Shown: positions 1 to 64,000 of the stretch, one piece after another | How positions within the stretch are numbered: the stretch's first letter is position 1 | Layout of the letters: every line of letters starts with the position of its first letter | Assembly (NCBI GenBank): GCA_965112155.1 | Contig: OZ218105.1 | Length of the DNA stretch: 64,000 nt | Source of the DNA: Podarcis liolepis | Lineage: Eukaryota | Strand: one strand, 5' to 3' | Notes under the pieces: model-generated | The model's database searches: none | Told to the model about the DNA's origin: nothing | What the model saw: only the letters and a program-made list of their open reading frames with translations | Translations under genes and position numbers: made by a program

Positions 1-202
1 GCGGGTGGCACCACTGAGAAGGCCCTCTGCCTGGTTCCCTGTAACTTCACTTCTCACAGGGAGGGAACCGCCAGAAGGCCCTCGGAGCTCAGTGTCCGGG
101 CTGAATGATGGGGGTGGAGATGCTCCTTCAGGTATACTGGGCCGAGGCTGTTTAGGGCTTTAAAGGTCAGCACCAACACTTTGAATTGTGCTCGGAAACG
201 TA
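1..202 (-). mobile_element. L2-type LINE ORF2 C-terminal fragment
   Basis: Translates as FRAQFKVLVLTFKALNSLGPVYLKEHL...; similar to the copy at 19236-19630. Confidence 0.8.
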
Positions 203-1006
203 GGCAGCATTTAACGGGACTCAGGGCACCTTCCAATGTACAACTTATGTGGGAGTAAGCCCCAGGGAATGTAGCAGAATTTACTTCTCTCAACAAAAAA
301 ATACCCTGAACTCTTGATTTCTAATAAAAGAACAAGGGGAGAATCCTTCTGAGTACATTTGTCTTATTTGCAACAAAACACATAGTGGAAAATACTACAC
401 ACCGTTGAGGTAGGGGGATTCCCCCATCTTTAAATACACTCATCAGATGTTTTCATAAAAGGGGGGAGGGTGATTGCTTGCAACTTACACTGCTATTTTA
501 CATGTACACACACGCACACACAAAAAAACACTAGAGATTTTGTTATCTGCCTTCCTCTTAAAACTCACTTTCGCAAAATCCAAGGTTCTCTTCCAACACA
601 TCTAAACACATGAACTATCCTTGCAAGGCCTGTTTTAATTCCTTCTCTCTTTATTCCTATTCTTGGGTAATGATAGCCCTGCTGGAAAACCTCCATGGTA
701 GATAACTGAAGGCAAGCCTCAGCTAAAATCTCTGGTTATCTCCCCTATCACTCTCATTTCAAGAACATGCAGGGAATAAGGCAGGGGTCAGTTTTTATTA
801 GGCTGAAACGGAAGATAGATTTTGGTTTTATTTTCCCCATGCTCACAAGTGTTATGGAAAAATCTAGGCACAAGGCTGCATTGGGCAGAGCCCGCGGGTC
901 CCTGTGGAATAAAGGAAGGAGTCTAGCCACCAACTGGAGCAAATAGCTGTAGACCAAAGTTTATTGCGCAACAGGTTCAAAGAGGAATTTTTAACCCGGA
1001 GGATGG

Positions 1007-1354
1007 GGTAAAGGTAAAGGGACCCCTGACCATTAGGTCCAGTTGTGGCCGACTCGGGTTGCGGCACTCATCTCGCTTTATTGGCAGAGGGAGCTGGCGT
1101 ACAGCTGGTCATGTGGCCAGCATGACTAAGCCGCTTCTGGCAAACCAGAGCAGCGCACAGAAACGCCATTTACCTTCCCGCCGGAGCGGTACCTATTTAT
1201 CTACTTGCACTTTGACGTGCTTTCGAACTGCTAGGTTGGCAGGAGCTGGGACCCAGCAACGGGAGCTCACCCTGTCGCAGGGATTCGAACCGCCAACCTT
1301 CTGATCAGCAAGTCCTAGGCTCAGTGGTTTCACTCACAGTGCCACCTGCGTCCC
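1007..1354 (-). mobile_element. Sauria-type tRNA-derived SINE
   Basis: A/B-box head (GGTGGCACTGTG...GGTTCGAATCC), (ACCTTT)n tail, flanking GAGGATGG repeat. Confidence 0.9.
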
Positions 1355-3342
1355 TTCGAGGATGGAGTGACAAGGATTTTTTAAAGTTTCTATCTTATCT
1401 CAGCATACAGTTCATTAAGCATCATTACTACACCATTGCTTCATCAGAAAAGGGGAGGGTTATAATGATTAACATAGAAGGAATGTGTTGGCGCAACAGA
1501 CAGGATACAGGATATGTATTGGGAAGTACATGCTAAGCACCTACTGCAAAGGGACAATAGAACTTTGGTTTGCATAGTCTGCCACCTGGGCAGGTCAGGA
1601 GGAGTGCCTTTGCCCAGCGATTGACACTTATGAGTACCTTCCTGTGAGTACAGGACCTCCCACTTGAGGGATTATGGTGGGGACTGAATGGTTTCCAAGT
1701 CCTTGGTGGTGGAATGAAGGAAACGGGCAAAGGAGTTGATTTTATATGATTTTTAAAGCTAGGTAACTTCCCTGAGCTGTCAAGTCGAAAGGATACATAT
1801 TTGAAACATTTAACAACTTTAAAGATGTGCCCCCCCTAATTTCCGTAACACAAATAATACAGTTGCCCACTTGAATTGGGCCCAGTTGAGAAAATAAAAC
1901 ATTTCAAGCCACATTGAAGTATTTGAAAAAGTTTGAAGCTCCAGACTAATTTATATAAAATCTCTTCTGAATAACCACTGACAATATTTTTTTAAAAAAT
2001 ACAAACGTTGCTATGTAGAGGATAACGATTTATTAAGCAAGAACTGGTCTAGACTGCAGACAGATCTTAAGTTATTGTTTTTCAGAGTGCTGGGTGGTGT
2101 TTGAAAGAGGGATTGCTGCTTGTGGCAGGTTTGTGTGTTTTGGGAGGGTTCCGAAACACAGTTGTCAGTGGAACCAAAGAATCACAGGCAGAAATCACAG
2201 GAAGCAAGCCCTCTTGAACTCACTTTGTGCACCCTGAATACTAGTGTCTCCGTCCTTGTAATCACAAGAAGGGGAATCTATTGGTCTCACTGCAAAGTTG
2301 GAAACAAAGAATGGTTGTCAGCAGTCACAGGGAGTTAGCACTTTGGACGTGTAAACTGCACAGTGCAAGTCGGAAGCACTGTAATTACAATTATGCATAT
2401 TAAATGGCTACCATATGAGTTGACAACAGCTTAGTCAACATTACTTTCAGAACAAACAAAAATAAAACCGGGGAAATGGATGTGAAATCACTACTGTGAG
2501 GGTTAGGTAACGTTCCAAAAGTGACTCAACTGATTATAGTACAGCATGGTAAAGTGGAAATAAAAAAATAAAACACACACGCGCGAGCATCAGAATTTGG
2601 TTATTAGCATAGCAGAAATGATTCACAACTACCGGAACAGCACGAGTGGCAATTGCAACTCAAATACAGGCCTGCTCAGAAACAGAAACACCTACAGGGA
2701 AAATCTGTGCTGCAGAGAAGTTGCACACCTAGATTCACACATAGCAATAAATGAGGCAGATGGAATGGAGGAACAAATATTGATTTCCCCTTCCAAGCAC
2801 CAACTTCATTTTAGGCATATTTTGCACCACGTTATTGATTGACATTTCCTTTCTTACTTAAGACAAGCAATCTTAGCATTAAAACACACACACATACATG
2901 ATCTGCTGCCTAAGACACGGGTCGGAACTCTGTGGTACTTCAGACATGGCTGGATCTCCAGGTTCCAACCAGCATGGCAAATGGTCAGGAATGATGGGAG
3001 CTGCAATCAGGCTACATCTGCAAGGCCCACACACCTTCCCCCATCCATGCCCTAAGGCATGCCATTCTGGAAAAGTCTGCAGCACCAGTATTAAAGGCAA
3101 TGTTGCAGAAACACACCAAGTGCTGGTTAAACCCTCCAAAAGGGTGAAGTAAACATGAGAGGGAGACCGTGAGACCAGCTTACTAGTTCAGCCACCTGTC
3201 CCTGCTGTTACTATTCTGGTTGCCCTCCAACTTGTGGTTGGGGATTGTCTACAGTAGGGAACCTTCTCTACTCATAAGAGAGCCCAGCAGGGAAATGTGG
3301 AAAATTTTGCTTGCAAGGTGAGATCCTTTCACGGAGTAGATA

Positions 3343-4153
3343 CCGTATTTTTCGCCCTATAAAACGCACTTTTTCCCCTCCAAAAATGAACAGGGAAATG
3401 TGGGTGTGTCTTATGGGGCAAATGCAGGCTTTCGCTGAAGCCTGGAGAGCGAGGGGGGTCGGTACGCACTGACCCCTCTCGCTCTCCAGGCTTCAGGAAG
3501 CTATCCGCTAGCTGTGGGAGACCCAGCTCTCCCAGGGCTAGCGGAGAGCTTGCCTGCACCCAGAAGCTTGGGGCGCGCTGAGCTCCGCACGCCCTAAGCT
3601 TCGGGATTAGCGCAGTGCTCCGCTAGCCCTGGGAGAGCCGCACGGCTCTCCCATGGCTAGCGGAGACCTTGCCTGCACCCAGAAGCTTGGGGCGCGCTGA
3701 GCTCCGCAAGCCCCAAGCCTCGGGATTAGTGCAGCGCTCCGCTAGCCGTGGGAGAGCCGCGCGGCTCTCCCACGGCTAGCGGACTGCTTGCGCGCACCCA
3801 GAAGCTTGGGGCGCGCTGAGCTCGGCACGCCCCAAGCTTCTGGTGTAGCACAGGGGTCCGCTAGCCCTGGGAGAGCCCCGCGGCTCTCCCAAGGCTAGCT
3901 GAGCTCCGCACGCCCCAAGCTTCGGGATTAGCGCAGCGGTCCGCTAGCCCTGGGAGAGGCGCCCGGCTCTCCCAGGGCTAGCGGAGACCTTGCCGGCACC
4001 CAGAAGCTTGGGGCGCGCTGAGCTCAGCAGGCCCAAGCTTCGGGATTAGCGCAGCGCACCTGGGGGGGAAATAATTTTTTTTTCCTTTATTTCCCCCCCA
4101 AAAAACTAGGTGCGTCTTATGGGCCGGTGCGTCTTATGGGGCGAAAAATACGG
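3343..4153 (+). mobile_element. Tc1/mariner (Tc2-like) MITE with internal hairpin minisatellite
   Basis: TA|CCGTATTTTTCGCCCTATAAAACGCAC ... GTGCGTCTTATGGGGCGAAAAATACGG|TA terminal inverted repeats with TA TSD. Confidence 0.9.
3505..4059. repeat. ~119-bp tandem repeat x5, each unit containing two hairpins
   Basis: Units start at 3505, 3620, 3739, 3858 (internally deleted, 83 bp) and 3941; perfect 44-bp palindrome at 3739-3782. Confidence 0.9.
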
Positions 4154-4952
4154 TATATCAGCATTGCAAGAATCAGCCGTGAAAAGACATAGTGGACATT
4201 CTCTGGAGGATAACTCTCAATGTGCTTGGGAGAAGGAGTTAGCTGGCTGAGTGAAAAGCCACGTTTTACTGTCTTTATGTTTTGATTGTTTTGATTATGC
4301 GTTTTGTGCTTTGTATACTGTAACTTTGTGTTGTGAACCGTCCTGAAACCTACAGGTATAGGACAGTATACAAATAATAATAAATAAAATAATACATAAC
4401 AACAATAAAAGATGCTCTCTGCCTAGGATAGAGGCCCTTGAAGATCAAGCCTGTAAAACATCAGCATCGTATGGAAGGTTCTGAAGACAATCACCCTCCA
4501 TGAGTTGGGAGGGCAAGCAGAGCAGCCCCAAGACGGCACGGCAAACACACTCATTCCTGCTCTATCCCGTTCCCCTGCTTACTTCAATCCAATTATAGAA
4601 TCCGAAAAGGGCTTCCATTTCCAACAGCAGCCAGCAAAGTACCTGAAGAAGCTCACAAGAAACAGTAGGCCATTTCCTACTAGTGACCTTCCAAAGGTTG
4701 GTCACTACCAGAAACAAGGTGGTAAACTAAGATGGTCCTTAAACAGGGACTGGAGGCAATGCAAATCCTTAGCATGCAACACACAGAAGAAAACTGTCTC
4801 TATCAAGAGAGGTTCACTTATTTATGTATTGCATTTATACCCTGCCCTTGCTCCAAGAAGTTCAGGGTGATGGACATAGTTTTTTCTTTTCTGCACCAAT
4901 TCTGGCCTCAGATTAGCCCTGGGAGGTAGGCCTGAGAGACTGGTTCAAGGTT

Positions 4953-5100
4953 GTTCTTGTTTAGTCATTTAGTCGTGTCCGACTCTTCGTGACCCCATGG
5001 ACCAGAGCACGCCAGGCACTCCTGTCTTCCACTGCCTCCTGCAGTTTGGTCAAACTCATGCTGGTAGCTTCGAGAACACTGTCCAACCATCTAGTCCTCA
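4953..5100 (-). mobile_element. RTE-BovB-type LINE 3' end inserted in an older degenerate SINE
   Basis: AGTCGTGTCCGACTCTTCGTGACCCC tail; 12-bp TSD TGGTTCAAGGTT at 4941-4952 and 5101-5112. Confidence 0.85.
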
Positions 5101-5182
5101 TGGTTCAAGGTTACTAGTGAGCAAAGTTACCCAGTAAGGATTTGAATCTTGGTCCTAACTTTTGGGGTTAAGTTTCCATTTA

Positions 5183-5533
5183 AAAGGTAAAGGGATCCCT
5201 GACCATTAGGTCCAGTCGTGACCGACTCTGGGGTTGCGGCGCTCATCTCACTTTATTGGCCAAGGGAGCCAGCGTACAGCTTCCAGGTCATGTGGCCAGC
5301 ATGACTAAGCCGCTTCTGGCGAACCAGAGCAGTGCATGGAAACGCCGTTTACCTTCCCGCTGGAGCAGTACCTATTTATCTACTTGCACTTTGATGTGCT
5401 TTCAAACTGCTAGGTTGGCAGGAGCAGGGACCGAGCAACGGGAGCTCACCCCGTCGAAGGGTTTCGAACCGCCAACCTTCTGATAGGCAAGTCCTAGGCT
5501 CTGTGGTTTAACCCATAGCGCCACCCGCGTCCC
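5183..5533 (-). mobile_element. Sauria-type SINE
   Basis: Full length; TSD AAGTTTC(C/T)ATTTA. Confidence 0.92.
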
Positions 5534-5731
5534 AAGTTTCTATTTAGCTGTCCATTAATACTGACAAACCATATCTCCCATTCATCTCTCAGATCCCCTT
5601 GTAAATAAGTACTGACTTCACCACAGTAAAAGAAATTCCCCAAGTTAATTACACATTGTGTGAAGGTAAGTGTGTGAAGCTACAGCATTCCTACTATATC
5701 AGCTTAAGTGGCACATTCACTCTCACTCTCT

Positions 5732-5735
<4 letters not shown>

Positions 5736-5775
<40 letters not shown>
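5736..5775. repeat. (CA)n microsatellite
   Basis: Direct reading. Confidence 0.95.
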
Positions 5776-5778
<3 letters not shown>

Positions 5779-6932
5779 GAGCCGGGCTCTTCATCTCTCA
5801 CCTTGCATCCCTTCATAATATAACCGCCTTCAATGAGATAATTAACTTCCATAGCTGACCTGTGATAGCAATTTCACACATTCCAAATAATCAAATTAGA
5901 GCTACAATGGTCATCATTAGAAGCAAATGTGTAAACTTAATTTGTGCTTTCCTGCATCAAAGTGTGCATTTTGTCTAAACGCATTCACAGTTATCGTGAG
6001 GCTTGAATGGAGAAGGCACTTGTGGAGATTCACCATTTCAGTATCGATATTGGCTGGGGGAAATTCGTCGCTAATTCAATAACACACCAAGGGCTGCGCT
6101 GCCTCAATCATGAATGAAGAGGCTATAGAAACCACTGATATAAACACTGAAGACAACCTTTCTGTTACAAGGATACTTGGGTAGGATATTGAGGGTCTTT
6201 GCTCAGAACACGTGACATTTTCAGGCTGTTCCTTCCATCTGCATTCCCGGCTTACCCTCCTGAAAACTCACACGCAAAGGCAAAAAGAGTCAAAAAGAGT
6301 CGCTGGAATAGCACAATGATGGTTACAATCATGAGTAAAGATAACCATCAAACCCCCTGTGTTTGCAAGGAAGCGCTCTAAGATTATGCAAGGTTATTCT
6401 TTAGATCCTGGACTTAATAAACACACAAGCCAGGTCAGAACACCACACTAATCTATCCTCTGGCTTTTTGTGAAGTGTGAACCAGGGCCAGACAGACAAA
6501 CAGCCTACCAGACGAAGTGATTTGATCCCAGAGGGAAGAGCAGCAAAAGAGGTTTGAGCCCAGGAGTCAGCCTCTTTTCCTTTGGCCTTAGGCCCACCCC
6601 CGGCCGGCTGTCCATTGTCCTCCCTGGCTGGGGGCGGGTCAAAGGCCAGCTCAGGCAGGTGGGTGGCACCCGCCCAGGTGAGCCTCGCTTGGTGCCGCAA
6701 ACCCCGCCCACCTGTGGGGAAGGGAGGGCGGATATTATCAATAATGTGCCCTCGCTATTATCTCATGGGGAACAGCAAGACCTTAACTTCTAATCTGAAA
6801 TAGAAGCATGGACAAATTCTTCAGAGAAATAAAGTACAGAATATTCCACAACACACCAGATTTCCCTTTTTAAAAAAATAATAATACTAAGGTCTTCCTC
6901 TTCTCCTTGTGCAACTGAGTTGTTTCTTTATG

Positions 6933-7074
6933 CCGGAGCCAGGGAACCAGTGGTCTTCCCAGATGTTGTTGGACTCCAACTCCCATCAGTCCCAAGTGAC
7001 CACAGCCAATGGCCATGGATGATGGGAGTTGGGAGTCCAGCAACATCTGGGAGAGCCACAGATTCCCACTCCTG
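6933..7074. mobile_element. Palindromic hAT-like MITE (ACTACAACTCCCA family), degenerate
   Basis: CAGATGTTGTTGGACTCCAACTCCCATCA ... TGATGGGAGTTGGGAGTCCAGCAACATCTG inverted arms. Confidence 0.75.
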
Positions 7075-8267
7075 ATTTAGGAGAAGCTGCAAACCTTGTG
7101 GGCAGATGTCATCTGTAGGTAACACCATTATCACTTTGCATCCTATTTTCCACTACAACAGCCACATATGCCCATGGTCTCAGCAATGATCTCCTTGCTC
7201 ATCACCCAGCACAGACACACTTCTTTTCTTCCTTGTGAGCGGCTGTGTTTAAACGACAGGAAGAGCCAGGCAAAAAATTTGGAACAGATTTTCCAGATAA
7301 AGGAAGGAAGGAGGGGCCCATCGTCTGGAGATCCCAAAGGGCATGAAGAAGCAGAGAAAATACACTTCGACTAATTCAAATACTTGATCTTTCCATGGAA
7401 CTTTAGAGCTCATCCTTTTATGATGTAAAAGAAAAAAAGCTACTTAACACGCTCATGTGCTGGCCCAGTGGAATTTCTCTTTCTCATCCGATCTTTGAAC
7501 GGTTCCCTCTGCCCTGATTTCTCTCTGTGTCTCAAACACACATGCACCATATTGACATCTATCAATTTTAAAAGCCACCTACCATGCAGTAGTGGAGAAC
7601 TACTATTCAAAAAGAATAAAATAAAAATCACACACAAAGAAAGTTCTCTTGGGCCCACCAAGGTTTCTTCAAATCCTGACCATCTTCACATTCCGCAGCC
7701 ATGCAACAACACCCTTGGACCTAGCTATTCAAAATCAAATTCTGTTGATTTTGCTCTTCTTTTCTATCTCCAGGCAATGGTAATACTGAGAAGCTTCCCA
7801 TTATTATTACAACCTCTTAATAAAAATGTTGGTAAGCAGAAAACCAGGGATAGGAGATGTGTTCCCTCCCTACAAGATGCTGCTGGGACTAGAGTCCCCA
7901 CCATTCGTGATCATTGGCCATGATGGCTTGGGCCCTGCCTACCTGTTAAAACTTGGTCCACAGAGGGATGGAGGAGATCAGGGTCTACTAGCTCGCCAGC
8001 CTGACAAGTTCCCCACCTGATTTAATTTGATACAGTTTAAATGTTCTTCTCCTTCCCTTTTGTCAAGATGTGAAGGACCAGCAGAACTTTCCCACCAGTT
8101 CCCCATGCTCTTACATCTCCCATAAAACTAAAGGAAGGAATTCAGCACCATTAAACAGGCCTAAAAGCACATGAGACACCAACACTAAATTCAGAAATTA
8201 GCATCTGTGTATACCTGTCCATTTTGCTTCTAAAAAAAAAGAGAAAAAGACAAAAAGTTGAAACAAC

Positions 8268-8520
8268 CAGGCAGAGGGCCTTCTCGGTATTGATGCCCGC
8301 CCTGTGGAACACCTTTCCATCAGATGTCAAGGAAATAAACAACTACTCAACTTTTAGAAGACATCTGAAGGCAGCCCAGTTTCGGGAAGTTTTTAATGCT
8401 TGATGTTTTATCGTGTTTTTAATATTCTGTTGGGAGCCGCCCAGAGTAGCTAGGGAAATCCAACCAGATGGGCAGGGTTAAATTATTACTATTACTATTG
8501 TTGTTATTAGCAGCAGTAGC
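8268..8520 (+). mobile_element. L2-type LINE 3' end
   Basis: AGGGCCTTCTCGG...CTGTGGAAC...CCGCCCAGAGT followed by an (ATT)-rich tail; reverse complement of the 19236-19630 copy. Confidence 0.8.
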
Positions 8521-10116
8521 CAGGGCTTTTGACATAGCAGACTCAATTTCTTCTACACTTCATTGTTCTGTCCTTATTACCCATTTCCATTTAAGCAGCT
8601 TTTTTATTTTTTAAAAATCCTATCCAGATGAACAATCAGCAGATCTATAAGCAGCCATTAAAAATTAAGTAGCTTTAAAAGGGTCCAACAGCTAAAGATC
8701 AGCCTGTAAATGATGCCCAAGAGACTCTTTCTCCCATTCCACAAAACTCTTTTGGAAGAGTGCTTAGGCAAGGGGGAAGAAAACATGTCGTTCCAAGTGA
8801 TGGCTGCGGTAAATACATTAATGAGAAGCAGCAGCAGCAGAAGAAGACAGAAACTTGTTTAAGCAGAACTGGAAAATTTATGGCTTTGCTCCTTCGTACC
8901 AGGCATGTTGGTGGGAAGGTAGCAGGACTTGGTGCAATACCAGAAGAATGACAAAGGAGCAGAGCAAACGTTGAAACCTGACATAGTTTGCAAGCACTAA
9001 TTTAAAAAGGAGTAGCAACGAAGGACCAGCAAGTGCTACAAAACTCAATTCATGACATGCTCTGTGCAATGAACACATTCCATTGTAAGTTCAGTGCATT
9101 CTTGCCGTCGCCTGCTAGTACAATGACAGCTGCCAAGAACAGTAATTTCGTGCCATATCTGCAACTCTAATGATGCCTGTGTACATGTAAGCTGCATTCG
9201 CTGTCCTCTTTTCCCTCCTTGCCTCTTGCATTTCTCCCCTCTCCGGTGATAATAACAAAAATAATAGAATTTCTTAAATCCTCTTCACTATTTCTTGGAT
9301 TTCTTAGCAATGTTTCACCATAAGGTTCCAGGGCAAGTTGCAACAATATAAAAATACAGTATTGAAATCAGTTGAAACCATTAACAAATCAGAATAATCC
9401 CTCTCTTAGGAGTCTTTTGAGTCCAGGGTAAAGAGGTGTTCCTTCAGCAAACAGTGGAAGCTATTGGATGATACACTCCTATACAGAGGGAACTCGCCAC
9501 AGAGAAAGCAGTCTCCTGAACTGCCAATCCTCATAATTCTGGCAATGGTGAAAGGTACCAAGATACACCCCTCTGTTAGGGAACGAAACAGGTTTGCTGA
9601 TATCTGGGGCCTAAAGTTGCTTAGGGCTTAGTCTGCAACCCTCGCCCTGTTTCCCCACCACCATCACATCTCAATTTATATTCCAAGTGTCCTGCAGCAG
9701 ACATTTCTCTTTTGCTTATATTGCTCTTTTTTTTAAAAAAAAGTGCTGCGTCTATCTCCATCTAATGTGGTGCATGCATTTATAAATAGCACACGAGAAG
9801 ACTAAATGGAAGTCAGCCAAAAGTAGGTGGCTTCTAACCCTGTCCTTGCAGAAAAATAGCAGCAGGGGAGGGGAATCATCTATTTAGGCTTACATCAGAG
9901 CCTAAATTCCCACCCTTCCCATTTGAATACCGTTTCTGTATAGCAAGGGGTTGCCTGCCCTTTTACTTTGAAAGTGCAGGAGAGCCAAATGTACATGTCC
10001 ATTTGATAGCATAACTTTTTATGAATGCCCAGAGCAGTGTCTATCATAGCACTGTCAGCATACAGCCACCTACACTGTGTTTATTTAACGTAAGTTGCAC
10101 CTGCCTCAGGGTTTTC

Positions 10117-10800
10117 ACTAAGGCAGGAAGAACCAGCTGTGCAAATGTAAGATGGGGGACACCAGGATTGCCAGTAGTACATGTGAAAAGGATCTAGGGG
10201 TGTTAGTAGACCACAAGCTTAACAGGAGTCAACGGTGTGGTGCAGCAGCAAAAAAAGCTAATGTTATTCTAGGCTGCATTATCAGAAGTCTAAGTGTCCA
10301 GGTCAAGAGAAGTCATAGTACTGCCTTGATCAGACCACACCTGCAGTACTGTGTCTTGTTCTGGCCCCCACAATTTAGGAAGGATATCGACAAGTTGGAA
10401 TGTGTGCAGAAGAGGCCGACCAAGATGAAACAACCTTATGAGAAACGGTTGAGGGAGCTGGGTGTGCTCGGTCTGGATAAGAGGAGACTTGAGAGGAGAT
10501 ATGATAGCCATCATCAAACATCTAAAGGGCTATCACATGGAAGATGGAGCAAGCTTGTCTTCTCCTGCTCCAGAGGGAAGGACCCGAAACAATGACTTCA
10601 GGATACAAGGAAGGAGATTCTGGCAAAACACCAGGAAGAACTTTCTGGTGGCAAGAGCTGTTTGGGAGTGGAACGGACTCTGTCTCCTTGAAGGTGTTTA
10701 AGCAGAGGTTGTAGCACCTGTCATGGATTCCTGCATTGCAGAGGGTTGGACAAGATGACCCCTGAATCCCTTCCAGTTCTTACAAGTCTATGATTCTATA
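10117..10800 (+). mobile_element. CR1 LINE 3' fragment (frameshifted ORF2 end and tail)
   Basis: CEKDLGVLVDHKLN.SQ.C..AAKKAN.ILGCI, RPHLQYCVLFW.PQFRKDIDKLE.VQ, LRGDMIA motifs; TGATTCTA tail. Confidence 0.9.
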
Positions 10801-12229
10801 AGTGCAAACACAACAGGCTGAAAAATGGATATAGCAGGCAGGCCTAGGATCCCCATACACTGCAGCTGGGCAGGCAGGGTAAATAAGTGGTTTTTCATTG
10901 CCCCTTAGGTCTTACAGATGAAAAAAGTCTGCAAACTGCTTAACTAGGGGATAAACACCTTAGTTTGATTTAGCTAAGGAGTTGGGAAGGGACAGCAAAT
11001 GATAATAGGGTAGTTTTAGGAGGAAGACCACCTTCCTCCTTAAAAAATGTGCCTTAAACATTATCTGGGGGGGGGGGGAATACTTGGTCTGCGCTTGTAC
11101 CTTGCAAGTAAAAAAGTAAAACCAAGCGCACAAAAGGCAGAGGTTCTCTTCTCCACTGTTTCAAAATCATCTTCTGAAAGCCTGTGCCAAAAGCTCCCCT
11201 TCCAAATTTCTCGCGCCACAGTTAACATTAAAGGCTCTTTGTATAGCAGTGATTACATCACCGTTGGCAGAATGCTGCACTGTAATTAATTGTTTATTGG
11301 TAGAACGCGCTGCATGCCACTGGCATGCGATCAAAGCCCCTCGCTATCATCTAGACAATAATTTAGTGATTAATGAAAATATCGGTTAGCGATCTTTAAT
11401 CAGACAGAAAAGGGAAAGCTACCAATTATCAAAATTTTCCCACGTTTTGTCAGAAGCGTTTTAAGGCATTTCACACTCACACAGACAACCCCTCCCACCC
11501 CCACCCCCCAAAAAAGAGGAAATCTAACCTGTCTTTGTTGAACACAAATGTGCCCCTGTAGGGTAAAAAAAACCATTTCCCCATAAGGCTTAACTTTGTA
11601 AATAGATCTCCTGCAAGGCAGAAATTACTATGTAGGTATATTTAATGTGCTGTATTGATTTAAAGCTACTCCAGGAAAAGACTGACTTGGGGCGGGGGGA
11701 TCCAATGGAGTGAGTCTACCATTGGAATGGGGACAGAGGCAACTCCCCAAAATCCCTTCTAAATCTGCTCCAAAGAATAAAAAGTTTTAATCCCATCCGA
11801 TTAAAAGATAAGAAGAAATTCCTTTGGAGGGCTGAAATATAGGCATGCATACGAATTCCTTGCAGACCACCATCACCCAGTATAGACCAAGATGATCTTA
11901 AAGAACTTCCAAGGAAACCCTTCATGTCATTCCAAGACCAACAGATTGTCCCTTAGTGACCACACGCAAGAGATGTAGGCTCTCTTGGTGATAAGCACTC
12001 CGTCATCTGAAATGCCTTCCTTCAGGTAATTTGTGAGGAGGAGACAGTAACGCCCTTTAAAAGTCGCTTAAAAATGTGTGTTTATCCCACTGTCTCCTGG
12101 AATCCAGTTTTTAATGTTGTGCATTACTCTGTTTTACCCACGAAATATACAGTTGCAATATGTCTTTATCTAATTTTCTGGAGGGTTTATTGTGTCTTTA
12201 ATTGGCTTCTTTATGTAAGCTGCTTATAG

Positions 12230-12425
12230 CAGAGGTCGCTGTGTGGCACCCCCAATTTTTTCCTGGCACCCCTCCATTGCTGAAATTGCTCTTGAAAGAA
12301 TGATTCTGATTTAGCCAATAGAGCAGGCTGCAGTGTGCTCTGTTGCACTGCGTGTGATGCCCATAACAGTGACTCTGGTTTGCAAAGGTGCTTATTTATA
12401 GGCCTCAAAAGTTTGGCAACCCCTG
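12230..12425. mobile_element. hAT-type MITE remnant
   Basis: CAGAGG...AAAAGTTTGGCAACCCCTG; TSD GCTTATAG/GCTTACAG. Confidence 0.65.
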
Positions 12426-12881
12426 GCTTACAGCAGCGAAAATGTATTGATTTATAACTATACAGAGACTTTTAAAGGTAATCCAAAACACTTACTTTCA
12501 CCCTCTGTTTACCTTTTGCTCCTGGGGTTTTTTGTTTGTTTGTTTGTTTTGTTTTTTTTTAAAGAACTGTGACAACTCTGATGTTATTGGCATCCCTTGG
12601 GATACATGCAAGAGGCATTAAGCAAGACTACTTACTAAAAGGCTGAATGCCCCACTTTTTCAGTAAGCACAGGGCTTACTGATAGTCACTGGGCAGGTCA
12701 GCTTTTTTGCTTAAGGAAGTCAGTCTGCATTGTTCAATATAGTCTTCGTTTGAGAACTGAACACACTCCAGAGTCCAAGGAGTTTGAAGGCATAAAAAAC
12801 AAGAGTGCTGGCAGAGGCTCTGGGGTGATCCTGGCTAAACATACGAGAAATCTCTCATGAATAAGGAACAACTAGATCCCT

Positions 12882-13234
12882 GGGACACGGGTGGCGCTGT
12901 GGATTAAACCACAGAGCCTAGGACTTGCCGTTCAGAAGGTCGGCGGTTTGAATCCCTGTGATGGGGTGAGCTCCCGTTGCTTGGTCCCTGCTCCTGCCAA
13001 CCTAGCAGTTCGAAAACACGTCAAAGTACAAGTAGATAAATAGGTACCGCTCTGGCAGGAAGGTAAACAATGTTTCCGTGCGCTGCTCTGGTTCGCCAGA
13101 AGCGGCTTAGTCATGCTGGCCACATGACCCAGAAGCTGTACGCCGGCTCCCTCGGCCAATAAAGCGAGATGAGCACCGCAACCCCAGAGTCAGCCACTAC
13201 TGGACCTAATGGTCAGGGGTCCCTTTACCTTTAC
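12882..13234 (+). mobile_element. Sauria-type SINE
   Basis: Full length; TSD CTAGATCCC. Confidence 0.92.
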
Positions 13235-15035
13235 CTAGATCCCAGTGTCTGTGATAATTTGCCAAACTTCGGCCCCCAGAAGTTTCCCTCTTTACAGGGG
13301 AAATAATCCTGCTTAGTTCATGGTTTTTCCAAAGTCATGCATCTGGTTTAACAGAGCATTTACCCGGGTTGCATTAAATTCATATTTAATTTAATAAACA
13401 ACAGTCTGGGCACACAATCCAGCTAAAAGTTGAGCACATTTACCATCCATTGCAGAAGTTGAGCTTAGTCCTCTCCCCCACTGAACCCAAGGAGACTAAA
13501 AACTTTTGACATTGCTCAGAATGTTCTCTGAAGAGTTTGCAGTAAGGGAGATGAAAATAATTTTAATTAAAAAAAAGAAGTATACAGGAATTTCAGGAGG
13601 AAAGCTCTAACTCTCACATAATCTTTGCTTTCAAGAGATGGCACCAAAGTTAGTTAGCTCTTCTGGAAAACTATAGAGTTAAAAATACAAAAGCCATTTT
13701 TTTAAAACAACAACTTCCTGAATTGGAGACGTCCCCACAATAAAATTAAAAATATCTCAACGGATTACCAGCCTTAACAATTAATTCTAAGCTTAATGTA
13801 CTGAAAAGCATAAATTAAGGAATTTTGTCACCAATCACGAAAGAAGAGGGCACTATCAAATGCAAGTTAGTTCTTTTATGTATGAAATTTATAATTTATA
13901 GTTTCAACTTCTGAATCCTTCCCCCCACCTGCCAGATCAAAAATGCCAAAACACAAGCAATCTCAAGCCACATCTGTATTGTGACAGATTTGGGTTTCCA
14001 TCAGTAGTTGAAACCCATTTCAGTCTGAGTACTCTCAGTTTCATGTGCTCAGGACTGTTTCAGAGATTATTTCGTATTCTAAAATACACTTCTGACTACA
14101 AAATACATGCGGAGAGCATCTCTGATGAATAGCACAGTTAAATAAACTACTGCTTTGACCCGTAAGATATACTGGGGGTTTATCTATTTGGCATGCTGGA
14201 CCAGTCTTCCAAGTACAAAAATGACTCAAGTGGCCGTCCTTGTTGCAAGAAGTCGTTTCACTCTGAAAGGCGAGCGAAATGCTACCTTTGGACACAAGCT
14301 GAAAGGAAAAGTCCCTTTTAAGCCTCTTTTGAATCGGATTCGGTTCAAGGAGAAAGATGTATGGGGCCTGCATTGCAATGGGCCATTCAAATGCCCGGAG
14401 TCATGAGTAAGTCTGGTTGTTCCCAGCTCTGTTGGGGTGGAATTATATAATTAACATGTTTGTTGCTTCATCACAATGAATTCTTGACTGGAGTATCTTC
14501 GGCAAAAACATTTCCCATGAATTTCCACCAACACTTCGTAAAACGAAGGACAGCTTCAAACCAGACTAATCAGAGGCTGCTACTTTCAACTGCTCCCTCA
14601 AATCCCATGGACTTTTTGCTACTTAAAACAGGTCTTCCAAACTTGGGGTTCCATGCAGATTCAACCCTCTAACATTGCTTTGATCTCTCAGAAGCAGTAA
14701 CGCTCTGTTACGTTCGTGCAACACTTTCAGTTGTGTAATCTAGGTGTAGCTGCGTTCAGATTTGTGTGTATTTCACACGTGTCGCAAAACCAAGCCAGAA
14801 TAAGCCGAATTCTGCAACCCGTTCATATTTTTAATCTGCCCCAGAACTGGTGAAAATGCTTAGAACATTGACAATAGACCGCAATTCAATAGACATTGCA
14901 TCTCTGACTGTACCAGGGTCCTGTCTTGACGTAAGCCTGGCAGATTTCCCCTTTCCTACTTTCAGATGGAATGATTTGAAGATCAGGGCAAAGGGCAATA
15001 ATCCCTCCTCCTCCTCAGCTGATGCTGCTCTAAGG

Positions 15036-15281
15036 CAGGGGCCAGCAAACGTTTTCAGCAGGGGGGTAGTCCACTGTCCCTCAGACCTTGTGGGGGGCTG
15101 GACTATATTTTGAAAAAAAATATGAACGCATTCCTATGCCCCACAAATAACCCAGAGATGCATTTTAAATAAACACATTCTACTCATGTAAAAACATGCT
15201 GATTCCCAGACCGTCTGCGGGCTGGATTTAGAAGGCGATTGGGCCAGATCCGGCCCTCGGGCCTTAGTTTGCCTACCCATG
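15036..15281 (+). mobile_element. hAT-type MITE (family shared with 29694 and 54187)
   Basis: CAGGGGCCAGCAAAC...GTTTGCCTACCCATG; 8-bp TSD CTCTAAGG. Confidence 0.88.
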
Positions 15282-15289
15282 CTCTAAGG

Positions 15290-15427
15290 CAGCCTTTCTC
15301 AACCTGTGGGTCTCCAGATGTTGTTGAACTACGACTCCCATCACCCCTAGCTAGCAAGGCCAGAGCTCAGGGATGGTGGGAGTTGTAGTCCAACAACATC
15401 TGGGGACCCACAGGTTGAGAACCGCTG
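15290..15427. mobile_element. Palindromic hAT-like MITE (ACTACAACTCCCA family)
   Basis: Near-perfect fold-back; 8-bp TSD CTCTAAGG on both sides. Confidence 0.88.
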
Positions 15428-16820
15428 CTCTAAGGGCTCTTGCATGTCTAGAGTCTAGTCAGATGGCCAAATTCAGCCTTGACTAGCCTTCTGGGGGGCC
15501 ACAGGTCAGAGGTGGGTGTGGCCAAAAAAAATCCCTGTAGGCACCCACGGCAACCCCCACTTCTCAGCTGATTCTTGCAGATCGGCCTAGAAATTATCAC
15601 CTCACACCCATCTCAGATGATTAATCCAATGACTGGGGAGGGAGATTTGAAGACAGACCAATCCATTCCTGCACTGTCTACCTCTAAATTGGCCGCTGCT
15701 CTCCAGGTCTGTGCCACAAAGGTCTTGTCCGTTTCTACTGCCAGAAATCCTTTCAACCGCAGCTGCCAAAAGAGACTAAAATTCTGGGCTCTGGGCTGGA
15801 GGAATGCCCCCTTTGCTGCCTCCCTTGTTTCCTTTCATTCCACAGCCAGTTTCTAAACTAGCGACCACGAGCAAGAAGCATTATAAATGTATGGCGACTG
15901 TCTTATTTTCTTTCCCAGCCGATTAATTCACTGCTCCTTGTTTTCTTGACAAGTGTTAAAATGCCGTCTGGCATGTTTTGCTATCCGAAGAAGGGGTGGG
16001 GGTGGTGGGAGAGGAACCCACCAGCAAATCCATTTTATCCTGCCTAAGATTCTACCCTGATGAATGACGTTTGCTTGCATGCACACACACACACACAGCG
16101 GGAGAGACGGCACCACAGCTTCATACACATCGATGCAAGAACAGCCTTTGAGGTCAACTCAGAATTATTTTCACATTTGCTTTCTGCAAAGTTGATGACC
16201 TATGCCATCCCTTGTCTATTTTATGGCTCAGTAGATAGTCAGGTCAATGCCTCCAAGGCTCACGATGGCTCTTCACAGTATTGCTCTTTGGGCTGCTTTG
16301 TGCAGCAAAGATTCGAATCGAAGATGCAGCTCGCATCTCAGCAAAGTAGAGTTTTACTCGCTGGCTTCTATTTTCATCTGGGGGGGGGCACAGCAGGAAC
16401 ACAAAGGGAAATGGACTTGTTTTGAGAAGTGGCTGGCTGAGATTTCAGCAAGTTTTATAATTTTTTTTATTTGTTTTTTAGAATAGCTCGGGGTTAAATT
16501 GTTCTCTTTTCCTAGTCCCTGCTGCAATTGTCCTTCAGGCAGGCAGCAATTAGACGCTCATGCTGATATTACCTGACCTGACGCTGCCTTTCATAATGAG
16601 GAACAGTTATTCCGACTCAACATAGACACCCATTGACCAACTGGTAACTTACTACAGTGCCATACACATGTAAATATTGTACATCACTTCATGAGCCACT
16701 GGCCTGCATTTTACATTTCCACATCTGGTCGAGAAGCAGGAAGGAGGAAACACCTGACAGGAAGAGAGATGGCTGACTCAGAAGTTTGCAAGATGCACAC
16801 CTTCTTGGTAAGCTACAGCT

Positions 16821-17120
16821 TAAAGGTAAAGGGACCCCTGACCATTAGGTCCAGTCGTGGCTGATTCTGGGGTTGCGGTGCTCATCTCGCTTTATTGGCT
16901 GAGGGAGCCAACGTACAGCTAAGCCGCTTCTGGCGAACCAGAGCAGCGCACAGAAACGCTGTTTACCTATTTATCTACTTGCACTTTGATGTGCTTTCGA
17001 ACTGCTAGGTTGGCAGGAGCAGGGACCAAGCAACGGGAGCTCACCCCGTTGCGGTGATTCAAACTGCCGACCTTCTGATCGGCAAGTCCTAGGCTCTGTG
17101 GTTTAACCCACCCGCGTCCC
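16821..17120 (-). mobile_element. Sauria-type SINE with three internal deletions
   Basis: Colinear with other copies; TSD TAAGCTAC(A/T)GCTTA. Confidence 0.9.
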
Positions 17121-17461
17121 CTTAAGCTACTGCTTAGTGCTACTTTAAACCTCACTTGTAGGGGTGCAGGTACCCCATGTTTCCTACCCCCACAACTCCC
17201 TGGCTATGCAAAAGACGTATTGCGGCAGCCACATTGTTCCAGCCAATTCCAACCAAGTTCTTAAATTCGTCAACATTTGCTCCAATAAACCATGTAGGAT
17301 GCAGTAGAAATGGAGGAACGGAACAGAATGAGGAATAAAAATGATAGTTTGTTCTACATACTATGGAAGTTAAAGCTGATAAAAAAAGAGAAAAGAAAAA
17401 ACACCTGTCAAGTGAAGCATAAATAATAGTAGTCTCATGATCCTGGTCAGAGATATCTTGC

Positions 17462-18058
17462 TAAGGCTGGGCAACATACAGGTTGGAAGCCTCTAGTGTG
17501 ATACAGTCATACGTCGGGTTACAGACGCTTCAGGTTGTCCGTTTTCGGGTTGCACGCTGCACTGAACCCGGAAGTACCGGAACGGGTTACTTCCAGGTTT
17601 CAGTGCTCATGCATAAGCACTAAATCGCGCTTTGAGCATGCGCAGAAGCGCAGAAGCGCAACCAGTGCGTGCACAGACGTAGCGCTGCGGGTTGCGAACG
17701 CGCCTCCCGCACGGATCACATCCGCAACTCGAGCATCCACTGTATCAGTTTCAAAGTTTCTGATCTGGCGATATATCGTGAATCATTATGTGCGTTAAGG
17801 CTGGGCAATATATTGTCCAAAACCATTTTCAAGACCGTATCATGATACTGTTTTCATAATTTTTGACCTGGCAATATACTGCAAATCATGATGGAAGTCG
17901 TGTGTGTGTGTGTGTGTGTGTGTGTGGCAAAAATCACAATGTGGGGAAAACTGCCTCTACCTAGCTCCATCCTTATTTCAGACATTGATATATCATCATA
18001 TCGTGATGTTTAGCTGATGATGTTTTATGAAGTTGATACCAGATATCTCCCAGCCCTA
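17462..18058 (+). mobile_element. TAGGGCTG-ended (hAT-Ac-like) MITE: 5' half copy (17462-17795) followed by a full copy (17796-18058)
   Basis: TAAGGCTGGGCAA starts at 17462 and 17796; end CCCAGCCCTA at 18058; shared TGA.CTGGC.ATATA..G..AATCAT block; internal (TG)n. Confidence 0.7.
17504..17742. mobile_element. Tc1/mariner (Tigger-like) MITE nested in the preceding element
   Basis: TA|CAGTCATACGTCGGGTT...AACTCGAGCATCCACTG|TA; homologous to 50806-51038. Confidence 0.8.
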
Positions 18059-18524
18059 ATCTTGTCCACCTTCCTTTGGGTGGTGGGGTAGAACGAAGTA
18101 GAAAAGAGAAAAAGCAGAAAGCAAAATTAACAATTCAGAAGCATCTGGTTCGAACTTTTGTCATTCACGAACAGGAGAAGGAGTAATTGCCACGTTGTTT
18201 CAGCGACAGAACGTTGAAACAAACCGTCACACATTTTGTATGGAGCAGTGACCATGGGCCAACCTCATAGCAGGGAAGCCTTGCCCTCCTTCTAAAGCCA
18301 GGGGGCAGTTTCGATGTAGCCTCAGCAGGGCTGTCTCGGCAAAATATTGTGCCATTGTACGCAGCTGTCTTTCACAAGACCCAAGTGTGACCTGTTCCAC
18401 TCCTCAGAATCTCTCCAGATGAGGGGTTTGTTTTGTGGCATGGTGAATACCAATGTAACTCATTTGTTGGGAGGACAGATTTCTGGCCCCTGCAAGGCAG
18501 TGCTTCAGTCACATGGAGAAAGTA

Positions 18525-18994
18525 CCGTATTTTTCATCCTATAGGGCGCACCAGCCCATAGGACGCACCTCGTTTTTTGGGGGGGGGGATGAATAAAAAA
18601 AAATTATTCCCCCCACCCGCCGTGGCTGCCGCCCCAAGCCTTGCGCACACCCGAAGCACGGGGCACCCTCCGGAGGGCTCCACGTGCTTCGGGCTGCCAC
18701 CCCAAGCCTCGCGCGCCCGGTGGGACCTCCTGCCGGGCGCGCAAGGCTTGTAGACACTCGCTGGGGCTACAGGCTGCTGCCCGCAAGCCTTGTGAGCCCG
18801 CGGGAACTCCCGCCGGGCTTGCAAGGCTTGCGGATAGCTTCCTGAAGCCTGGATAGCGAGAGGGGTCGGTGCGCACCGATGCCTCTCGCTCTCCAGGCTT
18901 CAGCGAAAGCCTGCATTCGCCCCATAGGACGCACACACACTTCCCCTTCATTTTTGGAGGGGACAAGGTGCGTCCTATGGGGCGAAAAATACGG
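18525..18994 (-). mobile_element. Tc2-like MITE, same family as 3343-4153, opposite orientation
   Basis: TA|CCGTATTTTTC...GAAAAATACGG|TA; shares both arms and the CTGAAGCCTGG...CCAGGCTTCAG hairpin. Confidence 0.9.
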
Positions 18995-19235
18995 TATTCC
19001 CGCCCCGCCCCACCCAGCATTCTGAGTTAATATACAGCCGGGGGCAGGGGGAGAATACAAGCACATGCCTAAATTGTGACTGCAGCATGGAAAAAGGCTA
19101 CTCCCAGCTATCTCAATAAGTGTCTCAAGAATTTATTACTGTAGCCAATACCTGTCCTACTCATAGTAGACCCACTGAAATTAAGAGATATAACTAACAC
19201 AGTTCCGTTAATTTGAATGTGTTTATTCTGAGTAG

Positions 19236-19630
19236 GAATAGTAGTAGTAGTAGTAATAATAATAATAATAATAACACCACCACTAATAATAATAATTGTA
19301 CCCTGCCCGTCTGATTGGGTTGCCTAGCCACTCTGGGTGGCTTCCAATAATTATAAAAGAATAACGAAACATCAAACACTGAAAACTTCCCTATACAGGG
19401 CTGTCTTCAGTTGTCTCCTAAAAGTTGTATAGTTATTTATTTCCTTGAAATCTGATGAGAGAGCATTCCACAGGGCAAGTGCCACTACCAAGAAGGCCCT
19501 CCGTCTGGTTCCCTGTAACTTTAATTCTCGCAGAACCACCAGAAGGCCCATAGAGCTAGATCTCAGTGTCTGGGGCTAAACGATATGGGTGGAGATGTTC
19601 CTTTCGGGTATAGGGCCAAGCAGGGTTTAG
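19236..19630 (-). mobile_element. L2-type LINE 3' end with (TAG/TAA)n tail
   Basis: Homologous to 1-202 and 8268-8520. Confidence 0.8.
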
Positions 19631-20233
19631 CTAACTACAACCCTTACTGGATGGCAACTGGTAATGAGAACCACAGCTCCCAGCATCCACACCTGTGCGT
19701 GCCGTTTTAGAAATACAGTTGCTTACGTATTACCTTAGCTTAAGGATTCTATACCCCAAAGGAACAGAGCAGGAACTGGAAAGAGAGATGGAAGGATTAG
19801 AAACACCAGAAAAAAATGGTTGAGGAAAAACCATGGGGGAGTAACCATATGCCACAGATTACAAAGCAACTGCACGTGATCATTAATGAGGAAACGGGGG
19901 GTTTTATCAGACACGCAAGCTGCAGCGACAGCGCAGTCCTGCATTCCTGTCAATTAATGCACAGGTTGACAGAAGAGGATTGTGGGAAAGAGCAAAACTT
20001 TAGGAGGCGAGCAGGGTCCGCCACAGAAAAAGGAGGATGGCATCCATTTTACTCAAGCATCTGTCGTGCAGCAATAGGATAAGGCTGAGAGTGAAGCTGG
20101 ATTATGGGAGAATCAGCATCTGGGCCATAAATACACTAGACACTTGGCGAAGGAAGAATTTCAAGCAGGAAAGGAATGACCAGGAGAAATGGGATTAGAA
20201 CACTTGCTACCAGAGGCTCACAACTCATAAGTA

Positions 20234-20931
20234 TGGAGGAACCTTGGTTCTCAAACTTAATCCGTTCCAGAAGTCCGCTGCAAAACCAAAGCGTTCCAAA
20301 ACCAAGGTGTGCTTTCCCATATAAAGTAATGCAAAATGGATTAATCCGTTCCAGACTTTTAAAAACAACCCCTAAAACAGCAATCTAACATGCGTTTTAC
20401 TATCTAACGAGACCACTGACCCATAAAATGAAAGCAATAAACATTGTACAGTGGTACCTCAGGTTAAGTACTTAATTCGTTCCGGAGGTCCGTTCTTAAC
20501 CTGAAACCGTTCTTAACCTGAAGCACCACTTTAATTAATGGGGTCTCTTGCTGCCGCTACGCAGCTGGAGCCCGATTTCTGTTCTCATCCTGAAGCAAAG
20601 TTCTTAACCTGAGGTACTATTTCTGGGTTAGCAGAGTCTGTAACCTGAAGCGTATGTAACCCGAGGTACCACTGTACTGCAGTCACACAATCAATCAATC
20701 AGTAGCTGAACTGGGTTCCACACAGTAACAAAAACAAAACAAAAATGCCAAATAAATAGCAAAAACAGACAGACCTCAGCGTAACACTTAAAACGGAAGT
20801 GTGGCACACAAAACGGAACCCATTTGACTTCCGAAAAAAGTTTGCAAACCAGAACACTTACTTTCAGGTTTGCAGTGTTTGGGTTCTAAGTTGTTTGAGT
20901 ACCAAGGCATTTGAGAACTAAAGTACCACTG
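20234..20931. mobile_element. Tigger-like MITE (outer element)
   Basis: GGAACCTTGGTTCTCAAAC ... TTTGAGAACTAAAGTACCACTG|TA; ends related to 33251-33492. Confidence 0.75.
20449..20674 (+). mobile_element. 226-bp Tigger-like MITE nested in 20234-20931
   Basis: TA|CAGTGGTACCTCAGGTT...AACCCGAGGTACCACTG|TA. Confidence 0.9.
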
Positions 20932-22421
20932 TACTGTGTACAATAAGGTTAAGTTATAGCGCAGGAGCAGAGAACCTTTGGCCACCTAGTTCTAGACACT
21001 GTGGCATCAACCTCTCTCCTACACCAGCTCCCCAATAATCACCTTTGAAAGGCACCTAAAGCGATGAGATGCAGCTGGCTCTGCAAACAAATCCATTAGC
21101 AACTGCAGCCAAAAACTACGCTCATATCAAATGAGCCAGCCAGACTGGAAGGTTACAGACCTGCATACACACAGATGGAGACCATGAAGGGAAGAAAAGG
21201 ACTTGGCCATATTCATGAGGTTATATAGGGTTTTACATATATGAACTGAGAGCAGTTGCAACTTCTGCTGCAACAGGCCCAGAGAGAGAGAGAGAGAGAG
21301 AGAATATGGGTATATATCACGAGAGCTATAAATTATGTGGATTTTGCAGGGAGGGGAAAAATCCAATACCTCAGTGGTGTTTTTTTAAATAAAGTACAAG
21401 AGACCAACACAGTCCCTGTTAAGGAAAGCAAGTGAAAGTAGTTCTTTTCTGACTTTAGTGTGCTATGCCTACCAATTTGTTCCCAGCTTTTCCCTACCAG
21501 GAGTGGGAAAGTTTTGTTGCTGGTTTTTTTTTTAAAAAAACCAAATTTATAAGTGCCCATCCGAGTTGTTCTCAAACTACACAGAAAGAAGTGAAACCAG
21601 AAAGGAAAGAGCTTGGAATTGATAGAAGGAGAGGGTTAATATTTAGTTGGGGGTGCCCAGGTATAAAATACATCAGAGTGAGGTTCTCAGTGACGTAGGA
21701 CCCTGCAAAGAAACCCTGCAAGAGAGCAGACAGCCCTGTCTGACACTCCACCAAGACCTCCGGCTTGATTGCTAAAAAGATTTCTCTTTCCAGTTGCCAC
21801 ACATTTCGCACTGTAAAAAAAAGGGGGGGTGAAATGCAATGCACTAGACACACAAGTTATTATTGGACGTCTTGCAGCTAGCCATGAGAGGGGGGTGAGT
21901 AGGGTGGAAATGAAGATGAAAGCAGCAAAGGGGAAGAAAGGCAGAGACTTGGAGAAGCAGAGAATGGCCTGCTCTTAAGGACTGAAGCGTCCCCCTTTTA
22001 CCCCTGCTAGCAGGAGAGAACACAGGAGACATTCATTCTAAAAGAGAGAGCAGCACAATAGCTGTTTGTTGTGATCCGTTTTACAATGAAGCATTTATCT
22101 AAAAGCACAGCAAGCAATGCTGACAAAAATTGGGATGCCATGAGACAAGGGCTGGAAAAACACAGCCCACAAAAGGAGGGGCAGAGAGAGCTGGGAGGGG
22201 AGGATCAAACCCATTCAAGGAGATACTAGAAATACACTGGGCCATGGCCTACTTCCATCAGTTGAAGTCAACAAGCTTTGTTATGTCCTCTGCCCACCAC
22301 CCCAAATTCAGCCAGGAGTCACCCATTTCTTTATCAACAAAATGACACATGGAGAAGTGTAGCAAACTAGGTCTATCCCTAACCATTCAATGAGTATGCA
22401 TAAAAGAGCCAGGGTAGAGCA

Positions 22422-22768
22422 GGGATGCGGGTGGCGCTGTGGGTTAAACCACAGAGCCTAGGACTTGCCAATCAGAAGGTTGGCGGTTCAAATCCCCACG
22501 ACGGCGTGAGCTCCTTTTGCTCGGTCCCTGCTCCTGCCAACCTAACAGTTTGAAAGCACGCCAAAAAGTGCAAGTAGATAAATAGGTGCCACTCTGGCAG
22601 GAAGGTAAACGGCATTTCTGTGTGCTGCTCTGATTCGCCAGAAACGGCTTAGTCATGCTGGCCACATGACCCGGAAGCTGTACGCTGGCTCCCTCGGCCA
22701 ATAAACGAGATGGGCGCCGCAACCCCAGAGTCGGCCACGACTGGACCTAATGGTCAGGGGTCCCTTTA
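22422..22768 (+). mobile_element. Sauria-type SINE
   Basis: Full length; flanking TAGAGCAGG repeat. Confidence 0.92.
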
Positions 22769-22971
22769 GAGCAGGCTTTAAGCACGGCACTTCTTCAACC
22801 TGATCGGTCCTTAGATGCTGGCAGACTCCTTTCAGCCCCAGCCACCATAGGCAACAGTCAGGGACAATGGGAATTTAAATTCAACATTTAGAAGTACCCT
22901 ATCCCTGCTGTATGGTAACCTGAGCTCCTTGGGGGAATTGCAGGATTAAAAAAAATATGTAACACATCCAT

Positions 22972-23581
22972 ATAAATAATTTTTTATTTATACCCCGCCC
23001 TTCCCGGTGCAGAAAACCGGGCTCAGGGCGGCTAACAACAAATTTAAAACAATTATAATACAGCGTAGAAGCAGCATAAAATACAGTATAAAAGCATGAA
23101 TAACAATAAAATTCAAAAATCAATTTGGGGGAAATCCATCCAATAAACATTAGATAGTCACCAGGGCTAGCTGGCTGAATTAGTCCTACTTGGGCCAGCG
23201 AGGAGGCCAGGGGAGAATTAGCTGTGGTGTCCCAGAGCAGGTAATCTTCATAAAAGGGGAGGGGGAGGAAAGAGAAGGTAAATAAAAGATCAGGCTGAAT
23301 TCAAATTAAAGGCCACGCGGAATAGCTCTGTCTTACAGGCCCGGCGAAAGGAGGTTAAATCCTGTAGGGCCCTAGTCTCATGGGACAGAGCATTCCACCA
23401 GGTTGGAGCCATCACTGAAAAGGCCCTGGCCCTGGTGGAGGATAGTCTGACTTCCTTAGGGCCCGGGACCTCTAAATTATGGTTATTCATGGACCTTAAA
23501 GTCCTCTGCGGGGCATACCAGGAGAGGCGGTCCCGTAAATATGAGGGCCCTAACCCACAAAGGGCTTTAAAGGTCAAAACC
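22972..23581 (-). mobile_element. L2-type LINE 3' fragment (second subfamily)
   Basis: MVLTFKALCGLGPSYLRDRLSWYAPQRTLRS...RAFSVMAPTWWNAL...FRRACKTELF. Confidence 0.85.
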
Positions 23582-23784
23582 ATAACGATTCTTATGACCA
23601 TAATGTTACTACTGCAGATATCCCAACAGCTACAGTTATTCCAATACGGGCCTCTTGTTATCAAATGACGAACAGGAATATCCAGTTAAAAAAATTCAAT
23701 CACCGAAAGGCGTATAAGAGCTGCTGTATGGCTGCTAGATAGACCAGGTGTCTGATTCGGCATAAGGTTGCTTCACAGAGTTAA

Positions 23785-24169
23785 GTAAAGGTAAAAAGGT
23801 AAAGGACCCCTGGACAGTTAAGTCCAGTCAAAGGTGACTATGGGGTTACGGTGCTTATCTCTCTTCAGGATGAGGGAGCTGGCATTTCTCCACAGACAGC
23901 TTTCCGGGTCAGGTGGCCAGCATGACTAAACCGCTTCTGGTGCAACGGGGCAGCGTGACGGAAACCAGAGTGCACAGAAACGCTGTTTACCTTCCCGCTG
24001 CAACGGTACCTATTTATCTCCTTGCACCGGTATGCTTTCAAACTGCGCTGTTGGGAGGAGCTGGGACTGAGCAACGGGAGCTCTCTCCCTCACAGGGATT
24101 CAAAACGCAGACCTTCTGATCAGCAAACCCAAGAGGCTCAGTGGTTTAGACCATAGTGCCACCCGCGTC
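23785..24169 (-). mobile_element. Sauria-type SINE, divergent subfamily
   Basis: Same layout with a variant 3' part (GGACCCCTGGACAGTTAAGTCCAGTC) and an internal insert. Confidence 0.85.
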
Positions 24170-25632
24170 ATTTTACCATAGAGTTTTACCATAGAATTAA
24201 CCAATAGGAATATGGGAAGAGCCAATGTTTGCAAAACTAAGTGGTTTAATCCAAGACCAAATCCAACTCCACTTCCACAGTCCCCATGGTATGCTTATAG
24301 TCAAAGGCTCCACATACACATGCCTCTGGAATAAAAAAATAGTTAATTAAGGAGGTTAACAGAGGAGACACAGAGTCCAGCATTAAGCAAGAACCTTGGA
24401 TATCTTCTAAGTCAACCTCTGCTCAGTAACAGAAATTCCACCTTCTAGGCCTGGTTCCAGCCCTTTCAAGAGCAACAGAGAAGAAGTCTACTTCATTTTT
24501 TATTGCAAATGTTTTATGCTATTTATTTCAAAATGGTGGCTTAGCCAGCAGACGTTGAGCAATCCATAGCTCTTCGCTGCCTGCAACTTCCCCATCTCTT
24601 AAACCCACGTTACTTGGAAGTCGGTCTGAAAAGCTATGAAAATCAGGTCAGGAAGATACATTTCCATGCACACTGAGCCAAACTTGGTTTCCTCACTCTC
24701 TCGAAAGCTGCCTCGTTAGTACCCAAGTCTATTTAATACTAACAGCCTCTTCAGCCTACTTAAAGAGAAATGGCTACACGGAAGCCACATACCACAACAT
24801 GGAACCCAGGGATAACATTATCCCCGATTACATCATGCACTTACTCAGCAGAAGGGAAACCTTTTAAAAAAAAAACCAAACCCAGTGTGGCTAGAGGAAA
24901 AAGCAAAAAAGATTTTCATAAGCATAGTCAATGTTTTCTTTTTAAAAATTAAGCAATCCTTTGCTGGTACACATCACTAAACAGACAGCCTCTCAAATTC
25001 AAGTCTTTTGCCCTACACAGCTCAAAATAGGCTGAGGAATTCACACACGCCAATTTTAAGTGTGTGTCAGAGTGCATGTGCAAAAGTCCCAGAGCAATTA
25101 ACAGTCATATTGAGAAAGACTCAAAAACCCTACTATACCACCCTTACTTCCAATTCACTTTAAACCTGAAACTAAATGCAAAATAACTTCTGTGTGGTTG
25201 AGAAGTCTGTGAAAAGAAAGACTGGATTTCACCTAATTGTAGCAATTGCATACACTGCATATATATAAATTGAGTGTGCATGTGTAATGTGTTTATATGT
25301 GCGTATTTTCAATACATATTGAAAAACTATATTTACATAATATGCTGGTTTAGCTACCACTAAACTGTTCACAGGCTCTATCATTCAGAAATTGTACAGG
25401 ACTGTTCCTTTTCCTTGGGAAAAAACAGCAGGGATTAGAAAAGGAACTGTGGATTTCACAGAAAACTTGGTACTAGCAGGGACTGCCTGGTGCTGCCTGG
25501 GATTTGTTAGACACCCGAAAGATATTGAGGTTCATAACCCAACGTACACAAAAAAATAAAATAAAAATTGGGTGAAGTGTGTTTTCGGTCTGCCATCTTG
25601 ATTCAAAGGGGGATTTGGCATCCAAACATCAA

Positions 25633-25903
25633 CGTTTAGTCGTGTCCGACTCTTCGTGACCCCCTGGACCAGAGCACACCAGGCACTCCTGTCTTCCACT
25701 GCCTCCCGCAGTTTGGTCAAACTCATGCTGGTAGCTTTGAGAACACTGTCCAACCATCTCGTCCTCTGTCGTCCCCTTCTCCTTGTGCCCTCCATCTTTC
25801 CCAACATCAGAGTCTTTTCCAGGGAGTCTTCTCTTCTCATGAGGTGGTCAAAGTATTGGAGCCTCAGCTTCACAATCTGTCCTTCCAGTGAGCACTCAGG
25901 GCT
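25633..25903 (-). mobile_element. RTE-BovB-type LINE 3' fragment
   Basis: SPECSLEGQIVKLRLQYFDHLMRREDSLEKTLMLGKMEGTRRRGRQRTRWLD...VTKSRTRLN. Confidence 0.9.
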
Positions 25904-26667
25904 CACTGAAAGGACAAAAAATGCAGCAATGCAATTAAAAAACGAATTGGGAAGCAATATATTCTCGCCCTTTTGGCCACCTATCGCTCTTCCATCTTCA
26001 ACGAATGAAGAGGAGCTATGACCACCAGCTAGCAAAGCTTTCATCCAGCCAGCTAGGGCGGTACAGGCAGTGCAAAGAAACAAACACAACAAATGCCTTT
26101 AAACTTTAGACATAGGGCGCTCGGCAAAGCGATAAGCTCCATCAGAATTTCATGCCATAAATATCCTTCCCAGCCGTCTCAACTGTTTCAGCAGTGGGAT
26201 TCTCTCTGCCTTGGTTGATTCTGCATCCATCCACATGGCTGGATGGCACTGTGCCCAGACACAAATTGGTCTGTTACCTTTTGGCATTAACCACCTTCCA
26301 GAGCAGGGAAGGGAGTGTGGGTGGGATGAAGACAACCAAAGAGGAAACAAGAGTCCTGCCTAGAGACATTCTCCTTCGAAAGCCACACCAGGTGCAGAGG
26401 GAGAAAATATAAAAAAAAGGATATTTGCACATGGGAAAATACATTCAGACACTGAAGGCTATTATATACATTAGAGAAAATGCACTGGGAGATCTTTCCA
26501 AAAAAGCCCCCCCCCCAAAAAAAAAGCATAAACAGGTGCACAGTGTCCATGCATCTGACATGCTTATGACAATCACTAATATCCAGAATTGGTGGTGTGA
26601 GTTAATCAACCCTTATTTACATTCCTAGGAAAGGCAGATAATGTGTGTTTGTGTGCATGCATGCATT

Positions 26668-26790
26668 AGAGCTGGCGATATATGGATACAACCTCCAAAA
26701 CCGGCCTGAACTCCAGATTGTGATATCCGTTTCATAATTTTTGACCTGGCAATATATCACGAGTCATGATGTGTGTGACTGCATGCAAGA
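26668..26790 (+). mobile_element. Truncated TAGGGCTG-family MITE
   Basis: TAGAGCTGGCGATATAT...TTTCATAATTTTTGACCTGGCAATATATCACGAGTCATGATGTGTGTG. Confidence 0.65.
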
Positions 26791-27017
26791 ACATGTGTGT
26801 TACGATCTGCATGCCCACGCACTGTATTCCTGTGAATCTTTTTAAAATCTCTGAGTAGGTATAACACTTCATCTAGAGGGTGATCACACAACATTTTCTT
26901 TTAATATTCTGTTTAAAAAGGGAGGGGGGGTAAAGGTAACATGGAAAAAAGTTCATTGGCTAACTGCAAGCAAGAATACTCTTAACTAAAAACAGCTTCC
27001 TGACATGTTTTTAATTA

Positions 27018-27236
27018 CAGTAGAACCTCTACCTATGACCGCCTCTACTTGGGCCTGATCCAAGTCGCGACCGTAGCAAACCCGGAAGTAAATACCGGGT
27101 TTGCCGCGGTTTGTGCATGCGCAGAAGCAGCTGTCACCGCCTGCACATGCGCACAATGGTGCTTCTACCAGCGACCCGTTTCGCCTAAAGGACAGGCCGC
27201 CGGAACAGATTATGGTGATAAGTAGAGGTTCCACTA
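27018..27236. mobile_element. Tigger-like MITE
   Basis: TA|CAGTAGAACCTCTAC...GTAGAGGTTCCACTA|TA. Confidence 0.8.
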
Positions 27237-27445
27237 TATTTGGTATGGTGGGGTGGGGGTTGGAGATCAGTTTTTCTCTTCGCTGTAAAATGCCACAATC
27301 CTCAGAAGTGGCCACAGAGCTATAACTTTGCTCTAGAATCCTGCAGAATTATGCAAGATGTGGATACCTGCCATGTGGTCTGCTAGACCATTCAGCCAAA
27401 GCTAATTATGCTGATTAAAGGTAATACAGGCAGCAATATCTAACT

Positions 27446-27668
27446 CAGGCATGTCCAATTTCGGGGGCCTAATCCAGCCCACTGGTTGGTTTAATCCGGC
27501 CCCTGTGGCAGTTTATTTCCTGAGGTAAAATCCAAAAAAAGCCTGGACAGCTTCAATCCTAAAAAAAAAAAAGTGCTCAACAACTTAGGGGTAAAATCAT
27601 TTAAAAAGCTCAAAGGCCCTTAACTTCATCAAATCTGGCCCTTTTTGAAAAAAGTTTGGACACCACTG
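27446..27668. mobile_element. hAT-type MITE
   Basis: CAGGCATGTCCAA...TTGGACACCACTG; perfect 8-bp TSD ATCTAACT. Confidence 0.85.
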
Positions 27669-28165
27669 ATCTAACTCATCCTTCCAAAGTTAACACAGAG
27701 GAGCCTAGTTTCAGTCTCCAACTACAATCCCCCCCTTCCCTGCCCTGCTGGTTGCGGTTCTTCATGAGCCAATAAAAGCCCTTGGTCAATTAATGGGAAA
27801 CCACTTGAAAAGTGATATGGGAAGATCCCAAGGTTTAGCCAGCTAAAAGGCGGAAGTGGACAGAGGGACGGAGGAAGACAGACTTAAAGCTGAAATAACT
27901 AGATCACAATGTGCTTTCAGCCTACTTCTATAATTTGACCAAAATTAATTTACCTTAGACGGCACACCTTCAGCTTTAAGAGGCATTTGAGAACTATTTG
28001 GGGACTTCTAAAGGTTTGAAAACCCATTGCTGTAGCACACAGTCCACTCAGCAACAGCTGGCACAGGGGATGGGGGGGGGGAATTGTGTCTGCTGGTCTC
28101 ATTCATTCGCTTTCAGATACGTTTTTAATGCTACAGGGGTGCTGTTGCCATTTCAGGCTATACAG

Positions 28166-28301
28166 CAGGCATCCCCAACCTGCGGCCCTCCAGATGTTTT
28201 GGCCTACAACTCCCATGATCCCGAGCTAAGAGGACCAGTGGTCAGGGATGATGGGAATTGTAGTCCAAAACTTCTGGAGGGCTGAAGGTTGGGGATGCCA
28301 C
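28166..28301. mobile_element. Palindromic hAT-like MITE (ACTACAACTCCCA family), followed by (CA)n to 28344
   Basis: CAGGCATCCCCAACC...GGTTGGGGATGCC fold-back. Confidence 0.85.
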
Positions 28302-28302
28302 G

Positions 28303-28345
<43 letters not shown>

Positions 28346-29693
28346 CCTCCTGCATGACTCTAAGTGGAAACTGTCTATACAACAGGCATGCACAACCTAC
28401 CAGGCCATGAACTACAAATCACACATACAGTTATGGGCATTTAAACCTCCAGCACTGGAAAGAAAATACAGCACCTTCCATGTTACAATGATTATTTTTT
28501 TAAAGCATTTGTTGTCCCTATTTGAGTCAGCTGTGCATCATCCAACATAAGGAAAAATAGGAAGGCATTTGGACAGCTTTTTTCGAGGCTCACGCTCAAG
28601 TGTCATCAGCCAAGTATACATGTTATTTTCCCCAGTTCATGTGCCAGAAAACTCCACAACCCACCTTGTTCTTCCTCCCTTGTTTGTAAATGTTGTCTTA
28701 TCCGCATCAAATTCCCCCTCCTCCTTTTGATTTCATTCTCAACATTTTCAATTAAAATTGAAAGCAAAACAATTCTGATCCACACAGTCCACGAGGTCCT
28801 GTGCTGTTTTACGACTTGTGTATGTTGTCAATCACCTGGAAGACCACAACAGACAAGCGGATGGATTGCAATGCACAGATCAGAAGACATAGGGGCCAGT
28901 TTCTACTCAATGGTGAGAGAGTTACTGTCGTAGAGAGAATGCCGCCCGCATGGTTTCTGTCTGTACTGCTTTGCTTGCGCCACCCCCACCCTTCATGCCC
29001 CAGCATTATGCCACACAAACGTAAATCCATTTCGTAAGGCCACAGGCCTTATTATTTGTCCAGGCATGAACACCCATGAAGCTTCATGCAACCTAGTTTG
29101 GAGAGTCTACCCTGCTACATACTTTCCTCCTGCAGGGTGCATGGCACAGGCCCCGAGGTGGAGACAAACTTGTTTTGCAGGTTCAAATACGCATAGACAC
29201 CTCTCCTATTCTATTGTCACAAAACGTTCAAGGAGGAGTGGGCAAGCCAAGAAAGCAAGGTTTAATCCTCCTTTAAAAAACAAAACACACACACACAAGA
29301 AACATCTTACCAGCTTGCTGGCTTGGACCCAAGCAATCCAACCTGCTTATCTACATCGGAGGGTGCTAGGAAGAACCTTCATTTGAGTCAGCATAGCTGC
29401 TACTGCCGCTACATTACGACATCAAGCATAATCCCCACTATACTGAGCAGAGTCAAGTATTCTATAAAATCCAGAGCAGCTATAAATAAGGAGTCATCAG
29501 AAACCAATGGAGGGAATGATGGTTCCTCACTTCCTAGGGCTCATAGAACTTTTATTTAGGAGCGACACACTCACTTACTCCTGCAGCTTCTCGCGGGAGC
29601 TTATTCCACTACACCCCCCCCACCGGGGGGGGGGGCTGACCCATTCCCCTCACTGGCATTGCAGTGTAATTGAAGAAAGGCAAGGCTCAAGAG

Positions 29694-30008
29694 CAGGGGA
29701 CAGCAAACTTTTTCACCCAGTCCACTGCCCCTCAGACCTTGTGGGGGGCCAGACTATATTTGGGGGAGGGGAAATAAACGAACTCCTATGCCCCACAAGT
29801 AACCCAGAGATGCATTTTAAATAAAAACACACATTCTACTCATGTAAAAACACCAGCCAGGCCCCACAAATAACCCAGAGATGTGTTTTCAATAAAAGGA
29901 CACATTCTACTCATGTAAAAATACGCTGATTCCCGGACCGTCCGCGGACCAGATTTAGAAGGCGATTGGGCCGGATCCAGCCCCTGGCCCTTAGTTTGCC
30001 TACCCATG
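29694..30008 (+). mobile_element. hAT-type MITE with internal tandem duplication
   Basis: CAGGGGACAGCAAAC...GTTTGCCTACCCATG; TSD CTCAAGAG. Confidence 0.88.
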
Positions 30009-31476
30009 CTCAAGAGGATGCATGATACAACCGACGACCACACCAGCACAAGTTACTGGCACAGAGGAGCAATGTTAGAAATTAGCCAGGCACATTCTGC
30101 AACTGGGACAGGTGCAATTGCGACCATGTGAAGATCTCTCTGGGCAACTGGGGAAAGCAAAATGTCACTTAGAGAAGGATCTGACATACTATCACCGAAG
30201 CTTGGTTTTATTTTATTCTGGATTGTTTTATTCGATATTTTCATGTAAGCCGCCTGGGTTCTTAAGAGAGCCACCATTAGGCAGCTGAGATGACACTGGG
30301 CTACATAAACCCACAGTACGATGGGGTGTGTGAAGCTGTCTTATCCTAAAGGCCCTTTAAGTGACTGCCTAGTTGTGCCGGAAGCAAACAGAGACAGATA
30401 CACACATTTCATTATAGAAACTGACCCTCTTAGGACAAGAGACCAAATGCATTAATTTTTGACGCAGCTTCATGATGATATACATGCCTAATTAAAATGC
30501 AATATAGAGAGCTACGAGGGAACTGCTAAACCCAAATTAGGGCACACAAAATATCTCAAGTGCAATGTGTTCGCCAGCGGTGGCTCTACCACAAATCACA
30601 TAAAACATTAGAAGCATTCAAATATATGACACTTCTCTACAGCGCTCTCAGCTAGCCCATGATTTGTATGGCCTTCGCGGCAGCTGCACACCTCTCTTCT
30701 CTCACTTTGAGCAGAGGAATACTGTCTTTCTGGGTCCAGCGGGGACGAAAAATAAATAAATTAAAAGCATGAACCATTAGACGCAGACATTTCCACAAAC
30801 AATATTTATGAAAGTTTCCTAGATGCTTGGAGAGTTATTCTTCAGTCTGCCCAGACCAAATTTTCCTAGGAAGTAGGAAGTAAGGGCTTTAAAGCAGTAT
30901 TTAACGCCAGCCTTCCTGTGTTCTTTCCACCACTCCAAAAATAAAAAAAAATCAAACACCCAATTTATCCTTGTTTTCAAGGAACGCCAGATCTAATTTC
31001 CTGGGCTGCCTGGCAACAGGGTTTATTACATTTGTAATCTCTCCTTGAATCTGCATTTCCCCTCCTCCCTGGTCCTTCTTAAATCCCCTTGTGAGTTCTG
31101 AAACAGCTGATATTGTTAGCCTTGGCTTTTTATTAATAAACCCTCAGCCTCTCTTAAAAAATTCTCCTCTCCTTAAAAAAATTATTTCATTTAGGGAAAC
31201 ATCTCACTGACCAGCCTCTGTTCTTAAACCACATAAAACATTACACTGCACTTCACACAAAATAGTTGTAAGCAAGACTCTAATTAGCTTTTTATAAAAA
31301 ATACAGCTGATGTGGGTTGTTCGTGTTTTTTTTTAAAAAAAGCCAAAAGCCGTTGCGCTTGCTTATGTGCACAGAGAAAAGCTACTCCAGGCCAATAAAT
31401 GGTAACTTTCTTTTAAAGAGCAAAAACCTCCCTCAAGTCAACAACAAACAATAGTTGTCTGATGTAAAAAGAGACA

Positions 31477-32072
31477 GAATCAAAGAATCACAGAATTGTA
31501 AAGTTGGAAGGAGTTCCGAGGGTCATCTAGTCCAACCCCCTGCAAATTCAGGAATCTCAACTAGTTCATGCATGACAGATGGCTATCCAACCTCTGTTTA
31601 AAAACCTCCAAGGAAGGAGAGTCCACCACCTTCCAACAGAGTCTGTTCTACTCGAGACCAACTCTTCCCATCAGAAAGTTCTTCCTGATGTTTAGTTGGA
31701 ATCTCCTTCCTTGAAGCCATTGATTCGAGTCCTAACCTCCAGAGCAGGAGAACGCAAGCTTGCTCCAGCTTCCGTGTGGCAGCCCTTGAGATATTTGAAG
31801 ATGTCTCCTCTCAGTCTCCTCTTATCCAGACTAAACATACCAAACTCCCTCAAACATTCCTCATAAGGCCCCTAATCATCCAAGGTTGCCCTCTGCAGAC
31901 GTTCCAGCTTATCAATATCCTCCTTAAATTGTGGCACTGTAATGCAGCTGTGGTCTGACCATGGCAAAACAGAGTTAATACTATGGCTTCCCTTGATTGG
32001 GGATCTATATTTCTTTTGATGCAGCCTAGAATAGCATTAGCCTTTTTTGCTGCTGCATCACACTATTGACAC
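31477..32072 (-). mobile_element. CR1 LINE 3' fragment
   Basis: AGAATCA repeats at the tail; reverse-complement similarity to 10117-10800. Confidence 0.85.
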
Positions 32073-32223
32073 ACTATTCAGGAGGGTCCTTTTATTCTCA
32101 AGAGGAGGCTTTGGAGGAGGGGGAGGGCAAGGAACAGGATAACTAACTTGGGATCCAAGACTTTTAGCTTCCCAGTAGTCAGTCCACATGTTCAACTCGA
32201 ATTCATCAAGCAATGGGAAGTTA

Positions 32224-32351
32224 AGCTCTAGCTCATTCGGTAGAGAGCAAGACTGTTTATCTCAGGGTCCCGCGTTGGCCAAAAGATTCCTGCCTAGCAG
32301 GCATTGGGCTACGTGAATCTTCTGTTCCCCCTTCCAACTCTGATTCTATGA
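32224..32351 (+). mobile_element. tRNA-Lys-like SINE with CR1-like tail (degenerate)
   Basis: TAGCTCATTCGGTAGAG...ATCTCAGGGTC...CGTTGG then GATTCCTGC...CCCTTCCAACTCTGATTCTATGA. Confidence 0.65.
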
Positions 32352-32927
32352 AACAGCCCAAGAGTGGTGCAGAAGGAGACCACAGGCTGCATTCTTGACA
32401 CTTTTACATAAAAGCATTCACACAACAACAAGGAGCAGACTGGCTGCATAGGTCCGTGGGATTCACCCCTACCCTGCTTCAGTTAAGTCCACTGTTACCC
32501 AGCATCTGCAAATGTTAAAGAAATGACTAGTCCATCATATTAGAGTTGCCGCCAGCAGAATCTGAACGCATTTCCTCCTGGAGGTCCCCAGAGAAACCAC
32601 ACACCCCACCTATTTCCTCTCTTACTTTCAAGAGTCAGAAGTGGCCTGTTGCTTTAGGCAGAGATTGGATGCAAGGCAGATTACAGGCACAGGGTGTTCC
32701 TTAGAAAGTGAAATACCGAGAGCTACAGCCCTAGATATTGCTTTCCCTTCTTCTCTCCCAGCTCTGGTTTGCGTTCAGTGCAGAACACAAGAGGCAGCTC
32801 ATACTAATGTCAACTCAACATCTGTTTCTTAGGAAGTTAATCCCTCTATCATCTACTTCATATAAAAATAAAAATTATCCATTATCCTCATTAGACATCT
32901 CACACAACCCCTACAGAACTCATAAGA

Positions 32928-33065
32928 ACAACAACAACAATAGTAATAATATTTATGCCCCTCCCATCTGGCTGGGTTTCACCAGCCACTCTGGGCGACT
33001 CCCAACAGAACATTTAAAACACCATAAAACATCAAACATTAAAAACTTCCCTAAACTTCCCTAAA
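32928..33065 (-). mobile_element. L2-type LINE extreme 3' end
   Basis: CCCATCTGGCTGGG...GCCACTCTGGGCG matches the other L2 tails. Confidence 0.75.
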
Positions 33066-33250
33066 AATAAAATAAAAGCATAATACAATAAAAATAATGC
33101 AATGAATCTTGGAAATGCAGCCCAGCAGAAAACTCCAACCCAAAACAAGGACAACAAAGCACAATTTACAGCAGCAAACCCAGAGGAACTTTTATGCAAT
33201 GCCAGAGGATGAACATACAATTATTACAGAGTGACAAGCTTTTAGAATTA

Positions 33251-33492
33251 CAGTGGAACCTTGGTTCTCGAACTTAATCCGTTCCAGAAATCCATCCGAC
33301 TCCTGAAACTGTTCGAAAACCAAGGTGCGGCTTCCGACTGGCTGCAGGAGCTTCCTGCAGTCAAGCGGAAGCCGCGTCGGACATTCAGCTTCCGAAAAAC
33401 GTTCAAAAGCCAAAACACTCACTTCTGGGTTTTTGGCGTTTCGGAGCCGATTTGTTCGTCAACTAAGCCGTTCGAGAACCAAGGTTCCACTG
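33251..33492. mobile_element. Tigger-like MITE
   Basis: Perfect 23-bp TIR CAGTGGAACCTTGGTTCTCGAAC; TA TSD. Confidence 0.92.
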
Positions 33493-33651
33493 TATCACAG
33501 AAAAGACAAAATCCGGCTACTGGCTCTGTAAGTGAAATAAATTTTGAAATCAAGCACAGTTAATTTTCTGCTGGTGGTTTTTGTTGCAGTTAAATAATTT
33601 ATCGTAGCCCCTGAAAAGACCCCAAAATCATTTCAAAATTGTATTACAAGC

Positions 33652-33758
33652 TATAGAATCATATAGTCTAACCCCCTGCAATGCAGATCTTTTGCCCAAT
33701 GTGAGGCTTGAACCCACAGCCCTGAGATTAAGTGTCTCATGCTCTGCTGACTGAGATG
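33652..33758 (-). mobile_element. tRNA-Lys-like SINE with CR1-like tail
   Basis: Reverse complement reads TCTCAGTCAGCAGAGCATGAGACACTTAATCTCAGGGCTGTGGGTTCAAGCCTCACATTGGGC + CR1-like tail. Confidence 0.7.
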
Positions 33759-35483
33759 TCAAAGCCTATAATATACATACCACTGAAAACAAGGCAGAAG
33801 TTACAAAAAATAATTATTAACAAAGGGTCCAGACAGCTTTCCAACATAAGAGTACTGTATATATCATTCCAAACCGTTGAAGTCTTGGACGCGAAAGGGG
33901 AGCTTAGCGAGATCTCCAAGGTTGAGAGAGCAATCCAGAGCACTGCTCAAATCCTCAATCACTAGAAGCTGGATTATGCAAAGTGGTTTTAATACATGTA
34001 ATTTTGGTTACTCATAATTTCACTTCGCATGGTGCAGAATTGATTTTTTTTTTTAAGGGAACAAGTACACATAATCCTCCTTACAAAATGCATTGAAAAC
34101 ACAGGTGTGTTGACCATGATCAAAAGGACTGAGGTGTATAAAATGAAAACATTACAGTCCAACTTCGCTCTACTGAAACCCTTCTTTCACTCCATATTGT
34201 TTTACGTCATTACGAAAAGCTGCCCGCCATCTTGTAATGGGATCCAGGCTAGAGGAATAGAATCAGGATTTTTAAAATCAACTGACAGGCTTCCTTTTCT
34301 TGTATATTCTTCCTGCAGAATTCATTCACGGCATCAAGTGTCTGGCCTTACAGTTGAAGCAAACAGCTCACCACTTGATGTGCACGGAAGATTATATATG
34401 CACACATCTTCAAGTCAATAATCAATAAGATACAGTTATAATTACACTGTGTGATCCAATGAAGTCTTCCATACTCTCCAAAGTAATCAGTTCCCATGGG
34501 ACTAGTATAGGAAAGATCTCAACGACAGAATGTTGCACTATGGATCAAACGATGGAAAGAGATATGCGCACTAAGAAACTGGGGAGAGAATCTAAATATA
34601 AATTCTTCACTTGCCTGCAAAACCTTTCACTCAGAAGACCTGTATTCTACAGATACAACACAGACCAACCCACCTCTCACAAGTTAACAGGACAGACAAA
34701 ATGTTCACAATGGTCATAACCATATCCTGTACTCCATTGGGTGTGTCAAAAAATAAATAAAAATAGTTCTCTCCTTCAGAAAGAAAACCTGGAGATCTTC
34801 CAAGTGTTGGAGGTAAACCGCGGGGGGGGGGGGGGAGAAGGCAAAGAACAGGCTTCTGGGGCCTTTTATACCATCGAACAAAGCAAATCACACTGGACAA
34901 ATTTCGGGTGCAATGTTCTCTCTCAGTTTTAAACAAAACAAATTAGAACAATTGCAGCTTCAGTTTGTAACCCAAGATGCAGACTTATTCCTGTCAGGAC
35001 TGTGAGAGCTATACTCGCAGGAGGAACCAACAAAAAAGCTAAACTGAGCAATAAATTGAGACCAATTTTATCAGGTTGCAAGTTCAAACCACATTTGCTT
35101 AATTATCAGAGTTACTCCGCTTCTGTGGAGTTACTGTAAACAGGCACCGAGTCAAAATATTAAAAGATGGCATTTCCCCAATCAGGAGTGGCAGTATTTG
35201 TGTATTAAACAGCAAATCCATGGTTTCAATTTCATATATTCAGTAGGTCACCGAAAGATTAAGGTTTGGGCAGTATTCAGCTTTTATCTTTTTCTTCAGC
35301 CAATTGGCCAGGTGTGCTATGAACTCTACTGCTCACAGGGCTTAGCCCCAGGCGTGAGTTTTCAGCACCAAACACACTGCTGAGGAAACCTCACCTGCAG
35401 CATATTTACTGAGAGGAAGTGTTCAGATTAAAATATGAAGTTCCTGCAGAGATTTGATCCTTGCCACTTATTTTGTTTACAAG

Positions 35484-35603
35484 CAGGGATGAGGAACTTG
35501 TGGCCCTCTAGACATTGCTGAACTATAATACCTATCAGCCCCAACAGGAGCAATGGGTGATGGGAGTTGTAGTCCAACCATATCTGGAAGTTCCCAAACT
35601 CTG
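35484..35603. mobile_element. Palindromic hAT-like MITE, degenerate
   Basis: ...GATGGGAGTTGTAGTCCAA... arm with CAGGG/CTCTG ends. Confidence 0.65.
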
Positions 35604-38600
35604 GTTTATTTTCCTACTAAAACTAACCCCAAAAAACCCCCAGACTTTCCTTACAAGACTTGCTTTCTGAACCTTAACTTTTCCACAGAACCCCTTTCCT
35701 CAGCATCCCTCTCGAACGGTGGTTGCCCAAAACTATTCTCATTTTTTACTCACATACAGAGCAATCTGTAAACAGGCCCCAAGGAAGCAGTGGAAGTTTT
35801 CATTTAAGCCCAATTCTCACTACCTTCCCAGAGCACACACACATTTTCTTAAAGGCCTTCACTTGCTCACAAGCTCAGCCTGCCCTCCCCCTTGTCCACT
35901 CCTGAATGTGAGAACTTCCTGCACTCAGAACAACATGAATAGACCTGGCAGCTAGTCAAGGAGATAGTACAGGCCTATGAATGCCCCGAATTCAGCTTCT
36001 GTGCAGCCGCTAAATTAAAAGCAATTCAGAGGCTTCACAAAGGCTAGGCTATTTAATGGATTCAGCCTTTTATTTGATAATATAATTAGGCAGCATACAA
36101 ATGAAAAGGGGAAAAAAGAGGGCTCTTTCCAAGTGTCTGTGCCGAACAAGAATACCCAGTGACTTCTCCCGACACTCTTCCCTTTTCCTCGAGACGATGC
36201 CATTATCGCAATCCTGCAATACATTTTTAAAGTCAAGATAGGGTCTGAAGAAAACTTGCAGAAAGGGTTCGTGGGCATGTGTTACAACGCTGGCAGGATA
36301 TTTTGAAAAGCGTCCTTCCCCTGTCCCAAAAAGCTCTGAACAAAGTCCTACAAAGGCTTACACACACACACACACACACACGTCCATTCCTGTTTATTTG
36401 GCTAAAATGATGCACAGGCTAACAAGAAACCCTACTTCATACATTTTTCTAGATCAGAGAGAGATGACTTCCGGACTGCGTGCCCTAGATGTGATACCAG
36501 TCTTTAACACACAAACCTCAGCGAGGCAAGAGACCAAGAATTTGAGCTTCCTATTGAGAGAGAGAGAGGAGTGGTGGCAATATCTTCAACTGGGTCAACA
36601 AGAAGAATCAGAACACCCCATCAGCCATTTTCCACAGCAAGCCAAAAATGTGCATACATGCTATTACAATGCTGCTCTGCAAGTGACAAAACATGGCCAT
36701 TTTAAACTGTCTACAAGTCAGTCACAAATGCACACTCAACCACACCCTAGCCAATTCTACTTGGGATCCAACAGGACATTTAACAGCCATACCTACTCCC
36801 GCCACGACATCTGTGCGTTTAGCGTCCTGTTTTGAACTAAAAAATAAATAGCACATGTAATGACAAATCTGTTTCCTCAGTCATGAAAGCAAAACAGGTC
36901 ACTTGCGGCTGCTCTTGCAACTGCTTCTCAAAACACAGCTGCCACGCAGGAATCACTCAAAATGGCCTCTCTGCTGTAGCTGTGGCACGAAGCCTGACAT
37001 TCAGGTGCCACACCTTGCTGTCAGGATCAGGCCCCCCATTGTGTGGTTTGTTTCCACAACACAGCCAAAGTTTCATCAATGTGGACAGGGAAACCAAGTA
37101 TGCAGTGGTGGGTTGATACATGGTGGAAATACAGCCCCTTGTGGACATTTGGCCACAGGGAACAGCCACCACCCGCTGGAATTTTCCGGAAGGTTCCATG
37201 GGGCAGTGGCAGCCATAATATGAGGAAAATATATTAATTGCGCTTGAAAAGGAGAGCACTGCTGTCTCAAGAACATGCCCAAGATCACATTGGGTTGATT
37301 AATTGCTTCTTTCACAATAGGCCCTACTTCAGTTGAGATGACTAAACTACATAATGCATGCTTATACATGAAGGGAACAATCTGTGAGTACAGATGGCAG
37401 AAATTCTAACACAATGGCTCAAATACTGCGCATGTAGCCTCAAAGAGGCTTGGAATCATAGAACTGTAGAGCTGGAAAGGACCCTGAGGACCACCTAGTT
37501 CAACCTTGCAAGGCAGGAATATGCAGCTATCCCCATCAAACCTGCAACCTTGGCGTTACAACTGGTCCTGTGCTCCTCAAGATTAGGCCTGTTCCCCAGT
37601 TTAGAAGTTCAACTGCTTTTAGGCAAGCTAGACAGTAGCAAGTCCGATACAGCAACCTCTCAGAAAGTGATTTAGTGTGACATAGTTAGAAATGCAAATA
37701 GGACAGGTACATTCTTACTCAGCAGTCCAAAAATGGGAGTCTCTCTCTCTCCCTCCCCAAACACTATGCAATTAAATAGTGACATTCAGTGCTTGCCAAT
37801 TCATTACCTCCCAACTTCTCAGTGGTTGTTTGCAGAGCATGCACTGCCTTCTTATTCAGCCACGTCCTCTGATAGTGGGGGAATATCTATCCACAAGACA
37901 CTGTCCGCATGATTTCTAATTCCACCTGCTTCGCAGGGGGATTTTTCCAAGTGCTATCGCATGCAGGACCTTGTTTACAACTTAATGTTTTTAAAAATGT
38001 GCAAAGGAACTAAACTACCAACTGAGTGAGGAGTGAGGAATCACAGGGAACAAAGAAGATGAGCAGGGCAGGACCAGCAGGCAGCATCAAGAATTGCCTT
38101 GTGTACTTATAATCATTGGGTTCCCCACCCCCGAGTTGGCCTTCACACTCACGGAAGGCTCCAATCCAAGTCAAATCCCAACAGGGCTGGGGGCTCATGA
38201 CATCTCCTTCCCGCCACCCCCAAATCTTCTCCAAAGAGTTGGGAGACCGTTCAGAAAGGTATGAGAAGTGGCATGGAGAGGTGACTCCTGTTCCACTAAC
38301 AGAAACCTCCCCTGGATCAATGGACCTTTCCCCAACACCAAGAGGGAAACAGAGAAATACCAGTAATTGTTTTCACAGAGTATTTACACTTTTGCACTTT
38401 CGTAAACCCTTCAAACAGCGTATAAGGCAGCTCATATTCTTTGAAAGTAGTAGAGGAAGTTCAGTTAGGAGAAGGCACAAAGTAGACCTGATCAAACAGC
38501 CCATAAGTATCTGCACCAACAGCCAAGTACAGAATAAAACATGAATATCTAGCTTTATACTTTTATTGAAAACGCCTGGCCTCTCCAAAGCAGTGCAGCA

Positions 38601-38903
38601 TGACCCATTTGAACACTTTTCAAGCTAGTTTCCAGACAAAGTTAGTCACACTTCAGTTCCATTGACTAACACGTGACTAACTTAGTTTGGATCCAATCCA
38701 TAATAAAAGAGCTCTGCCACAGTGCTCTTTCCCCACACTGACCAGGCAAATACCTTCAGGAAGTGCACTACCAGAGCATGAAACCAACAGCCATCTTTCG
38801 TTGAAAGGCCCATTGGTAGCAGATATTTAGATGTTTACCATCTCTGAACCTGGGAGGCTCCGTACAGTTGACTAGCAATGACTGGTGAATCCAAGAATTT
38901 ATC

Positions 38904-39040
38904 CAAGGGTTTCCCAAACTTGGGTCTCCAACTGTTGTTGGACTACAACTCCCATCATCCCAAGCAAGCAGGATCAGTGGCCAGGGATGATGGGAACTGT
39001 AGTCCAACAACAGCTGGAGACCCAAGTTTGGGAAACCCTG
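38904..39040. mobile_element. Palindromic hAT-like MITE (ACTACAACTCCCA family)
   Basis: AGGGTTTCCCAAACTTGGGTCTCCA...TGGAGACCCAAGTTTGGGAAACCCTG near-perfect fold-back. Confidence 0.88.
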
Positions 39041-40787
39041 TTTTATCAGGCTTTTAAAGCAGTTTTTGTCACTAATGGTTTATTGGCCTCTTCAAAGTAG
39101 CGACAATTACAATTACGTAATAAAATGTAAAGGATGTTTTCGTGTAGTCATCGAAAACATGGAATCCACAGAGAATCCATTGGCAAAAAAAAACCAACAA
39201 CATTCTGGGGTGTATCTCTTCTGAATAACAGAGGCCGCAAACCAGGATCTCTGTGAGAATAAATAAATCTCCTTTAACGCAGCGCCAACCCATGGAATTA
39301 AGACTTGTGCTCGGTCACCAACCGCAGATTACCATGAGAACATGGTTAGCATCTAAAACTCACAAGGTCCAAAACAGATCAGCATTCAGAAGAGTTAAGA
39401 GTGTTTGCACAAAGCACTGACCTCCAGATTACTGCTGGAGCCAACTCTACCACTGCAGGATTAATGGTTTACAAGTCCAATTAAAATAGAGGTGTGAAGG
39501 GCGGAGAGAGGGAGATATACCCAAATATACAGTAGCAAAAACCTCAATTTTTGTTCATCCTTCAGGCCTAAAATGCAAATACTGGAAGTTTTGAGAGCAA
39601 AACCTTTTAAAGGTATGAAATATTTTCTCTTTCAAAAAGAACTGCAAAATATTTTTGTGCTTTTTCTTTCTTTCTTATGCACTCACAAATCAAGTAACAA
39701 GTCAATGTGTGAAAGAAAGCCATAGTCTAGCTTCAATCATGCAAGCCTTCTATTTTTGGACTCCCATAGGACGTTAGAAACTACAGATCCTCCAGGCAAT
39801 TTAAGGAAGAAATAGTACTTTTAGGATTTTCAGAGGTGTATTACTGAGCAGAATGCAGCAGGGTATAATTAAAAATAAGGGTTTAGGATAATGACAGTAG
39901 ATAATATTATCGCGAAAGCAGACTGCAAGTCCCACCAAATTAATGGGGCTTATTCATAGATTACTGTGTATAAGATCACTGTCTCACTACATACGATGAT
40001 ACTATTAAAGCATTTAATGTGACCTGGATAGCTGTTAATCTACAATTATTGCTACTCCTTACAGAACTTTTTATTCTTCTTCTGAGCTTTTTCTTTGCAA
40101 AAATAACGATTCAAGGAGAGATAAAATCCTTCTATTTGTTCACTAACACTGTTGATGGTTTCTATTAAAAGTTATTCTTATATTTTCCCCCCCAATCAGT
40201 AAAAAAATAAGGCCTACTTAGGAGCTTCACGACACGGAAGCTTCATGAGGCAGATATTGATCATTATTGTTTCTGGGAAAGGCAGTTAAGACTTTTAAAT
40301 GTCACCGACAATTTTACATGCCAATACATTTCAAGTTTGTGGAGAAGTTGGTTAAGATTTGCTAAGACAGTTTTGGGTGCATTTCAGGTTTCCATTTTTG
40401 TCTCCCACCCACCCAAAATCACGTCAGCATGCATTATCAAAAAAAATATTATGGCACACCCCACTCGGGACACTGAAAACTGCCAATCCTTCTAGAGGTG
40501 CTGGGGTTGAACCCAAAGACTTTCTGCATGCATGCTAGATGATATACCACTGAGCTATAGGGCCTTCCCTTAAGACTCCAAGCTATGTCATTAACAGGGT
40601 GCCGAAAGGCTGGCACCCCTCATTCTTGAGTTTAGCAACGCAGCATGTCCTAAGCGGCGTCACATCAAAACCCTACAAAATAAGAGGAGCACAGAAACAC
40701 AATTTGAGTCCTGTGCGCACAGGCAAGAAGGGAGAACAGAATGCTTTCCACTCCCAAACTGCTTTTAGAGCCATTTTTTGTCCTTTA

Positions 40788-41280
40788 CAGTGGTACCTCG
40801 GGTTAAGTACTTAATTCGTTCCAGAGAAGAAGAAGAAGAGTTTAGATTTGATATCCCGCTTTATCACTACCCGAAGAAATCTCAAAGCAGCTAGCATTCT
40901 CCTTTCCCTTCCTCCCCCACAACAAACACTCTGTGAGGTGAGTGGGGCTGAGAGACTTCAGAGAAGTGTGACTGGCCCAAGGTCACCCAGCAGCTGCATG
41001 TGGAGGAGCAGAGATGCGAACCCGGTTCACCAGATTACGAATCCACCGCTCTTAACCACTACACCACACTGGCTCCTGCCAGACCTCCCAGAGGTCTGTT
41101 CTTAACCTGAAACTGTTCTTAACCTGAAGCACCACTTTAGCTAATGGGGCCTCCTGCTACCGCCGCGCCGCCGGAGCACGATTTCTGTTCTCATCCTGAA
41201 GCAAAGTTCTTAACCCGAGGTACTATTTCTGGGTTAGCAGAGTCTGTAACCTGAAGCGTCTGTAACCCGAGGTGCCACTG
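40788..41280 (+). mobile_element. 226-bp-family Tigger-like MITE interrupted by a SINE
   Basis: TA|CAGTGGTACCTCGGGTT...GAGGTGCCACTG|TA. Confidence 0.88.
40826..41076 (-). mobile_element. tRNA-derived CORE/MIR-like squamate SINE with (TTC)n tail
   Basis: Reverse-complement head GGAGCCAGTGTGGTGTAGTGGTTAAGAGC...GGGTTCGCATCT, core GGGTGACCTTGGGCCAGTCAC. Confidence 0.85.
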
Positions 41281-41941
41281 TATATCGCTCTCATACACAC
41301 ATCATAAGGATTCAGCAGCATGCAAATCCTGAAACGTAATATGGAGAAATCACATATAAGTTACCACTGTCAAAGAGGACCCTGGGGCACACTTCACTTG
41401 GCAGGAAGTAACGTCTGCCTCTGGGTATCATTATGCAACAAGCAAGCCAACAGCAGCACAAAAGATCTGAATTCCACTTTTAACCTAGGTGGATGTCCTG
41501 TAAGCAAGACCTTATTCTGGATATCACTGGGCCAGATTTAAAGGCAATTGCCCAGGGAACCATCTGGAACACCAGGGTTGGAGGCAGGTGGGGTAGGGGG
41601 TATTAACGCAATAGCCGAAACAAAAGGTACCAACTCAATCGCTGAAACAGAATAGTACTAACTGTTCATCTTCACTGGCAGAGCTACTAGCATCACTGAC
41701 CTACAGATATTTCACTTTGTTAAAAACAATTTTCCGCAAGCAACGCAACATTAATGCCTACTTAGCAATGTGGGTCAGAGGAATTGCAATCAGGTCCATG
41801 CGTGCAAATTCATTGTTTTGTACATCAGGGATAAGTCATGCATGCAGATTGTGCATCAAAGTTGTGAAACTTGAATAGAAACGCAATAAAAAGTAAAACT
41901 ATTTAGAAGTGGAATGGATTGGGCATTCATTTGGTCTAAGG

Positions 41942-42069
41942 CAGTGTTTCCCCACTATAGTTGTTTTTGGACTACAACTCCCATCATCCCTAGCTAGCAA
42001 GACCAGTGGTCATGGGTCATGGGAATTGTAGTCCAAAAGCAGCTGAAGACCCAAGTCTGGGAAACACTG
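41942..42069. mobile_element. Palindromic hAT-like MITE (ACTACAACTCCCA family)
   Basis: CAGTGTTTCCC...GGGAAACACTG ends with internal inverted ACTACAA.TCCCA. Confidence 0.8.
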
Positions 42070-43433
42070 GTCAAATACCAGCCCAGGGATATCACATCTC
42101 CACCCCTTTACAAATCTGTTAATTACCAGGAACATGCAGACAGAAGAAATCTGTACTTTGATGTGTTCTTTTGTAGACACCTTTTTAATTCAGTGCAGCT
42201 ATAATATCTCTGAGTTTTACTACAGAAATTCAGGCCTTCTGGCATATAGTTATCTAGTCAAGTGTGGTCGCACGCATACAGCAATCTCAGTAGCTGTTAT
42301 GATGCAGGAAAGCAAAGGCATGCAACAGCCACTATCTATCATGATAATCTCTCATTCTTAACTTGGACCAAGTCTGAAGATGAACGATAATCTACTTTAA
42401 GTGCACGGCGCATCCTCATTTTACCACAGCTCTTAAGCGCCAATCATTCGTAGCCCTTGGAGGAAGCCCTCGGAAGGAGACTCTTAACAACTCTGCTTCA
42501 GGAATTTAGTTTGTGATACTCAGCTGGCTGTAACAAGATGAACTGCAAGCGCTTGTCCCAAAATATGGGTGGCAACAGGGAAACAGCTACAGCTGTTATC
42601 CCCTTTGCAGCGAGGAAAACATGGTTTCATGCCTGCATGCAAGCAAAGACACCAATGGATCGGAATGCAGGAAACATAAAACAGGTTAACGTTTCAGGAT
42701 AGGCAACAAACAAAACCTTGTATATACGCCTAGGCAGGGAGGGTTAGCGTACACTATAGTAGATGCACCCCTAAATTGTGATTATTTCTGATTAGAATTG
42801 CATTTCTTTCTCAAGCATTCAGAATTATCTACCAGCATTTTACGTAAACTGGCAACGGAATACTGGCAAAATATTCTTTGTTCAAGGGACAGAGTCTGGG
42901 AGTGACCGTACTAGATACCTAACAACAACATTAGTTGGCAACGGGGGGGGGGGGGTTAGTTTTCTCCCCCCCCCCAAGAGAAGCAGGCCTTTATAAATTT
43001 GGTTAACAAAGATAATGAGTTGTGCTGCCTACTCAGTAACTCAGCCTACAGTTTTCGTTCCACTGCCTGGCCTTTAGAGAAACGCTTGAGATATGTATTT
43101 TTGCATTTGCTTTCGAGTTATACATTAATGGAGATATTTCTTCTCACCTGCCCCCCTTAATTGCGCCCCTTCTTAAGATTGCAAGATCATTTTGTGAAGA
43201 AAACAACAACATAACATTCAGAACAAGCATCCTGCAGAACAGTGCAAGATGTTCAGTTAAACCTCATCTCTTGCAATCTGTGTGAGAACAAATATGTCAT
43301 TTAGGTTGGACACATGCTACTAAAATAGAAGAGCTGCAGTCCTTTCTGGCTTTAGTTTTCTTTTCACAGTGACCCTCTCCATGAAAAACAAGAGAAAATT
43401 TATGAATGTTCAAACATGCTCAAGCTGCATTAC

Positions 43434-43784
43434 TAAAGGTAAAGGGACCCCTGACCATTAGGTCCAGTCGTGGCCGACTCTGGGGTTGCGGCACTCATCT
43501 CGCTTTATTGGCCGAGGGAGCCGGCGTACAGCTTCCGGGTCATGTGGCCAGCATGACTAAGCCGCTTCTGGCGAACCGAGCAGCGCACATAAACGCCGTT
43601 TACCTTCCCGCTGGAGTGGTACCCATTTATCTACTTGCACTCTGACGTGCTTTCAAACTGCTAGGTTGGCAGGAGCAGGGACCGAGCAACGGGAGCTCAC
43701 CCCGTCGTGGGGATTCAAACTGCCGACCTTCTGATTGGCAAGTCCTAGGCTCTGTGGTTTAACACACAGCGCCACCCGCGTCCC
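43434..43784 (-). mobile_element. Sauria-type SINE
   Basis: Full length; 13-bp TSD TCAAGCTGCATTA. Confidence 0.93.
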
Positions 43785-44871
43785 TTCAAGCTGCATTATT
43801 TTTTTAGAAAAAAGAAAAAGACATGTTGCACATCTGATGTACTGCCACGCTTGCAGGATAACGCTGTAGCAATAAATGAACACTTATGGACACAAATACA
43901 ACGGCAGTAAGTAGAGCCAACAGACATCCCCTGACTCTGCCCTGGTTAGGAGTGAACTAGTTTGTGCAAAAGGAGTAAGAAAGGTGGACAGACCACTTTC
44001 GCAAACCAGGCACGGCAGTATCACTCACAGAACAAATTAACTCGAGTGAAGTGGCATTGATTAATATGTTCATTATTCTGAATTGCAGAAAAGCAGACTA
44101 AGTGGTCAGGAAGCCGCAAGTAATCATCCTCGCGGCAACGTAATGCATAATGGGAATTCCTATTTAGATGCAACTCACACTGCAGTCTTAATATTGTTTA
44201 CTAAACATCAGGCGTCCTCTTATTACTGAAAGATTTGTTTTCGGTACTAACAATGGAGAGAGTGTCAAGGTGAGAGAGACCTACTTTTGCTTGCCTTTGA
44301 GGAGGAAAAAAACAATGAAACCGAGAAAGGACTCAGCTTTCGGTGGGCGGGGGGGGGGGGGAGAGATCAGAAGGATCCCCCTGTTCCATCAATAATATTT
44401 ATAACAATCTAAAATATCTAAGGGAGGCAGGTTAACAAGAGGAAGGAAAGAAGGCAGGCAGGCAAAATCCTCATCAGAGCCAGCTGGACAGCTCACCCCC
44501 CTAAGAAAAAGACCAGTGACCACCTACTGCCCCGTGGGGGAGATCCTGACACCTTATGCATTGGCATAATTTAATTTTAATGTTACTTGCAAGCTACCTT
44601 GGAAGAATCTGTACCCCGAAAGGTGGGACACAATTGTAATAAAGTAAATAAAAGGCATTTCCCACCCATAACCAGCGTGGACTTTTGGTTCTTCCTCGGC
44701 CTTCAGATGAGAAGAATATGCTTTGCTCGTTTGTGATTGAGCATCTGAAGCCAATTTAAGCATTTAAAGTCCCCTGTAGGAAAGGCAGAAGATGGGCGCT
44801 GAATTTAGAGAGACTTCCATTACTGTGGCACGGATCTTGCCGAGGCGGTGGGTATTCAGTTGGCTGCACCA

Positions 44872-45741
44872 ACCGATATATCACAATGTCTGAAATAAGA
44901 ATGGAGATATGTAGAGGCATAGGCTGGCTTCATAGTCTTTCCCACATCGTGATTTTTGCATAGCGCACACGCGCACACACACTCAGGCTGGGTAAGGTAT
45001 CACTACATTATCAAAAAATTAGTTTGAAGACCACAGCATAGTAACAGTTTTATAATATTCAACATGGCAATATATTGCAAAACACGGTGAGTGTGCTATG
45101 AAAAAATTGTGATGTGGGGAAAACCGTGAAGCCAGTCATCACTTCTCTCATGAGTCCTTCTGCCCCTGTTGCTCCTCTGTACAGTTGTACCATGGAAGTT
45201 GAACGGAATCCGTTCCAGAAGTCCGTTCAACTTCCAAAGCATTTGAAAACCAAAGCGCGGCTTCCGATTGGCTGCAGGAAGCTCCTGGAGCCAATTGGAA
45301 GCCCCCTCAGATGCTAGGCTTCCAAAACAATATGTGAAAACCGGAACAGTCACTTCCAGGTTTCAACTGTTTGGGAGCCAAAACGTTCGAGAACTAGTTT
45401 GTTCAAAAACCAAGATACGACTGTACTATAAAATAACAGTTGTAACAATATGTTAGAAGTAAGTAAAAATGTTATCAGTTTAGACCCGCTAAGCAGCAGC
45501 AGTTTCCAGGACATTACCCTGCTCCACTCTACGTATACATATACATCCTTATTTCTGACATCATGATATATCGGTATATCGCAATGTTTAGCTTGTGATA
45601 TATCACAAAGTTGAAAGCCACACATTGGCTCAGCCCTAACACACATCATGATTCACGATATATTGCCAGGTCAAGAATTATGAGACCGGTATCACAACAT
45701 GGACTTCAAACCAGTTTTGGACGATATATCGTCCAGCCCTA
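44872..45741 (-). mobile_element. TAGGGCTG-family MITE (outer) split by an inverted copy of the same family (44983-45638)
   Basis: Both halves are reverse-complement colinear with 17796-18058; the inner copy is flanked by ACACACAC/ACACACAT. Confidence 0.7.
45182..45423. mobile_element. Tigger-like MITE nested in the inner copy
   Basis: TA|CAGTTGTACCATGG...CCAAGATACGACTG|TA; internal similarity to 33251-33492. Confidence 0.75.
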
Positions 45742-47568
45742 GTTGTTATCCAGGAAGAACATGATTTAAGCTCTCTCCTCAGATAATTTACCCAGTGGCT
45801 TCTTGGAGAAACACTATGTTTCCTCCCCTCAGCCTTTGCTCCACATCAGATGAAAACATTAATGAGATTACGTACATGAAGCGCTTTGGGCAACCTGTTC
45901 TATAAACCCAAAGCACTGTGGCCCAATGGCTAAGAGCATTGCCCCATGACCCCTTTCCAAATTCAAGGTGAGTCACAAGTTCAACCAGGAAAGGCTCGAC
46001 TCAGTCAAACTCACTTGACCCATATCATCATCCCCATATCATCACAGAAGGGTTCGTGAAAAGGAAACAGTAGCTGGAATGCTTAATTCCACCTACCCAA
46101 CATCCGACTGCAATTTCAAAATTAGCACAACACCGTCGTTAGTCACTTCCTGCTCAAATAATGTTGTTACATAACACAGGGGTTTAAAGCGACAACTGTT
46201 GCATCCTCTGTGAGGAAGCTGTCATTCTACACAGTTTAGATCAGATGCTGAAAAGTGTGCGCACCTTTCCGCACACTGAGGCATACGAGCCACTCACAGT
46301 GAGGAAAGGACCTTGGCTGAGGGAAAGTCCATATATTTCTACAAGCCAGAACTTCAAGCATGGCAGTCTAGCTGAACAGAAGCCCTGCCTGCAGTTCAGT
46401 CCCAAACAGGAGCCACAGCAAATTGTGTCTGGCATAGCTATACTGGTTCTTCAGGAAACCTTGGCCAAATGCTCTTCCACAAAGGTTTTTGGTACATATA
46501 TATTGCTGTGCAGAGTCGCTTTGGAACACACAATGGACAAGTTCAAAGAGCTCAGCTTCATAGGCATTTTCTATTTTAATTCTGAAATTTCATTTAGTAT
46601 ATTTCTGAAATTACACCGTGGTCCACAATGGGGCTTTCCTATTGCTGTGAACAAAGCAGGAAGTCTTTCATTGGGTATCTCATTTCATCCAAACCAGGAA
46701 ACCATAGATAATAGTTATGGAACACCACAGGGTATTAAGCCACCTTCAAAACACGTCCCCATAACCTGACTTGTTCTAAAGCTACGGTTTCCCATTAAGA
46801 CAAAACTGGGAACTTGGTTAATGGAAGACTTCCTGCTTTATTCACGTACTTACATGGGAGGGAGAAGCAAGGGGACCAGTTGCACAGGGGAAAGCTTTAT
46901 CATATCTTGCTTCTTTTTAAAGCTAAAATATGATCACCTTCTTTCTTTTGAGAATGGACAGAACCATATCACAGAACCTTTCAACAGCAAAGCCAACCCA
47001 CAATACATGATGAGATTGCCCCAGACTACAGAATGGGGTCAGGCTAATACTACAAGCAAGGCAAGACCACAGTTGTTGTTTTTGCTGGATCCTTCCTTGT
47101 GCTCCACATCTCATTTGTAGGCAGGAGGAAAGGGAAAGGAGGACACCTTGCTACTCACAAGAAGCAGGGTGTTCTTTTAAATCGCTTATAACATTCCCTC
47201 AAAAGCTCATGTGTCTATTATCTATTGTGTTCATATGCACCCCACCCTACCAACTAAAAGTTAAAATATACCACGGATACAATCCCTCTGCCCCGGCCTA
47301 AGTACAACTGTTCACACATGGCGGGGAGGGATCACCACATAGTCCAACATAAGCTCACACAACACTAGGCCACAGCTAAAGCCAATAAACAAAAGAGAAG
47401 AGTGAGCAGGAACCACATGTTCCCAAGGAAAGCATTCAATGTGCAATCCACTGCGTGCAGACAGCCAGGGGTACAAATGAACTGTGTTAAGAAAGTGTCC
47501 CCCATCACTCTTAAAGCATGCTAAGAAGGAACAAAAGAGCTGAACCATTATCCTACACGGGATACATA

Positions 47569-47794
47569 CAGTGGTACCTCAGGTTACATACGCTTCAGGT
47601 TACAGACTCTGCTAACCCAGAAATAGTGTTTCAGGTTAAGAACTTTGCTTCAGGATGAGAACAGAAATCGTGCTCCGGCGACGCAGCGGCAGCAGGAGGC
47701 CCCATTAGCCAAAGTAGTGCTTCAGGTTAAGAACAGTTTCCGGTTAAGAACGGACCTCCGGAACGAATTAAGTACTTAACCCGAGGTACCACTG
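47569..47794 (-). mobile_element. 226-bp Tigger-like MITE
   Basis: CAGTGGTACCTC TIRs, TA TSD; reverse complement of 20449-20674. Confidence 0.92.
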
Positions 47795-49523
47795 TACTTA
47801 AGTCTGGTTCATGCCATCTAAGTTATGTTTTAGATCATTGCAAAAGAGCTAAAACAAATATTGGGCTTGCACAATTCCCCTCCTCTTTCCATGTTACAAA
47901 CGGACTCCAGAAAAGCGTGGTTTGTTCTAAAGTCACCCAACAACCAAGACCTGAAACCACAGTTTGGTCCCCAATTAGTTTTTACTAACTTTGGTTAGAA
48001 TAAACCATAGCTCCCAACAATGGAATATAATGCAGAACTGCAGATGGTTCTAAAATACAAGGAAATGTTTCACACTCCTCTTATGCACAAAAGAAAGCGG
48101 ATAATCTTGCAGCCCTCTGGTTTGCTCGCAATTATCTAAAGCAGAGATTCATAACCTTTCTTGGCAAGAGTGTCATATTCACCTTTGATCAATCTTCCAG
48201 GAACCACATGCCAACCATGGGTGAGGCTACCCTCTACTCTCTCACCTACAGACAGTGATGTGGTTTCCTGGAAAAAAAGAAGTATGCATCTAACACGTTG
48301 CATGCTTATTTAGTTTTATTACATAAACAAAGTTAAAAACTTTGAAACTACCAAGCTTGCTTAATGCTGTGTTTGCAATAGGCATCTATTCATTACTCAA
48401 CAACTTGTGAAATGCAAAAATAAAGCACGGGGGTAAAATTTCACTCCACATTGCAGGGAACATGACCCTCTCCTCAGATATAACTCACTACCTTCTCCAA
48501 ACCTAGTAACCTCTCTAGATTTTTTTTTTTTGGAACTACAATTCCCATGAGCCCCAGCCAGAATGACAAATGATCAAGCATGATGGGAGTTGTTGTCCAA
48601 AACATTTGGAGAGCAGCAGCTGGGGAACACAAGTTTAGGTGAACATCTGAACTGGGTCACACAGAAACATAATTAGGGGTGTGTGATATTGTGGACTTCA
48701 AGGAAGAAGTTTGAAGAATGTCCAGATGCTAAAAAATTATAATCTTATGGGGTGGATCTAGAACACTGGCCCATTGTTTCGGAACAAAGCGGAGTGTTAC
48801 TCAAGAATGATTAGAGCAGAACTGTATTTATAAAAATATATTTGTGCAGCTCTAGAATTTTTTTAAAACCAACAACTTGGAAAGAGAGCATTTTCAGGTA
48901 ACTGTGGCCTTGCAATGCTGAATCCCATCCATATTTCCTGTTTTTTGGGGGGCGGGGCGGGGAATGAAATCCAAGGAAGTTTTTCCATTTAGCCTTTTTA
49001 AGCCAATAAGATAACACCCCTTCAAGTAAACAAAAAGCAAGCAAAAAAAAACTGGTGAGAAACTATTTGGATCAGAGATTTGAATCCTCTTTCCCTGTGT
49101 TCAGAGGGCTTTCATGTGGACGCACACCACTTGACAGATTGTATGAAGCGTCTAATGTTCTAAGTGGAACAGATGGATATTTTAATTGCAAAGAGCTCCA
49201 AGGTATATCAATACCGCCATCACCAAGAGGGTAGTTGTTACAAAACTTCCAAGTCACGGTGTCTGATGATGAAAGGCAAAAGAATTATCAGCAAGGCGGC
49301 CTTTCGGCTCTCAAAAGAAATGACTAACAGCCCAGGCAAAGTGAAACAGGACAAAACTGGCTGGAGAGATGAGGACTCTACCAATTTCCTACATGCTCCT
49401 CCAAGTATTGTATTCATTTATGGCTGAAATCCCTAAGCACACTTCCTAGGAAGTAGGTCCCAGGAGAACTTGCTTTGAAGAAAAGGCACTTCAATGGGCC
49501 AGCTAGGACTGGAGGGAGTTGTG

Positions 49524-49642
49524 CAGGCATAGGCAAACTCGGCCCTCCAGATGTTTTGGGACCACAACTCCCATCATCCATAGCTAAAAGGACCAGTGGT
49601 CAGGGATGATGGGGACTGTAGTCTCGAAACATCTGGAGGGCT
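49524..49642. mobile_element. Palindromic hAT-like MITE, right end lost
   Basis: CAGGCATAGGCAAAC...CCCTCCAGATGTTT...AAACATCTGGAGGG. Confidence 0.75.
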
Positions 49643-49691
49643 CAAGCTTGGGAGAAGCTGCTGCAGTGTCTCAGAAGATGCTCTAGGTGAG

Positions 49692-50100
49692 AAATGGAAA
49701 CAAGAAGAAATTCTGACGAAAGAAGAATGGCAGTCGAAATGAATGGACTATGCAGAATTGGACAAAATAACAGGAAGGATTTCAAACCTGCGGGACCAGA
49801 GATTTACAGAAGATTGGAAGAAGTATATTAATTATTTGAAGAGCAACTGTAATCAATAAATTACGCTAGTAGGGCTACAAGAAGTTTTGTAAGGAGAAAT
49901 ATACGAAGTGTTACAAAGTAGAAAAAGATAGAGATACTGGTTATGAGTTTGAAATGTAATAGGGAAGATAAGAAATGCATACTGAGAGATTAGATTGGAA
50001 AATCTTCAGACAGGATTGATGGAAGTCAAAAATTTGAATAAGATGTAAAAGTATGTTTAATTGCTGTTGAAAATAATATGTTAAAAAACTATATATATAA
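49692..50100 (+). mobile_element. L1-type LINE ORF2 end and 3' UTR
   Basis: KWKQEEILTKEEWQSK*MDYAELDKITGRI...FTEDWKKYINYLK; flanked by an ATGCTCTAG-containing direct repeat. Confidence 0.7.
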
Positions 50101-50774
50101 GAAAATGCTCTAGCTGAAAATGAAGACGTCTCTTCTGCAGCCCCATCTGCCTTTTCCAAGTCAAAACGAGACCAATTTCCTGCATCAAAGGGGGTTGGAC
50201 TAGATGACCCCTAGGAGTTTATGATGCCATCAAGCACAAACAGCTTTCAGGAAAACTGCTTTTGAGAAGTGTTCATGTGACAAAGCAACCAGATGGAAGC
50301 TTCTACTAGTGCAACTGACCCTGAAGTATTCAGCGTATAGAAATTTGTATGGAAGATCCATCCATGCTCCAAGCACTAAGGTAAGGTCACATTCACCTCC
50401 ATCTATTTTTTTTGGAATAATTTAAGATGGATGGGAGAAGCTAAGAGATTATCATATTTTTACGCAGAAACAGAAGTTTATAACTTGAGTTCAAGAAGCA
50501 AATATGAGTGTACACCACTCACATGGTTTCTGGTAGTAATTCTGCAAAGCCCAACCCAATTGCTCCCCCATTAAGAGTAAGAGGCTTGTAACTGAGCTAT
50601 GAATTCTTATCAAATGCTGCTCATCCACCAACAAACCAATCCAACCACAAGGCTGGTTAAAAAGTGACGGTTAAGTTAAGCTGCGGTATTTCAAACACTG
50701 CCTCTCCTTAAAGTAAAGCACAAAACCAAACACATCTCGTCTACAACACCAATACACAGTGTTAGAAACTGAAA

Positions 50775-50805
<31 letters not shown>

Positions 50806-51038
50806 CAGTCATACCTCGGGTTACAGCCGCTTCAGGTTGCATTTTTTCAGGTTACGCACCCGCTGAAACCCGGAAGTACCGGAACGGGTTACTTCCGGGT
50901 TTTGGTGGTTGTGCATGTGCGGAAGCGCTAAATTGCGCTTTGCACATGTGCAGAAGCGCTGAATCGCAACATGCGCCGCTGCAGGCTGCGAACGTGCATA
51001 CCACATGGATCACGTTCGCAACCCGAGCATCCACGCTG
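50806..51038. mobile_element. Tigger-like MITE preceded by (CT)n(TA)n
   Basis: CAGTCATACCTCGGGTT...AACCCGAGCATCCAC; homologous to 17504-17742. Confidence 0.8.
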
Positions 51039-51122
51039 TGTGTATGTGTAATTGCCAAATCATGCCTTAAACTTGGGTTAAAAATGAATGTCTAGGTGAC
51101 CTGCTTTTGTTTTGCAGTGGAC

Positions 51123-51126
51123 ATTA

Positions 51127-51170
<44 letters not shown>
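51123..51170. repeat. (ATT)n microsatellite
   Basis: Direct reading. Confidence 0.95.
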
Positions 51171-51174
<4 letters not shown>

Positions 51175-51871
51175 AGAGTTATCAAAATTGTCAAAAGTAG
51201 GGAGTCCGTGGCTTGCTTTTGGAAAATCGGTGGTCCTCAGTAATTAGCTAATTGGGAACCGCTGAACTAGATAATTAAATGTAAGGAACAGGATTCCATG
51301 CTGTTCTTCCTTGAAACCAATGGGAAGTCTTTTCAAGTTAGGTATCAATATGCATTACCACATCAGAGCTTCTGACTCTGATGTTACGCCCGCAAGGTAA
51401 CGCTTGTCAACTTCAGGAACACTTTCGGAGAACTTCCCCTACGCTGCGCGTGGAAGAGTCAAAACACCTGCACGGAAAAGAGCAGCAGCACAATTTCTGA
51501 CGGAACAAAGGTGAGGAGTGTCAAGAAGAGAATAAATGCATCAGGATGAGCAGCTGGATATTGTAGTTGAGAGCGCTCATGCTACATGAAGCAGACTTGA
51601 CATTTATTGTGACAGAGGCTTCCACGGTGCTAAAATACAGGGTACTGCTAGTGACTGCGCACTCAACGTTGGAATTTAAGAGGGCGCCTTGCCGAAAGGC
51701 TTTCTACCACACACCCAAGCATAATGCTGCAGGACAGAGAGAGAAGCAGTTAACATCTAGCAAACTTGCCTACCAGCTACCGAAAGCACAGCAGGCGGGC
51801 AGTGAGGCAGCAGCTCAATAAATACAACCCATGAAGTTGCTTGTGAAACATGAAGCTATTTCTCCCTAGGG

Positions 51872-52630
51872 CTGTGGTTTTCAACCAGTGTGCCGTGACA
51901 CCTGGAGGTGCCTGGAAGGACGGTCAGGGGTGCCGCGGGCAACACTGGCCCCTGTCCCTCTTTCTTTCCTTCCCTCCCTCCTCTGGTGCCCTCTCGTGTC
52001 CCTGCCTCCCAAAGGATTGCACGACTGTTTGTCACAGCAGCCCCAAGCTCCGCAGACGAATGGTGTCGCTGGGGCTGGCCAGGGGTGCTGGTTGCCAGGA
52101 GCTGAGGCGGCCGCCGAGTAAGCAAGTAGGTGAGGGAGCGCAGCCAGCCAGTCCTCCAGCCATTGCTGTTGGGAATGGACAGACAAATGGGAGGTCGGGT
52201 AGGCAGGTAGGCAACGCGCTAGTCTTCCTTGTGCTTGCTGTGTGCAAGGCCTGCCTGGGAGCTGAGTGCCCAGTGCTGAATGGGAACCTTTGCACCATGC
52301 AGGCCCAACACTGCCCACTGTTGCCACTGGGCCAATAAGGCTGGGGGCATCCTCTTCCCAGGCCCCTGTGGGGCAGTGTGAAGAGGCACCTCTCTGGGGA
52401 GGCAGCTCAGAGACCGGGGGGGAGTAGAACCGCCTGCCCAGAGGACACCCAAGGAGAAGGGAGAGGCGGCTGAGGGATAACTCCACAAGGGAGGGTGTTT
52501 GAAACGGGGTGAGGGGCTGCCAGCTCTGCAGGCAAGGGGTGACGTAACTGGGCTCCTGAGCCCCACAGGTGTGCCGCTGAAAGGGAGTTGGTCAAGGGAG
52601 CCGGGGACTCAAAAAGTTTGAAAATCTCCG
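51872..52630. mobile_element. GC-rich hAT(Charlie)-like non-autonomous element, degenerate
   Basis: CTGTGGTTTTCAACCAGTGTGCCG ... AAAAAGTTTGAAAATCTCCG ends; the TSD is poor. Confidence 0.55.
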
Positions 52631-54284
52631 CCTTTCGGGAAAGGGCTCCTCCACCTCTTCCAATCTATAAAACAATAGAGAGTATCAGACTAGCATGTAT
52701 TTTGATACTTCTCTACATGCTTCAGGTTCACCTGCCGATAGTCCCAGCTCTGCTACTTTTATTTCAAAATCTATCAGCTTAACACCCACGCAAATAAAAT
52801 AGAGGGAGGAACAACACGGAAATCAAACACATAAGGAAGGTGAGTGGTTTAATTCTTTCTCTTTTGACATCACCCATTCTGGCTGAGAGGATGTTGTCTG
52901 ACTGGGCGACTTCAGTAGATTTTTCCATGACACATAAACCCATTGAAGATTTCATAATTAAGTCACGCCTTCCTGAAAAAATTACGAATTTCAAAAGTGG
53001 GGGAGGGGGAGAGGAGGAGAAAAGCCTGCCCATCTTGTGAAAAACAAGACAGTTTTAAACAAAACAGTGCTTCCAAGTTTTCACACTTTGAAACTTCAAT
53101 GAAATCTACAATATAAGGCATGGCATGTATTATACGGATGCTGGCTATAAATAGATTTCACAATGGAAAGTTAAGCTTTGATGAGCCCTTTTCTACTGCA
53201 AACATCACAGAGCTTGCAAAAGCCTGCAGGTTAACTTGCACATCCCTCTCTACGCTCCCCAAAGCAGAACAGTTCGTACTAAGCATTAAAAACCAAGTCA
53301 TTTTTGCAGGGAAAGAAACCCACAACAACCCAGGATTAAGATTCAAGAACAAAACTGAAGAGCTCCTCAAATAAAACACCATCATTACAACCTTTATTAC
53401 TATAACCTTTTCCATTCTTGCAAGTGCCAGATTTTAAAAGTGCGGGTTCAGTAACTGGGAATGTGTATGATACAGGTAAAGAGAGTTGGACGGTTAATGT
53501 GCATAAACACCTAGGCATTGTGCACATAATCGATCTGTGAAGATTATGCACATTCCACGGCCCCCCTCTCTCTCTTAATTTCTATAGTGTCTTTCATCCA
53601 AAGATCACAGGGCAGTTTAAATATAAAAAACACAATACATACCATAATAACAAACAAAAACAATAACACACACCCCACACACACAGTTATATGCATACCT
53701 GCCAACAGATGTTGGGGAATGCCCTCTCAACAGGATTTTGTACATTCTCCAGGTATTGTGCATAATTACCCCAACATATACTCATTCATGGACTACGCCA
53801 ATGAAATGAAATAAAGAGTGCTCAGGTTATTTTAAGACTGACTGAACAGTGCATGTTTACTCGGCTCCCAATATGTCAATGAGTCTTACTCTCAGGAAAA
53901 TATACACGGGTCAAAATCCTTAGATGTGTGCTCTCAGGTTTCTCCTTTAATTGCTTCTCATTCTCCAAGTACTGTATGAACCTTCATCTACCATCAGCAA
54001 GGGGGTTGGGAAGCCACAGAAAAGTAATCTCAAAGCAGCTAAGCCTAACTTCCAATCACTGATGGGAGGGAGTCATTTAACAGGCACATATAGGAATGAA
54101 TGTCAGTTTATTTGAAACAGATAGTTAATTGCTCTCTTAATATTTGTGTGTATTTGTTTAAAACCCACGCTATGCTTGCCCTAGAGCAGGGGTAGGCAAC
54201 CTAAGGCCTGTGGGCCGGATGCGGCCCAATCGCCTTCTCAATCCGGCCTGCAGGCGGTTCAGGAATCAGCGTGTTTTTACATGA

Positions 54285-54956
54285 CTGTGGGCTAAACCAC
54301 AGAGCCTAGGACTTGCCGATCAGAAGGTCAGAGCAGGGGTCTGCAACCTTTAAGACAAAAAGAGCCACTTGGACCCGTTTCCGAAGAAAAAACAACCTGG
54401 AAGCCGCAAAACCATTGCGACATTTAAAGCATGCGCGCCGCTGCCCTCCGATCTGACAGCAGGCGGGAAGGTGACGTCGGGACGGTGCGTGACTAACGCA
54501 CGCACCGCCCCATGCGATGTCACAGCCAGTACAGCACCCGCCACAGTGGGGAGTGTCGGGGCGCACAATGCGCCTCCTCCCCTCGCTAGTATCCGCCCTG
54601 GAGCCGCGGCAAAGGTGTAAAAGAGCCACATGCGGCTCCGGAGCCGTGGGTTGCAGACCCCTGGGTCAGAGGTTCAAATCCCCACGACGGGGTGAGCTCC
54701 CGTTGCTCGGTCCCTGCTCCTGCCAACCTAGCAGTTCGAAAGCACGTCAAAGTGCAAGTAAGTAGGTACAGCTCCGGCGGGAAGGTAAACAGCGTTTCCA
54801 TGCGCTGCTCTGGTTCGCCAGAAGCGGCTTACTCATGCTGGCCACATGACCCGGAAGCTGTATGCCAGCTCCCTCGGCCAATAAAGCGAGATGAGAGCCG
54901 CAACCCCAGAGTCGGCCACGACTGGACCTAATGGGCAGGGGTCCATTTACCTTTTT
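54285..54956 (+). mobile_element. Sauria-type SINE (5'-truncated), interrupted
   Basis: Halves 54285-54333 and 54664-54956 are colinear with other copies. Confidence 0.9.
54334..54663. mobile_element. hAT-type MITE inserted in the SINE
   Basis: Perfect TIR CAGGGGTCTGCAACC; TSD GGTCAGAG. Confidence 0.92.
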
Positions 54957-54970
54957 AATGTGTCCTTTTA

Positions 54971-55326
54971 CAGTGGTACCTCGCAAGACGAATGCCCCGC
55001 AAGACAAAAAAAATCGCTAGACGAAAGGGTTTTTTGTTTTTTGAGCTGCTTCGCAAGACGATTTTCCCTATGGGCTTGCTTCGCAAGACGGAAACATCTT
55101 GCAAGTTTGTTTCCTTTTTCTTAACACCGTTAATACAGTTGCGACTTAACTTCGAGGAGCAACTCATAGAACGCGGTGTGGTAGCCTTTTTTGAGGTTTT
55201 TAAAGGCTTTGGTGATTTTTGAAGCTTTTCCAAAACTTTCCCGACGCCGTGCTTCACAAGACGAAAAAAATCGCAAGGCGACAAAACTCGCGGAACGAAT
55301 TAATTTCGTCTTGCGAGGCACCACTG
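54971..55326. mobile_element. Tigger-like MITE with repeated TCGCAAGACG motif
   Basis: TA|CAGTGGTACCTCGCAAGACGAA...TTCGTCTTGCGAGGCACCACTG|TA. Confidence 0.9.
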
Positions 55327-56117
55327 TATTTAAAATGCATTTCTGGGTTATTTGTGGGGTCTGCCTGGTGCTTTTACATGAGTAGAATGTGTGCTTTTAT
55401 TTAAAATGCATCTCTGGGTTCTTTGTGGGGCATAGGAATTTGTTCATTATTTTTTTTTTCAAAATATAGTCCGGCCCACCACATGGTCTGAGGGACGGTG
55501 AACCGGCCTACGGATGAAAAAGGTTACTGACCCCTGCCCTAGAGTACTTGTATTCCTCACCCCACCCCACCCCACCCCCCAAAAAAACACCAGTGGAGTC
55601 TCAAAATCTAGCGAATTGCCTCCAGCCACAACTTTAAAATCCTGCTTGGAACTACCGAACGGCAAACAATAATTTGCAGCAAACTCTTTGTAGAGCAAGC
55701 AAGGGGATAAAAAAAGAGAAAGAAACGAAAAACGCTGCACACACAAGCCCCTGGGAAGCAGATATTTTAAGCAAGTTGTAAATGGGCCAGTCAAACAGCA
55801 TCACCTCCACATAGAAGACTCAAATAAGAACAGGGCTTATGAACCTTCAATACACAGGTAGAGGGAATTTTGGCAGGTACAGTTACTGAAATCCAGGCTT
55901 TTTAGTACTTCAAAAGGGCACTGCTTGGATGAACTGCTTTGCGTCAGCTACCCCTACCTGCAGCCAAGGTTCCCTCTACAAGGTTTGAAAATAACATGCA
56001 GTGTTAGAAACTCAGATATATAAGATAATCACCAAATTGCACCTTAAACCTAGGTTACAGTTGCCACAACGGAATGTCTAGGTGCCTTTTTTTTTTTGCA
56101 ATGACATTTATTATTAA

Positions 56118-56169
56118 TAATTTCATTTCTATTATTAATTTCATTTCTATTATTAATTTCATTTCTATT
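56118..56169. repeat. 18-bp tandem repeat x3 (TAATTTCATTTCTATTAT)
   Basis: Direct reading. Confidence 0.85.
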
Positions 56170-56350
56170 TTAAAGGAAAAACCCCTCAAAAGTGGTTCAT
56201 AACACATTCAAAATCAAATGAAACAATCCAGACTAACACAAATTCAAGCTTGAAGGAAAATATTTCAGGTGCTTCTCTAAGTGACATTTGGTTTTCTCCA
56301 TATTTATGTACCTACTTAATTTATAGAGCTTAATTTACAGAAGAACTCTA

Positions 56351-56545
56351 GGAAGCCAGTCTGGTGCAGTGGTTAAGACTAGGACCTGGGAGATCAGGGT
56401 TCAAATCCCCACTCAGTCCTGAACCTCACTGGGTGACTGTGGTCCAGTAACAGCCTAACCTATCTCACAGGGTCGCTGTAGGGGTTAACGGAGGAGGGGA
56501 ATGAACCACATGTTCCTTGGAGAAAAAAGTGTGATATAATTGCAA
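56351..56545 (+). mobile_element. CORE/MIR-like squamate SINE, degenerate
   Basis: GCCAGTCTGGTGCAGTGGTTAAGA...GGGTTCAAATCCCC...GGGTGACTGTGGTCCAGT. Confidence 0.7.
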
Positions 56546-57263
56546 CAAATAAGCTCATCTGATTACCTGCTTAAGAAAGCTGGAGGGACCAGCCAGATGG
56601 AGATGTCAGTTGCCAACCTGCCATCCAGTGAGCTCCATGTGGTCGCGACTGGACCAGCGCCAGTCGCAAAACACACCTGGCGCCTGGCTAATTTCGAACA
56701 CGGCACCAAGGTGGTGAACATCCATTCATAACTCAGTTGATTTAACATGCTCAATTTAAGTTATTTTAATTTCTGTGTATTTGACCAGCTATCTTCTCTT
56801 CTCCCCCAGGGCTCAATTTGTTAAGTCTTTAAGAGGCAAAGGATTTTACATACTGCACAAAAAATAATAATCGCATTCAAGTCTACAATAGCTACTAAGA
56901 TAGCTTGCAAACACAACTGCTTATTATCACACCATGATTGTGACAATTGGTAGAGGAGAATTGTTTGCATGACAGGGGGAACATGCCTGTTTACAGGCAA
57001 CAGCCATGTAATGTAGATTAGCCAGAGAAGGCTGGTCCAAGATCACCAAGTGAGCTTCCCTGCTAAGCAGCTATTTGAACCTGGGTGTCTCGAGTCTTAG
57101 TTCCACTGACTCTCATTACATTCAATTGACCTTCACCAACTTCATCCGCCCCTTATGTTACAAGACTACAACCCCCATCATCCCCAACTATTGGTTAAAC
57201 TAGCTGGGATTGATGGGAGTTGGAGTCCAAAAGATATGGAAGTCATCAGGATGAAAAATGCTG

Positions 57264-57266
<3 letters not shown>

Positions 57267-57300
<34 letters not shown>
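57267..57300. repeat. (AAT)n microsatellite
   Basis: Direct reading. Confidence 0.95.
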
Positions 57301-57301
<1 letters not shown>

Positions 57302-58831
57302 TAGATTACAGAATAGCCAGTACGTACTTTTACCTGCTTACGAAGAGAAGCAGCAACAGACAAGGCCATATTCAGATTTCAAATGTATGGATTCTATCTG
57401 TGCCATTCACACACAACAGAAACCAAGGCTGTCTTCAGCTCCTGTTCCTCTACAACTATTCTCGGCCTACATAGACCAGCAAAACATTTCCTTAAAAGCT
57501 GGCTTATACAACTGTTACGCATTCAAGCTGAAAACAGCTCAGCCAGGGTCTCATTTGGCCACCTGTCCAGGATGGCAAATGGTAGGAATGGTGATTGAAC
57601 ATCAGGGAGCTCACAATACAGACAAAAAGGGGCTGTCGGGCTACATTTGGCTTCTGCGGTATCAGGCCTGCCTGATATTCAAAGAAAGCAAAGCGTATTT
57701 AAAAACTGAAATGGAAAAGCTGAAAAAATGCATCTGTCTGGAGACAGCTCAGCTCACTCAGGTGGGTCCAGGCTTTGCAGCTTTCCCACATTTTGTACGG
57801 AACAAGGAAAGAGAGCTTCACCCAAAACGAAACACAGGGCATCCAATTTAACCCTGAAACCACAGCGCCTTAACAGAAAGATCAATTATGGCACAGCCCA
57901 GAGCTCCTCCTCTCATCCGAAAGGTCATTCAAAGCATGACTCACCTTCCTATGTGCACATTTTCAAGCAGTAAAGGAAATCTATATGGCAGTTAAACATG
58001 CAACACTAATATAAATATTGTTGACAAGACAGGAACTTTCGGGTGCTGTTATTGACCAAGTCCAGGCACCAAGACAAAAGCCTGCCTTCAGTCTATATTG
58101 AGAAGCCAATCTTAAACCATGCTAACTGTAGAGAAATCTCAACTTCATTGGACTCGCTCCCACAACTATGTAAAGAAACACAATCCCATACATATATCAT
58201 GGAGTCCACTGGTTGAACAGACTCTGGAACTGAGCCTTAGACGCCCACCCCATTACAAATAGGTAGAGAACCATACATTGTGTACTCAGCAGATTAAGAG
58301 ATGTGATATTTCATTAATATACCGTACATGCAAATTTGCCATGGAAAAATGATGACAATTCTGGTTAAGAGGAGATAACCCCCTCTTTCCATCTGAAAAG
58401 ACTCAGCGTTTTTATTTTTGCTACAGCAGGTACTTGAAAAGTAGCCACTTGATCCTATCACAGGTAGCTGAACAAAACAGCTAAGAAGCACAATGATGCC
58501 TCTGTGAACAGAAGAGGGGGAGAAAATGCTTCTACACAATGGTATTCTGATTCCAAGCATGTTTACGTGGAAGCAAAAACCCAGCAATTTTAAAGGACCT
58601 CACCTCCAACATATATATTGTTCTAAGACTGTAGCATAAAGGAAGACCCAGAGGACAACCTTTCCATGTTAGCCTGGTGTACCTGAAAAGCACTTAAGCA
58701 GCAAACAGGTTTCAAGGTGAGCTGAGCTACAGTTTCCAACAGGTCCTCCCCAAACACCCCTTTTGAAACTCTTACCTCCCCCTCCCCCCAAGGCCCTTAC
58801 CCAGCTATAAAACAGACTGGGGGAAATGACT

Positions 58832-58871
58832 CTAGATTCAGGTAGGTAGCCTTGTTGGTCTGACGCAGTAG

Positions 58872-58919
<48 letters not shown>

Positions 58920-58991
58920 AGTAGCACCTTAGAGACCAACTAAGTTTGTTCTTGGCATGAGCTTTCATATGCATGCACACTTCTTCAGATA
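58832..58991 (-). mobile_element. Penelope-like retroelement terminal fragment with internal (TA)n
   Basis: GGTAGCC.TGTTGGTCTG...TCCAGTAGCACCTTAGAGACCAACTAAG...CACACTTCTTCAGATA signature; flanked by the 17-bp direct repeat GACTGGGGGAAATGACT (58815-58831, 58996-59012). Confidence 0.7.
58956..58991 (-). ncRNA. Minimal type-I hammerhead ribozyme-like motif (probably degenerate)
   Basis: Minus strand reads UAU-CUGAAGA-A-GUGUG-CAUG-CAUAU-GAA-AGCU-C-AUG: core boxes, stem II, palindromic AGCU stem III and a UC cleavage site. Confidence 0.6.
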
Positions 58992-59386
58992 AAATGACTG
59001 GGGGAAATGACTGAATGGTGTCAGAATCCCAAAACTTCTGACCTCCACTGGAAAGTTCCCAAAGCATGACAATGCCAAGGCCGGGAAACATTTGCCACCT
59101 TTGCAAGAGGTGATCACACCCCTCTCCCCAAACCTCCCACACACACAGGCCTTTAGCTCATGCATCAATATTGTTTGCTCACTCCATCAATTAACCTGCA
59201 GATCGGGAACAGATTTTCACATTTTCTCCATTTCTGCAGCAGACCCTCATTTCTGAGGAAGCGCACCAAGGGTGTAGTTACTGTATTAGGTTGGGTAGCA
59301 TCCACGCTGTCCTGTGCAGATGAAAACAAGCATGCGCGCCTTTCACACACACACACCCCTTCATACATAATTCCTTCCTCACCCAC

Positions 59387-61013
59387 CTGCATAGAAGCGG
59401 ATGAGGCAGCCGGTCTCCGAGTCCATGCCCTCCTCCTGCACCCGCCACAGGTCCCGGAAGCCCAGCTGCGAGAGGTAGTCGTTTTGGACCTGCAAGGGCT
59501 GCTCGTGAGGCTCCAGCCGGCGGGCGGTCTCCCCATGCAGTTGCACGTACAAGGCCGGAGGCTGCGGCGGGGAGGAGGCGGCGGCGGCATCCCCGGCGGA
59601 AGAGGGATCCCCTCCCGGCGCCTTCCCCGCGCCGGGGGACTCCCCCGCGGCTCTGCCCCCCCGGGGGTTCTCCGCGTGCGCCGACGGCAGGCCGCCCAGG
59701 CGGGCCCGGCGGCTCCTGCCAGGCCCCGATCCGGCCCCTTCCCCCTCCGCCGTTGCCGGCCCAGGAGGAGGAGGGTCCGCCTCTAACTCCTCCGACGAAG
59801 ACGAGGAGCCGCCGCCGCCGCTGTAGGCGTCCAGCCGGTCCGAGGTGCTCTCCGCGCTGGGGCTGAAGCTCTCCGTGTCCGAGCCCCCCAGGAGGGACGG
59901 GCAGGAGAGCGGGGGGCCCGATAGGTAGAGCTGCGCAGGTGGCGGGGGAGGAAAGGCCCGCCCGGGGCTGCAGTCGGAGGGCGACAGGCAGGGGCGGCCA
60001 CCTGCGCGGCCGTTCTCCCCGCCGCCGAGAGCCAAGCGCCCCGGTCGGGGAGCCGCCTCGCCGCCGCCCCCCAAACCGCTGGGGGTCCCCCGACGGTTTC
60101 GCGGCCTCCTCCCGGCCGGTATCGGGGTCAGGCTGCCAGCTGGGCAAGTCGAAGCCTCCGCGGGGCCGGGCAGCGCCTCTTCTGCTCCCCCGGGCTCGGC
60201 GGATGGGTCTGCCGCAAAATCGCCGTCCATTTCTCCTTCATCCTCCTCCTCCTCTTCCTCCTCTTCTTCCCCTTCTTCTTCATGGGGGCCGCGCGCCTCT
60301 ATGGTGGTTGCTGCCGCCGCCGCCGCCGCCTTCCCCAAGACCCGGACGGCGCTGCTGCCCGCTCCACGGTGCCCGAGCTGTAACAACCGCGACGCCACCT
60401 CGGCCGCCGTCGTCTCCAAGGTGCAAAGCACCGGCCGCAGGTAGCAGCCGCCGCCGCCCCCTCGCTGCTGGTGATGGTGGTGGTAGTAGTAGACATGGAC
60501 GCATCCCCGCTGGAGGTCCCGTCGCACCCAGTCCCGCTCCGGCGGCTGCAGAGGCTGGAGCTGCCGGGGCGGCTTGGGCAGCAGGAGCAGCGCCTTCCGA
60601 TCCAGGCTGCGGGTGCCCAGCGAGGCGGCAGCGGCGGCCGAAGAGGAAGACGACGAGGAGGAGGCGGCGGCCGAGAGGTTCCTTTTCAGCCTGCCCCTCC
60701 GCAGCAGAAGCGAGTTGGCGCCGCCGCTGCTGGGAACGGCCGCCGCTGCCGGAGTCCCGTTGGCCGCCAGCGTGAGGGAAGCCGCGCCGCCGCCGCCGGC
60801 TCCAGCCGCGGCCCCTCGCCTCCTTCGCCGCTGCGGGCCGCCCCCGGCTACACCCTCTGCTGCTGCGACAGCAACGGCTGCTGCTGCCTCGCCGCTTCTC
60901 AGCGGGCCCTCGGTGCCGGCCTGGCCCGCGTAGCCGAGCCGCTCCCGCTTGCCGGCCGTCGGGGCCGCCGCCGCTGCCCTGCTCCCGCGCTGAGGTTGCT
61001 GCGCAGGTTCCAT
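59387..61013 (-). CDS. PHLPP1: PH domain leucine-rich repeat protein phosphatase 1 (PHLPP1/SCOP), coding part of exon 1 (542 codons + 1 nt, phase-1 donor)
   Basis: ORF 59379..61043 contains recognisable PHLPP1 N-terminal blocks: RRRRR, LLRRGRLKRNLSAAA, GTRSLDRK, DWVRRDLQRGCVHV, YLRPVLCTLETTAAEVASRLLQLGH, SDTESFSPSAESTSDRLD.YS, LYVQLHGETARRLEPHEQPLQVQNDYLSQLGFRDLWRVQEEGMDSETGCLIRFYAG. The track start (61043) is TTG; the first ATG is at 61013 in a strong context (ACAATGG). Donor CAG|GTGGGT at 59387/59386. Confidence 0.95.
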
Positions 61014-61073
61014 TGTGGAACGCGGAGACACGCCGCGTTCCAAAGCGGCGGGCGGGGGGCGGGGGGAGCGCGA

Positions 61074-61118
61074 TTATGTAGCAACTGCGAACATTCCGTC
61101 GCTGTCGCCGCGTTCCAT
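61074..61118 (-). other. Upstream ORF 2 (MERGDSDGMFAVAT*), in frame with the main CDS but stopped
   Basis: ATG at 61118, TAA at 61076-61074; starts 105 nt upstream of the main ATG. Confidence 0.5.
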
Positions 61119-61123
61119 TCGGC

Positions 61124-61165
61124 TCAAGCCCGCCGCCGCCGCCGCGCAGCTGCTGCCAGCGCCAT
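61124..61165 (-). other. Upstream ORF 1 (MALAAAARRRRRA*)
   Basis: ATG at 61165, TGA at 61126-61124. Functional only if the TSS lies upstream of 61165. Confidence 0.5.
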
Positions 61166-61511
61166 TAGGGACTGGAGGGTGGGGGGAGGATCAGCAGCAG
61201 CAAGCAAGCAAGCAGCCACCGCCTCCTCCGCCTCCTCCTCCCACCCGGCCCGGCCTCCACTTCGGAGGCTCCTTATGAATATTAATTGCAGCAGGCCTCG
61301 TCGGAGCGGCGCGATTTTTCGTCTCTTGCACCCCGCCTCCCAGTTCCCTCTATTAGCAACGCCTTCTCAATATTCATGAGGAGGGGGGGTGACGCCATCC
61401 CTCGTGAGGTAGCAGGGGGCGGGGCTCCGGCGATAAACAAAACGTGACAACCTGCGCCGCTTTTCTCTCTTATACCCACCCACCCACGAGGAGGAGCGTG
61501 GGAAGCCCGAC

Positions 61512-61596
61512 GCTGCCGGGAAATGTAGTCCTCGGGCCCGGAGAGGCCTCCGCGAGAAGCTACCAGCTGAGACTACGTATCCCACAAGGCACCGCG
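61512..61596. promoter_or_regulatory. Divergent pair of ZNF143(Staf)/THAP11-type promoter motifs
   Basis: Minus ACTACATTTCCCGGCAGC (61529-61512) and plus ACTACGTATCCCACAAGGCACCGCG (61572-61596); both fit ACTAYRNNNCCCR. Confidence 0.75.
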
Positions 61597-63259
61597 CCGT
61601 TCCCGTTGGGCGGGAGCCGGGCCTCTCCCGCCCTTGCTTGCTCCTGCCCGCCTACTGCCCGATTCTGCAGTTGCCCTTGACCCCCCCCCCCGGGCATACC
61701 TGCCCGCCCTTAACCTTTGCATATCATTGCAGAGTGGGAACTTTTGCTTTTAAACGAGCGTACGAATTAACCTTTGCAGAGAGACGCTGTCAAACGGGCT
61801 TAGCTAATGCATGCAAGCTAGCTCTGGCGTTAGCTGTGATAACTCCACGGGTGAAACGCGGAATCAGTCCACCTGCAAAGGAAACTTTTTGTTTTTTAAT
61901 ACTGCTCTTTTGTGCGCAGGCATTTCTGTGCAAAAAGAGCTGTTTTGATTGTAAAAACAGAAATAACAACAAACGTGCCTTCAGCAGCTGGTTGTGGGGA
62001 AAGGCAGACTGCAGCCTTTCCTTTGGGCTGATGGAAACAAAATGGAAGTAGAGGCATGGAGGGAGACAGCACCCAGCAAAACATCACTACAGGCAGGGCT
62101 TTCCGCCCCCCCCCCAGCCAGAACTCAAATTATCTGTCAGGAGGGCTGAACTGACCTGGCCCACATCCTTCCAGAGCTAGCAAGCCCCACCTTGCCTGGC
62201 CAGGACGTAGGCCTGTTACGCCTTCTGGGCTTGATGAGGCATGTGGCCCCCACCTGGCCTGAGCCTACTCCAGCTGAGGAATCGGGCAACTCCTCCCCAA
62301 GCTAGGGAGCCCCAGCTGGGCTGTGGGTCCTTGCCTGCCTTCCCTCAGAACTGACAGCTATAAGTTCTGGAATCCTGAGGTCAGGGGTGGTATGTCCCAT
62401 TTTGCCACTTGGGGCAAAACAGGAAGTGCCACCCTCCTCTGCCAGACCACCACCACCAGTGGGGCACTCATTCACCAAGGGTTTTCAGGGGTGATTCCCA
62501 AACTGCCACAGCACATTGGCTTACTATAAGTAAGAATAAATGTTCTTATGAGCCCACAATTATGGAGGAGGAGGAATCATTAAATGCTCTGATTTAGTTT
62601 TCTTCTGCAGAGGATGCATTCAAACACTGTAAAAAATAATTCTTTCTCAGATGTAAAAGCGAAGTGTGTATCTGTTTCTAAATTTAAAAATAATAACGCA
62701 TTTCAGGCATTAAAAGTAAGGAAAACACCGGTTTACAATCAACACATGTCCTACCATTAGGCAGGGTGGTTTGGGGTACCATTGAAGGGCAGTCAAACAT
62801 TATTTACTAAGTTTCTTGCTGCATTTTTCTCCAGAGAGAGAGGTACTTGGGTGATTTTGTCTCAGTAGCCAAAATGACTTGGCCAGCCCATGTTTCTCTG
62901 TGTGTGTGTGTTGTGATTTGCTGCTCCTCCGCAAGCAGCAAAATGTCTAGCTATATATGTGCTTTTCCCCCCTTCCCAAAGCACTGACAGGGAATTGCTT
63001 GAGCTGTCAGAAGTCACCTTGCCCAAGGCCATCCTCAAAGTGCAGGGAGCTAGAGCTAGGCCTGCTCCCACGTTCACAGCTAGCATTATCCAAATGAATG
63101 CTCCAAGTTGATAATGTGAATTTCAATGGGCTGGTTTTTTGTTTTTGTTTTTGTTTCTGTTCTAGTAACATATAGCCGTGGTGGCACACTCCAAGGTCAC
63201 CAGAATTGGTAACATCAGGATTTGTTTGCAACATCTGCAGAGGTCACTGAAACTCTGTA

Positions 63260-63486
63260 CAGTGGTACCTTGGGTTACAGACGCTTCAGGTTCCTGACTC
63301 CACTAACCCAGAAATAGTAACTCGGGTTAAGAACATTGCTTTAGGATGAGAACAGAAATTGTGCTCCGGCGGCATGCCGGCATGTGTGATGCCCCATTAG
63401 CTAAAGTGGTGCTTCAGGTTAAGAACAGTTTCAGGTTAAGAACGGACCTCCAGAACGAATTAAGTACTCAACCCGAGGTACCACTG
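63260..63486 (-). mobile_element. 226-bp-family Tigger-like MITE
   Basis: TA|CAGTGGTACCTTGGGTT...AACCCGAGGTACCACTG|TA. Confidence 0.9.
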
Positions 63487-64000
63487 TATTGACTTCTCCA
63501 CACTTTATTTTGCGATCGGGAAGTCAGCGCAAGGCTGGAAGGGAACAGAGGTGGGACAGCTAAAATCACTATGAGCCTGTCCATATTATTGGCTTGAAAT
63601 GCAGTGAGGTCATTTCGCCCCTACTGTATTTCAAGCCATATTTGCTCACATCAGAGAGGGGGAACGGACGTGAAATGTCTGTTAGGGTATGTTCACATTA
63701 CCACTTACTCCGCATCAAGTTTTCTAATCAGATTGAAGCTGGTTTGAGGTGGGGAAACGCATCCCACAGCAATATTCGTTAAGAAGCTATAGGACCGATG
63801 TGTATTGTGTCTAACATGTGAATGGGGCTTACTAAAATTATCAGTGGGAGCACACTGGATGCGGAGAAAGTGATTTTGTGAATATACCCTGTATCTGTTT
63901 ATGTTACAAAGAGCATAGTTTGTATTTTTAATGTGTTTTCTCTGGTCGGAGTTAAGCACCCCTGCCACCTATTCACGGATTCCCTTGTGAAACACATTTG

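Follow-up and report, generated by a model that had tools for sequence, protein, structure and literature searches.

Does a hammerhead ribozyme lying just inside the first intron of a lizard gene cut the pre-mRNA of that gene? This question is raised by a 64,000-nt stretch of Podarcis liolepis DNA (assembly GCA_965112155.1, contig OZ218105.1; hereafter, the window), in which a first-pass annotation had placed a hammerhead-like motif in sense orientation about 400 nt into intron 1 of PHLPP1. Placement and orientation were correct: C3 of the motif is base 399 of the intron and C17 is base 428, and every part of the motif that had been described was confirmed at its place on the minus strand (Table 1). 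Exon 1 of the host gene matches the Pfam PHLPP RA domain (E 2e-14), and exon 2 and the leucine-rich-repeat exons follow downstream in the same orientation, beyond an intron 1 of about 79 kb. A PDB search with exon 2 gave no match. From the exon 1/2 junction, we take the gene to be PHLPP1 rather than PHLPP2. Hammerhead position numbering is used throughout, with C17 as the scissile nucleotide.

The window copy carries the core boxes CUGANGA and GAAA together with U16.1 and H17, and all of its invariant core bases are intact. Its 15.1-16.1 segment is palindromic and helix III is absent. The motif was found once in the window and not at all in 100 shuffled sequences. The stems are altered. The G10.1-C11.1 pair is lost, T at 58967 giving G·U instead, and helix I has 3 bp, compared with 4 bp in the intact family copies L031 and L038; three substitutions retain wobble pairs. 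Minimal hammerhead ribozymes (min-HHRs) of PLEs typically have 4-5 bp in helix I, but 3-bp examples occur among them (Fig. S3, supplement of PMC4209133). A 161-nt region folded no better than shuffled sequences (z 0.46). The Rfam scan gave 28 matches at E up to 10, mostly to AT repeat; none was to a hammerhead family, which is expected because helix III is absent.

Table 1. Features of the hammerhead motif, the insert and the host gene, and the other copies in the gene region (positions are those of the window unless a contig is given).
Feature	Position	Strand	Remarks
Helix I 5′ strand, 3 nt	58991-58989	minus	family's fourth base G replaced by T at 58992
CUGAAGA core box (C3-A9)	58988-58982	minus	C3 = 58988
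Unpaired A between A9 and 10.1	58981	minus	typical of PLE minimal hammerheads (PMC4209133)
Helix II, 5 bp	58980-58976 / 58971-58967	minus	4-nt loop CAUG
Helix II C-to-U changes	58967, 58969	minus	give two G·U pairs; change at 58967 is in 10.1-11.1
G12-A13-A14	58966-58964	minus	G12 = 58966
Palindromic AGCU	58963-58960	minus	helix III possible only with a second molecule
C17, predicted scissile nucleotide	58959	minus	triplet CUC
Helix I 3′ strand	58958-58956	minus	A-to-G change at 58956; helix I ends in U·G
164-bp insert, short non-coding copy of Neptune-type PLE pLTR end	58832..58995	minus	
17-bp target-site duplication, upstream copy	58996..59012		exact
17-bp target-site duplication, downstream copy	58815..58831		exact
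(AT)21 microsatellite	58874..58915		grown within the family's A/T-rich linker
3′ extension, likely PLE "tail"	58832..58866	minus	found in only some copies; tail concept, PMC11167929 and PMC8557442
PHLPP exon 1 coding region	59387..61013	minus	host gene
Copy L075	G000:C8:67712031	minus	about 9 kb upstream of start codon; subfamily with U at position 17
Copy L065	G000:C8:67594674	minus	sense, later intron, about 370 nt before LRR exon, 106 kb downstream of window copy
Longer family copy (L062:701-1145)	G000:C8:67622701-67623145	plus	antisense, intron 1; ribozyme arm 913 nt before exon 2

The motif lies at the end of an insert between 17-bp direct repeats. The repeats are exact, and the Penelope-like fragment between them measures 164 bp rather than 160 bp. 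Homology to the family begins at 58991, and 58995-58992 is junction sequence. The two junctions (58810-58831 and 58991-59012) are alike past the 17-bp repeat (20/22). This likeness suggests microhomology between the target and the cDNA end at the 5′ junction. The insert is without coding sequence and is 97% identical to one dispersed copy. On the plus strand at 58840-58848, the antisense of the element tail has the sequence of a strong splice donor, which could matter for antisense intronic copies. A contig from another organism contains the unique flank and 26 letters of the insert, under the 31-letter bar for bridging, and the flank was covered in one of four runs; this is a weak hint that the insertion may be shared with that organism.

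To which family does the insert belong? It is part of a young repeat of very high copy number. Exact intact cores number 12,946 genome-wide and exact matches to a downstream 30-mer number 17,983, versus 0 for the reversed control in each case; inverted arms are counted separately in both figures, so that there are fewer loci than matches. Thus, the search for intact family members that the first-pass annotation had proposed shows that the family carries the core. The G10.1-C11.1 pair is intact in the 12,946 copies and shows the C-to-U change in 855. Longer copies link the motif to the end of a GIY-YIG ORF (Pfam 26.4 bits; cut-off 22.6), and in L048, among others, C3 follows the stop codon of this ORF by about 185 nt; the ribozyme is thus in the terminal repeat 3′ of the ORF of a Penelope-like element (PLE). 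A CX4CxxC linker ahead of the endonuclease was found at one locus (L059), and a CX2-5CxxC linker is described as diagnostic of Neptune/Nematis (PMC8557442). L019, which belongs to the subfamily of the window copy, contains homologous GIY-YIG pieces that are 70% identical. The Neptune assignment rests on the endonuclease and the linker, the fetched copies ending short of the RT. These features and the min-HHR consensus agree with the earlier identification of a Penelope-like minimal type I hammerhead, and, as judged from sequence, the window motif belongs to a Neptune-type Penelope-like retroelement as its minimal hammerhead. A second GIY-YIG ORF (L028:2247-3080, minus strand) adjoins a family copy and probably belongs to another Penelope-like clade; it was dropped as a basis for the family assignment, being 34% identical to the family's own ORF. 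Intact copies of the family have a helix II that is perfectly palindromic over 14 nt (for example, L038:1509-1522), and many inversion breakpoints fall in or near helix II. A diverged and rarer family in the same genome (L121 at G000:C4:53332035 and three others) shares the core but differs in helix II and has a longer loop, and is nearer to the turtle motif described below. It makes up 4/67 matches and shows the helix II swap that is also seen relative to the turtle motif, three of the four having G-C in place of U-A at the fourth pair.

The closest published entry is the min-HHR of the turtle Chrysemys picta bellii (Cervera and De la Pena 2014, PMC4209133). It shares with our family the core boxes, the unpaired base after A9, G10.1-C11.1, the palindromic AGCU in place of helix III and a 4-bp helix I. 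PLE min-HHRs likewise occur in the pLTR and as thousands of dispersed single copies (PMC4209133). Compared with the turtle motif in Fig. S3 of that paper, our family differs by compensatory pairs in helices I and II and by a helix II that is palindromic over 14 nt with a 4-nt loop, and the window copy further differs by its G·U at 10.1-11.1 and its 3-bp helix I. With the EN+ PLEs of the Neptune clade (Craig et al. 2021, PMC8557442), the family shares the C-terminal GIY-YIG domain and the linker, and the inverted 5′-truncated arms and optional 3′ tail of that clade are common among our copies. Poseidon_Ac (PAc) of Anolis carolinensis (Frangieh et al. 2024, PMC11167929) is likewise a PLE of a lizard; it has a hammerhead in its pLTR, its 3′ ends are set by the tail, and its template also appears to be uncut RNA. 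However, it belongs to a different clade, and a feature of the family described here is that copies stop abruptly 3-8 nt ahead of C3, about 30 nt past a TATA-like box. Non-LTR retrozymes (Li, Clavereau and Pollet, bioRxiv 10.64898/2026.07.22.740005) are, like the insert, non-coding, PLE-derived and hammerhead-bearing, but they form tandem arrays with at least two ribozymes, and the window holds a single copy. Among the titles and abstracts searched, in which subscription journals were thinly covered, none described this family or its 5′-end pattern. The window motif is one more decayed copy of an already described ribozyme class.

To assess its condition, the window copy was compared with the majority sequence of 82 distinct fetched copies; the set is skewed toward the window copy and toward C11.1U. 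The window copy differs from this majority at 58992, 58969, 58967 and 58956, which are all stem positions, and at one subfamily site. The predicted pairing of stem II in a 52-nt context was 0.01 for the window copy, versus 0.81 for intact L031 and L038; with 100-nt flanks, the values were 0.04 versus 0.2-0.3. The predicted energy of the active dimer was +1.7 kcal/mol for the window copy and -12.7 kcal/mol for the intact sequence, these folding energies leaving out core contacts and protein. The earlier judgement that this copy is probably weak or dead is therefore supported, and the models indicate that it is likely inert. The G-U wobbles of stem II and the 3-bp stem I, to which the weakness had been ascribed, were both confirmed. 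However, the copy's own stem II wobbles are not what limits cleavage in trans, because the core of the partner would cut the bond of the window copy and binding would be limiting. A descriptor scan of 214 kb found four copies. L065 is the only other sense copy in the gene; it retains G10.1-C11.1, its stem II folds at 0.79, and by these predictions it is a better ribozyme candidate than the window copy.

Whether the family cuts was tested on its genomic record. From the listing of the 17,983 downstream matches we took the first 100, which fall without exception in the first 4.4 Mb of C1, and fetched 82 loci. After duplicates and arms at locus edges were dropped and a few arms were added by a looser anchor, 95 arms were scored. 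Among these listed matches, 40/95 arms had 5′ ends 1-10 nt before C3 (14 of them at -6) and 25 had ends farther upstream, while 22 ended within the core, 18 of these having an inverted partner. Only one of the 95 listed arms ended at the cut window (+28 to +31), and seven ended past it, two apparently being scoring artefacts. For listed arms without a flagged inverted partner, 0/35 ended at the cut. In an overlapping set selected by the core, 36/60 ends lay within 10 nt and 2/60 at 11-40 nt. At the loci L031-L060, L076-L105 and L126-L207, the ends bunch 3-8 nt upstream of C3, about 30 nt past the TATA-like box. This box begins at -37, an initiator-like A is at -7, and the 5′ end of the window copy is at -3.

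From this pattern, it seems somewhat better than an even chance that the short copies, including the window copy, are cDNAs of an uncut leader RNA that runs from the start site to the tail; the TATA and start-site step is based only on spacing and the clustering of ends. We hold the leader-RNA reading no more firmly because cut RNAs might integrate poorly, which would be an alternative cause of the scarcity of cut ends, and because the D. virilis Penelope promoter is TATA-less (PMC2377424). Could the 5′ ends reflect splicing at an acceptor-like sequence that precedes helix I? This cause was set aside, since no upstream exon is common to the short copies. Inspection by eye gave no convincing sign of an additional, cap-derived G at the family 5′ ends.

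The substitutions in the family give conflicting signals of selection. Among exact genome matches, the core-killing change G12A is present in 1,056 copies and C11.1U in 855. Both G12 and G8 are catalytic (PMC6155905). Selection against active ribozymes, which the 1,056:855 ratio might indicate, was left as unproven: two control CpGs lean the same way (sense G-to-A versus C-to-T, 122:62 and 339:319), and G8A points in the opposite direction. G8A was found in 20 copies, compared with 43 for the same change at a same-context non-core site (p 0.005; 0.018 with inverted pairs merged). This shortage hints that an intact core is under selection somewhere, source elements being the simplest place. Because the signals conflict, the sequences are most simply read as having decayed in a roughly neutral way once inserted, with selection perhaps acting on the source elements.

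Is the position near exon 1 special? Three exact patterns summed (14,857 arms) give one sense copy per 212 kb. At this density, a fixed 500-nt interval is expected to hold a sense copy in about 47 per 20,000 genes (an assumed gene number), and an intron of 79 kb to hold 0.37. Thus, dozens of genes should by chance have a copy this close to exon 1, and the location is not special.

The structure of the insert, its family membership, the abundance of the family and the four stem substitutions are directly observed. Taken together, the window copy is very probably the 164-bp end of a Neptune-type PLE with a minimal hammerhead, flanked by a 17-bp duplication, which likely landed by chance in PHLPP intron 1 and is likely inert. 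In the mechanism that we propose, the enzyme of the element would have nicked the intron and begun to copy a short leader RNA, priming at its tail site. This RNA, starting about 6-7 nt before C3, would have been copied uncut to its 5′ end; point mutations of the ordinary kind, CpG decay among them, would later have weakened both stems. Since helix III cannot form in a minimal hammerhead on its own, the pre-mRNA would go uncut and splicing would remove the intron. In published experiments, a single minimal motif gave no cleavage and dimers gave low cleavage (PMC4209133). The ribozyme of the Anolis PLE needed protein in order to cut and was dispensable for insertion, and RNA-seq ends were absent at the site (PMC11167929). 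The claim that the motif cuts nascent PHLPP1 pre-mRNA is not sustained: there is no nearby same-strand partner, and family 5′ ends at the cut are as rare as described above. Splicing is reported to have persisted in introns cut by hammerheads and to have been blocked by a fast HDV ribozyme (PMC2995048); by analogy, a slow minimal motif belongs with the hammerhead-cut introns that still splice. Xenopus retrozymes are depleted in introns yet common there, with 42-44% of copies (bioRxiv 10.64898/2026.07.22.740005).

Cleavage could instead be supplied from elsewhere, as the first-pass annotation had suggested in proposing activation by other Penelope transcripts. The intact RNA of an expressed element, together with its protein, would cleave PHLPP pre-mRNA 428 nt into intron 1, and expressed Neptune RNA and protein acting on sense intronic stubs would nick thousands of host pre-mRNAs, PHLPP included; we consider both the local and the general proposal very unlikely. 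The substrate half of the window copy (AGCU, C17 and AUGC) can pair over 4+4 bp with an intact partner, thousands of intact source copies are present in the genome, and protein-assisted cleavage has been published for the Anolis PLE, whose protein is able to switch on an otherwise silent hammerhead (PMC11167929). However, the computed binding over these 8 bp is about -2.8 kcal/mol, with a Kd near 10 mM. Moreover, the intact family is predicted to prefer a 14-bp stem II duplex (-35.4 kcal/mol) over the active dimer, the window copy is without an ORF, a single arm in 95 begins at the cut among the matches listed, and every RNA bearing the same 9-mer would be equally targetable. If it were true, trans cleavage of host introns would be a new route by which a transposon affects host expression.

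We give an equally small chance to a role as an inverted repeat, in which the window copy pairs with the antisense copy 913 nt before exon 2 and thereby bridges the 79-kb intron or subjects it to editing. This antisense arm (G000:C8:67623072-67623145) is 89% identical over 74 nt, and the predicted duplex (-113.9 kcal/mol) far exceeds the monomer folds (-10.3 and -13.2), but the arms are separated by 78 kb, the placement was noticed post hoc, a few such placements are expected genome-wide, and the pairing would also lock the ribozyme off. Slightly less likely still is domestication, in which the copy would be a conserved intronic ribozyme that cleaves itself slowly, comparable to the RECK hammerhead of amniotes. 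The sense orientation close to exon 1 and, as a weak hint, the contig from another organism that reaches 26 letters into the insert (bar 31) would fit it. The intronic hammerheads RECK, CTCL and DTNB share with the window copy the type I core and the sense intronic position. However, they resemble full type I motifs and are conserved across classes (reptiles, birds or mammals; PMC6155905), whereas the window copy is a young decaying repeat without helix III or an Rfam match and is weaker than its own family, its target duplication is intact, and it is 97% identical to a dispersed copy. A coincidental hammerhead shape inside a repeat is hardly credible; the lack of an Rfam match and the unremarkable fold (z 0.46) are set against the presence of all min-HHR consensus features and against compensatory pairs, both relative to the turtle motif and in the diverged family (4/67 matches, three with G-C).

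The insertion of a chance-landed PLE end thus remains our reading of the locus, and the window copy by itself matters little. The useful by-product is the record of 5′ ends in its family. Ends that lie just ahead of the ribozyme and almost never at the cut are a genomic hint that the integrated RNA is uncut, and this pattern bears on the function of Penelope hammerheads.
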